Virus record (IMG/VR): IMGVR_UViG_3300020419_000859
From: a virus
Strand: one strand, 5' to 3'
Length of the DNA stretch: 64,000 bases
Below the pieces are notes generated by a model that was given only the letters and a program-made list of their open reading frames with translations, had not been told where the DNA came from and searched no databases. The position numbers were made by a program, and so were the translations under genes. Of the stretch, positions 1 to 64,000 are shown piece after piece (positions within the stretch are counted from its first letter, which is position 1; each line of letters starts with the position of its first letter).

Positions 1-255
1 GTTGTTGGTTACAAAGGTACTTCACCTTATGACGCTGGTATGTTCTATTGTCCATATGTTCCACTACAAATGGTGAGAGCAGTTGGTCAAGATACTTTCC
101 AACCAAAAATTGGTTTCAAAACTAGATACGGTTTAGTTGCGAACCCATTTGCTGAAACTGGTGCTGTATCAGGTGCTGTTTCTGGTGTGACTGATTCAGG
201 TACGCCAAATTCAAACAGATACTACCAAAAAGTTAAAGTATCAAACATCATGTAA
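1..255 (+). CDS. gp23: Major capsid protein gp23, C-terminal part (5' truncated by the window)
   Basis: Open frame from base 1: VVGYKGTSPYDAGMFYCPYVPLQMVRAVGQDTFQPKIGFKTRYG, the conserved T4-like gp23 C-terminus. Confidence 0.97.
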   Translation, partial: VVGYKGTSPYDAGMFYCPYVPLQMVRAVGQDTFQPKIGFKTRYGLVANPFAETGAVSGAVSGVTDSGTPNSNRYYQKVKVSNIM

Positions 256-277
256 TACGTTGTTTAAACGTTTATTT

Positions 278-308
278 AAAAAAGGGGGCTTCGGTCCCCT
301 TTTTTTTT
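278..308 (+). terminator. Rho-independent terminator after gp23
   Basis: GGGGGC-TTCG-GTCCCC hairpin (C-UUCG-G loop), T-tract downstream and A-tract upstream. Confidence 0.92.
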
Positions 309-327
309 GGTTGACTAAATAGTGGTT

Positions 328-1065
328 ATGGAAAAGAAGATTATATTAGGTGGTCATAAAATTATCAAAGGCATGGAAGTAGGCCAAGAAACATGGGATA
401 ATTTACCTAATAGAAATAGAAAGTTTATATCAAACAAAGTTAATTTAGATTTATCACATAGATGTCCGTTAGAGTGTTTGCGTTGTGCTAGACAAACATA
501 TGAAAGTGATGGTAAAGGTGGTCTAAAAAAGAAACCAATACCAGGTAGAGATATAACAATAGATGAGTTTGAAAAAATTACAGATTATTTTGCTAGAATA
601 CAATTTTGTGGACAATATTCAGATCCAATACATCACCCACATTTTATAGATTTTTTAAGAATAATAAAAAGAAAAGATTTAATAAGTCAAGTACATACTG
701 CCTCTAGTTTTAAATCAGACAAATGGTTTAAAGAAGCATTTGAAGCCAATCCTGATTCACAATGGTGGTTTGGTATAGACGGATTACCTAAAGATAGTCA
801 CAAGTATAGAGTACATCAAAACGGTGAACTACATTTTAAAAGATTAAAAATGGCTAGACAGATATTAAATAAAAAACCCATATGGCAGTATATTGTGTTT
901 AATTATAATGAACAAGACCTAGAAACAGCCATGAAAATGGCTGAAGAAATAGACGTTATATTTAACGTGATAAATAGTGGTAGGTGGGAAAATAAAAAGC
1001 CTGATAAATTGGCTCCTAAAAAGAAAAAAGGAATTGAAGTAAATGAGTTTGAAGAACAAAATTAA
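328..1065 (+). CDS. Radical SAM protein (core domain only)
   Basis: CxxxCxxC motif HRCPLECLRC; FCGQYSDP (GGEP-like); FGIDGL and WQYIVFNYNE motifs. Confidence 0.85.
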   Translation: MEKKIILGGHKIIKGMEVGQETWDNLPNRNRKFISNKVNLDLSHRCPLECLRCARQTYESDGKGGLKKKPIPGRDITIDEFEKITDYFARIQFCGQYSDPIHHPHFIDFLRIIKRKDLISQVHTASSFKSDKWFKEAFEANPDSQWWFGIDGLPKDSHKYRVHQNGELHFKRLKMARQILNKKPIWQYIVFNYNEQDLETAMKMAEEIDVIFNVINSGRWENKKPDKLAPKKKKGIEVNEFEEQN

Positions 1066-1483
1066 ATTTAATTTTCCACATGTAAGTGAATATACGGAAA
1101 GAGGAGACATAGAAAAAAACTTAACAGACGAAGAAAGAAAGAATATCAAATCCGATGTTAAGATAGAAGCTATGTGTTTTGAAGGAGATATGAACTTGGC
1201 TGTCACTAACAGAGGCCAGGTATTACCTTGTTGTCATTGTGATACTGAAAGAATGATGACAGATCCAGAGTTTAAAAGATTGGCAGAGAATAGTCATTTA
1301 AAAGATAATGATCACGTAAATGACATATTAAGTAATGATTATTGGGAAGCCTTTTATGAGTCTTTAGAAAATAACAGAGGTCCTTTTGCTTGTTGGGATA
1401 CTTGTAGAAGTAATAAGAAACAAGGTAAACAAGAAATGACAGTGGCCGAAGGCGGTAAATTAAAGATATGGGAAAGAAAATAA
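1043..1483 (+). CDS. Stand-alone SPASM/twitch Fe-S domain protein
   Basis: C...LAVTNRGQVLPCCHCD...ACWDTC pattern; overlaps the radical SAM gene. Confidence 0.7.
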   Translation: MSLKNKIKFNFPHVSEYTERGDIEKNLTDEERKNIKSDVKIEAMCFEGDMNLAVTNRGQVLPCCHCDTERMMTDPEFKRLAENSHLKDNDHVNDILSNDYWEAFYESLENNRGPFACWDTCRSNKKQGKQEMTVAEGGKLKIWERK

Positions 1484-1500
1484 CCTAAATAGATGTATCA

Positions 1501-1752
1501 ATGAAGAACTTATTAAGAACAATATTAGCCATGTTAGTAGTAATAATCTGTATTAAGGTTGTTGCTTTATTTTTGTTTATATGTTATATTGGTATATTTG
1601 ATCCACAAGAGCCTAATCCTCTTGAAAACATTGAACAAAAATTAAATGAGGCAGAAACTAAATCAATGGTTTTGACAGAAAATGAAAAAGAATTAGAGAA
1701 AGTGGCTACTGAAAAAGAGTGGGAAGAAGTAGATAAGGACGCTAATAAATAG
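1501..1752 (+). CDS. Hypothetical membrane protein
   Basis: N-terminal hydrophobic helix and acidic tail; CCTAAATA late-like promoter upstream. Confidence 0.6.
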   Translation: MKNLLRTILAMLVVIICIKVVALFLFICYIGIFDPQEPNPLENIEQKLNEAETKSMVLTENEKELEKVATEKEWEEVDKDANK

Positions 1753-1756
1753 TAAT

Positions 1757-2374
1757 ATGACAACTTTAAAATCTAGACAACCAACAAAGTTAGACTATGC
1801 AAGTCCAACGCAGTTTAAATTTAACATATTAAAACTACCAAAAACAGAATACTTTTGTACGGCAGTTAATATACCAGGAATATCATTAGCAGGAACACCT
1901 GTACAACAAACAATGTTGAAAGATATACCTTTGCCAGGAGATAAATTAAATTATGAAAGTTTAACTATGACCTTTTTAGTAGATGAAAATTTAGAAAACT
2001 ATCAAGAAATACATGGTTGGTTAAGAGGTATAGGCTTTCCTGAAGATCATAAAGAATTTCAAAATACATTAACTAGTGGTAATGATAGATTTCCAGGTAG
2101 TACAAGCAATGTATTAGGTGACGCAGGTAGAACTAAATACGCACCACCAAAAACAGGTGGTTTATATTCAGACGCTACGCTATCAGTGTTATCAAATAAA
2201 AATAATTCGGTTGTAGAAGTTAGATTTAGTGATGTATATCCTACATCATTATCAGGATTATTATACAATCAACAAGCGACAGACGTTGACTATTTAACAG
2301 CGTCGGTTTCTTTTGAATATAAAATATATGATTTTGCTTTAACAGGCAAACAAAAAACGGTTACAACATCTTAA
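1757..2374 (+). CDS. gp3: Tail tube terminator/completion protein gp3
   Basis: PGDKLNYESLTMTFLVDENLENYQEIHGW and FSDVYPTSLSGL motifs; gp3-uvsY-uvsW synteny. Confidence 0.88.
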   Translation: MTTLKSRQPTKLDYASPTQFKFNILKLPKTEYFCTAVNIPGISLAGTPVQQTMLKDIPLPGDKLNYESLTMTFLVDENLENYQEIHGWLRGIGFPEDHKEFQNTLTSGNDRFPGSTSNVLGDAGRTKYAPPKTGGLYSDATLSVLSNKNNSVVEVRFSDVYPTSLSGLLYNQQATDVDYLTASVSFEYKIYDFALTGKQKTVTTS

Positions 2375-2414
2375 TAAATAAGGTTGAGTAATATTATGAA
2401 CAAGTGGAGATATA

Positions 2415-2843
2415 ATGGATTTAGAACAATTACAAGAACTAGCAGATAAAGATTTAAAAATTAACGATATTGAATTAGATTTAGAATCTTTAAAAACACC
2501 TCAATTACATAACAAGTACGTAAAATTTTTAACAAAATTTAAATTGTTATTAACACGTGCTGAAGATGAATATAGAACAATCAAAAGAGAAAAGTGGGAA
2601 TATTATACAGGCAAATCTGATCCAGCTGTGTATACATTAAAACCATTTAACTTAAAAATACTAAAGGCTGATGTACCACAATATATTGAAGCTGATCCAG
2701 ACGTACAAAAATTAAATCAAAAAGTTAAATATCTAGAAACAGTTGTTGACTTTTTAGATAGAACAATAAGACAAATTTCTAATAGAACATTTACGATTAA
2801 AAACGCAATAGACTGGAAGAGATTTACTAGTGGTGCTGTATAA
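2415..2843 (+). CDS. uvsY: Recombination mediator UvsY
   Basis: ESLKTPQLHNKY...KWEYYTGK...IKNAIDWKRFTSG. Confidence 0.92.
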   Translation: MDLEQLQELADKDLKINDIELDLESLKTPQLHNKYVKFLTKFKLLLTRAEDEYRTIKREKWEYYTGKSDPAVYTLKPFNLKILKADVPQYIEADPDVQKLNQKVKYLETVVDFLDRTIRQISNRTFTIKNAIDWKRFTSGAV

Positions 2844-3403
2844 TGTTTTTAAAAAATAACAATTGTGTATCTATTGCTAAATTTTCTCCACAATATTGCA
2901 ATGAGATAATACAAAAGTCAGATAGTTTACCTATACAAGAGGCCAACATTCAAGATGGTAACCAAGATAATAGAAGCTCTAACGTGGCATGGGTAAAAGA
3001 AAATCAACAGTTATACAAAGATTTAGAAAAGATAGTATTAGAACATAATAAATCTGCCGGTTGGAATTATGATTTAAAAGAATTTGAGCCTTTTCAATAT
3101 ACAATATACAATGAAAATGACCACTATGATTGGCACATAGATTCACATACTGATCCATATCCTAATGGTTTTATCAGAAAGTTAAGTTTTACTTTATGTT
3201 TAAACGAAGATTATGAAGGAGGCGAATTTGAAATTGCAAATCCAAATCCTAAAGGTATTAATCAAAACGTAAAGTTTACAGATAAATTTACAACAGGTAC
3301 AATTATAACTTTTCCGTCATTTATGTGGCATAAAGTACACCCTATAACAAAAGGTACCAGAAAAGTATTAGTAGGTTGGATTGTCGGTCCTTCGTTTGTG
3401 TAA
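2843..3403 (+). CDS. 2OG-Fe(II) oxygenase (PKHD-type hydroxylase-like)
   Basis: YDWHID (HxD), RKLSFT, YEGGEF, FPSFMWHKV, RKVLVGW. Confidence 0.9.
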   Translation: MFLKNNNCVSIAKFSPQYCNEIIQKSDSLPIQEANIQDGNQDNRSSNVAWVKENQQLYKDLEKIVLEHNKSAGWNYDLKEFEPFQYTIYNENDHYDWHIDSHTDPYPNGFIRKLSFTLCLNEDYEGGEFEIANPNPKGINQNVKFTDKFTTGTIITFPSFMWHKVHPITKGTRKVLVGWIVGPSFV

Positions 3404-4875
3404 TGCCAGATATCAGATACATTATAGTAGATAGAAAAAACGATGTTTACCTCAAGGTGGAGGCAGACGCCTCTATACGTAGAGAGTTATCAGAGTATTT
3501 TTGTTTTGAGGTACCTGGTTATAAGTTTGTTCCTGCTTACAGAAACAGAGTGTGGGATGGAAAAATAAGATTATTCTCTTATGCAACTGGTGAAATTTAT
3601 GCCGGTTTATATCCTTATATACTTAAATGGTGTGAAGATAATAAAATACAAGTAGTAGACGGCACTAAAATTACAGATACAAAGGTTGATGTAAAAAAAG
3701 TAGACGCATTTACAAAGGCTCTTAAAATACCTATGGAAATAAGAGACTATCAAAGAGAGGCATTTATATATGCAACAACAAAAAATAGATGTATGTTGTT
3801 GTCTCCAACGGCCTCTGGTAAATCATTAATAGTATATTTACTAGTACGTTTTAATATATTAAGATTAAAAGAACAAAACAAGAAAATCTTAATTATAGTA
3901 CCGACCACATCATTAGTAGAACAATTAACAAAAGACTTTGGCGACTATGGTTGGAATATGAATAATGTACATAAGATATATCAAGGTCACGAAAAAGAAA
4001 CAAATAAAGCCGTTATTATATCTACATGGCAATCTATATACAATCAACCAAAAAAATGGTTTAAACAGTTTGGTATGGTTATAGGTGACGAGGCACACTT
4101 ATTTAAAGCAGTTTCATTGACAAAAATAATGACTAAACTAGAACAATGTAAATATAGAGTAGGCCTTACAGGTACTTTAGATGGTACAAAAACACACAAA
4201 CTAGTGTTAGAAGGATTGTTTGGCGTAGTAAATAAAGTTGTATCTACAAGTGAATTGCAAGAGAAAAAACAATTAGCAGAATTAAAAATTATATGTTTAG
4301 TATTACAATATGACAAAGATATTAGACACATGATAAAAGATAAGAATTATCAAGAAGAAATGGATTACCTAGTAAGAAGTGAAAAACGAAACAAATACAT
4401 AAGAAACTTGGCCTCTAGCTTACAAGGTAATACTCTATGTTTATTTCAATACGTAGAGAAACATGGTAATGAGTTATACGAAATGATAAAAGAAAAGGCT
4501 GAAGATAAAAATGTTTTTTATGTACATGGAGGAGTTGAAACAGATGATAGAGAAAATATTAGAGAAATTACGGAGAAAAGTGACAACGCCATTATTGTTG
4601 CTTCTTACGGCACTTTTTCAACCGGAATTAATATACGGAATTTGCATAACATTATTTTTGCTAGTCCTTCTAAATCTCGCATAAGAAATTTACAAAGTAT
4701 TGGCCGAGGTTTAAGATTAAAAGATAATAAATCGGCTGCGACTTTGTACGACATAGCAGACGATATGAGTTATAAAGACAAAGAAAATTATACACTTGCA
4801 CACTTTCGTGAAAGAATAAATATTTACAACAGTGAAGATTTTAATTATGAAATACACAACATAGAACTAAAATGA
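3403..4875 (+). CDS. uvsW: UvsW DNA helicase
   Basis: SPTASGKS Walker A, DEAH, GLTGT, QSIGRGLR; ATG at 3403 coupled to the upstream stop. Confidence 0.96.
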   Translation: MPDIRYIIVDRKNDVYLKVEADASIRRELSEYFCFEVPGYKFVPAYRNRVWDGKIRLFSYATGEIYAGLYPYILKWCEDNKIQVVDGTKITDTKVDVKKVDAFTKALKIPMEIRDYQREAFIYATTKNRCMLLSPTASGKSLIVYLLVRFNILRLKEQNKKILIIVPTTSLVEQLTKDFGDYGWNMNNVHKIYQGHEKETNKAVIISTWQSIYNQPKKWFKQFGMVIGDEAHLFKAVSLTKIMTKLEQCKYRVGLTGTLDGTKTHKLVLEGLFGVVNKVVSTSELQEKKQLAELKIICLVLQYDKDIRHMIKDKNYQEEMDYLVRSEKRNKYIRNLASSLQGNTLCLFQYVEKHGNELYEMIKEKAEDKNVFYVHGGVETDDRENIREITEKSDNAIIVASYGTFSTGINIRNLHNIIFASPSKSRIRNLQSIGRGLRLKDNKSAATLYDIADDMSYKDKENYTLAHFRERINIYNSEDFNYEIHNIELK

Positions 4876-5345
4876 TTTCAGATCAAGATTTTAGATTTTT
4901 GTTAGAAGAAAGTCGGTACGCCAAAAAGATATTAGAGATAGGTACTGGCACAGGTAAAAGTACAACTGCTTTAGTGGCAAACAGAGCAGAGGTATATACT
5001 ATTGACAGAAATAATATTTTTGAATATGTTGGCATTGAAGATAACATAAACAGATTTTTTTGTGAAAGCTCTGATTATTGGAAAGAGTATGGTCATTATG
5101 ATTTTGATTTTGTATTCGTTGATGGTTCACTTGGCACTTATGATTGTGAAGAAATATTAAAAAGAACTACTGATACTTTTAAAATTATTTTCCATGATTA
5201 TATACCAGGAGAGAAACATAGAAATACTAACAAGGGTGGTTACAATTTAAATTATTTAAAAAAAGTAGCAATAGAAAACTACGACATATCAACAAGAACA
5301 GGAGGCACTCATTGTGTCTTGGCAGAGTTAAATAAGGATAAATAA
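4872..5345 (+). CDS. Class I SAM-dependent methyltransferase (small, Methyltransf_24-like)
   Basis: ILEIGTGTGKST motif I, DFVFVDG, IIFHDY. Confidence 0.75.
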   Translation: MISDQDFRFLLEESRYAKKILEIGTGTGKSTTALVANRAEVYTIDRNNIFEYVGIEDNINRFFCESSDYWKEYGHYDFDFVFVDGSLGTYDCEEILKRTTDTFKIIFHDYIPGEKHRNTNKGGYNLNYLKKVAIENYDISTRTGGTHCVLAELNKDK

Positions 5346-5349
5346 TAAT

Positions 5350-5796
5350 ATGCACCAGAAACAAGATAATAATATTAAGATTATTAAGTTGGTAAACGGA
5401 GATGATATTGTCGCTGTTGTTGAATTTACTAAAAGACAATTAGATCCAAAAAATAAAACAATCAATATAGAACGGCCTTTACAAATTAAATACGTACCAC
5501 AAATTACGGCGGCTGGATTTAAAGACTATATTGCTTTGATTCGTTGGACTGCCTATACAGACGATGAACAAATAACTATCCCGAAAGATAAGATAATGAC
5601 TATTACAACGGCCAATGACGCCATGAGTAAAAGTTATCAAGGTGTGGTTGACACATATGAAGATATACCTTTGGCAAAAGACAAGGTAAAACATGCCAAA
5701 GTACAACTGTCAACAAATGCGAATAAAAAGATTAACGAGATTTTTGATGATAATATGAATTTTTACGATGACGATGATGAAGGAACTTTACATTAG
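5350..5796 (+). CDS. Conserved T4-like hypothetical protein (Sm-like fold suspected)
   Basis: IKLVNGDDIVA N-terminus, acidic tail ending TLH; usual uvsW-gp55 position. Confidence 0.65.
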   Translation: MHQKQDNNIKIIKLVNGDDIVAVVEFTKRQLDPKNKTINIERPLQIKYVPQITAAGFKDYIALIRWTAYTDDEQITIPKDKIMTITTANDAMSKSYQGVVDTYEDIPLAKDKVKHAKVQLSTNANKKINEIFDDNMNFYDDDDEGTLH

Positions 5797-5842
5797 GAAT
5801 ATACTAGGCTGGAGTATCCTCAATCAACCGGCTACACCGTTC

Positions 5843-5870
5843 ATTATACATAAAATCACCAAAATGTCAA
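5843..5870 (-). promoter_or_regulatory. Antisense sigma70-type promoter
   Basis: Minus strand reads TTGACA-N16-TATAAT, both hexamers perfect. Confidence 0.6.
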
Positions 5871-5875
5871 TGCTG

Positions 5876-5902
5876 ATTTCGGCAAAAACCGAAATTTTTT
5901 TT
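5876..5902 (+). terminator. Rho-independent terminator ending the gp3-uvsW operon
   Basis: ATTTCGG-CAAAAA-CCGAAAT followed by a T-tract. Confidence 0.65.
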
Positions 5903-5904
5903 AG

Positions 5905-5979
5905 GCGGGCTTAGCTCAGTGGTAGAGCGACTCGTTGCCAACGAGTAGGTCGTGGGTTCGAATCTCATAGCCCGCTCCA
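5905..5979 (+). tRNA. tRNA-Gly(GCC)
   Basis: Canonical cloverleaf: GCGGGCT/AGCCCGC acceptor, ACTCG-TTGCCAA-CGAGT anticodon arm, GTTCGAAT T-loop, U73, encoded CCA. Confidence 0.96.
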
Positions 5980-5992
5980 TCTAGGGAAAACA

Positions 5993-6021
5993 TTGACAAA
6001 AATAACAAAATGTAGTATATT
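5993..6021 (+). promoter_or_regulatory. Sigma70-type early promoter for gp55 (probably leaderless mRNA)
   Basis: TTGACA-N17-TATATT, ATG 6 nt downstream, no SD. Confidence 0.65.
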
Positions 6022-6027
6022 TAAATT

Positions 6028-6612
6028 ATGACAACAAAAACAAAAAAAGAACATTATGTAAATAACAAAGAGTTTTTGGAGGCGATGATACAGTATAGAA
6101 AGTCTGTACGTAAAGCAAAGAGAGAAAAACGACCTAAACCACCAGTAGGAAACTATCTTGGTTCTTGTTTTTTAAAGATTGCCAATCACCTTTCATATAG
6201 ACCTAATTTTATTAATTACACCTTTAAAGATGACATGATTTCAGATGGTATAGAAAACTGTCTACAATACCTTGACAACTTTGATGGTAAAAAATCAAAT
6301 AATCCGTTTGCTTACTTTACTCAAATAATCTACTATGCATTTATACGTAGAATACAAAAAGAGAAAAAGCAAGTGACAATTAAACACAAACTTATTAGTA
6401 AATCAAATTTAGATGATTTTGCTCTACAACCTGGAGAAGACAGAGAGTTTAAAAATCAAATGACAGAGTATTTACAAAAAAACTTACCTTTGGAAGCACA
6501 AGAAAAAATTGCTGAAGAAATAAAACAAAGTAAAAAGAAAAGGAAGAAAAGAAGAAGTAAGAATAGTTTAGATTATTTTTTTGAAGATTATGAAGATAGC
6601 GCTACTAAATGA
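6028..6612 (+). CDS. gp55: Late transcription sigma factor gp55
   Basis: HYVNNKEF...KIANHLSYRPNFINYTFKDDMISDGIENC...NPFAYFTQIIYYAFIRRIQKEKKQ. Confidence 0.97.
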   Translation: MTTKTKKEHYVNNKEFLEAMIQYRKSVRKAKREKRPKPPVGNYLGSCFLKIANHLSYRPNFINYTFKDDMISDGIENCLQYLDNFDGKKSNNPFAYFTQIIYYAFIRRIQKEKKQVTIKHKLISKSNLDDFALQPGEDREFKNQMTEYLQKNLPLEAQEKIAEEIKQSKKKRKKRRSKNSLDYFFEDYEDSATK

Positions 6613-7636
6613 TACACACTTTGGTTGCCGTAATGATTCTCCACATTTTATAAACTATCAGAATAAGTTTTACGAGGAGTTATTCTTTCCTTACCTTATT
6701 CAAAACGATATAAAATGTTTAGTACATTTAGGCGATGTAGTTGATAGACGTAAGTTTATTAACCATAACACAGCACACAACTTTAAAATAAAGTTTTGGG
6801 ATAGACTAAAAGAACTAGGTATAGATACACATGTTATACTAGGTAACCACGATACATATTATAAAAACACAAACGAAGTTAACGCTTTACAAAACCTTAA
6901 TATAGGTGATGATGTTAAAGTATATACAAAAGCTACCGAAGTAAATATTGGTGGTTTAGATATACTATTAATACCTTGGATATGTGAAGACAATATGGAA
7001 GATACTCTATATCAAATAGATAATTCTACATCACAAATTGCAATGGGACATTTAGAAATAAAAGGTTTTGAAATGCATAGAGGAGTTATAAACGAACACG
7101 GTTTAGATAGAGAACAATTTAAAAGATTTGAAAAAGTAATGTCTGGTCATTTTCATAAAAAATCAGATGACGGACTTATCTATTATCTAGGTACACAATA
7201 TCAAATTATGTGGTCAGATTACAATTGTCCTAAAGGGTTTCATATATTTGATACAGATACAAGAGAACTAGAACGAATAGAGAACCCTATGCCTATATTT
7301 AAAAAACTTGTATATGATGATACGAAAGAAAATTATAATAATTTAGATTTATCATCTTACGAAAATTGTTTTGTTAAATTATTTGTAAATAAAAAAACAA
7401 ACTCTGAAATGTATGGCAATCTAGTAGAAAGATTTTATAACAATACAAATATACATGAACTAATAATAAACGAAGATACACAAGATATAACACAAACAGT
7501 TAGAGTAGATACTATAGATCAAGGAGAAGATACACTAACATTTTTAGGTAACTATATTGATCAAGTAGATACAGAATTAGATAAACATAAACTAAAAGAA
7601 TTTGCAAAAGAACTATATACGGAGGCCAGTGAGTGA
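6590..7636 (+). CDS. gp47: Recombination endonuclease gp47 (Mre11/SbcD-like)
   Basis: DTHFG, GDVVD, GNHD and SGHFH phosphoesterase motifs. Confidence 0.95.
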   Translation: MKIALLNDTHFGCRNDSPHFINYQNKFYEELFFPYLIQNDIKCLVHLGDVVDRRKFINHNTAHNFKIKFWDRLKELGIDTHVILGNHDTYYKNTNEVNALQNLNIGDDVKVYTKATEVNIGGLDILLIPWICEDNMEDTLYQIDNSTSQIAMGHLEIKGFEMHRGVINEHGLDREQFKRFEKVMSGHFHKKSDDGLIYYLGTQYQIMWSDYNCPKGFHIFDTDTRELERIENPMPIFKKLVYDDTKENYNNLDLSSYENCFVKLFVNKKTNSEMYGNLVERFYNNTNIHELIINEDTQDITQTVRVDTIDQGEDTLTFLGNYIDQVDTELDKHKLKEFAKELYTEASE

Positions 7637-9348
7637 TAGTATTTAAAAAAATATCATATAAGAATTTTTTATCTACAGGCAATGTACCTATAGAAGTTGA
7701 ACTTAATAAGTCACACACTACACTTATTGTAGGATCAAATGGTTCTGGTAAATCAACTTTATTAGACGCATTATGTTTTGTTTTATTTAACAAACCATTT
7801 AGAATAATTAAAAAAGATCAAATAGTAAACTCAATAAACAATGCTGATTGTGTTGTAGAAATAGAATTTACTGTAGGTACAAAAGAATATAAAATTATAA
7901 GAGGCATAAAACCAAACATATTTGAAATCTATTGTGATGGTGTTCTTATGAATCAAGACGCTAATAGTATAGACTATCAAAAATATCTAGAACAAAATAT
8001 AATGAGACTTAACTATAGGTCTTTTTTACAAGTAGTATTACTTGGTTCTTCCTCATATGAACCTTTTATGAAAATGAAGCCACGATACAGACGAGAAGTG
8101 GTAGAAGAAATCCTAGACATAAGGGTATTTGGTCTTATGGATTTGATATTAAGAAGTCAACAATCAGATTTAGCAAAAAAAGTAATAGAAATGAAACACC
8201 GTGCTGATCTTATACAAACCAAGTACGAGACAGAGTTAAACCACTTCAACGCAATCTCCGACCTTAATATGAACGACCTAGATGGTAAAAAACAACTAGT
8301 TAAGAAAAATCAAGAAGATAGTAAAGTGTATGGTAATAGGATAGAAGAACTTAATCAACAAATAGGTGTATATAAACAAAATATAGAAAACAAAGATAAG
8401 ACACAAAAGAAAGTATCTCAATTAACTAAAATAGAAGCTAAGATAGAAACTAATTTAAATACTCACCAGAAAACATTAGAGTTTTTTGAAAATAATGATA
8501 ACTGCCCTACTTGTACTCAACCTATAGATCAAGATTTTAAAACACAAAAGATAGAGGCAACCAAACAAAAAGTAAAAACTTTATCAGATGGAATGAAAGA
8601 ATTGTTAAGTGAGATAGCCAATACAGAAACTAGACTAACAGAAATGGATAAAGTATCTCAAAAGATACATGAACTGAATATAGACATATCTAAATTTGAA
8701 ACTTCTTTAGATGAAATAAACAAATTCAGCAATAGAATACACGAAGAAATAAGATTACTAGAAAACAAACAAGTAGATGGTAAAGAAATACAAATACAAT
8801 TAGATGAACTGAATAACAAATTAGAAGAAACAAAAGTTGAAAGAGACAGAATAGTAGAACAAAAAGATTACGTGGATATATTAAGAGAGATATTAAATGA
8901 CAAAGGCGCCAAGGCACAGATTATACGTAAGTATGTACCAATAATGAATAATTTAATTAATCAACATTTACAAGCCATGGATTTCTTTGTATCGTTTCAT
9001 CTAGATGAGGAGTTTAATGAGACAGTAAAAAGTAGATTTAGAGATACTTTTAATTATAATAACTTTAGCGAGGGTGAAAAGATGAGAATAGACCTTGCAT
9101 TGTTATTTACATGGCGACATATCGCAAAAATGAAAAATAGTACAAACACCAATCTATTAATACTAGATGAAATATTTGATGGTAGTTTAGATGGCCAAGG
9201 TACAGATGATTTCTTTAAAATCATAACACAACTAACAAAAGAAAATATCTTTATCATATCACATAAAGGCGATATAATGTTTGATAAATTTACTAATATA
9301 ATCAAGTATGAAAAGTACAAAAATTTCACTAGATTACAAGCAACATAA
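7633..9348 (+). CDS. gp46: Recombination ATPase gp46 (Rad50/SbcC-like)
   Basis: GSNGSGKS, CPTC zinc hook, FSEGEK signature, LILDE. Confidence 0.96.
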   Translation: MIVFKKISYKNFLSTGNVPIEVELNKSHTTLIVGSNGSGKSTLLDALCFVLFNKPFRIIKKDQIVNSINNADCVVEIEFTVGTKEYKIIRGIKPNIFEIYCDGVLMNQDANSIDYQKYLEQNIMRLNYRSFLQVVLLGSSSYEPFMKMKPRYRREVVEEILDIRVFGLMDLILRSQQSDLAKKVIEMKHRADLIQTKYETELNHFNAISDLNMNDLDGKKQLVKKNQEDSKVYGNRIEELNQQIGVYKQNIENKDKTQKKVSQLTKIEAKIETNLNTHQKTLEFFENNDNCPTCTQPIDQDFKTQKIEATKQKVKTLSDGMKELLSEIANTETRLTEMDKVSQKIHELNIDISKFETSLDEINKFSNRIHEEIRLLENKQVDGKEIQIQLDELNNKLEETKVERDRIVEQKDYVDILREILNDKGAKAQIIRKYVPIMNNLINQHLQAMDFFVSFHLDEEFNETVKSRFRDTFNYNNFSEGEKMRIDLALLFTWRHIAKMKNSTNTNLLILDEIFDGSLDGQGTDDFFKIITQLTKENIFIISHKGDIMFDKFTNIIKYEKYKNFTRLQAT

Positions 9349-9359
9349 ATAGGAGTATT

Positions 9360-10085
9360 ATGGGAAGCACACAAAAAAATGTAATGAAAAAGCCAAAGCA
9401 GACTATGAATAAGTTGGCTCATAACGTAAACAAATCTGGTCCTACGTCATACACACAAAAAGCAGAAAAGATGATGAAGAAAAAACCTGTAGAACAAACT
9501 ATAGGAAAACCAGTGGAAGATAAAGACGATGGTACATTTAAACTAGTACCACCTAGAGACCCTAGAGTAAATTCAGCAATAGCACCATTTACAGATGACA
9601 TGTTAAAAGAACATGATATCAAAGATAGAAAAGAACTTGCAGATAGAATGTTCAAGACTATGCTAAAATATGGTGGTATAGGATTAACAGCGAATCAGGT
9701 AGGGTTACCTTTCAACATGTTTGTGTTAGGTGCTCACGAACACATAGAAAAAGGGTTAAAAATGGCATGTTTTAATCCTATGATAATATCAAAAGGCGAG
9801 GAAGAAGTTATGATGAAAGAGGGTTGTTTAACCTTTCCTTTCGTATTCCTAGGAATAACTAGACCTAGAAAAGTTATTGTAAAATATACAGATGAAAATG
9901 GCGATCTACAAGAAGGCCATTTAGATGGTGTAGTAAGTAGAGTATTCCAACATGAATATGACCATGTAATGGGTAAGAATATGACCGATAAGGTGTCTAA
10001 AATGAAATTAGACATGGCCTACAAGAAAGCAGAAAAACAGATGAAAGCCTACCAAAAGCACAAGGAGGCAATGGAAAACCTGTAA
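9360..10085 (+). CDS. def: Peptide deformylase with a basic N-terminal extension
   Basis: GIGLTANQ, EGCLT and HEYDH motifs. Confidence 0.92.
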   Translation: MGSTQKNVMKKPKQTMNKLAHNVNKSGPTSYTQKAEKMMKKKPVEQTIGKPVEDKDDGTFKLVPPRDPRVNSAIAPFTDDMLKEHDIKDRKELADRMFKTMLKYGGIGLTANQVGLPFNMFVLGAHEHIEKGLKMACFNPMIISKGEEEVMMKEGCLTFPFVFLGITRPRKVIVKYTDENGDLQEGHLDGVVSRVFQHEYDHVMGKNMTDKVSKMKLDMAYKKAEKQMKAYQKHKEAMENL

Positions 10086-10087
10086 GC

Positions 10088-10116
10088 TTGACAATCGGAA
10101 CGATTTCTGATATTAT
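10088..10116 (+). promoter_or_regulatory. Sigma70-type promoter with extended -10 (leaderless)
   Basis: TTGACA-N17-TATTAT with TGn; ATG 6 nt downstream. Confidence 0.7.
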
Positions 10117-10122
10117 TATATT

Positions 10123-11475
10123 ATGACTGCAACTACTGACTTTGATATACACGCTAAGCAAGACTTGGCCGGCGTTGAGAAGAAATGGGAACAATTTCAA
10201 GACGAAAACGATATATCTAAAATAGAAGATATAGACGAAAAAATACTTAAAGAAGAAATAGAAAAAGACCTTGGTTTCGTGTCTCAAATGACCGTACAAG
10301 AGTATACATTATTTCAAAAGTGGCAAGAAGTACAAAGAAAATATCCAACAACAGAATCATCAACAGTTTTCGGCGTTCAAAAAGTATTAGATCAAGAAGT
10401 AAAAAAGAAGATAGATAAAGTAAGAAACAATATCTGGATTCCAGAATCACCTGAAGATTATGAGAAATTAGAACCAGTATTAGAATTTACAGATGACCAC
10501 GAAATTATTGAAAAAGGTGGTCAACTAGGTGGCAAAACAGAGGTTAAAAGAGATAAGACTAAATCAGAAACTTGGAATACGTTAAGAACTTTTTTGTCTA
10601 CTATGAAAAACAATAGTAATATTGGTAGACAATTATTCTTTAATGTAAATGATAACAATTCAGGTGGCCATTTAGGTGTAATTTGTATATCTGGTGACTT
10701 TATGGATTTAACACCAAGAGATAGTGCTATTGGTTGGGATAGACAAAGTAAAACTTTTGGTGGTATGATTAATCACACAGCAATTGGTTCTTCTATAGTA
10801 CCTACACAACCTTTAGGTTATAGTTATACTGGTGGTAAATTATTAGCGTATCTATGTTTATCAGATGTTGTACAGAATTTATGGAAAGAGAAGTATGGAG
10901 ATCACTTGGTTGGTGTCACAACTACATCTTTATATGGTAAATCAAAAACTAATACGTTAAGTCAATACGATGGTTTAAAGTATTGGAAAAAAATGGGTTT
11001 CACTATGGGTTCCGTTTCATACGAACCACAAGCTAACACTAAAAAGTTAATCAAACAATGGTTGAAAAAAAATCATACTAGAAAATACTTTGAATGGTAT
11101 GAGGCAACAAGAGCTAATGGCCAACCATTGAAAAGAGATCACAAAAATAGATCATATATGTTTACTTACAGTAGACTAGGTATACCAAAAGAATATATTA
11201 AGACAGATCACGCAAGAGGTATTTACTTTGCTAGATTATATAATAACTCATATGAATTTTTAAGAGGAGAAGTAAAAGAAGATCAACTAGACAAAAGGTT
11301 TGATAACTCTACCGAAGCATTAGTTAATGTTTGGAAAAACAAACATGTTAAGAATAGAGTAAAAAACTTATTGGCGACAGATAGATTTACTTACGATTCA
11401 CATTTCTATGATGATTTAATATATCTAGATTGGGAACAGTGTAAGGAAAAGTATCTAAATCAAGTCGGAAGATAA
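10123..11475 (+). CDS. DUF4338/DruA-like protein, copy 1
   Basis: RDSAIGW, IVPTQPLGYSYTGGKLLA, WKEKYG, TTTSLYG...SQY; clearly similar to 26126..27223. Confidence 0.65.
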   Translation: MTATTDFDIHAKQDLAGVEKKWEQFQDENDISKIEDIDEKILKEEIEKDLGFVSQMTVQEYTLFQKWQEVQRKYPTTESSTVFGVQKVLDQEVKKKIDKVRNNIWIPESPEDYEKLEPVLEFTDDHEIIEKGGQLGGKTEVKRDKTKSETWNTLRTFLSTMKNNSNIGRQLFFNVNDNNSGGHLGVICISGDFMDLTPRDSAIGWDRQSKTFGGMINHTAIGSSIVPTQPLGYSYTGGKLLAYLCLSDVVQNLWKEKYGDHLVGVTTTSLYGKSKTNTLSQYDGLKYWKKMGFTMGSVSYEPQANTKKLIKQWLKKNHTRKYFEWYEATRANGQPLKRDHKNRSYMFTYSRLGIPKEYIKTDHARGIYFARLYNNSYEFLRGEVKEDQLDKRFDNSTEALVNVWKNKHVKNRVKNLLATDRFTYDSHFYDDLIYLDWEQCKEKYLNQVGR

Positions 11476-11586
11476 CGAATCAGACTAAAAAATTAAGTGT
11501 TCTGGTAATGTTCTTTTAAAAAGCAAGTAAGGACGTGAAAAATAATGGTTGCTTTTTACGATTTTTTCCTGTAAAGTATATAGTAT

Positions 11587-13899
11587 ATGAAAACAAAAAC
11601 CACTACAGTAAATATTGATCAGAAATCAGTATTAGCAAAACTACTTGCAACAGAAAATATTACAATTCAACATAACAATGTACGTACAGCTTCTTTTGAT
11701 GTAAAGAATAGAGTACTTACATTACCAATATTTAAAACAAAATCTCCCGATGTGTATGACATGCTTATCGCCCATGAATGTGCTCATGCTCTTTTTACTC
11801 CTTATAAATCATGGGCAAATATTTCTAGTGATGATGAGTTAAGAGCTTACGTCAACGTACTTGAAGATTGCAGAATAGACGCTAAGATTCAAAAACAATA
11901 TCCAGGTGTTGTTAAAAACTATATCAATGGTTTTGATATTCTTAACAAAGCAAACTTTTTTGGTGTTAAAGATAAAGACTTAAACAAAGACTTAATGTTG
12001 ATTGATAAAATCAATATGTTCTACAAGTCTTCAAAAAGATTACCTATTTATTTTTCTACTATGGATAATATATGGATTAAACAAGTTAACAATCTTAAAT
12101 CTTTTAAAGATGTAGTTGAGTTAGCTAAGAAGATGTTAGATTGGCAGAAAAAAGAAATTGAAAAACAAAAAGAAAACGGTTCATTATCTGAAACTATAGA
12201 TAAACTTTACAAAATATCAGATGACCACAAAATGCCTGAATCAGGTAATGACAGTGGTGATGATGGTGATGATACAGATTCAAATGAAATAGATGACGCC
12301 GAGGAAAAAGGTGACGGTGACGCTGGTGATGTAGACAATACAAATTCAGGCGAACAACAACAATCTACTCCAGGTGGTGAGGGTAAAGATGAAGACTCTG
12401 CTAGCAAAGGTTTAGACGCTGACAAGTTTATATCAATTACTGATAAAACATATCAGGACAATACTGCTAAAATTACTACTGCTGATATTGATTACAATTA
12501 TGTAAATTTACCAGAAGCAGATTTAAATAGAGTTGTAGTTAAAAATTCTACTTTCATTAATGAAATGAGACAGTATGTTAAAAATGAACAAATACATTAT
12601 AGAGGTACTAAAGATTACTTAAACTGGTTAAGAAGTGATTTCAAAAAACATATTGCAGATAATATGAAAACTGTTAACTATCTAGTTAAAGAGTTTGAAA
12701 TGAAAAAATCTGCTACTGCTTACAAAAGAGCAACTACTGATAAAACAGGTACTATTGATCCTCTTAAATTAAAAGATTACAAATTCAGTGATGATATCTT
12801 TAAAAGATTAACTATTTTACCTACTGAAAAAAACCATGGTATGATGATGTTATTAGATTGGTCTGGTAGTATGGCTAGTGATCTTAAAAAGACTATTGAT
12901 CAATTATTAAATCTAGTTTATTTCTGTAGAAAAATTAATATACCTTTTAAAGTATATGCATTTACTACCGAGTATTGTGATAAAATGGGTATCAACCATA
13001 GAAATAGTGACTTAAACGAGAAGTCAACTTGGAAATGGAAAGTTGGCGATATGCACGTTGAGAACTTTAACTTAATTGAGATAGCAGATCACAAATTAAA
13101 AAAAATACAATTAGAAGAATCTTTAATGTATCTTTACAATATGGGATTATGTTATGATGGTAATATCAGAGGTTCTTTCTGGAATGGTGAGAGAGCATAC
13201 AAAGGTGACAGATTCAGTATGCCTAATCAATACAACCTAGGTACTACACCACTTAACGAAGCTTTAATTGCTTGTTTAAAAATGGTACCAATGTTTAAAC
13301 AAAAATACAGTATTGAAAAAATGACATTTATTACCTTAACAGATGGTGGTGCCAACTATTGTGGAGATAGAAAAGTTATTGAAAACAAAGATGGTAAGAT
13401 GGAAGCTGTACATAAAGATGAGTTAATTGCTACTAAAAAAACACCAGATGACAGGTATGTATCAGTTAAGAATGTTATTAAGATTGGTAAAAAACAATAC
13501 GTAAATTCAGATCATAGATCAGGCCTTACTGGTATGTTATTACAAATTATTCAAAAAGAACATGGTATTAAAACAATTGGTTTTTATGTAGTTAGAACAT
13601 TAAAATGGTGGGACATTGGTAGATTTACTGGTCACATTAAAGACTATTTAAAAAGAGACAAGGTAGTGGCTGAAATTAAATCCAAGTTTACTAAAGAGAA
13701 GTGTGCTACTGTACTTAACAAAGGTTACAATAAGTACTTCTTGTTAAATGGTAAACAACTGGCCGTACAAAATACTGACTTGTCTACAATTAAAGCAGAT
13801 GATAAGATAAGAAATATCAAATCAACGTTTAGTAAAAGTATGAAAGGACGAATCACTTCCAGATCACTTTTAAACAAGTTTATTGAGGAGGTCGCCTAG
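11587..13899 (+). CDS. CobT-like protein: N-terminal HExxH metallopeptidase-like domain, acidic linker and vWA domain
   Basis: IAHECAHALFT, NVLEDCRI, LLDWSGSM (MIDAS), GTTPLNE, LTDG; adjacent to CobS. Confidence 0.8.
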   Translation: MKTKTTTVNIDQKSVLAKLLATENITIQHNNVRTASFDVKNRVLTLPIFKTKSPDVYDMLIAHECAHALFTPYKSWANISSDDELRAYVNVLEDCRIDAKIQKQYPGVVKNYINGFDILNKANFFGVKDKDLNKDLMLIDKINMFYKSSKRLPIYFSTMDNIWIKQVNNLKSFKDVVELAKKMLDWQKKEIEKQKENGSLSETIDKLYKISDDHKMPESGNDSGDDGDDTDSNEIDDAEEKGDGDAGDVDNTNSGEQQQSTPGGEGKDEDSASKGLDADKFISITDKTYQDNTAKITTADIDYNYVNLPEADLNRVVVKNSTFINEMRQYVKNEQIHYRGTKDYLNWLRSDFKKHIADNMKTVNYLVKEFEMKKSATAYKRATTDKTGTIDPLKLKDYKFSDDIFKRLTILPTEKNHGMMMLLDWSGSMASDLKKTIDQLLNLVYFCRKINIPFKVYAFTTEYCDKMGINHRNSDLNEKSTWKWKVGDMHVENFNLIEIADHKLKKIQLEESLMYLYNMGLCYDGNIRGSFWNGERAYKGDRFSMPNQYNLGTTPLNEALIACLKMVPMFKQKYSIEKMTFITLTDGGANYCGDRKVIENKDGKMEAVHKDELIATKKTPDDRYVSVKNVIKIGKKQYVNSDHRSGLTGMLLQIIQKEHGIKTIGFYVVRTLKWWDIGRFTGHIKDYLKRDKVVAEIKSKFTKEKCATVLNKGYNKYFLLNGKQLAVQNTDLSTIKADDKIRNIKSTFSKSMKGRITSRSLLNKFIEEVA

Positions 13900-13985
13900 A
13901 TGATACGGTTATCAACGATTCTTTTAGGCTTTACATTTACTTTAATCTATGATAGGATATACCAATAATATGAAAGGAAAACACT

Positions 13986-15200
13986 ATGCTTAATGCAAAA
14001 CAAACACAATTTGTTGAACACGCTTATAGTATGTTTAACAAAAAAGAATTAACTGTTGAGCAGTTAAAAAAAGCAAACAAAAAGTTTGGTTGTAAATATG
14101 CTCCACAATGGTTAATTAAAAATAAAGATTACAAATTAGGTAAGTCTTTATTCAAACTGCCTGTAGATGGTGAGGACGTATCAGTACCTACAAAATCTAC
14201 CGTATCAGTAAAGTCTGAAGCAAAAGTTGAGACGGCAAAATCAGAAGCCGCTTACGTTGTTTCTTCTTTAGTTGGTGATATTGTTCCTAAAAAGGATCCA
14301 ATATTCGTACCGTTTGGTAATTATACAGATGTAAAATCAATTATTAAATCTAATAGATTTTATCCTATCTTTATTACTGGACTTTCAGGTAACGGTAAAA
14401 CAATGGGTGTGATTCAATCTTGTGCCGAGGCAAAGAAAGAATTAATTAGAGTTAACATAACAATTGAAACAGATGAGGACGATCTATTAGGTGGTTATAG
14501 ACTTAAAGACGGACAAACTGTTTGGCAAAACGGTCCTGTTATTGAGGCAATGGAAAGAGGTGCATTGTTATTATTAGATGAAGTTGATTTAGCTTCTAAT
14601 AAAATTATGTGTCTACAACCAATACTTGAAGGATCAGGTGTTTATGTTAAAAAGATAAACAAGTTTGTAAAACCTAAAAATGGTTTTAACATTGTTGCTA
14701 CTGCCAATACTAAAGGTCAAGGTAGTGAAGATGGTAAGTTTATCGGAACAAACATTCTTAATGAGGCTTTCTTGGAAAGATTTCCTGTGACGTTTGAACA
14801 GAAATATCCAAGTGTTGCTATTGAGAAAAAAATATTAACTAACACGTTAAAAGCGGCTGGTAAATCAGACAAGGCTTTCATTGAAAAGCTTACTACATGG
14901 GCTGATGTTATCAGAAAAACGTTTTTTGATGGTGGTGTAGATGAGATTATCTCAACAAGAAGATTAGTCCACATAACACAAGCTTACGCTATATTTAATA
15001 ATAAAGTAAAAGCTATTACAATGTGTACTAATAGATTTGATGATGATACAAAAAATTCGTTTGTAGAGTTATATACAAAAGTCGATTCTGGTGCAAGTGT
15101 TGAAGACATTATGGAGCAGAAAAGACAGGACGATTTAGCTTCACAATCGGATCTTAGCGAAGATGAAGATAGCGAGGACGATGAGTCTAGCGCTGTCTAG
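13986..15200 (+). CDS. cobS: CobS-like MoxR AAA+ ATPase
   Basis: GLSGNGKT, LLLDEVD, ATANTKGQG, NEAFLERF, ISTRRL. Confidence 0.9.
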   Translation: MLNAKQTQFVEHAYSMFNKKELTVEQLKKANKKFGCKYAPQWLIKNKDYKLGKSLFKLPVDGEDVSVPTKSTVSVKSEAKVETAKSEAAYVVSSLVGDIVPKKDPIFVPFGNYTDVKSIIKSNRFYPIFITGLSGNGKTMGVIQSCAEAKKELIRVNITIETDEDDLLGGYRLKDGQTVWQNGPVIEAMERGALLLLDEVDLASNKIMCLQPILEGSGVYVKKINKFVKPKNGFNIVATANTKGQGSEDGKFIGTNILNEAFLERFPVTFEQKYPSVAIEKKILTNTLKAAGKSDKAFIEKLTTWADVIRKTFFDGGVDEIISTRRLVHITQAYAIFNNKVKAITMCTNRFDDDTKNSFVELYTKVDSGASVEDIMEQKRQDDLASQSDLSEDEDSEDDESSAV

Positions 15201-15223
15201 TCTAAAGCTTAGTGTAATCCTTT

Positions 15224-15249
15224 GGAGGGCGATGTAGTGGTCGCCCTCC
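15224..15249 (+). other. GC-rich hairpin upstream of rpsU (no U-tract; stabiliser or processing signal)
   Basis: GGAGGGCGAT-GTAGTG-GTCGCCCTCC. Confidence 0.5.
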
Positions 15250-15274
15250 TACTAAAGGAAATAAGAAAGGAAAT

Positions 15275-15478
15275 ATGGGTATAAAAGTAGACGTTAGAAA
15301 TGGTAATGTAGAACAAGCCTTACGTGTTTTAAAACGTAAATATCTTAAAGATGGCTTTTTAAAAACGTACAAAGAAAAAATGTACTATGAAAAACCGTCT
15401 GAAAGAAAAAGACGTAAACAAAAGGAAATGATTATCAATTCTAAAAAAGCTAAGAGATTACGAGAAAAATTTTTATAG
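15275..15478 (+). CDS. rpsU: Ribosomal protein bS21
   Basis: VDVRNGNVEQALRVLKRK...YYEKPSERKRRK. Confidence 0.93.
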   Translation: MGIKVDVRNGNVEQALRVLKRKYLKDGFLKTYKEKMYYEKPSERKRRKQKEMIINSKKAKRLREKFL

Positions 15479-15487
15479 AATTTATGA

Positions 15488-15696
15488 ATTTAACGCCATA
15501 CATTGATATATATATTATGGTCAAGGCTGCTCGTAAGTCCTATGACAGCGTTAAATGAGGCATATAGGGTGCCTCAAACAGTGGATTGTTTAAGCATTTG
15601 CGCTTAGTTTCGCACCACTTTAAAAAAACAAACTAAAGCTGCGGCTCGGTTTTGGTAGTTTTCTATAGCCTTGTATTCAGAAAACTACCACTTGAC
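15488..15696 (+). ncRNA. Candidate structured non-coding RNA with several stems and pseudoknots
   Basis: ORF-free region with six or more stems, including a 12-bp perfect stem and two loop pairings (see findings); family not recognised. Confidence 0.55.
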
Positions 15697-15723
15697 ATAT
15701 GAGAAATCATACTTATATAAATA
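15691..15723 (+). promoter_or_regulatory. Composite hsp20 promoter: RpoH-like plus T4 late TATAAATA
   Basis: CTTG-N17-CTTATAT (alphaproteobacterial sigma32-type) overlapping TATAAATA at 15716-15723. Confidence 0.6.
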
Positions 15724-15728
15724 ACTAT

Positions 15729-15790
15729 GACAATGCCATAATGGGTTGTCTTTTAAAAAAATAACTTTGCTTAACAAAGGAGGTTACATG
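15729..15790 (+). promoter_or_regulatory. ROSE-like RNA thermometer in the hsp20 5' UTR
   Basis: TAACTTT(G)CTT-AACA-AAGGAGGTTA hairpin sequesters the SD, with UUGCU and a bulged G; upstream GACAA...TTGTC hairpin. Confidence 0.7.
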
Positions 15791-16231
15791 ACCAATAAAG
15801 CATATTCTATTTTTAATCAATTAAGACCAATAACCGTAGGTTACGATGATGTATTTGATCGTTTTGAATCTATGTTTGACGAGTTTGGTGGTACACCAAG
15901 ACTAGCAACTATGTCAAATTTTCCGTTTTACAATATAGTAAAACAGGATAAAAACAAGTACGATATACAAATTGCACTTGCAGGTTATAATAAAAAAGAC
16001 ATTGAGGTTACCTTGGAAGAGGGTATACTTACAGTGAAATCTTTAACTAAAGACAAGGAAAATAAAGACATGATACATAAAGGTATCACTAAAAAGTATT
16101 TTACCAAATCTTTTACAGTGGCTGAAGATGTTGAAATCAAAGGCGCTGAGTTAAAAGATGGTCTTTTAACTATTAGTATGGAACGTATTATTCCAGAACA
16201 TATGAAAGCAAGAACTATTAATATTAAATAG
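15788..16231 (+). CDS. hsp20: Small heat shock protein Hsp20 (IbpA-like)
   Basis: FPFYNIVK, IALAGY, IHKGI, GAELKDGLLTI; AAGGAGG SD fixes the start at ATG 15788. Confidence 0.95.
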   Translation: MTNKAYSIFNQLRPITVGYDDVFDRFESMFDEFGGTPRLATMSNFPFYNIVKQDKNKYDIQIALAGYNKKDIEVTLEEGILTVKSLTKDKENKDMIHKGITKKYFTKSFTVAEDVEIKGAELKDGLLTISMERIIPEHMKARTINIK

Positions 16232-16295
16232 TTTTTAATAGAGTGTGAGGGAGCATTGACTTCCTCACTCTCATGTGATATAAAGGAGATATATT

Positions 16296-16841
16296 ATGAG
16301 AATACCAAATATAACATTTAAAACAAGGGTAGGCGATCTTGCAGAAAACGGCGAGTGTACCTTTGAAAACGGAAAGTGGGTGGATATAACTACTACAAAT
16401 CTATTTCAAAATAGAAAGGTTGTTTTATTCAGTTTGCCAGGTGCTTTTACACCTACTTGTACGTCACAACAATTACCTGGTTTTGAACAAAATTACAAAG
16501 CATTTAAGATACAAGGCATAGATGAAATCTATTGCTGTTCAGTAAATGATTCGTATGTAATGAATGCTTGGGCTCATGCTTCAGACGTAAAAAACGTTAA
16601 GATGATACCTGATGGTAATGGCGAACTAACAAGAGCATTAGACATGTTAGTTACCAAAGAGGCCATTGGTTTCGGTTACCGTTCTTGGAGGTATGCAGCT
16701 GTAATAAATGATGGTGAAGTAGAAAAAATGTTTATAGAACCTGGTAGAGATATCAACGATCCTTCGGATCCATATGGTGTTTCTTCTCCAGAAAACGTTT
16801 TATCTTATTTACAAAGTGAAGAAATTAAGAGGTCAGTTTGA
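16296..16841 (+). CDS. Peroxiredoxin (Prx5 type)
   Basis: LPGAFTPTC, SVNDSYVM, RSWRYA. Confidence 0.93.
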   Translation: MRIPNITFKTRVGDLAENGECTFENGKWVDITTTNLFQNRKVVLFSLPGAFTPTCTSQQLPGFEQNYKAFKIQGIDEIYCCSVNDSYVMNAWAHASDVKNVKMIPDGNGELTRALDMLVTKEAIGFGYRSWRYAAVINDGEVEKMFIEPGRDINDPSDPYGVSSPENVLSYLQSEEIKRSV

Positions 16842-16880
16842 GGCTTGACTTTTTAATTGATCTAGTATAGGATCAAAAAT

Positions 16881-16954
16881 GCGGATATCGTATAAAAGTA
16901 TTATGATTGGTTTCCAACCAGTAGAACTTGGGGCAGTACCAAGTATCCGCTCCA
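16881..16954 (+). tRNA. tRNA-Gly(TCC) with non-canonical D and T loops
   Basis: GCGGATA/TATCCGC acceptor, ATTGG-TTTCCAA-CCAGT anticodon arm, CTTGG-GGCAGTA-CCAAG T arm, TCCA end; TTGACT promoter upstream. Confidence 0.85.
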
Positions 16955-16984
16955 AATTAAATTATGAAAAGGAGTGATTAAATT

Positions 16985-17650
16985 ATGAACTTGTCAACAG
17001 AGACAATCGCAATGCTTAAAAATTTTTCTGATATAAATCAGAATATATTAATTAAGCCAGGAAGTAAAATACAAACTATTTCCAATATGAGAAATATCTT
17101 GGCAGAGGCCGAGATTAAAGAGAAGTTTGATAGCGAGTTTGCTATCTATGACTTACCAAAATTTTTAAGATCATTAGACTTATTCAGTAAGCCTGAACTT
17201 AAATTTAATGGTGGTGCTTCTATGACTATCGTTGAGTCAAAAAACGCTAGAAAACAGATTAAGTATTATTTTTCTGATAAATCTACAGTGTTTACACCTA
17301 ACAAAATAAATATGCCAGATAAACATGTCACGTTTACATTAAAGAACGATGACTTGGCAGAATTACATAAGGGTGTTGCTACGTTAAATTTACCAGATGT
17401 ATCTGTTATAGGTAATGGTAAAACTATTAATCTTGTGGCTTCTGATAAAAAAGATAAAACTTCTAACGAAGTATCTATACCACTTATAGAATCAGATGTT
17501 AAGTTTACTGCTTATTTTAAATCAGAAAACTTTAAAATGATACCTGATGATTACGATGTGGCAATCAGTAAACAAAAGATTTCTAGTTTCATATCTAGAG
17601 GTAAGAACGTTCAATATTGGATCGCATTAGAACCTGACTCTATATTTTAA
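16985..17650 (+). CDS. gp45: Sliding clamp gp45
   Basis: LKNFSDINQNI, FAIYDL, YWIALEPDS. Confidence 0.95.
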   Translation: MNLSTETIAMLKNFSDINQNILIKPGSKIQTISNMRNILAEAEIKEKFDSEFAIYDLPKFLRSLDLFSKPELKFNGGASMTIVESKNARKQIKYYFSDKSTVFTPNKINMPDKHVTFTLKNDDLAELHKGVATLNLPDVSVIGNGKTINLVASDKKDKTSNEVSIPLIESDVKFTAYFKSENFKMIPDDYDVAISKQKISSFISRGKNVQYWIALEPDSIF

Positions 17651-17661
17651 GGAGTTAGACA

Positions 17662-18606
17662 ATGACCGATTTTTTATGGGTTGAACAATACCGACCTAAA
17701 ACAATAGATGATTGTATTCTTTCAGATGATACCAAGAAAACCTTTCTAGAGTTTCTATCTAAAAAAGAATTACCAAATATGTTATTAACTGGTACTGCCG
17801 GTACTGGTAAGACAACTGTTGCACGTGCTTTATGTGATCAATTGAATTTAGATTATATTGTAATCAATGGTTCAGATGAAGGCCGTCAAATAGATACGTT
17901 GAGGAATAAGATAAAAAACTTTGCAACAACTGTATCATTTAATACAGAGTCTAAACACAAAGTAGTTATAATTGATGAGGCAGATTATATGAACGCCGAA
18001 TCAGTACAACCTGCTTTGAGAAATTTCATAGAAAGTTATTATAATAATTGTAGATTTATATTTACTTGTAATTATAAACATAAAATCATACCAGCCTTAC
18101 ATAGTCGTTGTACCGTAATTGATTTCAAAGTCACTAATGGTCAAGTTAAAAAGACTGCTATTGCTTTTATGAAACGTATGGAAGTTATATTGAAAGAACA
18201 AGATATTGAGTATGATAAAAAGATATTGGCTCAATTGATTGAAAAACATTATCCAGATTTTCGTAGAACTATAAACGAACTACAAAGATATTCTGTACGT
18301 GGTAAGATTGACAGTGGTATTCTATTTAATTTAAAGGAGACCGACTATAAAAATCTTATGAACAATCTAAAGAATAAAGAGTTTGACAGTATGAGAAAGT
18401 GGGTGGTAAACCATTTAGATATGGATTCTACAGACTTGTTCAGAGGTGTCTATGATAGTTTATATCAAAGTTTAGACCCTAAATCTGTACCTCAAGCAAT
18501 ATTAATTATCGCCGGATATCAGTATAAGGCGGCTTTTGTAGCAGACCATGAGATCAATACAATAGCTTGTTTAACTGAAATCATGGCCAACTGTAAATTC
18601 AAATGA
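17662..18606 (+). CDS. gp44: Clamp loader ATPase subunit gp44
   Basis: LWVEQYRP, GTAGTGKT, IIDEAD, SRC motif, PDFRR. Confidence 0.96.
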   Translation: MTDFLWVEQYRPKTIDDCILSDDTKKTFLEFLSKKELPNMLLTGTAGTGKTTVARALCDQLNLDYIVINGSDEGRQIDTLRNKIKNFATTVSFNTESKHKVVIIDEADYMNAESVQPALRNFIESYYNNCRFIFTCNYKHKIIPALHSRCTVIDFKVTNGQVKKTAIAFMKRMEVILKEQDIEYDKKILAQLIEKHYPDFRRTINELQRYSVRGKIDSGILFNLKETDYKNLMNNLKNKEFDSMRKWVVNHLDMDSTDLFRGVYDSLYQSLDPKSVPQAILIIAGYQYKAAFVADHEINTIACLTEIMANCKFK

Positions 18607-19268
18607 TTGCTTGGTTATACGGTTTCTTTCAGTTAGACATGAAATCAGGAATATATTTCCTGACAGTAGGTAAAACGACAGATAAAAAAGAACGAGAAGA
18701 TAATTATAAAACTACAAACGCCAATATTACTTTTGAATACTTAAAAGAAGTTAAACCTAACTTCTTAACTAAAGCTGAAGGCGAGCTTTTAGAACACTTA
18801 AAGAAATACTATAAATTGTGGAAGACCTCTACCGAACAGTTTGAGATAGGTACTACAATGGAAGATGTTCAAAAAGCAGAGAGAATACTATTAGAAGTGA
18901 TGGACAAGGTCAAAACTAAAAGTAATGATGTTAAACAAATTGACTATGAATATGGTACTCTTATGGGTACAAAAGACATTAGAGACGATAGAAAACCTTG
19001 TACTTATATTCCAGGAGAGGTGGCCATGATAGTTACCAGAGCTGGTGTTTTTGCTAAAGGCAAAAGATATAGTAAAGAACGCTCAAGGTTTTATTTAACT
19101 AAATACCAGAAAAAAGGCAGACGCCTTTTAAAATTACAGCAAGAACAGCGAGTACCGGTGAGCAACTATGCTTGGGATATAATACAAGTGGTTCAAGCAA
19201 ACGAAAGAGAAAAACAAAGACAACTAGAAGAAGACGAGAGAAAGTATGGCAAAAAGAACGCTGTTTAG
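18603..19268 (+). CDS. Putative GIY-YIG (T5orf172/MUG113-like) nuclease inserted between gp44 and gp62
   Basis: VGKTTDKKERE...AEGELLEHLKKY...EQFE resembles KIGxT...R...E..LH...EWF. Confidence 0.45.
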   Translation: MIAWLYGFFQLDMKSGIYFLTVGKTTDKKEREDNYKTTNANITFEYLKEVKPNFLTKAEGELLEHLKKYYKLWKTSTEQFEIGTTMEDVQKAERILLEVMDKVKTKSNDVKQIDYEYGTLMGTKDIRDDRKPCTYIPGEVAMIVTRAGVFAKGKRYSKERSRFYLTKYQKKGRRLLKLQQEQRVPVSNYAWDIIQVVQANEREKQRQLEEDERKYGKKNAV

Positions 19269-19410
19269 AGTATGTTTAGTAAAATTGAGAATGCTTTGGG
19301 CTGACATAAGAGGTCATCATGGAAAAGTTTGGGATTATGAGCCAGGCGAGTATTACATGGGCATGAATAAAGGCAAAAGAGACCACGAAAAACGACACGG
19401 AATTAGATGA
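19246..19410 (+). CDS. Small hypothetical protein, 54 aa (below the ORF-track cut-off)
   Basis: MAKRTLFRVCLVKLRMLWADIRGHHGKVWDYEPGEYYMG...; fills the gap before tRNA-Thr. Confidence 0.55.
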   Translation: MAKRTLFRVCLVKLRMLWADIRGHHGKVWDYEPGEYYMGMNKGKRDHEKRHGIR

Positions 19411-19418
19411 AAGGAATA

Positions 19419-19494
19419 GCCCTTTTAGCTCAGCTGGTAGAGCAACTGATTTGTAATCAGTAGGTCGTCTGTTCGACTCGGACAAAGGGCACCA
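19419..19494 (+). tRNA. tRNA-Thr(TGT)
   Basis: GCCCTTT/AAAGGGC acceptor, ACTGA-TTTGTAA-TCAGT anticodon arm, GTTCGACT T-loop, encoded CCA. Confidence 0.96.
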
Positions 19495-19502
19495 GAATTA
19501 TT

Positions 19503-19895
19503 ATGTACGAATTGAAAGATTATTTGAAGGCAATTAATGAGACAAAAGAAAAGCTTTTGGACTCCACCGATATCGCCTGGAAAAAGAAATACCCACCATA
19601 TGTAATCAACAAGTGTTTATCAATGTTTATTGACACACTTCCACATGCCAATGAAATGAACGGTTATCACTTCATGGATAAGGATATACAGTTTACATTT
19701 TTACTAAATAGTATAAGACCAAAGAAGCGTTTTGGAGGTAAGTGGATCAAACAACAAAAGCTGCATGATTTGGAAAATGTTAAGGAGTATTATGGTTATA
19801 GTAATGAGAAGGCAAAGCAGGCTTTACAAATACTCACAAAAGAACAATTAGAAAAGATTAAACAAGCCACATATAAAGGCGGGAGAACTAGATGA
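19503..19895 (+). CDS. gp62: Clamp loader small subunit gp62
   Basis: YPPYVINKCLS, ANEMN, RPKKRF, VKEYYGYSNEKA. Confidence 0.93.
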   Translation: MYELKDYLKAINETKEKLLDSTDIAWKKKYPPYVINKCLSMFIDTLPHANEMNGYHFMDKDIQFTFLLNSIRPKKRFGGKWIKQQKLHDLENVKEYYGYSNEKAKQALQILTKEQLEKIKQATYKGGRTR

Positions 19896-20335
19896 ATGAA
19901 GAAATTAAGTGGTCACAGGAAGACATGTTAGAGGTCACTCTAACTCAACCAGATGATTTTTTAAAAGTTAGAGAGACACTTACCAGAATTGGTGTCGCAA
20001 GTAGGAAAGACAAGACATTATTTCAATCTTGTCATATATTACACAAGCAAGGTAAATATTACATAGTACATTTTAAAGAGTTATTTGCTTTAGACGGAAA
20101 GAAAGCAACTCTTATTAATAACGATATACAACGTAGAAATACGATTGCAGTATTATTACAAGACTGGAAATTAATAGATATTGTCAACAAAGATTCGGCA
20201 ATGGAAAATAAGGCACCATTATCACAAATTAAAGTATTACCATTTAAAGAGAAAAAAGAGTGGATATTATCCGCTAAATATAACATAGGGAAAAAGGTAG
20301 TAAAAGAGACTGATAATGCAAATACCGAAGTTTAG
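19892..20335 (+). CDS. regA: Translational repressor RegA
   Basis: DDFLKVRETLTRIGVASRK...QSCHILHKQGKYYIVHFKELFALDG. Confidence 0.97.
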   Translation: MNEEIKWSQEDMLEVTLTQPDDFLKVRETLTRIGVASRKDKTLFQSCHILHKQGKYYIVHFKELFALDGKKATLINNDIQRRNTIAVLLQDWKLIDIVNKDSAMENKAPLSQIKVLPFKEKKEWILSAKYNIGKKVVKETDNANTEV

Positions 20336-21779
20336 AGATTACATAACAGAGAATACAAAGTCACGTAAAAATAAACCATTTACGGTGGCTATACTTACTA
20401 TAAACGATTCAGATAAACCTAATAAAGATTCTACTGTTGAACTTATAGAAAAAGCTTGTATAAAAAAGAAGATTAAATGTGTTATTGTAAACACTAAAAC
20501 GACAATCATAACAGGTAAAGACGAAGATAAAAAGACACTTACGGTCTATAATTACGATGGTAAGAACAGCGAACATACGTTTGTTGGTAAAGATACTCTT
20601 TGTATAACAAGAGGTGGTGCAGTAGAAGATGAGGCTGGCCTTTCTTTAATATCTGCCTTTCAAAATTCAGAATCATTTATGTTAAACACAAGAGCTTCTA
20701 TGCTTACTTGTGATAACAAATTAACATCAGCTTTATTATTTGAGAAGTTTGGTATACCTACACCGAGAACTGCTTTTATATCTAACGAAAAGAATATAAG
20801 AACAGGTTTAGATTTAATTGGTGGTAAATTTCCTGTAATATTAAAAACATTAACAGGTACACAAGGTGTTGGTGTAGTTAAGATTGAAAGTTATGAAGGC
20901 CTGGTTGCAACAGTACAGGCGATGTGGAAATTAGGTGCTGAACTACTAATACAAGAATATATGGAAACAAAGTTTGACGTAAGAACTTTTGTATTAGATA
21001 ACAAAATTATTGCAAGTACAAAAAGAGTACATAGCTCATATGACTTTAGATCAAATACACATAGAGGCGCTGAGGCAATGCCTTATATTTTAAGTGATGA
21101 AGAACACGAATTAGTTTTAAAAGCTTCAAGAGCTTCAAAAGCATATATGGTAGGAGTTGACCATATAGTAAACAATAAAAAACCATACATTTTAGAAATC
21201 AATGGTAGTCCAGGATCAGGTGCTGATTATCAAGGTTACCAATACAAAGATTATTATTCTGATCCAGAACCATCTGGTAGAATAGACGGCGAAAAAATGA
21301 TGGAATATCTGGTAGATTATATATCAGATAGAACTAACTGGGACAGACAATCACTAATAGAAAGTGGTTGGTTAGAAACGGTAGAATTAGAAGACGGTTT
21401 AAAAGTTAGGGCAAAATTTGATACGGGTAACGGAGCGGCTGCCTGTGCTTTACATGCCGATGAGATTTTAAGTAAAGAAAAAATTGTTAAATGGAAATAC
21501 GATGGTAAAACATATAGTAAACCAAGACATGGTATAAGTAAAATTTTTAGAGCAAATGCAGAGGGTGAAGAGCCATCTGAAACAAGACCAACGATTCTTA
21601 TGGATATTACCTTTAATGGTTTTACATATAAAGAGGTAGAAGTTGGTTTAGATAGTAGACCAAGAGCACATTCCGATCTACTAGTAAATAGAGAATTAAT
21701 GCGTCAAATGAATATTGGTGTCAACCCTAATAGAACGTTTGTATTAAGTAAAAGATTAAGACCGGTTGAAAAAGAATAA
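20316..21779 (+). CDS. RimK-like ATP-grasp ligase fused to a RimB-like aspartic protease domain
   Basis: CDNKL, GIPTPRT, GTQGVGV, IQEY, FRSNTHRG, LEINGSPG; C-terminal AKFDTGNG...LLVNR. Confidence 0.85.
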   Translation: MQIPKFRDYITENTKSRKNKPFTVAILTINDSDKPNKDSTVELIEKACIKKKIKCVIVNTKTTIITGKDEDKKTLTVYNYDGKNSEHTFVGKDTLCITRGGAVEDEAGLSLISAFQNSESFMLNTRASMLTCDNKLTSALLFEKFGIPTPRTAFISNEKNIRTGLDLIGGKFPVILKTLTGTQGVGVVKIESYEGLVATVQAMWKLGAELLIQEYMETKFDVRTFVLDNKIIASTKRVHSSYDFRSNTHRGAEAMPYILSDEEHELVLKASRASKAYMVGVDHIVNNKKPYILEINGSPGSGADYQGYQYKDYYSDPEPSGRIDGEKMMEYLVDYISDRTNWDRQSLIESGWLETVELEDGLKVRAKFDTGNGAAACALHADEILSKEKIVKWKYDGKTYSKPRHGISKIFRANAEGEEPSETRPTILMDITFNGFTYKEVEVGLDSRPRAHSDLLVNRELMRQMNIGVNPNRTFVLSKRLRPVEKE

Positions 21780-21827
21780 CATTGCCATTTCACAGGTTAT
21801 ATGTTATAAAGAACTATAGGAGATATT

Positions 21828-22133
21828 ATGGACAAAGTGAAAATATTAAGACTATCTACAGGCGAAGATGTAATTGCCAAAGTAGGTGAAAACGACCAAG
21901 GAGTTTCTCTAAAAAACCCTTTCGTAATCATACCTCAACAATCAGCACCAGGACAACCAATACAATTGATGATGTCACTGTACAATGCGTTTGGCAAAAA
22001 AGATACTGTCACTGTAGGTAAAGATAAAATTGTTTTTATGACAGAACCTAAAGACAATATTTTAAAATCATATGAGCAAAACACAAGCTCAATACTACAG
22101 CCAAAGAAAAGTCTAATTACAGAGGCAAATTGA
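21828..22133 (+). CDS. Conserved hypothetical protein (Sm-like fold suspected)
   Basis: ILRLSTGEDVIA; resembles 5350..5796; SD and TTGCCA promoter upstream. Confidence 0.65.
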   Translation: MDKVKILRLSTGEDVIAKVGENDQGVSLKNPFVIIPQQSAPGQPIQLMMSLYNAFGKKDTVTVGKDKIVFMTEPKDNILKSYEQNTSSILQPKKSLITEAN

Positions 22134-22462
22134 TAACGGTAAATTTTATAAGGTCTAATAACGAAAAGATCCAAGTAAAAGTACCAGTAGGTTTCACTGT
22201 AATGGAGGCGGCTAAAGAAGCTGCTTTAGATGAAATACCTGCTGATTGTGGTGGTTGCTGTGCTTGTGGTACTTGTCACGTATATGTAAACAATGCCTGG
22301 ATTGCCAAATTAGGTGAAATAGATTATAATAGTACTGAACAATCATTATTAGAATATGAAAAAGCATACAAGAAAGGTATTAGTAGATTAAGTTGTCAAA
22401 TTCAATTAGAAAAAGAACATGATGGCATAACTTTACATTTACTTGACGATGAACTTTTATAA
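22130..22462 (+). CDS. fdx: 2Fe-2S ferredoxin (ISC/adrenodoxin type)
   Basis: CGGCCACGTCHV...SRLSCQI. Confidence 0.92.
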   Translation: MITVNFIRSNNEKIQVKVPVGFTVMEAAKEAALDEIPADCGGCCACGTCHVYVNNAWIAKLGEIDYNSTEQSLLEYEKAYKKGISRLSCQIQLEKEHDGITLHLLDDELL

Positions 22463-24932
22463 ATCAGTTATAGAACACAAAGGTAAACTTCTAGTAAGAG
22501 GTATACATGATGGCAAAGACTATAAAGAAAAGATAGACTTTGGTCCTACATTATATTCACTTACTAAAAATCAATCTAAATTTAAAACTTTAGATAATAG
22601 AAATCTAAATCCTATAAAATTTAAAAACATTAATGACGCTAGAAGATTTAGACGTGATATTGCAACTCAAAACTCTCCTATCTATGGTCTAGAGAGATTT
22701 CATTATCAATATATAAACGAACAATTTCCTAATAAGATTGATTGGGATAAAAAATATATTAAAATATTTACAATAGATATAGAAACTACCTGTGAAGATG
22801 GTTTTCCTGATGTAGAAAATCCAATAGAAGAATTACTTTGTATTACAGTTAAAAATCAAACTAACAAACAAATATTAACATGGGGAACTGGTGACTATCA
22901 TACAGATAGAACAGATGTGACTTATGTAAAATGTAAATCAGAAAATCATTTACTTATGGAGTTTATGAAATTTTGGCTAAAAAATTATCCAGACGTTATC
23001 ACTGGTTGGAATACTAAATTTTTTGACTTACCTTACTTGATGAATAGAATTAAATTGGTTGCAAATGAAAAAGTTGCAAACAAAATGTCGCCTTGGAATA
23101 TGATTGAAAAGAACGAGATTATGGTAAGAGGTAGACCACAAACAACATATACTTTAAAAGGTATTGTAATGTTAGATTATCTAGATTGTTATAGATGGTT
23201 TATACCAACAAGACAAGAAAGTTATAAACTAGATTATATTGGCGAAATAGAACTAGGTAAAAACAAGAACGAAAATCCTTATGATACATTTAAAGATTTT
23301 TACACAAAAGATTTTCAAAAATTTATTGATTACAACATACAAGACGTAGAAATTGTTGACGCATTAGAAGATAAACTTGGTTTGATTGAACTAGCATTAA
23401 CTGTTGCATATGAATCAAAAGTAAACTATGATGATATATTTTCACAAGTAAGAGTGTGGGATACTTTAATTGCTAATCATTTATTGGCAAAAAATATTTG
23501 TATACCACCAAGAGAAGAACACGATAAAGATACAAAATATGAGGGTGCCTACGTCAAGGATCCAACTGTAGGTCAGCATAAGTGGGTATGTTCGTTTGAT
23601 ATTAACTCACTATATCCACATATCATTATACAATACAATATATCACCAGAGAAGATTATAGGCCATGACGGATCAGGAATATCTGTAAATAAAATGTTAA
23701 AAGGTTCAATAGACTTATCTCATTTAAAAAATGAACATGCTTGTATAACACCTAACGGTGCAAAGTTTAAAAATGATAGTCAAGGTTTCTTACCTGAAAT
23801 GATGGAAACAATGTACAATGAGCGTGTGATATATAAGAAAAGAATGATCAAGGCTAAAAAAGAATATCAAAAAACACCAACACCAGAATTACAAAGAGAA
23901 ATTGCCAGATGTCATAATATTCAGTGGGCAAGAAAGATTGCCTTAAATTCAGCTTATGGTGCAGTTGGTAATCAATACTTTAGATTTTATGATGTAAGAC
24001 AAGCAAGTGGTATTACTACAGCAGGTCAATTTATTATTCGTTTCATTGAGGAAAAAGTAAATGGATATATGAATAAGATATTACAAACAGAGCATGATTA
24101 TATTGTGGCCTCTGATACAGATAGTATCTATGTGACATTAGATAAACTTGTAGAACAAACATGTAAAGGTAAAGATAACGAACAAATATGTAATTTTATT
24201 GACAGAGTTGTCAATAGTAGATTAGAACCATATATTGAAAAGTGTTTTTCAGAATTGGCTGAATATTCAAATGCATTTAAAAATTGTATGGTAATGAAAC
24301 GAGAAGTAATCGCCAACAAAGGCATATGGGTCGCAAAGAAAAGATATATGTTAAACGTATTAGATGACGAGGGTGTTAGACTTTCAGAACCTAAATTAAA
24401 GATTATGGGTATTGAGGCAGTTAAGTCTTCAACACCACAAGTTTGTAGAACTAAAATTAAAGAGGCAATAAAAATTATAATGAATAAAGACGAAGAAACT
24501 TTACAAAATTATATTGCAGAATTTAAAAAAGAGTTTGACGAACTACCACCAGAGGCAATTGCTTTTCCTAGATCATGTAATAATATTCACAAGTATAAAA
24601 ACCCAGCGACAATATTCAGTAAAGGAACACCAATACATGTAAAAGGTTCTCTAATATATAATCATAAGTTAAGAGAAATGAAATTACAAAACAAATATCC
24701 TTACATACAAGAGGGTGATAAGATTAAATTTATAAAACTAATTGAGGCAAATCCATTTAGATTTGATGTCATTAGTTATATTACAACTCTTCCACAAGAG
24801 TTTGATTTATTAAAATATATAGATCGTGAAACACAATTTGAAAAGACTTTCCTAGACCCTATGAGGTTTATATTGCAATCAATTGGTTGGTCGCAAGAAA
24901 AGAAAGCAAGTTTGGAGGCATTTTTCGGATGA
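22449..24932 (+). CDS. gp43: Family B DNA polymerase gp43
   Basis: DIET exonuclease motif, FDINSLYP, KIALNSAYG, SDTDS, KKRY; no intein or intron apparent. Confidence 0.98.
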   Translation: MNFYKSVIEHKGKLLVRGIHDGKDYKEKIDFGPTLYSLTKNQSKFKTLDNRNLNPIKFKNINDARRFRRDIATQNSPIYGLERFHYQYINEQFPNKIDWDKKYIKIFTIDIETTCEDGFPDVENPIEELLCITVKNQTNKQILTWGTGDYHTDRTDVTYVKCKSENHLLMEFMKFWLKNYPDVITGWNTKFFDLPYLMNRIKLVANEKVANKMSPWNMIEKNEIMVRGRPQTTYTLKGIVMLDYLDCYRWFIPTRQESYKLDYIGEIELGKNKNENPYDTFKDFYTKDFQKFIDYNIQDVEIVDALEDKLGLIELALTVAYESKVNYDDIFSQVRVWDTLIANHLLAKNICIPPREEHDKDTKYEGAYVKDPTVGQHKWVCSFDINSLYPHIIIQYNISPEKIIGHDGSGISVNKMLKGSIDLSHLKNEHACITPNGAKFKNDSQGFLPEMMETMYNERVIYKKRMIKAKKEYQKTPTPELQREIARCHNIQWARKIALNSAYGAVGNQYFRFYDVRQASGITTAGQFIIRFIEEKVNGYMNKILQTEHDYIVASDTDSIYVTLDKLVEQTCKGKDNEQICNFIDRVVNSRLEPYIEKCFSELAEYSNAFKNCMVMKREVIANKGIWVAKKRYMLNVLDDEGVRLSEPKLKIMGIEAVKSSTPQVCRTKIKEAIKIIMNKDEETLQNYIAEFKKEFDELPPEAIAFPRSCNNIHKYKNPATIFSKGTPIHVKGSLIYNHKLREMKLQNKYPYIQEGDKIKFIKLIEANPFRFDVISYITTLPQEFDLLKYIDRETQFEKTFLDPMRFILQSIGWSQEKKASLEAFFG

Positions 24933-25414
24933 TAAAATATAAAGATAAACTAGAAGATTTTTTTAAATGGGTTAAAGGTACAGAATTAGTTGAACTAGAT
25001 GACATAGATGTATCAGAGGATCCTGTAAGACCTGAATTAACTTTGGGTTTTAGAATAATGCATGGTAGAAAAATATTTGGCCTAAAATATAATGATGAGA
25101 TAGAGGCTATTGTTTGTGTTGCATTGTGTCCTGAAATACCATATACTGTAAGAGAAATGGATTACATGTCACAAGCAGCCAATCAAGATGGTCAACGTGG
25201 CGAGGTAGTGGTTGCATATACTGTATGGTCTCGTAAGAGAGGTGCAGGTAGAGAGATTATTTTAAAATTAAAAGAATGGGCTATACAAAATAAGTTTAAA
25301 AGATTGGTAACATTATCACCACTTACACCTATGGCCACGCACTTTCACATTAAAAACGGTGCAAAACAAGTACATATAAACGATGAGACTCAAAATTTTG
25401 AATACAAACTATGA
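24929..25414 (+). CDS. GNAT-fold-like hypothetical protein
   Basis: AYTVWSRKRGAGREII (acyl-CoA-binding motif A-like), VTLSP...ATHFHIKNGA. Confidence 0.55.
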   Translation: MIKYKDKLEDFFKWVKGTELVELDDIDVSEDPVRPELTLGFRIMHGRKIFGLKYNDEIEAIVCVALCPEIPYTVREMDYMSQAANQDGQRGEVVVAYTVWSRKRGAGREIILKLKEWAIQNKFKRLVTLSPLTPMATHFHIKNGAKQVHINDETQNFEYKL

Positions 25415-25566
25415 AAGCATTAGACATATCATTTATTTTTTTAATAACTTTACATTGGGCATTTTCTATGGGAATGTTGTTCGCTGTAAAAACCACTTGG
25501 TCAATACCAAGATTTGTATTGATATGTTTAATGACTAGGTATTTAATTTTGAGTTATGGATATTAA
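25411..25566 (+). CDS. Small hydrophobic protein, 51 aa (below the ORF-track cut-off)
   Basis: MKALDISFIFLITLHWAFSMGMLFAVKTTWSIPRFVLICLMTRYLILSYGY; ATGA overlap with the upstream gene. Confidence 0.6.
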   Translation: MKALDISFIFLITLHWAFSMGMLFAVKTTWSIPRFVLICLMTRYLILSYGY

Positions 25567-26107
25567 AAAGAAATATAATATAATTTACGCTGATCCTCCT
25601 TGGCACTTTCAAAACTATAATAATGAAAGCGCTCAGACAAATCCTGATAAACATTATCCTACTATGACTATGAAAGACATAGAGAACTTACCAATTGGAG
25701 ATATTGCAGATAAAGATTGTGTATTGTTTATGTGGTGTACCGATCCTTTACTACACAAACAGATACCATTGGTAGAGAAGTGGGGATTTGAATACAAGAC
25801 CGTAGGCTTTACGTGGGTGAAGACAAACAAAAACAGACTTAAAAATTATTACTTTAAAGGTCCAGGTTATTGGACAAGAGCCAATACAGAAACTTGTATA
25901 CTTGCGACAAAAGGTAAACCAAAGAGAGTAGGTGCAAACGTAGATAGATTGGTTGTAGAAGAACGTAGAGAACATAGTAGAAAACCAGATAGAATTAGAA
26001 ACGATATAGTAAAATTATGTGGTGACTTACCACGTATAGAGTTATTTGCTAGAACTTCTATGCCTGGTTGGGATGTATGGGGAAACCAGGTTGACAAATT
26101 TAATTAA
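25556..26107 (+). CDS. MT-A70 family N6-adenine methyltransferase
   Basis: IIYADPPW, LFMW, WGFEYKT, HSRKP, IELFAR, GWDVWGNQ. Confidence 0.93.
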   Translation: MDIKKKYNIIYADPPWHFQNYNNESAQTNPDKHYPTMTMKDIENLPIGDIADKDCVLFMWCTDPLLHKQIPLVEKWGFEYKTVGFTWVKTNKNRLKNYYFKGPGYWTRANTETCILATKGKPKRVGANVDRLVVEERREHSRKPDRIRNDIVKLCGDLPRIELFARTSMPGWDVWGNQVDKFN

Positions 26108-26119
26108 TTGTGGTATAAT
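26091..26119 (+). promoter_or_regulatory. Consensus sigma70 promoter (leaderless)
   Basis: TTGACA-N17-TATAAT with TGn; ATG at 26126 is 6 nt downstream. Confidence 0.75.
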
Positions 26120-26125
26120 ATGAAA

Positions 26126-27223
26126 ATGAAAACTCTAAATCAAGAACAAGCATTATATTGTGCTGGTATATTCAACGATTATTTTGAGAAGTTTAGTCGT
26201 ATAGATGAATATATGAGAGATCAAAAGTTATCTCAAATAGAACATGTACCAACGGCTTTGCCTGGTATGGGTTTAGAGGGTAGTATATTTTCTAATTTTG
26301 ATATGTCGCCTAAAGACATGGACTTTGAAATATTAGAACCAGATAATGAAACATACGATACACTATTAAACATGACATCATCACATACAAATATGTCAAG
26401 TGTACCTGGTAAAAATTTAAAAATCGCAGTGAGAGAAAAGAATAGTGGCCAATGGGTAGGTTTTATAAGATGTGGATCTCCTGTTATTAATATGAAACCA
26501 AGAAATGAATTGTTAACTCACGTACCAGAATTAACAAGTTTCAATAAAACTTCTATCATGGGCTTTGTCATAGTACCAACACAACCTTTCGGTTATAATT
26601 ACCTTGGTGGTAAACTATTGGCTGCTATATGTTGTTCTCATACAGTTAGAGAAAAGTTAAATGCAAAATATGGTATGAACTTATGTTTGTTTGAAACTAC
26701 AAGTTTATATGGTAATAGTAAATCATCTAGTCAATATGATGGTATGAAACCATATTTAAGATATAAAGGTTTAACTGATAGTGATTTTATACCTTTGATA
26801 CATGGTAAACCTTTCCATGATCTCGCAACATTTGTTGAAAACAATGTAGGCAAACTTATTAAAGATGACGCTTCTAGTAGAAAGTTAAAACTAACTACAG
26901 CGATTATTGGTTTAGTAAAAAGAAGTTTAGATAAAAGTAATTTAGAAAGATTTAATACAACTATTAGTAATGCTAAAAAGTTGACAGAAAGAAAAAGATA
27001 TTACGTTAGTGATTATGGTATCAAGAACTATCTAGATATAGTAAAAGGTAATACTAGCGACATTATAAAAGGCGATAATTGGGATAAATTTCACATAAAT
27101 AATATTATAGATTGGTGGAAAAAGAAAGCTGAAAATCGTTATAACAAACTGAAACAAGAAGATAGATTAAGAACTGAATTAGAAGTATGGACACCAGACG
27201 CACAAATAGACATAATACGATAA
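26126..27223 (+). CDS. DUF4338/DruA-like protein, copy 2
   Basis: IVPTQPFGYNYLGGKLLA, NAKYG, FETTSLYG...SQYDG; paralog of 10123..11475. Confidence 0.65.
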   Translation: MKTLNQEQALYCAGIFNDYFEKFSRIDEYMRDQKLSQIEHVPTALPGMGLEGSIFSNFDMSPKDMDFEILEPDNETYDTLLNMTSSHTNMSSVPGKNLKIAVREKNSGQWVGFIRCGSPVINMKPRNELLTHVPELTSFNKTSIMGFVIVPTQPFGYNYLGGKLLAAICCSHTVREKLNAKYGMNLCLFETTSLYGNSKSSSQYDGMKPYLRYKGLTDSDFIPLIHGKPFHDLATFVENNVGKLIKDDASSRKLKLTTAIIGLVKRSLDKSNLERFNTTISNAKKLTERKRYYVSDYGIKNYLDIVKGNTSDIIKGDNWDKFHINNIIDWWKKKAENRYNKLKQEDRLRTELEVWTPDAQIDIIR

Positions 27224-27525
27224 TGGCAATTTCAGAAAAGTCATACAAAGACCTAAAAGAATATTGGGACTACCAAAGAATACGAGAGTATAATTGGGAG
27301 AAACTATGTGAGGTGTGTAATAATATATCTAATAATTTTGTTTTTAGTAATGGTAAACATGGTGATGAATTGATTGAAAGTCTTTGGAACAAGATTGATC
27401 CTTCAGAGTTTGAGAAACCACCAAAAGATTGGGTACCAAAAGACAAGAAGTTGAGACTGTGGAATGAAGGAGAGCCTAAGCCAATCAGACTAAAATTTAA
27501 GGCATTTAAGACTTCCCAGGCTTGA
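27223..27525 (+). CDS. Hypothetical protein
   Basis: ATG coupled to the upstream stop (TAATG); MAISEKSYKDLKEYWDYQR. Confidence 0.6.
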   Translation: MAISEKSYKDLKEYWDYQRIREYNWEKLCEVCNNISNNFVFSNGKHGDELIESLWNKIDPSEFEKPPKDWVPKDKKLRLWNEGEPKPIRLKFKAFKTSQA

Positions 27526-27560
27526 CAATTTAAAGTAAATAATATATAGTAGGAGAAATT

Positions 27561-28586
27561 ATGAGTGATTTTTTGAAAGACATTATTAAAGAAAGTGGTA
27601 ATGAATATGCAGGCCTAGTTAGTGATGGTATTGATTCGGCAGATGTAACCGGTTTTATAGATACTGGTTCTTATTCGTTTAACGCTTTATTATCAGGTAG
27701 TATCTTTGGTGGTCTACCTTCAAACAAAATTACAGCAATCGCTGGAGAAGCTGCAACAGGTAAAACTTTCTTTGCATTAGGTATTGTAAAGAATTTTTTA
27801 GACATTAATAAAGATGGTGGAGTAATCTACTTTGAATCTGAAAGTGCTATCTCAAAAGACATGATTGAAAGTCGTGGTGTAGATAGTAAAAGAATGGTAG
27901 TTGTACCAGTTGCTACAGTACAAGAATTTAGAAATCAATCAATTAAAATAGTTGACAAATATCTAGAACAACCAGAGTCAGGTAGAAAACCTTTGATGTT
28001 TGTTCTTGACAGTTTAGGTATGTTATCTACTACAAAAGAAATGGAAGATACAGCCGCTGGTAAAGAAACTAGAGATATGACAAGATCACAAATTGTCAAG
28101 TCAACGTTTAGAGTATTGACACTTAAATTAGGTAAAGCAAATATACCTATGATTATGACCAATCACACTTATGACGTGATAGGTTCCATGTTTCCACAAA
28201 AAGAAATGGGCGGAGGTTCAGGTTTAAAATACGCTGCCTCATCTATTATCTACCTAGGTAAAAGAAAAGAAAAAGACGGTACAGAGGTAGTTGGTAATAT
28301 TGTTCATTGTAAAAATTATAAATCTAGATTAACAAAAGAAAATGCACAAATAGACGTAAAACTAACATACAAATACGGTCTTGACAAGTACTATGGTCTT
28401 TTAGATATGGCTGAAAAAGCAGGTATCTTTAAGAAAGTATCTACAAGATTTGAAATGCCAGATGGTGCTAAAGTGTTTGGTAAGTCTATTAATGATGATC
28501 CAGAAAAATATTTTACAAAAGAGGTATTAAAACAAATAGATGAATACGCCAACAAAAAATTCAGATACGGATCAGACGAAGAATAA
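27561..28586 (+). CDS. uvsX: RecA-like recombinase UvsX
   Basis: [32 protein letters not shown]. Confidence 0.96.
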
Positions 28587-28860
28587 AAAGTTTGTATATG
28601 CACAAAAGACAGGTGCAGATTACACAGCTATAAAATTACTTGAATCAAAATACAGAAATGTAATTTACAAGTATGGTAAAGTTGCGTTTGCTAAAGAAGA
28701 AGACGACAAAGGTAACTTGCCAATGAAGTTTGATTATGATATATTAAGTAATCCCGAAGACAAAGATATAGACAATCAAGAGTTTATAGATTACATTGGC
28801 GATATATTAATTGAGGTAATGGAAGAACAACTTAACGCAGGCAAGGTAGAATTTGAATAA
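28540..28860 (+). CDS. Probable gp40 head-assembly chaperone-like protein
   Basis: uvsX-gp41 position as for T4 gp40; [10 protein letters not shown]...MKFDY pattern. Confidence 0.55.
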
Positions 28861-30220
28861 CGAAAGAATAGAACTAACTATATTAAGAAACCTTATGTAC
28901 AATGAGCCGTACATGAGAAAAGCAATACCGTTTTTAAAAGAATTATATTTTTCTAACAGATCAGAAAATATATTGTTTACAGAAATAAATTCTTTCGTAG
29001 AAAAGTATAATAATTTACCTACAAAAGAAACTATACTTGTTGAAATGGGTCATAGAAAAGACCTGAACGATGATGAAGTTAGAAATACAAAAGAACTATT
29101 ATCTACAATAAGTCCTGAAGATGTTGATCAACAATGGTTGGTAGATACAACAGAAAAATTTTGTAAAGATCGTGCTGTTCACAATGCAGTATTAGACGGT
29201 ATTAAAATATTAGATAAGAAAGATAGTAAAAGATCGCCAGAGGCTATACCAAGTATATTGGCTGACGCATTAGCAGTATCTTTTGACAATCATATAGGTC
29301 ACGATTATTTAAATGATAGTGAAGAACGATACAAATGGTATCATACTAAAGAGAAAAAGTTTCAGTTTGATTTAAGTTATTTCAATAGAATTACAAAAGG
29401 TGGTGTACCTAGTAAAACATTAAACATAGCACTTGCAGGTACAGGTGTTGGTAAATCTTTGTTTATGTGTCACGTGGCTGCTAGTTTCCTTGCACAAGGA
29501 CAAAATGTATTGTATATAACTTTAGAAATGGCAGAGGAAAGAATTGCAGAAAGAATAGACGCAAACTTATTAGATGTATCTATGGATGACCTACATGCCA
29601 TGCCTCAACAAATGTACCATGACAGATTACAAAAGGTACAAGATAAGACTAAAGGTCAATTAATTATCAAAGAATATCCAACGGCGTCTGCTCATAGTGG
29701 ACATTTTAGAGCATTGTTAAATGAATTATCATTAAAGAAATCTTTTAAACCACAAGTAGTGTTTATAGATTATTTAAACATATGTTCATCAAGTAGATTT
29801 AAAGGTGGTAATATATCATCTTACTTTTATATTAAGGCTATTGCTGAAGAATTAAGAGGTCTAGCAGTAGAGTTTGATTTGCCTATATTCAGTGCCACAC
29901 AAACAACAAGAACAGGTTTCGTAAGTACAGATATTGGTTTAGAAGATACGTCTGAAAGTTTTGGTTTACCAGCAACTGCTGACTTTATGTTTGCCTTGAT
30001 GTCAAACGAAGAACTAGAACAACTAGGTCAGATGAAAGTAAAACAATTGAAAAACAGATATAATGATCCATCTTTTCATAGGTCATTTATAATTGGTGTA
30101 GATAGATCAAAAATGAAATTATATGATGTGGAAAATAACGCACAAAATATAGTAGACAAGGGAACTGAAACGAAAAAGGTAGATAATCCTTATGATAAGT
30201 TTTCAGATTTTAAAGTATAA
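28853..30220 (+). CDS. gp41: Replicative helicase gp41
   Basis: AGTGVGKS, ITLEM, FIDYL, SATQTTR, SESFGLP, LKNRY. Confidence 0.97.
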   Translation: MNNERIELTILRNLMYNEPYMRKAIPFLKELYFSNRSENILFTEINSFVEKYNNLPTKETILVEMGHRKDLNDDEVRNTKELLSTISPEDVDQQWLVDTTEKFCKDRAVHNAVLDGIKILDKKDSKRSPEAIPSILADALAVSFDNHIGHDYLNDSEERYKWYHTKEKKFQFDLSYFNRITKGGVPSKTLNIALAGTGVGKSLFMCHVAASFLAQGQNVLYITLEMAEERIAERIDANLLDVSMDDLHAMPQQMYHDRLQKVQDKTKGQLIIKEYPTASAHSGHFRALLNELSLKKSFKPQVVFIDYLNICSSSRFKGGNISSYFYIKAIAEELRGLAVEFDLPIFSATQTTRTGFVSTDIGLEDTSESFGLPATADFMFALMSNEELEQLGQMKVKQLKNRYNDPSFHRSFIIGVDRSKMKLYDVENNAQNIVDKGTETKKVDNPYDKFSDFKV

Positions 30221-30492
30221 TGGCTAAAAAACAAAAAGTAAGATTTCAAAAAGGTGATAAGAGACCTAGATCAGACAAAGATTACGATAAGTTATCTTAC
30301 ACTAAAAAGATGGTTAAGAAAGGCCGTAAGATATTATGGCAAGTAAAAGAAAGACCTACAAATAATATAGTAGGAACATATTTCTTTGAGGAAGACGCAG
30401 ACAGATTAGTAAAATTTCAAAATAAACATAGAGTTTGGGAGTTAAACGGTGGCATACCTAAATTTTTATGGTGCAATGGCGAGGTTAAATAA
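30220..30492 (+). CDS. Basic hypothetical protein
   Basis: Translationally coupled to gp41. Confidence 0.6.
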   Translation: MAKKQKVRFQKGDKRPRSDKDYDKLSYTKKMVKKGRKILWQVKERPTNNIVGTYFFEEDADRLVKFQNKHRVWELNGGIPKFLWCNGEVK

Positions 30493-30505
30493 CTTGCCTT
30501 TCTCT

Positions 30506-30513
30506 TATAAATA
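30506..30513 (+). promoter_or_regulatory. T4-type late promoter
   Basis: TATAAATA shortly upstream of ATG 30529. Confidence 0.7.
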
Positions 30514-30528
30514 TGTTATGAGAGAAAT

Positions 30529-31950
30529 ATGGCATATAATTTAGCAACACTATCAACGTTAACACAACACGTACCGTCTAATATAAAGAAAGATTTTACA
30601 TCTTTACTATCAATGATGGTAGAGGGTGCATATTATGGTGATGATTCTCCTGTCACAAAATCTAAAGTCTACATAGTAAAAGTATCGCCAGACAATTTAA
30701 AAAAAGTTTTACCTATACTAGAAAAAAAGTATACTGCTAAGGTACAATCAGGTGCCAAGAAACAAGCAGACTTCATAGTACAAGATTATAAGATTAGATT
30801 TATAGAAACAGGTAAGAAGTCAGTAAAACAATTAGACGCACAAGTCACAGCAAAACAAGAAAATGCCTCACTTTGGATTATAAGAAGAGCATTAAAAGAT
30901 AATATTAAGTATAAGTGTCCTGAAGATATATCTAAAGACAAAAAATTTAAAGAATTGGTTACAATATATCCTGACGTGGTAGAAGATGAATGGTTAGATA
31001 ATTTCTTTGCACAACAGAAAAAAATATTAGAAGTGTTTAGAGGTAAATCATGGACAGAATATAACAGAGACGGTGGTTTTATGGATTATATTTCTAACTT
31101 AATAAGAGATAAGTTTAAGATTTCAAAAAAAGATAGTTGGAACCCTGCTGATATATGGTTAATTAAAAATGAAAACGATGTTAGAAGAACTATTAACAAT
31201 GCAATGACAGGAAAGTCAGTATCTATATCTAAATTAAATGATGTGATGAAAACTTTATATAGTCAATATAAACTTGCAGGTATATCATTAAAAAAAGTTT
31301 CAGGTAAAGAAGCTAGATATGAAGAAGTAAATACTAAAAATGCATTGATGAAAGACGCTAAGTTTACCATGAAGTTAGATAGATCAGTTATGAAAATGGG
31401 TAACAAGTCAGATAAAACTTTAGTGTCTGCTGATATGAGAATAGATATAAAATCTGCTAACGATGTTTGCGAGTTTCAAGTTAGACAAAACGGAAAAGGA
31501 TTTAATCAGAATTTAAAATTTGATGGTAAATTTAAAGGTGCTGGTGCAGCTCGTATAGGAAAAGTACCATTAGATTTACTAGCAAGATTAATGTCAGAGT
31601 ATGGTATAGGAAATAATAGTAAGTTATTCTTTGTGAATAATCATAATTTATATCCTAAATCATTGGCTGCTTTTGACAAGGTCAAGTCGGTTTACCTAAA
31701 ACGATTTAAGATAGTAAATAGAAAAACAGAAACGGGTATTGCAGACAGTAAATTTATTGAAACTATGATAAAATCATATAACAGTAATGACCTAAAGAAC
31801 GGTGTATCACATACTAAACTAATGGAACTAGACTTTTTATACTGTATATACTCTATACCACAAGCAAAAAGAGACAGAATGTTGACAGATATGGTATTTT
31901 TAGCAGAGAAAAGAGGGTCACAATTTGGTCCATTTGGCAAGTTGTATTAG
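30529..31950 (+). CDS. Putative PD-(D/E)XK nuclease-fold protein
   Basis: DSWNPADIWL...LAGISLKK (PD...SxK variant). Confidence 0.5.
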   Translation: MAYNLATLSTLTQHVPSNIKKDFTSLLSMMVEGAYYGDDSPVTKSKVYIVKVSPDNLKKVLPILEKKYTAKVQSGAKKQADFIVQDYKIRFIETGKKSVKQLDAQVTAKQENASLWIIRRALKDNIKYKCPEDISKDKKFKELVTIYPDVVEDEWLDNFFAQQKKILEVFRGKSWTEYNRDGGFMDYISNLIRDKFKISKKDSWNPADIWLIKNENDVRRTINNAMTGKSVSISKLNDVMKTLYSQYKLAGISLKKVSGKEARYEEVNTKNALMKDAKFTMKLDRSVMKMGNKSDKTLVSADMRIDIKSANDVCEFQVRQNGKGFNQNLKFDGKFKGAGAARIGKVPLDLLARLMSEYGIGNNSKLFFVNNHNLYPKSLAAFDKVKSVYLKRFKIVNRKTETGIADSKFIETMIKSYNSNDLKNGVSHTKLMELDFLYCIYSIPQAKRDRMLTDMVFLAEKRGSQFGPFGKLY

Positions 31951-31958
31951 TATAAATA
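31951..31958 (+). promoter_or_regulatory. T4-type late promoter
   Basis: TATAAATA heading the 32019-41073 block. Confidence 0.75.
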
Positions 31959-32018
31959 TAAGTACATTGATATATTGAATGAGAAAGTGAATTAATTTAT
32001 GGATAAAATGAGAGAAAA

Positions 32019-33239
32019 ATGTTTAATTTTAAAGGTTTCATAACAAAAGAAAAAAACACACATTTAGAACATCTTGAAGATGATATAATCAACAGAGGTG
32101 CTAGAGGTGGAGAGAACGCTGTAAAGTTTCTAAAATCAATTAGAAACATGTTAGCAGGATCTTCTGGTGCCAAAGTAAATATGTCTGTCAAGTGGGACGG
32201 TGCGCCTGCTATAGTGTGTGGTATAAATCCAGAAAACGGCAAATTCTTTGTCGGTACTAAATCAGTATTCAACGCAAAACCAAAAATCAATTATACACCA
32301 GGTGATATAAGAACTAATCATAGTGGACCTGTTGCAGATAAATTAAATGTTTGTTTAAGAGAATTAAAAAAATTAAGAATTACAGGTATCTATCAAGGCG
32401 ATTTACTCTTTACAAATGATACAAAGATACAGAATATAGATGGTGAGGCTATGATAACTTTTACACCAAATACAATTACATATGCAACACCAGTAAATTC
32501 TTCTTTAGGTAGAAAAATAAGAAGAGCAAGAATGGGAATAGTATTTCATACAAGTTATACAGGTAAAGATATGAAAAGTTTAGGTGCTGGTTTTGGCACT
32601 ATATCTGGTAGATCAGGTAGTACATCGGTATTTTTAGCAAGTGCTGGCTATACAGATACTTCCGGTTCATCTACGTTTACTAGTGGTGAACTATCTAGAT
32701 TTGATGGTTTAATTAGAATGGCTGAAGGCTCTTTAGGTAAAGCGTCTACTATATTAAATGAAATGTCAAGATCAAATGATTCTTTATCAGTTGGTTTTAG
32801 ACTAAAGGCTTTCTTTAATCATTATATTAGAAACACACAAGGTCACATGGGTAAGGTAAAAACTTTACAAAAAATGTTTAGAGATTATTATACTAATATT
32901 TTAACGGAAGAAATAGCAAATAGAAAAACACCAAAAGGTAAACAAAAATACAAAGATTTATTAGATACTAATTTAAAATTTATAGATAGAAACGAACAAT
33001 CATTATACTTTGCAATTGCGTCACATGTAAGTTTAGGTAATGCAAAGAACTTTTTAATATCAAAACTATCTCAAATACAAAGTATCGGCCATTTTATTAG
33101 AACATCAAACGGTTATAAAGTAACCAATCCAGAGGGTTATGTTGCAGTAAGCAGATCAGCTGGTGCAATTAAATTAGTAGACAGATTAGAATTTAGTAGA
33201 GCAAACTTTACTATTGCTAAAGATTGGGTAAAAGGATAA
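32019..33239 (+). CDS. Covalent nucleotidyltransferase (RNA ligase-like), conserved in marine T4-likes
   Basis: Motif I VKWDG, motif III-like YQGDLL, motif IV PEGYV and motif V IKLV in ligase order. Confidence 0.6.
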   Translation: MFNFKGFITKEKNTHLEHLEDDIINRGARGGENAVKFLKSIRNMLAGSSGAKVNMSVKWDGAPAIVCGINPENGKFFVGTKSVFNAKPKINYTPGDIRTNHSGPVADKLNVCLRELKKLRITGIYQGDLLFTNDTKIQNIDGEAMITFTPNTITYATPVNSSLGRKIRRARMGIVFHTSYTGKDMKSLGAGFGTISGRSGSTSVFLASAGYTDTSGSSTFTSGELSRFDGLIRMAEGSLGKASTILNEMSRSNDSLSVGFRLKAFFNHYIRNTQGHMGKVKTLQKMFRDYYTNILTEEIANRKTPKGKQKYKDLLDTNLKFIDRNEQSLYFAIASHVSLGNAKNFLISKLSQIQSIGHFIRTSNGYKVTNPEGYVAVSRSAGAIKLVDRLEFSRANFTIAKDWVKG

Positions 33240-33820
33240 TGATAGGATTTAAAGATTATATATTTAAGTTTCTAGAAGAAAAAAGACAGCCAAAGATTAT
33301 TTTAATAGGTGGTCCAGGTAGTGGCAAATCTACTTACGCTAAATTTTTAGTAAAAGAATTTAATATAGATCACATATATCCTGGTGATTTATTAAGAAAA
33401 GAAAAACAAAGTGGTAGTGAAATGGGTAAAAGACTTAATTTAGGTAAAGGAGACTTTGCTCCGAATGACATAGTTAAGAAACTTGTATTTGACGCAGTTG
33501 ATAAAGCAGATGGTTTTGTATTTGATGGTTATCCAAGATACATGCAACAAGTCAAAGACATGAACAATAAAGGTATAGTAATTAATAATATAGTATATTT
33601 AAATGTAAGTGAGGAAGAAGTTATAAGAAGATTAACAGCTAGAGGTAGAGCTGATGATAAACCTGAAGTTATTAAACATAGAATAGAACTATATCAAAAA
33701 GAAACAGGTCCGGTAATTGAACACTATAGAGATCATGCCGGTTTTATAGAGATCAAAGCTGAAGGCGCAGAGCCGGAAGAGATCGCAAAACAAATAATAA
33801 ATAAGGTTAAAAACAAATGA
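33239..33820 (+). CDS. adk: Adenylate kinase (short LID)
   Basis: GGPGSGKST, GDLLR, FDGYPR, RGRADD; ATG 33239 with AAGGA SD. Confidence 0.92.
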   Translation: MIGFKDYIFKFLEEKRQPKIILIGGPGSGKSTYAKFLVKEFNIDHIYPGDLLRKEKQSGSEMGKRLNLGKGDFAPNDIVKKLVFDAVDKADGFVFDGYPRYMQQVKDMNNKGIVINNIVYLNVSEEEVIRRLTARGRADDKPEVIKHRIELYQKETGPVIEHYRDHAGFIEIKAEGAEPEEIAKQIINKVKNK

Positions 33821-34173
33821 AAACTTTTAAAGAATATGAAAACAAATTAGATGAGATAGATTCTATTTGTGAGAATATGAAATACGATGACCTTGTGGTT
33901 GAAGAATCTGAGCATGAGGGCAAGAAAGTAAAATTAAATAATCCTGTTCGTTCAAGTGATGGTAAAAAGAAATTTTACGTTTACGTTAAGAACGAAAAGG
34001 GCAACGTAGTTAAGGTTGGCTTTGGTGATCCAAATATGGAAATCAAAAGAGACGACCCTAACCGAAGAAAGAATTTTAGAGCGAGACACAACTGTGCTAA
34101 TCCAGGTCCGAAATGGAAAGCAAGATACTGGAGTTGTTATCAGTGGAGAGCTGGCGCTAAAGTAGACAACTAA
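33817..34173 (+). CDS. Hypothetical protein with an internal-protein-like N-terminus
   Basis: MKTFKEYE start; KVGFGDP...RRKNFRARHNC...ARYWSC. Confidence 0.7.
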   Translation: MKTFKEYENKLDEIDSICENMKYDDLVVEESEHEGKKVKLNNPVRSSDGKKKFYVYVKNEKGNVVKVGFGDPNMEIKRDDPNRRKNFRARHNCANPGPKWKARYWSCYQWRAGAKVDN

Positions 34174-34186
34174 TAGGAGTAATATA

Positions 34187-34861
34187 ATGTATATAAAAGG
34201 TGGAATGAAAAAACTATCAAAAGCGATTGCAAAATCTACCAAAGAGAGTTTGGATAGAGAAATAGCAATAGCAGAAAAGGAGCAACAGATGATGGACGAA
34301 GCAAATGGTATCAAGTTTCCTACAAATCCAAGTGTAGGCGATACTGTAGAAGCACCAGAACCTGTGCTAAATGAAGATAGAAAAGGAGTTGATCTAGCAG
34401 ATGGATCAAAACTTGAGGACATGTCAATAAAAGAAAAATTAGGAACATGGTCTCATAACTTTTCTCAATTAGAGGAAAAAGAAAAATTTTACTATTTACT
34501 TGAACAAGGTAAAGGTATAATTGAACTTGATGAATCTAAAAGAATTAACGGATACAGAATACATGGTTGTGTCAGCCAAGTTTGGATGATACCGTCTTTG
34601 AAAGAAGACAAAATGTTATTTGAAGTAGACGCTGATTCACATGAGGCAAGAGGTGTGATGTATATTCTACAAAACATAATGTCTGGCCACACACCAAAAG
34701 AAATTTTGGAAGTGACAGATGACGATATCGTAGATATAGGTTTCTATGGTGTATTAACTGAAAGAAGACGAAAAGGTGTTTTTGTAGTTATGCAGGCAAT
34801 AAGAACTTATGCTAAAGATATGGAAGAAATACTAGACGAGGCGGCTAAAGCACAAGGTTAA
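34187..34861 (+). CDS. sufE: SufE/CsdE sulfur-acceptor protein with an N-terminal extension
   Basis: RIHGCVSQVW (conserved Cys), DADS, SGHTPKEIL, LTERRRKG. Confidence 0.85.
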   Translation: MYIKGGMKKLSKAIAKSTKESLDREIAIAEKEQQMMDEANGIKFPTNPSVGDTVEAPEPVLNEDRKGVDLADGSKLEDMSIKEKLGTWSHNFSQLEEKEKFYYLLEQGKGIIELDESKRINGYRIHGCVSQVWMIPSLKEDKMLFEVDADSHEARGVMYILQNIMSGHTPKEILEVTDDDIVDIGFYGVLTERRRKGVFVVMQAIRTYAKDMEEILDEAAKAQG

Positions 34862-34862
34862 T

Positions 34863-35555
34863 ATGAAAACACTAAAAGAAGTCACAGCATTTTTATCCGA
34901 GGGTGTATATGACCCAGGAATATTTAAAGCTTTCTTCTTAGCAGGTGGACCAGGCTCAGGCAAAACTTTTGTCACGAGTCAAGCCTTTGCAGGTACAGGT
35001 CTTAAAATAGTAAACTCTGATACAATCTTTGAAAGAGGATTGTTAAAGGCAAATTTATCTTTAAAAATGCCAGATGAGGAAGAATATTTTAGAAACATTG
35101 TACGAGCAAAAGCAAAGTTAACAGCCGGCTCGGCTTTAGATCAATATGTAAAAGGTAGATTGGGTTTAGTCATAGACGCAACAGGTCGTGATAAGACAGT
35201 TATAGGAAGACAACATTCTATGTTATCAGCACTTGGTTACGATTGTTATATGATATTCGTAAACACAAGTTTAGAGGTGGCCATGGAAAGAAACAAGACT
35301 AGATCAAGATCAATACCAGAATATATTGTAAAAAATAGTTGGAATAAAGTACAACAAAACATAGGGTCTTTTCAACATATGTTTAGGGCAAGTAATATGT
35401 TAATTATTGACAACAACAGATCAGAAGCTGAACTTGTTAGTAATACAATTAGAACTGCCTCATCATATATTAGAAGACAGATTAGAACTAATCCTAATAA
35501 CTATATTGCTAAACAATGGATAGCAAAAGAACTAGAGGCTAAAAAAAGAATATGA
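34863..35555 (+). CDS. P-loop kinase (zeta toxin/Pnk-kinase-like)
   Basis: FLAGGPGSGKT, VNSD, LVIDATG, RNKTRSRSIPE lid. Confidence 0.75.
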   Translation: MKTLKEVTAFLSEGVYDPGIFKAFFLAGGPGSGKTFVTSQAFAGTGLKIVNSDTIFERGLLKANLSLKMPDEEEYFRNIVRAKAKLTAGSALDQYVKGRLGLVIDATGRDKTVIGRQHSMLSALGYDCYMIFVNTSLEVAMERNKTRSRSIPEYIVKNSWNKVQQNIGSFQHMFRASNMLIIDNNRSEAELVSNTIRTASSYIRRQIRTNPNNYIAKQWIAKELEAKKRI

Positions 35556-37852
35556 AAACTTTTAAAGATTACTTAATCAAAGAGAGTATCATAGATATAC
35601 CAAGACGTACATACGCTCCTGGTGTATTTGATAATGCTGATAGTAAAGACCCTAAAATAAAACCAAGCGTGAAAAAATTAATTGATGATCAGATAAAAAT
35701 ATTTGAGAAAGAATATCCAGTAATTAAAACAGCATTAATAGGTTCTATACTTACAAAGAGATATAGAAATGACGCTGATCTGGACATTAATGTATTGTTT
35801 GACGTACCAAAAGACAAACAAGAAGACGAAAGAGTCAATCTTTCTCAAAAATATTTGTCAGCAAAAAATCCAAAAAACATACAAGGTAAGTTAATACCTG
35901 GCACTAAACATCCTATTAACTACTACTTTATAACAGATCAAAAAACATATGACGATCAGAATAAAAAGGCTGACGCAGTGTTTGATATAAACAACGATAA
36001 GTTTATAAAACGACCTGAAGATTTTACTTTTGATACAAACTTATATATCAAAGAGTTTGAAAGAAAAGTACAAGAGTTAGATGTAGTAAAAGGAGAATTA
36101 AAACGTGATATAATTGATTACCATGAATTAGTTGAATTACAACCAGATGATATATTAAACTTACAAGAAAAGATAAATGAAAAATTAGAAGAAATAGAAG
36201 ACAGTATTAAAGAGATAATAAAAATAGGTGATGATGTTGACGCAGATAGAAGAGCTGCATTTGCTGGTGATATGACACCAGATGAAATTAGAAAATATGG
36301 AGTTAAGAATAGATTACCTAAAAATGTTATCTACAAAATGTTAGAAAAATATCACTACTTAAAATTTTATAAGAAATGTAAAATGATATTAGATGATGGT
36401 AAGGTTACCGATGATGAGATAAAAAGTTTAACTAGTGAAGATATAGACAACATGAATGCAGAATCAATCGCTTCAGCATGGGACGATTTAATTAGAAGAA
36501 CATTTAGACGTAAAGAAATGGGAAGAGGTTTACAACTGTATGTAAAATATTTAAGACAAGGAATGAAAGACGCCAAAAATAAGGCAGCTCAACATGCTGG
36601 TATAGATTATGGTGTATTTGGAAAAGCAGTTAGAGACGCAGGACTTCCTGAAGAAGTAAACGAAGATTTAAGAAGACCTAGAAAATCAGTTGCATTTACT
36701 TTTGGTAGATTTAATCCACCAACTATAGGACATGAAAAACTTATTAAGAAAGTTAAATCAGTAAGAGCAAATGATCACAAAATTTATTTAAGTAGAAGTG
36801 AAGACAGTAAGAAAAATCCATTATCGCCTACACAAAAACTGGCGTATATGAAAAAAATGTTTCCTTCTCACGCAAGAAATATAGAGATAAACAAAACAAA
36901 CATGATATTGGATATAGCTACAACCTTACATAATAAAGGTTATACAGAAATCTTTATGGTTGTAGGTAGTGATAGAGTAAGAGAATTTGAAACAATATTA
37001 AACAAATATAACGATGTAAAATCAAGACATGGTTACTATAACTTTGATAACATAAATGTGTTATCGGCAGGCGAGAGAGATCCAGACGCAGAAGGAGCTA
37101 CAGGTATGTCAGCAAGTAAGATGAGAGCAGCTGCTAGTGCTAATGATCTATCTAGTTTTAAAAGAGGTTTACCTGGTGGTGTTGACGCCAACGCATTGAT
37201 GAAAGATGTAAGAAAAGGTATGAGATTGGCTGCCAGTATGGAATATAGTAATACGAACATGTTAACTATGGAACAATTTGATCAACAACAAATAAGAGAC
37301 CTATATTTAAGAGATATGATATTTAATATAGGAGAACATGTTGATTACACAAAACAGAATATACAAGGAACAGTTAAAAGAAAAGGTACAAACTATATTG
37401 TACTAGAAGATAACAATAATAATTTACACAAAGCATGGATTTGGGACTGTATACCAATAGCTTCTGATAAAGAGGTTGCAGTACGAGAACACAATTTAAA
37501 TATTGACTATGGCTTTGAGGCTATATCTGAAAAGAAATTTGCCGATTTAAAGAAAGAATTAACGATGAAATTAGAGAAAGAAGCGTTTGAAATAGGGCAT
37601 GATTATGCCAATCATACGAAAGAAATAACACCGGGAGAGAAGCCAGAAGCTAAACCAGTTGACGTTAAAGACAGAGGGTGGCCTACACAAGGTTACAAAG
37701 AGATAAAAGATGAGAAAATAAATGAAAAAGACGTAAATAATTGGGCTTCTGAAGCTGAAACAATAGATAAATATAAACAAAGATTTAAGGAGGAATGGAA
37801 AAGTAAGTTAGATGAGGCAGTAGTTAAGATGTTAAAAGACTTACAATCCTAA
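35552..37852 (+). CDS. Fusion of a Pol-beta-type nucleotidyltransferase and an HxGH cytidylyltransferase-like domain
   Basis: IGSILTKRYRNDADLDINV (hGS...DxD); FTFGRFNPPTIGHEKL, VVGSDR, MSASKMR. Confidence 0.8.
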   Translation: MKTFKDYLIKESIIDIPRRTYAPGVFDNADSKDPKIKPSVKKLIDDQIKIFEKEYPVIKTALIGSILTKRYRNDADLDINVLFDVPKDKQEDERVNLSQKYLSAKNPKNIQGKLIPGTKHPINYYFITDQKTYDDQNKKADAVFDINNDKFIKRPEDFTFDTNLYIKEFERKVQELDVVKGELKRDIIDYHELVELQPDDILNLQEKINEKLEEIEDSIKEIIKIGDDVDADRRAAFAGDMTPDEIRKYGVKNRLPKNVIYKMLEKYHYLKFYKKCKMILDDGKVTDDEIKSLTSEDIDNMNAESIASAWDDLIRRTFRRKEMGRGLQLYVKYLRQGMKDAKNKAAQHAGIDYGVFGKAVRDAGLPEEVNEDLRRPRKSVAFTFGRFNPPTIGHEKLIKKVKSVRANDHKIYLSRSEDSKKNPLSPTQKLAYMKKMFPSHARNIEINKTNMILDIATTLHNKGYTEIFMVVGSDRVREFETILNKYNDVKSRHGYYNFDNINVLSAGERDPDAEGATGMSASKMRAAASANDLSSFKRGLPGGVDANALMKDVRKGMRLAASMEYSNTNMLTMEQFDQQQIRDLYLRDMIFNIGEHVDYTKQNIQGTVKRKGTNYIVLEDNNNNLHKAWIWDCIPIASDKEVAVREHNLNIDYGFEAISEKKFADLKKELTMKLEKEAFEIGHDYANHTKEITPGEKPEAKPVDVKDRGWPTQGYKEIKDEKINEKDVNNWASEAETIDKYKQRFKEEWKSKLDEAVVKMLKDLQS

Positions 37853-37857
37853 TAGAC

Positions 37858-39594
37858 ATGACAAGATATAGAAAAACAATGGCAGAGGCCTGGAACGAGT
37901 CAATCTTAATTGAGAGTGGCTTAATGGGTACTATCAAACCAGATCAATTAGACAATATCAAAAAAGTATGGGCTAAAAAGTCTATGAAAGATGTCACTCC
38001 TGGAGTGAGAGCTATGTTGGCAAAATTAGATATGCCTACTAAAGTTGCAGTTAAACATGCTAATATAAATGTACTATCTAAACTAGTATTAGATGAAAAA
38101 GAATTAGAAGAACAAACAGAATTAGACGAAGGCAGAATGAAAGATATATTTACTGCCGACCAAGAAGGCAAGTCTGCCGAAGAAATAGCAAAGAGATTAA
38201 AAATATCAGTAAAAACAGTTAAAGATATTTTAGGTGTAAAAGAACAAGTGGCAATAGATGAGGGTGGTGTTAAGGCTGCTCTTATGGATGTAGAAGATGA
38301 CGCTACTAGAATGGACTTAAACAAGTTTATTAGAAAACATTATGGAACTATGGGCTTATCTGCTCAAGAATTAAAGAAAATATTTTACAGAGTTAACAAT
38401 GAAGAAACTGAATTAACAGAAATTGCTAACTTTACTGCCTCAATGATTAATGTTCTTAAAAAAGAATACGAACCAATGAGAGGTAAAAAAATTACAGCTG
38501 CTAGAGCAAAACAATTAATGAACATACTTGATAAACTAAATGATAAAAATTTAGAAACTTTATCAAAACAAAATATACCTTTTGTATCAAGTGGTTCTGC
38601 TAGTAAACTTGCAGTAAGAAAAATGAAATTCAAAGTCACTAACGTAAACCCTTTCAAAGAAGAGGTTGAAAGTATAGACGAGAAGATTGATCCGTTTATG
38701 TTATCTTACAGTGACAGATATGGTAAACATGCTGGTTTTGAGGGTGCTAAAACTTTACAAGACTTACAAAACAAGGCAGCCAATTTAAGAAAAAAAGGAT
38801 TTAAGATTGATAAAATGGGTAGATATAATCCACCTGTTAAAGAAGATATACAAAATGAAGCATGTTGGGTAGGTTATAAACAAGTAGGTATGAAAAACAA
38901 AGGTGGTAAAGAAGTACCTAATTGTGTACCCGAAGATAAAGAATTAGAAGAACATATAGAAGAAATGGCTAAAGATGACGCTTATGCAATCGGTATGGCA
39001 GCCGCTAAAAAACACACAGGCGATACTGAACCACCTTTAGAAAAATCTACAATTACTAAAGGTCATGAGATTGCAAAGAAAATATTAAAGAAAGAAGATT
39101 TAGACGAGAGTACAAAGGCAGTTAGAAAAAAAGCAGACAAATCTAAAATGCCTTATTCAGTATTAAAGAAAGTTTACGATAGAGGTATGGCAGCTTGGAA
39201 AGGTGGCCATAGACCAGGTGCAACACAAGTACAATGGGCTCTTGCTAGAGTAAATTCATTTATTACAAAAGGCAGTGGCACATGGGGTGGCGCTGATAAA
39301 GATTTAGCAAAACAAGTTAGAAGTGAAGATTTAAGGGCAGTACCACAAGACGGTGACGTTAAGAAAAAAGATGGTACTCAACCTAAAAAATACTATAAAG
39401 GGTTAAGTAAGTCAGAAAAAGGTAAGAGAGCAGATTACTTTAAAAACAATGACAGTAATAAACCAGCACCAGGTGATAAAGACGCAAAAACTAAACCATC
39501 TATTCACACTAACAAATATAAAAAAATGTATGGCGAGGGTGCAAAACAATTAGTAGATAGAATATTAAAAGAAAAAATGGAGAAAAACAAATGA
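37858..39594 (+). CDS. Modular Lys/Glu-rich protein; candidate internal-head polyprotein
   Basis: Short modules separated by LDE/IDE/LTE/LEE linkers; includes ACWVGYKQVG...VPNCVP and VYDRGMAAWKGGHRPG...QWALARVNSF modules. Confidence 0.65.
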   Translation: MTRYRKTMAEAWNESILIESGLMGTIKPDQLDNIKKVWAKKSMKDVTPGVRAMLAKLDMPTKVAVKHANINVLSKLVLDEKELEEQTELDEGRMKDIFTADQEGKSAEEIAKRLKISVKTVKDILGVKEQVAIDEGGVKAALMDVEDDATRMDLNKFIRKHYGTMGLSAQELKKIFYRVNNEETELTEIANFTASMINVLKKEYEPMRGKKITAARAKQLMNILDKLNDKNLETLSKQNIPFVSSGSASKLAVRKMKFKVTNVNPFKEEVESIDEKIDPFMLSYSDRYGKHAGFEGAKTLQDLQNKAANLRKKGFKIDKMGRYNPPVKEDIQNEACWVGYKQVGMKNKGGKEVPNCVPEDKELEEHIEEMAKDDAYAIGMAAAKKHTGDTEPPLEKSTITKGHEIAKKILKKEDLDESTKAVRKKADKSKMPYSVLKKVYDRGMAAWKGGHRPGATQVQWALARVNSFITKGSGTWGGADKDLAKQVRSEDLRAVPQDGDVKKKDGTQPKKYYKGLSKSEKGKRADYFKNNDSNKPAPGDKDAKTKPSIHTNKYKKMYGEGAKQLVDRILKEKMEKNK

Positions 39595-40340
39595 GTTATT
39601 TAAAAAATAAACCAAATTCTCTAGAAGACATGGCAAAACAAATGTCAATTCATACCAATGAATCTGATTACAAAACTATGTTTAAAAAAGAGTTAGAGAA
39701 ATCAGGTAAAAAAGGTATTGGTTCTATGACAGATAAAGAAAAAAAAGATTTCTTTAACAGAATAGATAACAAGTATAGTGCTAAAAATGAAGCAGTGACA
39801 AATGAGTTAACAAGTGCTCAAAAGAAATTACCACCTGCTTTACAAAAAGCAATTAAAGCAAAAGAAAAAAAAGAAGAGTCTGTAAATTGGGCAGAGGCGG
39901 CTGAAGAACAAGAGAAAAGACAAGAAGACGCTAAGTATTTTAAAACAGAAGCTAAAGATATACCACCAATTGACAAAGACAATAAACCAGGTGTTAAGAT
40001 CGCTAAGATTAGAGCAATGAAAGGTGACGACAAAGAAAAGAAAGAGTCAGAAATTGAAAAACTTAAAGATCAAAACGCATTATTAAAACAAAAATTAGAA
40101 AACGAAAAACATAAGGCTGTAAAACCTCAACCTAACAAAGATACAGGAGAAGTACCTTTATCTATAGGTATTGCATACAAACATTTAAGAGACAAAATGC
40201 AAAAAGAGGAACAAGAAAAGTCTATGTCGGATACAACAGCAGAGAGAGATAAAGAAATGAAAGAACCAAAAGGTAAAACTATGACTGGTCAAGAAAAAAC
40301 TCCTGTTGAAATGAATCCAAAAATGAATCATAAATTCTAA
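39591..40340 (+). CDS. Charged hypothetical protein (internal-head/scaffold-like)
   Basis: Very K/E-rich, with KNE/TNE-type sites; coupled to the upstream gene. Confidence 0.6.
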   Translation: MSYLKNKPNSLEDMAKQMSIHTNESDYKTMFKKELEKSGKKGIGSMTDKEKKDFFNRIDNKYSAKNEAVTNELTSAQKKLPPALQKAIKAKEKKEESVNWAEAAEEQEKRQEDAKYFKTEAKDIPPIDKDNKPGVKIAKIRAMKGDDKEKKESEIEKLKDQNALLKQKLENEKHKAVKPQPNKDTGEVPLSIGIAYKHLRDKMQKEEQEKSMSDTTAERDKEMKEPKGKTMTGQEKTPVEMNPKMNHKF

Positions 40341-40342
40341 TC

Positions 40343-40573
40343 ATGGCTTGGGTAGACGTACCAAACTCTAATAGTATCTGGCAGTATGAAAACTCTGCTA
40401 CGATAACACACACATACAAAGATTCGGCTGATGGTGCGAACTCTGTAATATCAGGTGGTATTAGAACATATACAAAACCTGGTACAAGTGATACAGTACA
40501 AGTCTATATAAGAACAAGAAAAAAAGGTGAAACAACAGAGAGAGGAGAACTCTCAAAGACCTACTTTGATTAA
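40343..40573 (+). CDS. Hypothetical protein
   Basis: 76-aa ORF within the operon. Confidence 0.6.
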   Translation: MAWVDVPNSNSIWQYENSATITHTYKDSADGANSVISGGIRTYTKPGTSDTVQVYIRTRKKGETTERGELSKTYFD

Positions 40574-40578
40574 GAATT

Positions 40579-41073
40579 ATGGCAAAACTACCGAGAATAT
40601 ATTGTGACATGGATGGTGTCCTTTGCGATTTCGTAAAGGGTGTTGAGAAACTTCACAATATAACCATTGACAAATGGTCATATGGTAGTAAGACTGAAAA
40701 GTGGTCTAAAGTAAAAGCAACTCCTAGATTTTGGCATACTCTACCATGGCAGACAGGTGGTAGACAACTATGGTCTTTCATATCTAAACATAAACCACAT
40801 ATCTTATCAGCATACGTAGAGGAAAGTTTTGATCCTAATTGTATACCAGGTAAGACACATTGGGCAAGAACAAATTTAGGCCTATCAGCACCAAGAATTA
40901 ACCTAGTAAAACGTGTACAAAAACAACTATACGCAAAAGTATTAGGTGATCCAGCACTACTAATAGACGATTATAAGAAAAACGTAGATCAATTCATCGC
41001 AAGAGGTGGTAAAGCAATACACCACACTTCAACTTCCAACACAATTAGACAGTTAAGATCGCTAGGTTTCTAA
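40579..41073 (+). CDS. HAD-family phosphatase (5'(3')-deoxyribonucleotidase-like)
   Basis: IYCDMDGVLCDF, ILSA, GKTHW, LLIDDY. Confidence 0.85.
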   Translation: MAKLPRIYCDMDGVLCDFVKGVEKLHNITIDKWSYGSKTEKWSKVKATPRFWHTLPWQTGGRQLWSFISKHKPHILSAYVEESFDPNCIPGKTHWARTNLGLSAPRINLVKRVQKQLYAKVLGDPALLIDDYKKNVDQFIARGGKAIHHTSTSNTIRQLRSLGF

Positions 41074-41084
41074 CTTATTTCCGT

Positions 41085-41092
41085 TATAAATA
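41085..41092 (+). promoter_or_regulatory. T4-type late promoter
   Basis: TATAAATA upstream of 41139. Confidence 0.75.
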
Positions 41093-41138
41093 GTGCTAGT
41101 TATATAACAAATAAAACTTAATTAAGGGAGAAATTTTT

Positions 41139-41711
41139 ATGTCTTTATGGGGAAACGATATTAAGCCAAAAAATTTAACCGATGCCGAGAAGAAGGAAGT
41201 TTACGCTACTTCTAAAGGCTGGGTTAGAGAGGCTGGTTCTATTCTTTCTGGTAATGACAACACTAACGCAACTCCGGAAGTATTAGTAGCAATCGGTGGA
41301 TTAGCTACTGCTATGGGTGCAGGTGACATTACTGAAATAGAATTTATCACAACATCATTCAGCGTTGGAGCTGGTGGTGCTTTACAAGCAAGAGTAAGAT
41401 TTAACGAAGACGTTACCGTGACAGGTACACCTACATTAACATTACAAAATGGTAATCAAGGTTCTGGTTCAGGTAGAGGTCCACACGTTTTATCATACAC
41501 TACAGGATCAAACACTAACGAGTTAACTTTCAATTTAACTATTGGCGCTGGCGCAACTACAACAGCTGCAAACGACCAAATTACAGTTGGTGCAAACGCA
41601 TTATCATTAAACGGCGGAACAATTAAAGATAGAGGTACAACAACAAACTCTACTATAACTAGTGCCGCTGGTATTGGTACTGCTGCTGGTATATTAACAA
41701 TCAGCGCATAA
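41139..41711 (+). CDS. Putative virion structural protein (Ig-like beta domain)
   Basis: G/T/A-rich; VRFNEDVTVTGTPTLTL...LNGGTIKD; late promoter and strong SD. Confidence 0.65.
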   Translation: MSLWGNDIKPKNLTDAEKKEVYATSKGWVREAGSILSGNDNTNATPEVLVAIGGLATAMGAGDITEIEFITTSFSVGAGGALQARVRFNEDVTVTGTPTLTLQNGNQGSGSGRGPHVLSYTTGSNTNELTFNLTIGAGATTTAANDQITVGANALSLNGGTIKDRGTTTNSTITSAAGIGTAAGILTISA

Positions 41712-41733
41712 TTTTTAAAAGGAGAAAAACAAA

Positions 41734-42135
41734 ATGGCAAACATTACAAGTATAAACTTCGTTGAAGATACTCACAACAGACTAGCTGGCGGAAATATAG
41801 ACGCAACAGTACGTTGGTCAGACGATGTTATTATCGGTGGAGTACCAGTACTAACCCTAACTAACGACATGGGTGGTCCTGCTGGCGACACTAGAGTACA
41901 ACATTTAGAGTATGTATCAATGAACGCTCCAGACGAGGCGTTATTCAGAATAACTTTAGGTGCAGACGCAAGAGAAAACGGACAAAACGGAGACACATTG
42001 TCAGTTGGCGAAAATGCAATGGCACTTAACGGTGGTACAATCGTAAACCGAGTGACTCAAGAGAACGCAACTATAACGAACTCAGCGGCTATCGGTACAG
42101 CAGCAGGAACAGTAGAAGTATATACACCTGCTTAA
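41734..42135 (+). CDS. Paralog of the 41139 C-terminal domain
   Basis: VRWSDDVIIGGVPVLTL...VGENAMALNGGTI...IGTAAG. Confidence 0.65.
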   Translation: MANITSINFVEDTHNRLAGGNIDATVRWSDDVIIGGVPVLTLTNDMGGPAGDTRVQHLEYVSMNAPDEALFRITLGADARENGQNGDTLSVGENAMALNGGTIVNRVTQENATITNSAAIGTAAGTVEVYTPA

Positions 42136-42241
42136 TAATAATGAAATTCTATAGGTGTCCTAGTGGGCACCTATATAATAATAACAATTGATGTAGGAAA
42201 TACCTACAGTAGCATTCCCGAAAGGGTTTAAAGGAGAAAAA

Positions 42242-42703
42242 ATGGCAGACAAAAAGGTAACACAATTAACGGATCTAGGCACAGCTCTAGACACAGCAGA
42301 TTTATTTCATGTAATTGATGACCCAAGTGGTACACCTATTAACAAAAAAATATCAGCTGAAAATGTATTCAATAATATTCCAAGTTGGATTGCATTAAAA
42401 CAAACAGCACAAACAATAACAGCAAGTGGATCAAGTCAAGCGGCTGATCTAACTTCAGCTATTACTTTAGTTGACGCAACATCAAACACAGCGCCAACTT
42501 CATTAGCAGCTGCTTCAACAGATGGACAAATTAAAACAATTTTAAATGCGTCTACTGGTGGAACAAATGCAGTGACAATTACACCAGCAAACTTTAAACA
42601 AGGTACAACGGTTACATTAAACGCTCCAGGTGAGTCAGTGACTTTAATTTACAAATCAAGTTTTTGGTATGTACTTGCAGGTGAGGGTCACGTAGTAGCT
42701 TAA
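42242..42703 (+). CDS. Putative virion structural/fibre protein
   Basis: MADKKVTQLTDL...NKKIS N-terminus typical of phage fibre proteins; DGQIKTI...SVTLIY...W. Confidence 0.6.
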   Translation: MADKKVTQLTDLGTALDTADLFHVIDDPSGTPINKKISAENVFNNIPSWIALKQTAQTITASGSSQAADLTSAITLVDATSNTAPTSLAAASTDGQIKTILNASTGGTNAVTITPANFKQGTTVTLNAPGESVTLIYKSSFWYVLAGEGHVVA

Positions 42704-42727
42704 TATATAATATAATAGGAGTATATA

Positions 42728-42919
42728 ATGGTAATTGATGAAAAAGTATTACAGGAAGAAAAAGAGTTATTAACTAAAGAGTTTAACGAACTTTCTTCAA
42801 AAATTAAATCGGTTGAATTGAATGTTGGTACTATGAAGGCAAATTTAAATGCAGTCAATGGTGCAATTCAAATGACCGATAAACTATTAAATAGGTTAAA
42901 AACAAATGAAAAAATTTAA
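42728..42919 (+). CDS. Small coiled-coil protein
   Basis: Heptad pattern; GGAG SD. Confidence 0.6.
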   Translation: MVIDEKVLQEEKELLTKEFNELSSKIKSVELNVGTMKANLNAVNGAIQMTDKLLNRLKTNEKI

Positions 42920-43037
42920 ATCATTCGTAAAAGAAGAAGATTTAAAAGATTTTGAGGAAGATGTTTTAGCAGGCAAAAAGCCTGCTGAAGCGCCTGAAGA
43001 AACAAAAGAGGAAGAAAAAAAAGATGAAAACATTTAA
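42906..43037 (+). CDS. Small acidic protein, 43 aa, with an internal-protein-like N-terminus (below the ORF-track cut-off)
   Basis: MKKFKSFVKEEDLKDFEEDVLAGKKPAEAPEETKEEEKKDENI. Confidence 0.6.
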   Translation: MKKFKSFVKEEDLKDFEEDVLAGKKPAEAPEETKEEEKKDENI

Positions 43038-43452
43038 AAAGTACGTACAGGAACACATGACTGTTGGCGTTGGTACACCTGAAGTAAATTCTGTTGAAGA
43101 CGGAAGTATGGGTGTTCATAACATACATGATCCTAAAATTTTAGAGAGAGTGAATGCTTTTGTTGGTTCTATTGCTGAGAAGGAATATATTAATCCTTCA
43201 GCTGCTGTTGAACAACTAGCAAATAAATTGAAAACAATTGGACTAGAAGTAAAACTACCAGCAATGGAAGGCACTAATGGTACAATAACAGGTGAAGTTT
43301 GCCAATTCGGTGGAAGATTTGGTAAAGACGTAGATGGTTCTGATATTAATGATGATGGTATATCTCATAGAAAAGAGGGTGGCCTTAAACTAGAGGTTAA
43401 GTACGAAACATTAAAAACAGGATCAAGTAAAGTCTACGCTAAATTAGTGTAG
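43024..43452 (+). CDS. Hypothetical protein with an internal-protein-like N-terminus
   Basis: MKTFKKYVQE start; QFGGRFGKD motif. Confidence 0.65.
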   Translation: MKTFKKYVQEHMTVGVGTPEVNSVEDGSMGVHNIHDPKILERVNAFVGSIAEKEYINPSAAVEQLANKLKTIGLEVKLPAMEGTNGTITGEVCQFGGRFGKDVDGSDINDDGISHRKEGGLKLEVKYETLKTGSSKVYAKLV

Positions 43453-43456
43453 AACG

Positions 43457-43819
43457 ATGTTTAAAGAAATAACCAAAGATAACTGGTTGCTTTTTGCACA
43501 ACAAAATTATGATAACCCTACTCTAGAAGATGAGAAGGAGTTTTATGAAGATATTAAAAGAATAAGATATCTTAAAAGGTTATTTCGTAAGTATACGACA
43601 ACAGGTAATCTGAAAGTAAGATTGGTAGTTAATCACTTAATTATCTTACAAAACGTATTCGGAGTTGAAGCGGCGATTACTTTACTCTTGTTTAAGATAG
43701 ACAAGAAATATTGGGGTATGCTTAAAACATTTTTAGAGTACCTAGAATACCTATATCCACATGAGTTAACTGATATTCAAGGTGATCCTAAAGTAGAAAA
43801 AATGTTAGAGGAACTATAA
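43457..43819 (+). CDS. Conserved T4-like hypothetical protein
   Basis: YDNP...EFYEDIKRIRYLKRLF...LVVNHLIILQNVFG. Confidence 0.75.
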   Translation: MFKEITKDNWLLFAQQNYDNPTLEDEKEFYEDIKRIRYLKRLFRKYTTTGNLKVRLVVNHLIILQNVFGVEAAITLLLFKIDKKYWGMLKTFLEYLEYLYPHELTDIQGDPKVEKMLEEL

Positions 43820-44295
43820 TGAACAGAGGTGTAGATTTATTAATAACGTATAGAATTGTTAAGTTATTGGCGACGCCTTTTAACAAACAAGAAGCTTTTA
43901 AACTCGGTATCATAGATGAGAAAGGTACTGTTTTAAGAAAGTATAGAACTTTACAAAAGTCTTCAGAAAAAAGAGCATACACAATGCTACACAGGTTTGT
44001 ATTCAATTTAAAAAGAATATTAGCAAAGGCAGGAATTAGAGGTGCTTTAGGTTCTTTTGCAGTGGCAGCTGCTCTTTTATTTAAAGAAAATAAAGAGGCA
44101 AAAAAACACCAATTGGTAATAGAATCCGCTGTGATTACATATCTAAAACAGATAGATCAATACAATTCAATGATATCGGAAGACATAAATATACCAGACA
44201 TACAGGAGACGCCAGTTATGAATTGTTTTGGTGTTGATGTATTTGAAAAAGATGGAGAATTAATAAGCGAGTACGAATATGACAAGACATTATAA
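43819..44295 (+). CDS. Conserved T4-like hypothetical protein
   Basis: AFKLGIIDEKG...AYTMLHRFVFNLKRIL. Confidence 0.7.
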   Translation: MNRGVDLLITYRIVKLLATPFNKQEAFKLGIIDEKGTVLRKYRTLQKSSEKRAYTMLHRFVFNLKRILAKAGIRGALGSFAVAAALLFKENKEAKKHQLVIESAVITYLKQIDQYNSMISEDINIPDIQETPVMNCFGVDVFEKDGELISEYEYDKTL

Positions 44296-44644
44296 AGCAA
44301 TGATGGACGAAATCATTAACAAGATGGACGAAGACGCTCCAGCTAATGCTACAGGTACGGCCGTTGCAGGAACAGGTGACGACAACTCTGTACATACAAA
44401 AAAATCAGAATTAGATAAGATGAAAAGACGTGATCCATTGGCAACAGGATATGTTGGATCAGTTGTACCTTTATCAACAAGAATTAAAGAGAGTGACGAT
44501 AACAATAGTATGATGTTAAAAGGTGTGTTAGATAAAATTGATAGTATAGAAGTTAAGATAGATGAAATGACACAACCTAAAACAGAAATTATAGAAACAA
44601 AAGAAAAAGAATATAAAACATTTAAGGACAAATACAATGCTTAA
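44279..44644 (+). CDS. Hypothetical protein
   Basis: MDEDAPANATGTAVAG; in operon. Confidence 0.6.
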   Translation: MTRHYKAMMDEIINKMDEDAPANATGTAVAGTGDDNSVHTKKSELDKMKRRDPLATGYVGSVVPLSTRIKESDDNNSMMLKGVLDKIDSIEVKIDEMTQPKTEIIETKEKEYKTFKDKYNA

Positions 44645-44834
44645 AACTTTTGAAGAATATCTTACAGGTAAAAAGAAAGAGAAAAAAGTTAAGAAAGAAT
44701 ACATGGGTTCTGCTGTTGCAGGTCAATCGGGTCCAGGTTTAGGTAGATTTAGACCCACAGTAAGTATGTATAAAAAGTCCGAAGGAACAGCTTTACATAA
44801 GTACCTAGTTAAAAAAGGTGTTTTAAAAAAATAA
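44637..44834 (+). CDS. Small basic protein with an internal-protein-like N-terminus
   Basis: MLKTFEEYL start; AAGGA SD. Confidence 0.6.
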   Translation: MLKTFEEYLTGKKKEKKVKKEYMGSAVAGQSGPGLGRFRPTVSMYKKSEGTALHKYLVKKGVLKK

Positions 44835-44842
44835 GGAGAACA

Positions 44843-45442
44843 ATGGAACATTTAGATTTGTTAATACAATTAGCAACGAAATTCTGGATGTGGACTGTAT
44901 TAATAACACTAATTATAATTGGTGCAATTATTAACTGGTCTGACAGAATACATTTAAAAGGCAGAGATAGAAGATTTAAATATAAAGAAATGCCACATAT
45001 GAAACCTATATTGATACCAACTAAATCAAAAGGTTTTTGGGGTGGTATATTATTATGGTTATTAACTGTAAGAACATGGGAACTAGCCAAAGATTTTAAA
45101 TACGAACTAGACGGAACAAAGTATGTTATACCAGAAGGCTTCGTGTTTGATGGTGCAAGTGTACCAAAATTTTTAGCTTCGTTTTTATCTCCAGTAGGTG
45201 TTTTACTTATTGGTGGTTTAGTACATGATTATGCCTACAAGTACACGGCTTTAAGACAACAAGGTACTACAAAAGGTGCAATCACAATATTAGATAAAGC
45301 AGAAGCAGATAGAATATTCAGAGACATTAATATAGAGGTTAACGGATTTCATCTACTAAACTATTTAACTTATTGGGTATTAAGAGGTTTTGGTTTTGTA
45401 GCATGGAATAAACACCGAAAGGTAAACGCTAAAATAAAATAA
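44843..45442 (+). CDS. DUF1353-like membrane-anchored protein
   Basis: IPEGFVFDGASVPKF...LVHDYAY...EADRIF. Confidence 0.75.
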   Translation: MEHLDLLIQLATKFWMWTVLITLIIIGAIINWSDRIHLKGRDRRFKYKEMPHMKPILIPTKSKGFWGGILLWLLTVRTWELAKDFKYELDGTKYVIPEGFVFDGASVPKFLASFLSPVGVLLIGGLVHDYAYKYTALRQQGTTKGAITILDKAEADRIFRDINIEVNGFHLLNYLTYWVLRGFGFVAWNKHRKVNAKIK

Positions 45443-45504
45443 GGATATACATGAGTAAATATCAAGATTTTAAAAACAGCACTATAAAAAAAGGGAGAAA
45501 ACAT

Positions 45505-45663
45505 ATGGAATGGTTAAAAGGAAGATGTAAAGAGTTATCATCATTACATGGTGGTGCTCTAATTGCAATGGGACTTGTTGTTCTATTTGCAGGTCCATTT
45601 GCTAAAATGGCAGCTTGGGCTGCTATCGCATACGGAGTATGGGCAATTTGGAAGAAGGACTGA
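45505..45663 (+). CDS. Small two-helix membrane protein
   Basis: MEWLKGRCKELSSLHGGALIAMGLVVLF...; AAGGGAG SD favours ATG 45505. Confidence 0.6.
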   Translation: MEWLKGRCKELSSLHGGALIAMGLVVLFAGPFAKMAAWAAIAYGVWAIWKKD

Positions 45664-45673
45664 TTGACAATCC

Positions 45674-46138
45674 ATGGGAATTAGATTATTTTTTATAGGC
45701 ATTATAATCAGCGCCGTAATAGGCGCTGGTGCCTATGTTATGAAATTGCAAAAAGACAATGCAATTCTAAAAGAGAACGCAGTTAAATTAGAGTCTGCTA
45801 TACAAGATCAAAAAACTCTAATAGAAAATCAACAGAAAGATTTTCAAGAGATATTAAAAGCTAACAATAAAATGAACGAGTTAGTGGGTGTCTTAAAAAA
45901 AGATTTAGAAAACCTTGATAAAAGGTTTAATAAAAAGAATAGAGACGTTGGTAAGTTAGCTATAGCTAAAACTAAATCTATTGAAAGAATAACAAACGGT
46001 GCGTCAGCACTTGCTACAAGATGTATTGAGATCGCAAGTGGATCACCTCTAACAGAGGAAGAAAAAAATGCTACAAAGAAGTCAGAGATTAATTCTGAAT
46101 GTCCTAGTATTGCTAACCCTAATTACGTGCCTTACTAG
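45674..46138 (+). CDS. Putative i-spanin
   Basis: N-terminal TM, long coiled coil, C-terminal Cys; overlaps a lipoprotein gene. Confidence 0.6.
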   Translation: MGIRLFFIGIIISAVIGAGAYVMKLQKDNAILKENAVKLESAIQDQKTLIENQQKDFQEILKANNKMNELVGVLKKDLENLDKRFNKKNRDVGKLAIAKTKSIERITNGASALATRCIEIASGSPLTEEEKNATKKSEINSECPSIANPNYVPY

Positions 46139-46448
46139 TTGTAGTAGCGTAAAGAAGTTAAGCATATTTAAGGAAGAAGTTAAGAGACAAGAACTTAATC
46201 TAGAGAAACCTACACCACTTGAATTAGAAAATTTAAGGTGGATTATAATCACTTCAGAAAACGCAGACGAGGTATTTAAAAAACTAGAAGAAAAAGGCAT
46301 AGATCCTGTACTATGGGGTCTAACAGATAAAGATTTTGAATTGTTAGCTAAGAATTTCGCACATATACGTAATCAATTAATGATTACAAATGAATTATTG
46401 GATAAGTATAAAGAGTATTACGAGCCAGAGGAGAAAAAAGATGAGTAA
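46068..46448 (+). CDS. Putative o-spanin lipoprotein
   Basis: Signal peptide with lipobox LTSC; starts inside the 3' end of the i-spanin-like gene. Confidence 0.6.
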   Translation: MLQRSQRLILNVLVLLTLITCLTSCSSVKKLSIFKEEVKRQELNLEKPTPLELENLRWIIITSENADEVFKKLEEKGIDPVLWGLTDKDFELLAKNFAHIRNQLMITNELLDKYKEYYEPEEKKDE

Positions 46449-46899
46449 AGACAGATTTGACGTGAGTGAAAATACAGCAATAAGCATGCCAATCCGGAAC
46501 ATGCTGGCCATAATCGGTGCCGTGGCCGTAGGAGTGTGGGCTTATTTCGGCGTGTTGGAACGTATCACAATGCTGGAGACTAAAGCACAACTAGCAGAAA
46601 AAGATTTAAATCAAGTTGTTGAAACACTTGGTAACGACATAGAAAAAAATAACGAATTTAGAATTAAGTGGCCTAGAGGAGAATTAGGTTCACCACCTGC
46701 CGATTCCGAGCAATTTATGTTAATTGAGCATATCGCAGGTCAGGTGGAATCCATACAGCAACAAATGGAAAATATGATGAACAATGGCGTAAACATAAAA
46801 AGACTTCAAGAGGATGTTAAGATCCTACGAGAAGATGTGGAAAAATTAAAGGACAGTAATAGAAATATTATATATCAAAATGGAACGAAAACACAATAA
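46441..46899 (+). CDS. Membrane-anchored coiled-coil protein
   Basis: ISMPIRNMLAIIGAVAVGVWAYFG TM segment; GAGGAG SD before ATG 46441. Confidence 0.65.
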   Translation: MSKDRFDVSENTAISMPIRNMLAIIGAVAVGVWAYFGVLERITMLETKAQLAEKDLNQVVETLGNDIEKNNEFRIKWPRGELGSPPADSEQFMLIEHIAGQVESIQQQMENMMNNGVNIKRLQEDVKILREDVEKLKDSNRNIIYQNGTKTQ

Positions 46900-47224
46900 A
46901 GATAGATCATCAATACTAGCTTTCATAGTAGCAATACCTTTAGTAATTTGTTTACTAATGTCAGGTGTATTTGCACAAAAATTATATGTAGGTGGAGAAA
47001 AATACGAGAAAGATGGTGTAGTTGCTTTAACATTAACACTTAACGGTAAATTAATTGAGTGGGTATACAAAGAAAATATAGGCCAATGCTTGAAATCAAA
47101 AAGGATAGCAAGTAGAGAAGTTGGTGGAGAAAGAGTTATATTTGCTTGTAAAATGGTAAAAGCTTTACTACAAGAAGATAAACAAGCAAAATATGGTATT
47201 AGGTTATTAAAAATAATTGAATAA
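46880..47224 (+). CDS. Exported or membrane hypothetical protein
   Basis: Signal/TM segment; CLKSKR...FAC Cys pair. Confidence 0.6.
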   Translation: MERKHNKDRSSILAFIVAIPLVICLLMSGVFAQKLYVGGEKYEKDGVVALTLTLNGKLIEWVYKENIGQCLKSKRIASREVGGERVIFACKMVKALLQEDKQAKYGIRLLKIIE

Positions 47225-47243
47225 ATAAAAGTGAGGTAATATT

Positions 47244-47666
47244 ATGGCTAAATTAGGTGACAAAACCGATTACAGTTATAGAGTAAAAAGGGTAACAAAG
47301 ATAGTAGATGGCGACACAATAGACGTGGTGCTTGATATGGGATTTGATATTCTATTTGCACAAAGAGTTAGATTATTTGGTATAGATACGCCAGAATCTA
47401 GAACAAGAGATTTAGAAGAAAAGAAATACGGTCTTAAATCTAAAAAATTTCTACAAGAACAAATCAAAAAAGCAAAAAAGATTACAATCAAAACATACAA
47501 AGATTCAGAAACAGGTAAGTTTGGTAGAATACTTGGCGATGTATGGTGTGATGGTAAATCTGTTAATCAATTAATGTGTAAAGTAGGCCATGCTGTAGCA
47601 TACTATGGTCAAAATAAAAAACTGGTTGAAGCTGCACATTTAAAAAATAGAAAAAGAGTGAGGTAA
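47244..47666 (+). CDS. Thermonuclease (SNase) family nuclease
   Basis: IVDGDTIDV, VRLFGIDTPE, GKFGRILG, GHA. Confidence 0.9.
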   Translation: MAKLGDKTDYSYRVKRVTKIVDGDTIDVVLDMGFDILFAQRVRLFGIDTPESRTRDLEEKKYGLKSKKFLQEQIKKAKKITIKTYKDSETGKFGRILGDVWCDGKSVNQLMCKVGHAVAYYGQNKKLVEAAHLKNRKRVR

Positions 47667-47668
47667 TT

Positions 47669-47875
47669 ATGAGTGATAATCAATTCGGACATGATTCACA
47701 TGAACATGATAAGACTTATGAAAATGAACAAAGTATGGTTACTATTCCTTTAAAAGAATATGACAGATTAAAAGATCAAGGTAAATATATTACCGATCAA
47801 AGTTTAATATCTGTAATAGATAAGATAGAGGAACTTGTAAGAGCTTTGAGAAAACATATACATAGACATTATTAA
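47669..47875 (+). CDS. Hypothetical protein
   Basis: 68-aa ORF with GAGG SD. Confidence 0.55.
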   Translation: MSDNQFGHDSHEHDKTYENEQSMVTIPLKEYDRLKDQGKYITDQSLISVIDKIEELVRALRKHIHRHY

Positions 47876-48156
47876 TGGACTTATTTTTTCAAATACTAAT
47901 AGAATTTGGACTACCTGTAGCAGCTGCGTCTGTTATGGGTGTGTTCATCTATATCATTTTAAAATATATTTTAGGTGGTATTGTAGGCTCTGTTAAGAGT
48001 TTACATGGTATAATCATGGGATTAGAAAACAGAATAGATACCATGAATAACGACCTAATACATATTGACACACTTATGTCCTCTGCTTTAAATTTGAAGC
48101 CAGATTTAGATAGAATTGCTAGATCAGATGGTAAGAATGACGCACGGAAAGACTAA
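47875..48156 (+). CDS. Single-TM coiled-coil membrane protein
   Basis: EFGLPVAAASVMGVFIY...RIDTMNNDL. Confidence 0.65.
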   Translation: MDLFFQILIEFGLPVAAASVMGVFIYIILKYILGGIVGSVKSLHGIIMGLENRIDTMNNDLIHIDTLMSSALNLKPDLDRIARSDGKNDARKD

Positions 48157-48410
48157 TGACGGTAATTGAAATACTAAATCAATATGGATTTGCGACAGTG
48201 GCTGCCTTGGCCATGGGTTGGTTTATATATTTTATATACACTTTTATTACACAAGAGATTACACAAAAACTCAAAGAGGCTTCCTCAGCCTTGATAGTCC
48301 TACTAGATAAAATCAGACGATTAGATAATGATCTGATAAGAATTAAAACTAAACTGAACACAATTCTTACAGTCCGAGAACAAGAAAAATTTAAAAAGAA
48401 GGACGATTAA
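48156..48410 (+). CDS. Paralogous single-TM coiled-coil membrane protein
   Basis: QYGFATVAALAMGWFIY...KIRRLDNDL. Confidence 0.65.
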   Translation: MTVIEILNQYGFATVAALAMGWFIYFIYTFITQEITQKLKEASSALIVLLDKIRRLDNDLIRIKTKLNTILTVREQEKFKKKDD

Positions 48411-48411
48411 T

Positions 48412-48419
48412 TATAAATA
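48412..48419 (+). promoter_or_regulatory. T4-type late promoter for the curli-like operon
   Basis: TATAAATA 5 nt before the csgF ATG. Confidence 0.7.
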
Positions 48420-48424
48420 TACGT

Positions 48425-48910
48425 ATGAAAACATCACTAGGAAAGGTGATGTTAGTAGTGTTTTTATATACTTCCTTGATTTCATCAATACTGGCATCCG
48501 AACTAACACATGAATTTAAAAATCCTGCCTTTTCTGGTAATGGCTACTCGTCTCATGTACTTTCTATAAATCAATTAGAAGTACAAAGAGAACAAAAAGC
48601 ATTTGATGACTTAAAATCAGCAGCTGCGGCCGCTGAAAGAGAAGAAAAAAACAAGACGGTAAATAAATTTATCGCCAATGTTGAGAGTAGAATTTATGCT
48701 AATTTATCCAAACAGTTAGTAGATAACATGTTTGGTACAGAATGCGACAGTAGTACTACTACTTGTCCAACAAGTGGCACATCAGAAATTGAAGGTGCTA
48801 CCATATCATGGGTAAAAGATACAACTACCGAAGTGATTACTTTAACGATTACAGCTGATGATGGAACAGTGACAACTATGTCTGTTCCTATAGGTGACTT
48901 TAAATTTTAG
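48425..48910 (+). CDS. csgF: Curli assembly protein CsgF-like
   Basis: Signal peptide then ASELTHEFKNPAFSGNG (compare CsgF GTMTFQFRNPNFGGN); C-terminal ITLTITADDGTVTTMSVP. Confidence 0.85.
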   Translation: MKTSLGKVMLVVFLYTSLISSILASELTHEFKNPAFSGNGYSSHVLSINQLEVQREQKAFDDLKSAAAAAEREEKNKTVNKFIANVESRIYANLSKQLVDNMFGTECDSSTTTCPTSGTSEIEGATISWVKDTTTEVITLTITADDGTVTTMSVPIGDFKF

Positions 48911-48918
48911 GAGAAATA

Positions 48919-49758
48919 ATGTTTAAAATATTAGCCGCTCTTTTATTAGGGCTGACTTTGACAAGTTGCGCTACGAATAAAAATATGGAAATATATAAAG
49001 GTGAGGCACCTTTTATTGAGGGTAGTACAACTAAAGAAAGATTATTGGCTTTACCTGATTTAGATAATCAGCCAATAATTACTATTGCTGTATACAGATT
49101 TACGGACCAAACAGGTCAGAGAAAACCTAGTACAAAGTTTTCTCAATTATCAACTGCTGTCACACAAGGTGGTAGTATGTTTGTTGTAGACGCTTTTAAA
49201 TCTATCTCTGGTGGAGATTGGTTTCAAGTGTTAGAAAGAGAAGGATTAGATAATCTAATTAAAGAAAGACAATTAATTAGATCAACTAGAACAGAATACG
49301 ATGGCGAAGCGAATGCTGGTAATGTTTTAAAACCACTTCTTTTTGCCGGAATAATAGTTGAAGGTGGCGTTATAGGTTATGATAGTAATATAAGAACAGG
49401 TGGACAAGGCGCTAGGTATTTGGGTATTGGAGTAAGTGAACAGTACAGAGTAGACGTGGTAACAATTACATTAAGACTAGTATCTGTACAAACAGGAGAA
49501 ATTTTATTAAATGTCAACGTGACTAAAACAATTGCTAGTCACGCAAAAGGTGGAGACGTATTCACATTTTTAGATATGAATACAAAGGCTCTAGAAATAG
49601 AAAGTGGCGTATCAGTAAATGAACCGGTAACATATGCCATAAGATCAGCCATAGAGCACGGAGTACTAGAAATAGTATATATGGGTAAAGATAAAGGTTA
49701 CTGGAAGTTTAAAGAAGAAAAGACAAAGGGAATACACAACAATGAAAACATTAATTAG
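48919..49758 (+). CDS. csgG: Curli secretion channel lipoprotein CsgG
   Basis: Lipobox LTSC; AVYRFTDQTGQRKP, STAVTQG, WFQVLEREGLDNLIKERQLIR, GARYLGIG. Confidence 0.95.
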   Translation: MFKILAALLLGLTLTSCATNKNMEIYKGEAPFIEGSTTKERLLALPDLDNQPIITIAVYRFTDQTGQRKPSTKFSQLSTAVTQGGSMFVVDAFKSISGGDWFQVLEREGLDNLIKERQLIRSTRTEYDGEANAGNVLKPLLFAGIIVEGGVIGYDSNIRTGGQGARYLGIGVSEQYRVDVVTITLRLVSVQTGEILLNVNVTKTIASHAKGGDVFTFLDMNTKALEIESGVSVNEPVTYAIRSAIEHGVLEIVYMGKDKGYWKFKEEKTKGIHNNENIN

Positions 49759-50425
49759 CTTTATATTATTCATCTTGATGACAAATTTATCATGGTCTAA
49801 TGATATATACGTCACACAGTCAGGTGCTAGTCTTGATTTAGATATAACACAAGACGGAGAAAATAACACTGTTGGTAATAGTACAACGGCGTCTGCTTCT
49901 GCTGGTGCTACGACTATATTAAACATAGATCAAATAGGAAACTCAAACGTAATTACATATCAGATTAACGGTGCAACATACACAGGTGTTATCAATTTAG
50001 TTGGTAACTCAAACAATGTTGATTTAAATTGTGATAGTACAGCCGGTAACTCATCATGTGGTAGTGCTAATGCAGTAATTAATTTTACAGGTAACTCAAA
50101 CGACATTGATTTAGATATAGGTCAAACATCATCAGCTACTTCAGCAGATGTTGATATAGTTGGTCAATCAGGTTCTGATTCAAACGTTGTTGCTGCTACT
50201 GTTGATGGTAATAGTGCAATCTTAACAATCACAGTAAATGGTGATACTAACAATTATTTAATTGACATAGACGGCAATGGTGACGCTAACGGTCATACAT
50301 TAATACACTCACACACAGGTGGTATTGCAGACGTAGATATTGTTCAAAGTGGTACTAACGATAACATGATTACGTTAACAACAAGCGGAGATAACGCAGA
50401 TATTGATATCTCTCAAACAGACTAA
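49742..50425 (+). CDS. Secreted curlin-like repeat protein
   Basis: Signal peptide; N/G/S/D-rich repeats with QxGxxN (ITQDGENN, IDQIGNSN, IVQSGTND). Confidence 0.7.
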   Translation: MKTLISFILFILMTNLSWSNDIYVTQSGASLDLDITQDGENNTVGNSTTASASAGATTILNIDQIGNSNVITYQINGATYTGVINLVGNSNNVDLNCDSTAGNSSCGSANAVINFTGNSNDIDLDIGQTSSATSADVDIVGQSGSDSNVVAATVDGNSAILTITVNGDTNNYLIDIDGNGDANGHTLIHSHTGGIADVDIVQSGTNDNMITLTTSGDNADIDISQTD

Positions 50426-50469
50426 TATGGATTACATAAACATTATTTTATTTTTTGGGATTATTTTAT

Positions 50470-51591
50470 ATGCAAACATTTCGTTTTACAATTGGGTTCA
50501 TACTCTTAATCCTTACGATTTTAGCGATAAACGTAAGAAGTAGTTTTGCTACAATAGGCGAAGTCACTTTACATAAAGGTAGTGCCGTTATAGACAGAAA
50601 ATCTGGAGAGAAAGACATTGAGGTACAAAAAAACCTTAATGTCTTCTCTTACGATACTGTAAAAACTGGCGATGGTAAAGTTGGTATACAATTCATTGAT
50701 GATACAAGAGTTGATGTCACTGAACATAGTAAATTATTAATTGACGAATTTATATACGATCCAAATACACAAACAGGTGCCTTATCTCTAAAGGCCACAC
50801 TAGGTACAGTAAGGTATGCTAGTGGTCAAATTGCAAAAAACTCCAAACAAAACGTAAAGATCAGTACACCTACGGCTACCATAGCTGTTAGAGGTACGGA
50901 TTTTACTATGACAGTTGACGAGATAGGTGGTTCAACTATTGTATTATTACCTAGTTGTGATGGTGCTGGTTTCTGTTATGTAGGAGAAATAGAAGTAATG
51001 ACAGACGCAGGTTTTGTAATAATGAATCAGGCCTTTCAAGCAACATATGTTGATAGTGTAGAAACAAAACCTATAATACCTGTATTATTAGATTTAGATA
51101 TTGATATGATTAATAATTTATTAATTGTAAGTCCACCAGAAAAGGTTGAAGAACAAATACAAACAGAAAGAAAGTTGGCAGTTGCTAGTGCTTTAGATTT
51201 AGACTTTTTAAAGTTTGATGAATTAGAAATTGACTTACTAGATAACTCTGCCGAAGAAGAAGCTTTTACAGCTTTAGATGTTGACTATTTAGATTTTGAT
51301 TTCTTAAAAGACATATTAGAAGAATTAAATAAACAACTTGCTTTAGAAATGAGAAGCGAATTTGATAAGAAAAAAAATAAAAAGAAAGCAGGACAAGATG
51401 AGTTTGGTGTAATATTATTAGATGAGGATCCACAATGGGTGTGGATGAGAACCGATGAATCAAATAATAATATTGTATTAAGATTAGATCAAGAATATGG
51501 ATATACTATAAACGTTATACAAGGAGATACAGAAATTATTGATTATGAGTTAGGTGATGGATCAAATCAAATAAGGATAAATCAACAATGA
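50470..51591 (+). CDS. FecR-domain periplasmic protein
   Basis: Signal/TM; DTVKTGDG...FIDDTRV...STPTATIAVRGTDF...GEIEV; acidic C-terminal part. Confidence 0.85.
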   Translation: MQTFRFTIGFILLILTILAINVRSSFATIGEVTLHKGSAVIDRKSGEKDIEVQKNLNVFSYDTVKTGDGKVGIQFIDDTRVDVTEHSKLLIDEFIYDPNTQTGALSLKATLGTVRYASGQIAKNSKQNVKISTPTATIAVRGTDFTMTVDEIGGSTIVLLPSCDGAGFCYVGEIEVMTDAGFVIMNQAFQATYVDSVETKPIIPVLLDLDIDMINNLLIVSPPEKVEEQIQTERKLAVASALDLDFLKFDELEIDLLDNSAEEEAFTALDVDYLDFDFLKDILEELNKQLALEMRSEFDKKKNKKKAGQDEFGVILLDEDPQWVWMRTDESNNNIVLRLDQEYGYTINVIQGDTEIIDYELGDGSNQIRINQQ

Positions 51592-53003
51592 AATATGTAA
51601 TAATAGGATTAACAATTATACTAGCTTGTTTAGGTACTTGTTTTTCTCCTAAAGCAAACGCTTCTGATACAGCATTAATATATCATAGTAGTTATCAAGA
51701 CTCTCATACTAATGTTAAAGATCAATTAGAGGCAGATGGCTATACGGTTACACTTTCAACAAGTGGTTCTGTTGCTAGTAATTTAATTAATAGTTATGAC
51801 ATTGTTGTAGATTTAAAATATAATAGCAATTGTGGTAGTACATGTAGAACAAATTATCAATCTTTTGTACAAGCAGGTGGTATATTAATTATCACTGGTG
51901 AAAATAATAATTATTCTAATAGAAATAATAATATTAAAAGTTTGATAACAAGTAAGTTTAGTGGATCACTTACACTAGGTGGCAACACAAGTGGTTGTGC
52001 TAGACCTTGTACTAGTCCTAATAACTCAAATACTATATCACAAACTAATACATCTATAACTGATAGCAATTATACTAGTTTTGGTTATTATCCTTATGGT
52101 ACTAAAATTACTTCAGGTGATGGTACATGGGTGGCAAAAAATACATCTGGCGATATTGTGTGGATGCGATGGACAGGTGACGAACTACCTAGTGGTTATA
52201 CAGGTGCAGTTTATATTACCTTTGATATAAACCAATTTGAAACAGCATTTGATGGTGCAAACTTTGATAGTTTTATTTCAGATTTATATACATCAATGTC
52301 AACACCTCAAGCAGGTATAACTTCATCACAACAAACAGAGGTAACTACAGCAAAAAATAAAACTAATAATGGTAATGCAATTTATATAACTCAAAGTGGT
52401 AGTGGTATTGATTTAGATATAGTACAAGACGGAGATAATAATTTAGTTATAGGATCAGATTTAACTAATGCAGGCTCTATACAAGGAGATAATAACGAGA
52501 TAACATTAACACAAAACAATAACAATAATGTAATAGGTATTGATGTAAATGGTAATACAAACGATGTAGATATATGGCAAGATACAGATCAACGAGCAGT
52601 TGTAAATATAACAGGCGCCTCAAATACACTAGACCTAGAACAATTACACCTAAATAACACCGGAGACCACTTTTCTAAAGTGACAGTGAACGGCAATAGC
52701 AATACAATGACAATTGACCAGAAAGAAACTGGCGATAAGGTATTATTTTTAGAAGTAGACGGAAATAATAATGTAACCGTAGATCAAAAAGGAACTGGTA
52801 GCCATTTTTTAGATGTAAATCTAACAGATAGTCACACTGTAGACGTGACACAAGACGGTACAGGTAGTCATAATGCTAAAATACATTTAAGTGGAAATAC
52901 ATCATCTGTTACCTTAACACAAGATAGTAGTACAAATCAAAACTATGTTCTTGAACAAAATTGCTCTAGTAGTAGTTGTTCAGCAACAGTGACACAAAAC
53001 TAA
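51588..53003 (+). CDS. Secreted protein: GATase-like/flavodoxin-fold N-domain plus C-terminal curlin-like repeats
   Basis: LEADGYTV...YDIVV...FVQAGGILIITGEN; then NAIYITQSG, IVQDGDNN, VDQKGTG, VTQDGTG repeats. Confidence 0.65.
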   Translation: MKYVIIGLTIILACLGTCFSPKANASDTALIYHSSYQDSHTNVKDQLEADGYTVTLSTSGSVASNLINSYDIVVDLKYNSNCGSTCRTNYQSFVQAGGILIITGENNNYSNRNNNIKSLITSKFSGSLTLGGNTSGCARPCTSPNNSNTISQTNTSITDSNYTSFGYYPYGTKITSGDGTWVAKNTSGDIVWMRWTGDELPSGYTGAVYITFDINQFETAFDGANFDSFISDLYTSMSTPQAGITSSQQTEVTTAKNKTNNGNAIYITQSGSGIDLDIVQDGDNNLVIGSDLTNAGSIQGDNNEITLTQNNNNNVIGIDVNGNTNDVDIWQDTDQRAVVNITGASNTLDLEQLHLNNTGDHFSKVTVNGNSNTMTIDQKETGDKVLFLEVDGNNNVTVDQKGTGSHFLDVNLTDSHTVDVTQDGTGSHNAKIHLSGNTSSVTLTQDSSTNQNYVLEQNCSSSSCSATVTQN

Positions 53004-53224
53004 TGATTAAATGGACTAAAAATAAATGGCAAAAATTTAAGAAGTGGTCTACAGTGGATCATTGGATTGATCTATTTGTAGATGTAGGACTTATTGCGTT
53101 TGATGTTTTATCTAGTCCAGTATTAATTGTTGTAAGATTTATTAGGTACTTTTTTAACAAATACGTAAACGGCCATATAAAAAGATTTTTAAAATGGTTT
53201 GCACATAAGGTATTGAGACTATGA
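53003..53224 (+). CDS. Small basic membrane-associated protein
   Basis: Coupled on both sides (TAATG and ATGA); hydrophobic core. Confidence 0.55.
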   Translation: MIKWTKNKWQKFKKWSTVDHWIDLFVDVGLIAFDVLSSPVLIVVRFIRYFFNKYVNGHIKRFLKWFAHKVLRL

Positions 53225-55032
53225 AATGGCTTACACATTGGACAATTGCGTTTGTAACCTTATTTGTTTTAACATTTATAGGTTTAAAAGAACCACAAGT
53301 AAAAGAGATATTAAGATTAAAAACATTTGATTTATTATTACAATCAGAAACAAAAGAATTATCACAAGACATAGGTATAATTACAATAGATGAAAAGGCA
53401 ATAGAAAAATATGGTCAATGGCCATGGCCTAGAAGTGTATTAGCAGACATTATACTTAAAGCAAGACTAGATGGTGCTCAGGTTATAGTAGTGCCTATAC
53501 TTTTTAGTGAACCAGATAGAATGGGATACGATGAAGATTTAGCAGACGTATTACCATATCATATAGTAATATCACAAGTTGGTACTAATCAAACAAACAA
53601 AAATGGTGTGCCTAGAGGAGTTGCAAAAGTAAACGATCCTTTACCTTTCTTATTTGAATGGGGAGGTATGTTAGGTCCTATAGAGAAATTTCACAACGCA
53701 AGTGGTGTAGGTGTATCAAACACTGTACCTGAAGTTGATGGTGTTGTAAGAAGAATACCTTTATTAATGAAAATAGGTGAGGACATATATCCTGCCATGG
53801 CAATAGAAGTTATTAGAGTTGCTGTAGGTGCTCCTAGTTATCAAGTTAAATCAGGAGAAGCAGGTGTACAAGCGATGAGGGTTCCTGGTTTTCCTACAAT
53901 TAAGACAGACGCAAATGCCAGAATATGGTTAAGATGGAATAAAGAATACGAAACTATATCAGCTGCTGATATGGATTTTACAAAGTTTGCCGGTAAAACT
54001 GTAATCATAGGTATGAGTGCTGAGGGTTTAGGTGGTATCATAGCAACACCAATAGGCGAAAGATATGCCTATGAATTAACGGCCTCTACTTTAAATACTG
54101 TATTACAAGGAGAACAAATAATAAGAACTGATATAATGCCTTTGATAGAAATGGCTGTTGCAGTTGTATTATCTATTTTAATGATTTTAGTAGTTAGATT
54201 TTTTCCTTATTTGTTTATTATAACTTTATTGATAGGTACATATGGTGTTAGTTGGATAGCCGTATCACTTCTTTTTGAAAATAAACTAATGTTAGTTGAT
54301 ATGAGTTGGGCGATGTTAACTTTATCTATAGTAGTATTTCATTCCGTATTCACAAGATTTATTTTAGAGTTTAGATTGAAACAACAAATTAAAAAACAAT
54401 TTGAACACTACTTAGCACCTGCCATGGTAAAAAGATTACAAAAAAATCCTGAACTTTTAAAATTAGGTGGTGAAACAAGAGAGTTAACATTTTTATTTTG
54501 TGATATAAGAGGTTTCACTCCTATTTCAGAAAAGTATCAATCTGATCCACAAGGACTTACAGTAGTTATAAACAAATTTCTAACACCCATGACAGACATA
54601 ATTATGAAAAATGGTGGTACTATTGATAAGTATATGGGTGATTGCATAATGGCGTTTTGGAACGCTCCTATTGATATTCCGAACCATAGGACAATGGCTG
54701 TTAAGTCTGCTGTGGAGATGGTTCACAAACTAAAAGACCTAAATAATAGTGAGGGTTTTGGTCCAGGTAATAAGTTAAACATTGGTATAGGTATCAACTC
54801 TGGTAAGGCCGTAGTTGGTAATATGGGATCAAAACAAAGATTTGATTATTCAGTTTTAGGTGACGCTGTTAATTTGGCGAGTAGATTAGAAGGAGTATCT
54901 AAAAATTATGACGCTACAATAATAATAGGATATGACACATACAAAAACATCAAAGAAAAATACAACTTCAAAAAACTAGATCAGGTCAAAGTCAAAGGTA
55001 AATCTAACCTAGTTTCCATCTACACTATTTAA
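53221..55032 (+). CDS. CHASE2-domain class III adenylate cyclase
   Basis: IDEKAIEKYGQWPWPR and DGVVRRIPL (CHASE2), three TM helices, FCDIRGFT, DKYMGDCIM, FDYSVLGDAVNLASRLE, VKGK. Confidence 0.93.
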   Translation: MKWLTHWTIAFVTLFVLTFIGLKEPQVKEILRLKTFDLLLQSETKELSQDIGIITIDEKAIEKYGQWPWPRSVLADIILKARLDGAQVIVVPILFSEPDRMGYDEDLADVLPYHIVISQVGTNQTNKNGVPRGVAKVNDPLPFLFEWGGMLGPIEKFHNASGVGVSNTVPEVDGVVRRIPLLMKIGEDIYPAMAIEVIRVAVGAPSYQVKSGEAGVQAMRVPGFPTIKTDANARIWLRWNKEYETISAADMDFTKFAGKTVIIGMSAEGLGGIIATPIGERYAYELTASTLNTVLQGEQIIRTDIMPLIEMAVAVVLSILMILVVRFFPYLFIITLLIGTYGVSWIAVSLLFENKLMLVDMSWAMLTLSIVVFHSVFTRFILEFRLKQQIKKQFEHYLAPAMVKRLQKNPELLKLGGETRELTFLFCDIRGFTPISEKYQSDPQGLTVVINKFLTPMTDIIMKNGGTIDKYMGDCIMAFWNAPIDIPNHRTMAVKSAVEMVHKLKDLNNSEGFGPGNKLNIGIGINSGKAVVGNMGSKQRFDYSVLGDAVNLASRLEGVSKNYDATIIIGYDTYKNIKEKYNFKKLDQVKVKGKSNLVSIYTI

Positions 55033-55142
55033 ACTTAACCAGGAGGTTATCTGATAAAAAGGATTATACTACTAGCTATATGCTGGTGTTTATTATGGTC
55101 AGTGACGAATAAGTTAAACGTGGAAAAACAACAAGAAAAGAT

Positions 55143-55150
55143 TATAAATA
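55143..55150 (+). promoter_or_regulatory. T4-type late promoter
   Basis: TATAAATA upstream of 55160. Confidence 0.7.
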
Positions 55151-55159
55151 TACAATAAT

Positions 55160-55600
55160 ATGGATAAACATACACAAGAAATTCAATTAGAACTAGCAAG
55201 GCTAACGAAAGATGTTGAGCAGGTAAGTACTATTCAAAATAGATTAGATACTGCCATTGACAAACTTACAGACGTTGGTGCTGATATTAAATCTATGCTG
55301 GCTGTACACGAAGAAAAGATAGAACACCAGGAAAAGATAGATGAAGTAATATTTTCTAAATTAAGGGTAAGAGCGGAAGAGACAGGAACTATAGAAAAAG
55401 AACTAAAAGAACATATAGAGTCGTCTGAAAAAAGAGTTAAGGAAGAGATACAATCGCTGAAAACCGAGTTTAGAGGTAGAATATCATTGTTAGAAAAGTA
55501 CAAGTGGATTATCATTGGTGCTTTTATAGCAGTAGAATTTATAACGGTTTTAATGATATCCAAAAAAGGTATGTTACCACTGTTTTCTCTTTTCAAATAA
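55160..55600 (+). CDS. Coiled-coil protein with a C-terminal TM helix
   Basis: RLDTAIDKL...LAVHEEKI...LEKYKWIIIG. Confidence 0.65.
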   Translation: MDKHTQEIQLELARLTKDVEQVSTIQNRLDTAIDKLTDVGADIKSMLAVHEEKIEHQEKIDEVIFSKLRVRAEETGTIEKELKEHIESSEKRVKEEIQSLKTEFRGRISLLEKYKWIIIGAFIAVEFITVLMISKKGMLPLFSLFK

Positions 55601-55602
55601 GC

Positions 55603-55631
55603 TTGACAATTTAAGACATTTGGTGTATAGT
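55603..55631 (+). promoter_or_regulatory. Sigma70-type promoter for primase-nrdAB
   Basis: TTGACA-N17-TATAGT. Confidence 0.7.
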
Positions 55632-55641
55632 AATATTTACT

Positions 55642-56643
55642 ATGTCGTCTTATATTGATCTAAAGTTTATCAATCAACTATCGGGTAGGTTGCAACAGTT
55701 TAAACAGAAAACAGACTATCTGTTTAACTTTCGTTGTCCTCATTGTGGTGATTCTAAAAAATCTAAAAGTAAAGCCAGAGCATATTTTTATAGAGTTAAA
55801 AATGATATGTTCTTTAAATGTCACAATTGTGGCCAAGGTCAAAACTTTGCAAACTTTTTAAAGTTTGTAGACCCTAGAGCCTATAAAGAATATTTACTAG
55901 AAAGATATAAAGGGTCAGCACCATCTACACCTAAACCTAATTTTAAATTTGATAAACCAATATTTAAAACTAACCCTTTGACTAAATTAAAAACAATTAA
56001 AGAGTTAGAAGATGACCATATTGCAAAACAATATTGTGTAAGTAGAAAAATACCTGAAGAATTTTTTGACAAATTATATTTTACGGATAAATTTGAACAA
56101 CTAGTAAATGAAATTAAACCTAATACATATAAAACTCAAAATGATCATAGTAGATTAGTGATACCTTTTTACGATACAACTGGAGAGTTATTTGCTTTTC
56201 AAGGTCGTGCCCTAGGTAAAGAAATTCCTAAATACTTAACAATCAAACTAAACGAAAATAAACAAAAAGTTTTTGGTTTAGAAAGAGTAAATTTTCAAAA
56301 TGATTTATATATAGTAGAGGGTCCTATAGACGCTATGTTTATTGGCAATTGTATCGCAGCTGCTGGTGCAGATTTACAGTTAAAAAATAAAATGTCTAAT
56401 GATAAAATTACCTATATATTTGACAACGAGCCAAGAAACAAAGAAATCATAAACAGAATGTATAAAGTAGTTGAGAATGATTATAATATTGTTATATGGC
56501 CAGACGATATACTACACAAAGATATTAACGATATGATACTTGGTGGCTTGACAAAATCGCAAATACAAAATATAATAGAAGAAAATACATATTCAAAGTT
56601 AAGTGCTTTGACTAAACTAAACCACTGGAAAAAAATACGATGA
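55642..56643 (+). CDS. gp61: DNA primase gp61
   Basis: FRCPHCGDS...CHNCG zinc finger, FQGR, VEGPID, FDNEPRN, KDIND. Confidence 0.96.
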   Translation: MSSYIDLKFINQLSGRLQQFKQKTDYLFNFRCPHCGDSKKSKSKARAYFYRVKNDMFFKCHNCGQGQNFANFLKFVDPRAYKEYLLERYKGSAPSTPKPNFKFDKPIFKTNPLTKLKTIKELEDDHIAKQYCVSRKIPEEFFDKLYFTDKFEQLVNEIKPNTYKTQNDHSRLVIPFYDTTGELFAFQGRALGKEIPKYLTIKLNENKQKVFGLERVNFQNDLYIVEGPIDAMFIGNCIAAAGADLQLKNKMSNDKITYIFDNEPRNKEIINRMYKVVENDYNIVIWPDDILHKDINDMILGGLTKSQIQNIIEENTYSKLSALTKLNHWKKIR

Positions 56644-58949
56644 CAGATACCGGAAATATTAAAGTAGTAAAAAGAGGACAAAGAGGATTAGAACCACTTA
56701 ACATTGAAAAGATACATGAAATGGTAGAATTTGCCTGTGAAGATATAAAAGGCGTATCAGCTTCACAAGTAGAAATGAGCTCGGGTCTCCAGTTTTACGA
56801 TGGTATTTCTACAAACGATATTCAACAAATTTTAATTAAGTCAGCTTCAGATTTAATCTCACTAGAAGCACCAAACTATCAATACGTAGCTGCTAGACTA
56901 TTACTATTCAGTTTAAGAAAACAAGTTATAGGTAGACTATGGGATCATCCACATATTTTTGATCACGTAGAGAAATGTGTTAAACTAGGAGTATATGATT
57001 CTGAAATACTAAAGACATATGATAAAAAAGATTTCAGTAGAATGCAAAACTGGATTACACATGAAAGAGATAATAACTTTACGTATGCTGGTTTAAGACA
57101 AGTCATTGACAAATATCTAGTACAAGATAGATCAAGTGGTGAAATTTATGAAACACCTCAATTCATGTACATGATGATAGCAGCCACATTATTTGCCAAG
57201 TATCCAAAAAACAAAAGGATGAGTTATGTTAAAAAATACTATGACGCAATATCCAATTTTAAAATTAATATTCCAACTCCTGTTATGGCTGGCGTTAGGA
57301 CTCCTATTAAGCAGTACGCTAGTTGTGTACTTGTTGATACAGACGACACTTTACCTAGTATCTTCTCTAGTGATATGGCTGTTGGAAACTATGTTGCTCA
57401 AAGAGCAGGTATCGGTATCAACGCAGGTAGAATTAGAGGAATTAACAGCAGAATTAGAGGAGGAGAAGTCCAACACACAGGTGTTATACCTTTCCTTAAA
57501 AAGTTTGAAGCAACTGTCAAGTGTTGCACTCAAAACGGTGTTAGAGGAGGTTCAGCAACTGTACACTTCCCTATTTGGCACCAAGAGATAGAAGATATTA
57601 TTGTTTTAAAAAACAATAAAGGTACCGAGGATAACAGAGTTAGAAAATTAGATTACTCTATACAATTATCTAAACTATTTTATGAAAGATTTATTAATGA
57701 AGAAGAAATAACATTGTTCTCTCCTCACGAAGTACCTGAATTATATGAAGCTTGGGGAACACCAGAATTTGACGAACTATATTTACGAGCAGAAAGAAAA
57801 AAAAGTGTTAATAAAAAGAAGATAGACGCACAAGAATTGTTTTTTGATATATTAAAAGAAAGAGCAGAAACAGGTCGTATTTACATAATGAATATTGATC
57901 ATTGTAATACACACTCTAGTTTTAAAGACACGGTAACCATGAGTAACCTATGTCAAGAAATCACTCTCCCTACCACTCCTATACAACATATAGACGGTCC
58001 AGGTGAGATTGCATTGTGTATTCTATCAGCAATCAACGTAGGTAAAATCAACTACCTAGAAGAACTGGAAGAACTATGCGAATTAGCAGTAAGAGCTTTA
58101 GAAGAAATCATAGATCATCAACAGTATCCTGTTAAGGCAGCTGAAATATCTACAAAAGCAAGACGTAGTTTAGGTGTAGGTTATATTGGCCTTGCACACT
58201 ATCTAGCAAAAGCAGGTTTTAAATACGACCACAAACAAGCATGGAAAGAAGTAGATAAACTAACAGAAGCTTTCCAATATTATCTATTGAAAGCAAGTAA
58301 TATACTTGCACAAGAAAAAGGTCAGTGTGATTTATTTCATAGAACTAAATACGCAGACGGAATATTACCAATAGATACTTACAAAAAAGAAGTTGACGAA
58401 ATTGTCACACGTAAGTTATCTATGAAATGGGAAGAATTACGAGCAAGTATTAAAGAATTTGGGCTACGACATAGTACTCTATCAGCCCAAATGCCTTCCG
58501 AGTCTTCTAGTGTGGTATCAAATGCTACAAACGGCATTGAACCACCTAGAGACCACTTATCAGTTAAGAAAAGTAAAAAAGGCACATTGAAACAAATAGT
58601 ACCTGAATTTAATAAACTTAAAAATTATTATACTTTATTATGGGATATGCCTTCAAATGAGGGATATATAAATATAGTTGCAGTAATGCAAAAGTATTTT
58701 GATCAAGCTATATCAGGTAACTGGTCATATAATCCAGGAAATTACGAAGACAATCAAGTACCTGTGTCAGTAATGGCACAAGACTTACTAACAACTTATA
58801 AATTAGGTTGGAAGACATCTTATTACCAAAATACTTACGATGGTAAAGAAGACATTGAAGAGCCTAAACACTCTATAGATTATGATACACCTATCTCTCC
58901 TGAAGAACCTTTAGAAGACCAGGAAAATTGTGATAGTTGTACAATATAA
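56640..58949 (+). CDS. nrdA: Ribonucleotide reductase class Ia alpha subunit
   Basis: ATP cone, PTPVMAG, ASCVL, SNLCQEI, KTSYY, C-terminal CDSC. Confidence 0.98.
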   Translation: MTDTGNIKVVKRGQRGLEPLNIEKIHEMVEFACEDIKGVSASQVEMSSGLQFYDGISTNDIQQILIKSASDLISLEAPNYQYVAARLLLFSLRKQVIGRLWDHPHIFDHVEKCVKLGVYDSEILKTYDKKDFSRMQNWITHERDNNFTYAGLRQVIDKYLVQDRSSGEIYETPQFMYMMIAATLFAKYPKNKRMSYVKKYYDAISNFKINIPTPVMAGVRTPIKQYASCVLVDTDDTLPSIFSSDMAVGNYVAQRAGIGINAGRIRGINSRIRGGEVQHTGVIPFLKKFEATVKCCTQNGVRGGSATVHFPIWHQEIEDIIVLKNNKGTEDNRVRKLDYSIQLSKLFYERFINEEEITLFSPHEVPELYEAWGTPEFDELYLRAERKKSVNKKKIDAQELFFDILKERAETGRIYIMNIDHCNTHSSFKDTVTMSNLCQEITLPTTPIQHIDGPGEIALCILSAINVGKINYLEELEELCELAVRALEEIIDHQQYPVKAAEISTKARRSLGVGYIGLAHYLAKAGFKYDHKQAWKEVDKLTEAFQYYLLKASNILAQEKGQCDLFHRTKYADGILPIDTYKKEVDEIVTRKLSMKWEELRASIKEFGLRHSTLSAQMPSESSSVVSNATNGIEPPRDHLSVKKSKKGTLKQIVPEFNKLKNYYTLLWDMPSNEGYINIVAVMQKYFDQAISGNWSYNPGNYEDNQVPVSVMAQDLLTTYKLGWKTSYYQNTYDGKEDIEEPKHSIDYDTPISPEEPLEDQENCDSCTI

Positions 58950-58966
58950 AAAGATAAATAACGAAA

Positions 58967-60070
58967 ATGAGCAAAACAGTATTTAACAAAGAAAAAGGAA
59001 TAGACCCTACTAAACAGTTAATGTTTTTAGGTCCTGATTTATCAGTACAAAGATATGATAATATGAAGTATCCTATTTTTGACAAACTGACACAACAGCA
59101 ATTAGGTTTCTTTTGGAGACCTGAAGAAATTTCTTTACAGAAAGATAGAAACGATTACTATGATCTATCTGAAGGCCAAAAGTTTATCTTTACATCTAAT
59201 TTAAAATATCAAACAATGTTAGATAGTGTACAAGGTAGAGGACCTTTACTATCATTTTTACCATTAGTATCATTACCAGAATTAGAAGGCGCTATTGTTG
59301 CATGGGATTTTATGGAAACAATACACAGCCGATCATATACTTACATCATCAAAAACTTATATTCAGACCCAGCAGATGTATTTGATATGATTTTAGAGGA
59401 CAAGAAGATAGAAGAACGAGCAGCTCATGTCACAGCAACTTATGATGATTTAATTGAAATGGGTCACAAATGGCACTTAACACCAAACAAAGTTGATATG
59501 TATGAACTAAAGAAAAAATTATATCTAGCTATGGTATCAGTAAACATACTAGAGGGTTTAAGATTTTATGTTTCTTTTGCATGTTCATTTGCTTTTGGTG
59601 AATTGAAAAAGTTAGAAGGCTCTGCTAAGATTATATCTTTCATAGCAAGAGACGAAAGCCAGCACTTGGCAATGTCACAAAGAATTATTAATAACTGGAG
59701 AGATTACGAGAACGATAAAGAAATGTTAAAAGTTATTAAAGATTGTGAGAAAGAAGTTTATAAAATGTATGATGACGCCGTTAACGATGAGAAACGTTGG
59801 GCAACATACTTATTTTCAAAAGGTAGTATGATAGGTTTATCAGAAAAACTATTACATCAATTTGTAGAATACATGGCGAATAGACGTATGAAAGCCATCG
59901 GGTTAGCACCTGCTTATGATCAAAAAACAAATCCATTACCATGGGTTGAACACTGGTTAAATAGTAGATCAGCTCAAAATGCTCCACAAGAAACTGAAAT
60001 AGAATCTTATGTAGTTGGTGGTATAAAACAAGACGTTAAAAAAGGTTCATTTAAAAAATTCAAACTGTAA
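58967..60070 (+). CDS. nrdB: Ribonucleotide reductase class Ia beta subunit
   Basis: FFWRPEE, LDSVQGR, ETIHSRSY (radical Tyr), LEGLRF, RDESQH. Confidence 0.98.
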   Translation: MSKTVFNKEKGIDPTKQLMFLGPDLSVQRYDNMKYPIFDKLTQQQLGFFWRPEEISLQKDRNDYYDLSEGQKFIFTSNLKYQTMLDSVQGRGPLLSFLPLVSLPELEGAIVAWDFMETIHSRSYTYIIKNLYSDPADVFDMILEDKKIEERAAHVTATYDDLIEMGHKWHLTPNKVDMYELKKKLYLAMVSVNILEGLRFYVSFACSFAFGELKKLEGSAKIISFIARDESQHLAMSQRIINNWRDYENDKEMLKVIKDCEKEVYKMYDDAVNDEKRWATYLFSKGSMIGLSEKLLHQFVEYMANRRMKAIGLAPAYDQKTNPLPWVEHWLNSRSAQNAPQETEIESYVVGGIKQDVKKGSFKKFKL

Positions 60071-60243
60071 TGGAAAAAATACAAAAGTACTGCTCTAATT
60101 GTCAGACTAAATATACTGTAGAATGGGACGAGGATAAATCAGATTTAGATCCTCTTACATGTCCTTTCTGTGGATATGAAGTTGAAGGAGAAGAAGATGG
60201 ACCAGACATACCTGACGAAGCAGATCACGAAAGTTGGCATTGA
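60070..60243 (+). CDS. Small zinc-ribbon protein, 57 aa (below the ORF-track cut-off)
   Basis: CSNC...CPFCG with an acidic tail; TAATG coupling to nrdB. Confidence 0.75.
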   Translation: MEKIQKYCSNCQTKYTVEWDEDKSDLDPLTCPFCGYEVEGEEDGPDIPDEADHESWH

Positions 60244-60772
60244 TTATAGTTTAACAAGTCCAGCCGTTTGTATAAACGATGGCAAATTAAAATTTTATTA
60301 CTTAACTACAAAAAAGAAATGGTTAGGTAAACAAAGTGATAATATAATTGGTTATGAACATAAAGAATGGACAGACCCTATTGAAAGGTTTAAAAACATA
60401 AGTGACTTTGTATTTAATATTCTCTACACAAATCCACTCTTTGAGCAACCTGTTTATGACATCTATATTGAGGGCTACTCGTTTGGTTCTAAAGGTCAAG
60501 GTCTTTTTCAAATTGCTGAGAATTGTGGGATACTCAAATTTAGGTTTCTTCAAAAAAATATTAATTACAATATCGTTGTACCGAGCGTTGTTAAGAAAGG
60601 CGCAACGGGAAAGGGTAACGCAGACAAAGACATGATGTACGAGGCCTTTCTAAAAGAAACGAAGATTGATTTAAAAAAAATATTAGATACAGATAAGGTT
60701 GGTAATCCATTATCTGATATAGTTGATAGTTATTTTATACAAAAGGTTGGATATGAAAATCAAAGTCGTTAG
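60197..60772 (+). CDS. RuvC-like (RNase H fold) nuclease/resolvase
   Basis: VGIDYSLTSP, IEGYSF, VKKGATGKGNADK, DIVDS. Confidence 0.8.
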   Translation: MDQTYLTKQITKVGIDYSLTSPAVCINDGKLKFYYLTTKKKWLGKQSDNIIGYEHKEWTDPIERFKNISDFVFNILYTNPLFEQPVYDIYIEGYSFGSKGQGLFQIAENCGILKFRFLQKNINYNIVVPSVVKKGATGKGNADKDMMYEAFLKETKIDLKKILDTDKVGNPLSDIVDSYFIQKVGYENQSR

Positions 60773-61427
60773 TACATGGAACAATAATCTATTTAAAAAA
60801 TACGCACATAGATTTCAAAAGACATATAATTGGCCATTTGAATTAGAGATATACAATGAAGACGATGATATGTTTGATAGAATACCTGAACTCAAAAAGT
60901 TTATTACTAGAAATCATGTAGACATACCAAGAGGCTTTTTATATGACGCCTGCCGATTTGCATACAAAGTTTATGCATACACACAATCAATATTAGAAAC
61001 AAAAGATTATGATGGTCTTATGTTCATAGACGCCGATACCGTATTCTATAAAAAGATAGATGAGAAATGGGTCAAAAAATATTTACATAGAGAAGACAAG
61101 ATGATAACTCATTTACATAGACCAACATATACAGAGTGTGGTTTTATATACTTCAACATGAGACATAGTTTTATAAAACAATTCGCAGCTGAAATGAGAA
61201 AAATGTATGATGAAGATTTATTATTCAAAGAAGATCAACAACATGATTCATTTATATTTGATATAGTAAGAAATAAAATGGAAAGAGAATATGATATTGA
61301 AAACTATGACATTGGCGATGGTAGATTAGGTCATGTACAAGCTAGATCAATATTAGGTAAAGTAATGGATCATACAAAAGGGGATAGAAAAATAAAAGGT
61401 AGAAGTAAAGAGAACATACAAATATGA
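60753..61427 (+). CDS. GT-A fold glycosyltransferase-like protein
   Basis: RFAYKVYA, FIDADT (DxD), ECGFIYFN, HDSFIFD, HTKG. Confidence 0.75.
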   Translation: MKIKVVSTWNNNLFKKYAHRFQKTYNWPFELEIYNEDDDMFDRIPELKKFITRNHVDIPRGFLYDACRFAYKVYAYTQSILETKDYDGLMFIDADTVFYKKIDEKWVKKYLHREDKMITHLHRPTYTECGFIYFNMRHSFIKQFAAEMRKMYDEDLLFKEDQQHDSFIFDIVRNKMEREYDIENYDIGDGRLGHVQARSILGKVMDHTKGDRKIKGRSKENIQI

Positions 61428-62092
61428 TAAATGTTTTTATAGGTTACGATTATGGCGAACCAGCAGCTTATCATGTACTTGCTGAAAGTATTAGATCACA
61501 CGCAAGTGGTCCTGTTGCAATAACACCATTAGCATTAAATAACTTACCACAATTTAAAAGATCAAAAGAAACCAATCAATCTACAGACTTTGCATTTTCA
61601 AGATTTTTAGTACCATACTTATCAAACTATAAAGGTTGGTCAATCTATATGGATTGTGATATGTTTGTTAGAGACGATATATACAATTTATATAATCATG
61701 CTAGTTTTAAATATTCTGTTATGTGTTGTAAACATGATTATGTACCAAAACAAGATGTAAAATTTAGAGGTGCAAAAAACCAGGCCTTTCCTAAAAAGAA
61801 CTGGTCTAGTGTAATGTTATTTCACAATTCACAATGTACAGCACTAACACCTGAATATGTTAACAAGGCTAGTGGTTTAGAACTACATCAATTCAAATGG
61901 CTAGAAAGAGAACATATGATAGGCGATTTACCACTAGAGTGGAACTGGTTGGTAGGCGAGTATGAATATTATGAGTATGCTAAGAACGTACACTTTACAT
62001 TAGGTGGACCTTGGTATAAAGATTACGAAAATCAAGACTATGCAGATGAATGGCTTGAAATGCATAAACAAACAACACAGGTAGGTTTATGA
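61424..62092 (+). CDS. Glycosyltransferase (GT8-like)
   Basis: FIGYD, STDFAFSRF, YMDCDM, KNWSSVMLF, WNWLVG, HFTLGGP. Confidence 0.85.
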   Translation: MINVFIGYDYGEPAAYHVLAESIRSHASGPVAITPLALNNLPQFKRSKETNQSTDFAFSRFLVPYLSNYKGWSIYMDCDMFVRDDIYNLYNHASFKYSVMCCKHDYVPKQDVKFRGAKNQAFPKKNWSSVMLFHNSQCTALTPEYVNKASGLELHQFKWLEREHMIGDLPLEWNWLVGEYEYYEYAKNVHFTLGGPWYKDYENQDYADEWLEMHKQTTQVGL

Positions 62093-63003
62093 TTATTGGT
62101 ATATCAGGTGCGTTTAACACAAAGGCTGGTTTTGTTTTCCCTACACACGAAGACTTTAAACTAATATCATGGAAAGATAGAAATCAATATATCAAAACTG
62201 CTAGAGCCTATATTCAATCAAACATATTAGGTAGAATGAAGATAATATATGCTGATATGTATAGACATATATTAGAACAAAAGAAACCTACACTAGTTGT
62301 AGAACAAGCTACATTTAGACAGAATTTAGATATAGATAAGGAAGATTATTACTATAGAGTAGGTAGAGGTTGTTATACTTACGACAATGGTTTTTTTAAT
62401 AATAAAAACTGTAAATCTGATAGGTGGGAACAGATACAGAGAGAACAAAATATAGAAATAAAACCATGGAAGAAAAATGGTGATTACATTTTATTACTAT
62501 TACAAAATCCTATGGACACCAGTTTAAATAATCTAGTAAGTAAAACTAGTGACTATACTGATTGGGTAAAGAATACTATATTAAAAATTTCAGAGTATAC
62601 TGCTGAAGATATTATGGTCAGATTACACCCTAGATTTCCTTTGAGATTTAATTTAAGAGAATTATTAAAATTAAAAGTAAGAAACAATATTATCTTTAGT
62701 AAAAATGTTGGCACAGGATTTAATAAGTCATCTAGTACAGATTTATATAAAGATTTAGATCATGCTAGAGTTGCAATATCATATTCTAGTAATGCATTGA
62801 TAGAAACAGTTTGTGAGGGTATACCTACTATTGCATTATCTAAAACTTCACATGCTTGGCCAGTTGCCTTTCATAATTTAGATGTATTAAAAGAAAGTGT
62901 AATGCCAGAAAAAAGTAGAACACAATGGTTGTACGATACAGCCTATACACAATGGAAAATGTCAGAGATAAACTCTGGAAAGGTACACAAAAGGTTATTA
63001 TGA
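62089..63003 (+). CDS. Capsule-polysaccharide/GT-B-like protein
   Basis: ILLLLQ...D, VRLHP, SYSSNALIETVCEGIP, QW. Confidence 0.6.
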   Translation: MIIGISGAFNTKAGFVFPTHEDFKLISWKDRNQYIKTARAYIQSNILGRMKIIYADMYRHILEQKKPTLVVEQATFRQNLDIDKEDYYYRVGRGCYTYDNGFFNNKNCKSDRWEQIQREQNIEIKPWKKNGDYILLLLQNPMDTSLNNLVSKTSDYTDWVKNTILKISEYTAEDIMVRLHPRFPLRFNLRELLKLKVRNNIIFSKNVGTGFNKSSSTDLYKDLDHARVAISYSSNALIETVCEGIPTIALSKTSHAWPVAFHNLDVLKESVMPEKSRTQWLYDTAYTQWKMSEINSGKVHKRLL

Positions 63004-63830
63004 TTTATTGCCACGCTATGCAAAAAGTGGATTGTTTATCTCACCAGATTTGGCCTGCTATTGAGAAAGGTTTTCCTAAAGATGATAAAGACAAACACTT
63101 TTTTTGGGGACTAGCCGAACAAAACATAAACAAGATTACACAATTAGAGGCAGACAAAACAGATTGGTACTATGTAGATGTAGGTTATCTTACTGAACAA
63201 ATTACCAGATATCCTGAACCTAAAATACATGACTTTGATAAAACATATTTTAGAATTGTAAAAGGTAATATACACACATTAAGAGGTAGTATACAAGGTG
63301 GAGAAGAAAGATTAAAACAACTAGATAAAAAGGGTATAAAATGTACCTTTGATGGTTGGAACATGGGAGAAGGAGATCACATACTAATTTGTCCTTCAAG
63401 TGAGACAGTGACACGTAGACATAATAATATATCACAAGGTAGGTGGGTTGCTAGTGTTATGAATAAACTTACAAAGTTAACAAATAGAGACATACGAGTT
63501 AGAAATAAACCTAGACCAGGAAATGAGTGGTGGGGAAAAGATATAACCGAAGATTTAGATGGTGCTCATTGTTTAATTACTAATATGAGTTTATCAGCCG
63601 TTGACTCTGTGCTATCAGGTATACCAATTATAACAGATACAAGAAACGTTGCATGGCCAGTATCATCAAGATATATAGAATTTGTAAATGACCCTTTAAA
63701 ACCTACACGTCATAAGGTAACACAATGGTTGGAACTATTAGCAAACAATCAGTTTAATCTTACAGAGATAGAAAATGGTACAGCATGGGAAGTATTAAGT
63801 AAACAATCGGATAAATTATTTACAGTATGA
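63000..63830 (+). CDS. Capsule-polysaccharide/GT-B-like protein, related to the upstream gene
   Basis: YVDVGY, ILICPS, VRNKP, TNMSLSAVDSVLSGIP, NQF. Confidence 0.6.
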   Translation: MIYCHAMQKVDCLSHQIWPAIEKGFPKDDKDKHFFWGLAEQNINKITQLEADKTDWYYVDVGYLTEQITRYPEPKIHDFDKTYFRIVKGNIHTLRGSIQGGEERLKQLDKKGIKCTFDGWNMGEGDHILICPSSETVTRRHNNISQGRWVASVMNKLTKLTNRDIRVRNKPRPGNEWWGKDITEDLDGAHCLITNMSLSAVDSVLSGIPIITDTRNVAWPVSSRYIEFVNDPLKPTRHKVTQWLELLANNQFNLTEIENGTAWEVLSKQSDKLFTV

Positions 63831-64000
63831 AAAAAATATTATTAGTTAGTGGTTGTAGTTTTACCGATCCACATTGGCATAGTGATATACATCCCGATAT
63901 GATTTGTGATTGGCCTAAATGGCCTCAAATAGTCGCTGATGAATTAAATATGGAGTGTGTTAATCTAGGAGTAAGTGGATCAGGTAATGAAAGAATTTAT
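63827..64000 (+). CDS. SGNH/GDSL-like protein, 3' truncated by the window
   Basis: LLVSGCSFT...WPQIVA...NLGVSGSGNERI. Confidence 0.6.
   Translation, partial: MKKILLVSGCSFTDPHWHSDIHPDMICDWPKWPQIVADELNMECVNLGVSGSGNERIY

What the first reader, a model, noticed from the sequence alone, without database searches (positions are those of the whole stretch)
15488..15696. Unrecognised ~210-nt structured RNA with pseudoknots between rpsU and hsp20
Seen: an ORF-free stretch dense in pairings. ATTTAACGC(15488-96)/GCGTTAAAT(15548-56); GTCA-AGG...CCT-A-TGAC(15520-46); TGAGGCA(15556-62)/TGCCTCA(15570-76); AGTGG(15580-84)/CCACT(15615-19) enclosing TGCG/CGCA, whose loop TTAGTTT(15604-10) pairs with AAACTAA(15630-36) as an H-type pseudoknot; a perfect 12-bp stem TGGTAGTTTTCT(15653-64)/AGAAAACTACCA(15679-90), whose loop AGCCTTG(15667-73) is complementary to CAAGGCT(15522-28); and GTCAAG(15520-25)/CTTGAC(15691-96). 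The 15520-28 segment has mutually exclusive partners, which is switch-like. Inference: a phage ncRNA, riboswitch or ribozyme-like element co-transcribed with the bS21 gene.
Basis: partly seen in the sequence, partly recalled or inferred. Interest (0 to 1): 0.75.

Follow-up and report, generated by a model that had tools for sequence, protein, structure and literature searches.

The report
Modular pseudoknot RNA of marine phages
Abundant ocean viruses related to those infecting SAR11 bacteria carry an uncatalogued, intricately folded RNA built from swappable modules between their ribosomal-protein S21 and heat-shock genes; the fold is well supported by evolution, but its job is still inferred.

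Summary
The RNA structure is real. The window is a T4-like marine phage related to Pelagibacter phages HTVC008M and Mosig. About 200 distinct homologues show one layout: late-type promoter; a 5' hairpin with a nearly invariant 9-nt loop (NRYUCRUAA); optional cassettes; a 3' H-type pseudoknot; usually a second promoter and the hsp20 leader. One-sided changes are G-U, so the fold is + strand RNA. The proposed switch pairings and TGCG/CGCA are not conserved. No Rfam family matches (best SAM-II long loop, 19 of 44 bits); manA is a different locus. The unit stays intact when genes insert on either side, so it is not strictly an rpsU or hsp20 UTR. Best reading (0.45): a free-standing late phage ncRNA whose 5' loop docks a partner and whose 3' pseudoknot protects the end. 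Transcription and partner are not shown. Unchecked first-stage notes flagged look-alike RNAs upstream of hsp20 in other genomes.

The parts
15275..15478 (+). rpsU, phage bS21 (context gene)
   Evidence: PHROG 21469, E 1e-12
15488..15556 (+). Helix P1 (15488-96 with 15548-56). It can form only in transcripts reading through from rpsU, because it encloses the internal promoter box.
   Evidence: 8 of 10 pairs show double changes, 0/500 shuffles reach this. Present in 94% of rpsU-adjacent copies and 17-19% of the others, near background.
15507..15514 (+). TATATATA, one mismatch from the T4 late promoter TATAAATA; inferred own promoter of the RNA
   Evidence: A TATA-type box sits at this position in 82 of 86 promoter-unconstrained hits; many homologues, including HTVC008M and Mosig, have ATAAATA there; TATAAATA precedes several ORFs of this window. 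Promoter activity is inferred.
15520..15546 (+). Hairpin A, the universal 5' module: variable stem, AGG/CCU, bulged U15538, closing pair C15527-G15537, 9-nt loop 15528-36 (consensus NRYUCRUAA)
   Evidence: Outer stem 68-100% paired over four positions vs 43-47% swapped at positions 2-4. Closing pair is C-G or U-A; the U-A pattern gave 18 hits, the C-A control 0.
15556..15576 (+). Variable hairpin H (optional cassette)
   Evidence: -12 kcal/mol; replaced by unrelated hairpins in close relatives, absent in others
15580..15642 (+). Module M1 (optional, mobile cassette): helix 15580-84/15615-19, short hairpin 15593-95/15602-04, pseudoknot helix 15606-10/15630-34, conserved tail AAGCUGC
   Evidence: 33 distinct copies with 16 different outer helices, score 12 vs 9.5 swapped; A-U to G-C change in the hairpin; in 26 of 148 trains; about 230 nt further from hairpin A in Mosig
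15643..15690 (+). PK-B, near-universal 3' H-type pseudoknot: S1 15643-46/15667-70, S2 15653-64/15679-90
   Evidence: Detected in 148 of 160 trains; dozens of different S1 and S2 sequences; in one subtype 97.8% paired, 5 pairs with double changes in both stems
15691..15723 (+). Second promoter for hsp20: CTTGACA ... CTTATAT overlapping TATAAATA (RpoH-like plus late)
   Evidence: Motif positions; a second promoter box in 125 of 160 trains; kept by hsp20 when genes insert upstream
15724..15787 (+). hsp20 leader: hairpin 15729-50 and ROSE-like UUGCU (15767-71) facing the SD (15778-83); a separate element
   Evidence: Leader pattern in 160 of 194 homologues; no Rfam hit; thermometer function not tested
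15788..16231 (+). hsp20 (context gene)
   Evidence: PHROG 432, E 3e-41

Best explanation
A phage-specific, free-standing structured non-coding RNA of about 170 nt here (60-384 nt across the family), made late in infection from its own promoter at 15507-14 and starting at about 15520. SHOWN by comparative analysis: the fold, its modular order (hairpin A, optional cassettes, PK-B), the + strand, and independence from either neighbouring gene. INFERRED: (1) it is transcribed from the internal late-type promoter, and also as a P1-capped 3' extension of rpsU mRNA; (2) PK-B marks and protects the 3' end against exonucleases, in place of a classical terminator; (3) the invariant U-turn-type loop of hairpin A (YUCR-UAA, the same letters as the anticodon loops of initiator tRNA and tRNA-Thr(CGU)) is the business end and docks one translation-related partner, either a protein or a UUAUG start-codon context, so the RNA works in trans as a decoy or guide that tunes translation late in infection; (4) cassettes such as M1 add further binding surfaces and are swapped between phages by recombination.
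For: Covariation in P1, hairpin A, M1 and both stems of PK-B. All one-sided changes in those alignments are G-U (46 G-U vs 19 A-C). A promoter-like box lies directly 5' of hairpin A in 82 of 86 hits, and the four without it are chance matches outside this locus. A second promoter separates the unit from hsp20 in 125 of 160. The unit stays whole when ORFs insert on the hsp20 side (Mosig, L027, L029, L137) or on the rpsU side (29 cases). HTVC008M has two tandem hairpins with the same loop core, as expected for a binding site. Loop letters stay fixed while stems vary. Some T4-like cyanophages have a small terminated late RNA at the same place, with UUCGU in its 5' loop (an analogue, homology not shown).
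Against: No transcript ends or abundance data. A U-tract follows the last PK-B in only 36 of 148, so a discrete 3' end is not shown. 35 of 160 trains lack the second promoter, and there the RNA is physically the hsp20 5' leader. No partner is identified. The loop's match to the peroxiredoxin start context shows no covariation. The anticodon likeness lacks a canonical anticodon stem.
Confidence: 0.45

Rival explanations
1. A cis-acting leader for the hsp20-peroxiredoxin-gp45-gp44/62-regA operon, for example a put- or EAR-like antiterminator in which hairpin A loads a factor onto RNA polymerase, or an attenuator or mRNA stabiliser.
For: Hairpin A always sits right after a promoter box at the head of a long + strand gene run; hsp20 is within 560 nt in 67 of 81 hits; minimal versions are simply the hsp20 5' UTR. 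put and EAR mechanisms are from my own knowledge.
Against: hsp20 usually has its own promoter and leader and keeps them when genes insert; about a quarter of trains end in a U-tract; the many optional cassettes are not needed for antitermination.
Confidence: 0.25
2. A 3'-UTR element of rpsU: an mRNA stabiliser or bS21 feedback site, like the L17 downstream element, or like the bS21 site in OLE RNA (an SD/anti-SD-like helix).
For: P1 exists only where rpsU is adjacent (94% vs 17-19%) and begins a few bases after the stop codon; the invariant AGG/CCU helix resembles part of the SD/anti-SD mimic bound by bS21 in OLE RNA (PMC12054373); the L17 precedent is in PMC2864571.
Against: Hairpin A and PK-B persist when rpsU is about 400 nt away or not within 900 nt; five such contigs show no PF01165, though all are fragments; a 3-bp likeness is weak; P1 could be a clade trait.
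Confidence: 0.12
3. M1 is a variant SAM-II-superfamily aptamer and M1 plus PK-B form a riboswitch controlling read-through into hsp20.
For: Best Rfam similarity is SAM-II long loop, 19.4 bits on 15575-646; M1 has an AUUU segment, an H-type fold and a CUAAAG tail; PK-B follows M1 in 31 of 33; these phages do use glutamine riboswitches (PMC9004378).
Against: Score is far below the 44-bit cut-off; this copy has A where SAM-II needs an unpaired U, and the UUGC strand is not kept; downstream genes have no SAM link; no conserved alternative fold was found; M1 is absent from most trains.
Confidence: 0.1
4. A self-cleaving ribozyme (pistol- or HDV-like) that processes the polycistronic message.
For: Compact pseudoknots with conserved single-stranded residues; a few short words shared with pistol (from memory).
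Against: No Rfam ribozyme match at gathering or at E up to 10; the pistol P2/P3 parts and the HDV strand order are absent (sequence).
Confidence: 0.04
5. A DNA-level feature (operator, origin, cruciforms) or a short peptide gene (13 codons from 15518).
For: Inverted repeats flank an AT-rich promoter box; an ATG at 15518 opens a short frame.
Against: Strand-specific G-U changes and pseudoknot covariation indicate RNA; no skew inflection; the frame has an in-frame TAG in 70 of 202 and an open ATG in only 25 of 202.
Confidence: 0.03

Closest known systems
manA and wcaG RNA motifs (RF01745, RF01761; PMC2864571)
   Same: Orphan structured RNAs of marine T4-like phages; manA is about 190 nt and is reported upstream of ibpA-type genes among others
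   Different: No model match here; Mosig carries a true manA about 98 kb away with unrelated sequence and fold; this family is modular
SAM-II, SAM-II long loop and SAM-V riboswitches (RF00521, RF01726)
   Same: H-type pseudoknot with GUGG/CCAC helix, A-rich linker and CUAAAG tail in module M1
   Different: 19.4 and 10.8 bits vs cut-offs 44 and 36; pocket residues not kept; no methionine-pathway genes; only one optional module resembles them
L17 downstream element (RF01708) and the bS21 site of OLE RNA
   Same: Structured RNA 3' of a ribosomal-protein gene; a G-C-rich AGG/CCU helix
   Different: Own promoter box, persists away from rpsU, pseudoknots, no binding shown
Small late RNA upstream of hsp20 in T4-like cyanophages (Sf-CH3, S-H9-2, Syn1, RN05-S, S-8S55; seen here, not catalogued)
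   Same: Late promoter, 5' hairpin with UUCGU in its loop, then a second promoter and the hsp20 leader
   Different: Ends in a classical terminator, no PK-B, different stem; homology not established
HK022 put and Bacillus EAR antitermination RNAs (from memory)
   Same: Structured RNA near the head of a long operon; EAR contains a pseudoknot
   Different: No sequence or model match; second promoter downstream; activity untested

Membership tests
Any Rfam 15 family | Covariance-model score at or above the gathering cut-off | tested here: not met
   Window: only two tRNAs; 18 homologous loci: no hit on the element
SAM-II / SAM-II long loop riboswitch | Model score at cut-off | tested here: not met
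   19.4 of 44 bits and 10.8 of 36 bits
SAM-II / SAM-II long loop riboswitch | H-type pseudoknot with U-rich L1 and A-rich L3 | tested here: met
   Module M1
SAM-II / SAM-II long loop riboswitch | Conserved pocket: UU-G(C) strand and unpaired U before the A-run (PMC11508383; register from own knowledge) | tested here: not met
   This copy has A at that place; U in 17 of 33 family copies
SAM-II / SAM-II long loop riboswitch | Upstream of sulfur or methionine genes | tested here: not met
   Downstream gene is hsp20 or variable ORFs
SAM-II / SAM-II long loop riboswitch | Binds SAM | not testable with these tools
   Needs in-line probing
manA RNA | RF01745 match and its multi-junction fold | tested here: not met
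   No match on the window or on three records holding the element; true manA lies elsewhere in Mosig
tmRNA (one- or two-piece) | tRNA-like domain with CCA end and tag frame | tested here: not met
   ARAGORN and Rfam find none; the CCA after the 3' stem is paired and variable
Self-cleaving ribozymes (pistol, HDV-like, twister) | Class topology and catalytic consensus | tested here: not met
   No model hit at E up to 10; strand order differs
Self-cleaving ribozymes (pistol, HDV-like, twister) | Self-cleavage in vitro | not testable with these tools
   Needs an assay
Intrinsic terminator (PK-B stem S2) | Hairpin followed by a U-tract | tested here: not met
   No U-tract here; 36 of 148 in the family
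   8.44 vs 8.59 and 5.69 vs 5.90, observed vs swapped
Free-standing phage ncRNA | Own promoter-like box and covarying fold independent of neighbouring genes | tested here: met
Free-standing phage ncRNA | Discrete transcript with defined ends | tested here: inconclusive
   Only assembled contigs of four RNA runs were available; they cannot show ends or level

The most novel reading that the evidence does not exclude
Marine T4-like phages carry a recombining train of RNA cassettes whose constant 5' loop mimics the initiator-tRNA anticodon loop and acts in trans, as a decoy or guide at translation initiation or against an anticodon-targeting defence, while interchangeable pseudoknot modules (one SAM-II-like) add further binding or sensing functions.
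Probability: 0.15. Interest if true: 0.88.

Novelty: new variant of a known kind. Interest (0 to 1): 0.66.

Why it matters
These phages are relatives of viruses of SAR11, among the most abundant bacteria in the ocean, and a published survey found no regulatory RNAs in this group with the tool it used (PMC7029224). The family is widespread, phage-specific in the searches run, and unusually modular. It is present in two cultured phages, HTVC008M and Mosig, both annotated without it (Mosig has short hypothetical ORFs called over it), so its function can be tested directly. It sits beside phage bS21, whose role in infection is an open question.

Tried and rejected
Rfam at gathering and E-value thresholds on the window and homologues: no family. 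manA: separate locus. Ocean-VI, a marine motif missing from Rfam: unrelated sequence; core words absent from the first 200 of 438 supplements of PMC2864571. The 10,000-candidate phage RNA survey PMC10690425 could not be checked, as no supplements are held. An extended alternative helix in M1: no covariation, broken in 10 of 23 at one pair. A C-GUAA-G tetraloop reading of hairpin A was dropped for a 9-nt loop after the closing-pair test; the U-A set was partly selected by my pattern, but two U-A cases were found beforehand and the C-A control gave none. Small ORF rejected. Origin: no skew change. Loop pairing to UUAUG start contexts: 11 of 60 starts vs 99 of 1434 ATGs, explainable by AT-rich spacers, no covariation. 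RNA runs: contigs only, low and patchy cover, no enrichment over flanking genes, uninformative on ends or level. Sigma-70 scan not above chance. Host genomes: exact patterns found no M1 and only two hairpin-A hits among 185,579 genomes, both on phage-like contigs with hsp20; a diverged host homologue is not excluded. No whole genome is held for this window. No covariance model was built; counts rest on patterns, so family size and diversity are lower bounds biased towards the patterns.

Full report
Setting. The window is a T4-like marine myophage. The finding lies between rpsU (15275-15478, PHROG S21) and hsp20 (ATG 15788), followed by peroxiredoxin, sliding clamp, clamp loaders and regA. The closest cultured phages by DNA are Pelagibacter phages HTVC008M and Mosig. 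The host of this phage itself is not shown.

Observation. Every complementarity listed is in the sequence at the stated place, and the stretch folds better than shuffles (z -3.6). Rfam finds only two tRNAs in the window. The best sub-threshold match is SAM-II long loop on 15575-646, 19.4 bits against a cut-off of 44.

Homologues. Loci were collected through hsp20 and bS21 and through DNA patterns, giving about 200 distinct copies. They share one order: TATA-type box, hairpin A, zero to several cassettes, a 3' pseudoknot (PK-B), usually a second promoter, and the hsp20 leader. Length from hairpin A to the last PK-B runs from 60 to 384 nt, median 108. The window has A, hairpin H, module M1 and PK-B. 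Pattern-based collection biases the sample towards the patterns.

Hairpin A (15520-46). The outer stem varies freely but stays paired (79, 90 and 68% at positions 2-4 against 43-47% for swapped partners). The core is nearly fixed. C15527 pairs with G15537: the pair is C-G or U-A in several separate backgrounds, and a control search for the C-A mismatch found none against 18 for U-A. This leaves one bulged base and a 9-nt loop NRYUCRUAA. The loop holds a YUNR U-turn word and has the letters of the anticodon loops of initiator tRNA and tRNA-Thr(CGU) (own knowledge), without a canonical anticodon stem. HTVC008M has two such hairpins in tandem.

P1 (15488-96/15548-56). Eight of ten pairs show double changes and no shuffle reaches this. 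It is present in 94% of copies with rpsU adjacent and at background level otherwise. Since it encloses the promoter box, it can form only in read-through transcripts from rpsU.

M1 (15580-642). 33 distinct copies; its outer helix takes 16 different sequences. A short hairpin AGC/GCU changes to GGC/GCC, and the pseudoknot core stays paired (these two types may be one event). TGCG/CGCA occurs in only 11 of 33. PK-B follows M1 in 31 of 33. In Mosig, M1 lies about 230 nt downstream of hairpin A with other cassettes in between.

PK-B (15643-90). The loop of the 12-bp stem pairs with GGCT just upstream, not with hairpin A. Across the family S1 and S2 take dozens of forms. In one alignable subtype 97.8% of cells pair and both stems show double changes. 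All one-sided changes are G-U, which fixes the + strand and argues for RNA over DNA repeats.

The proposed switch. Neither long-range pairing of 15520-28 beats swapped controls, whereas the local S1 pairing does (10.8 vs 9.1). CTTGAC is the start of the hsp20 promoter (noted earlier in e1-5659631).

Which gene does it belong to? In hits not selected for a promoter, 82 of 86 have the TATA-type box, and the four without are chance matches. hsp20 is within 560 nt in 67 of 81; rpsU is adjacent in 32 of 74, about 400 nt away in 29, and not within 900 nt in 13. When ORFs insert before hsp20, the train stays upstream and hsp20 keeps its own promoter and leader. A second promoter box is present in 125 of 160. 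TATAAATA precedes several ORFs of this window, so the late promoter is in use here. The unit therefore behaves as its own gene at a fixed locus. Exact patterns found it in no bacterial genome apart from two phage-like contigs.

Mechanism. I favour a free-standing late ncRNA (0.45). The fold, order and strand are shown. The promoter, the 3'-end role of PK-B and a partner for the loop are inferred. PK-B is not generally a terminator (U-tract in 36 of 148). RNA runs gave only contigs and could not show ends or level. Rivals are a cis leader or antiterminator for the hsp20 operon (0.25), an rpsU 3' element bound by bS21 (0.12; OLE precedent PMC12054373), an M1-based riboswitch (0.10), a ribozyme (0.04) and a DNA feature or short peptide (0.03).

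Comparison with known RNAs. It works most like the orphan structured RNAs of marine T4-like phages (manA, wcaG; PMC2864571) but is not one of them: Mosig's manA is elsewhere and unrelated. M1 resembles the SAM-II fold but fails score, pocket and gene context. It is not tmRNA or Ocean-VI. Papers on pelagimyophages, Melnitz and phage bS21 do not describe it in the passages searched. One large survey of phage RNA candidates could not be checked, so prior listing as an unnamed candidate remains possible. Some cyanophages have a terminated small late RNA at the same place. Unchecked first-stage notes flagged look-alike RNAs before hsp20 in other genomes.

Verdict. A real, uncatalogued, modular RNA family with strong structural support and an inferred function. 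New variant of a known kind; interest 0.66.

Noticed in passing
window 15724-15787: hsp20 leader with a hairpin and a ROSE-like UUGCU facing the SD; the pattern is in 160 of 194 homologues. RNAfold prefers a different local hairpin, and no Rfam model matches.
   Followed up: partly
L006 2997-3048, L012 1734-1785, L060 1510-1560: Glutamine riboswitches (RF01739) just 3' of hsp20 in relatives; absent from this window.
   Followed up: partly
L007, L016, L027, L060, L062, L130, L180, directly after PK-B: An identical inverted-repeat hairpin of about 55-60 nt inserted at the same place in divergent phages; looks like a mobile miniature element.
   Followed up: no
L053, L096, L118, L123, L127, L138, L023 (about 1660-1730): Another cassette absent from the window, from CAUUGGYCUU to GGGUGAGRCCUACC, with a covarying long-range pairing; in 33 of 148 trains; no Rfam match.
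   Followed up: partly
L015, L016, L050, L052, L053, after hairpin A: A further cassette type: a hairpin or pseudoknot ending in a conserved GUCGC tail (49 of 148 trains).
   Followed up: partly
L272 2005-2095, L436-L439, L441: T4-like cyanophages carry a small late-promoter RNA with a covarying hairpin, a conserved GUCGGAA-ACCC stretch and a terminator, upstream of hsp20 or elsewhere; no Rfam match.
   Followed up: partly
L273 1501-1708 (Mosig), L274 (HTVC008M): manA RNA in Pelagibacter phage Mosig (64 bits) and a sub-threshold copy in HTVC008M (26 bits).
   Followed up: partly
L027, L034, L238, start of the ORF inserted after PK-B: A pseudoknot-like pairing (8-bp and 8-bp stems) within the first codons of an inserted gene.
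   Followed up: no
window 20316-21779, 5905-5979, 19419-19494: RimK-like gene (PHROG 2599) after regA, and tRNA-Gly(GCC) and tRNA-Thr(UGU) genes: further translation-related cargo.
   Followed up: no
L275, L276: Two GTDB MAGs (Porticoccaceae, Flavobacteriales) contain contigs with this element and phage-type hsp20; probably mis-binned phage DNA.
   Followed up: partly
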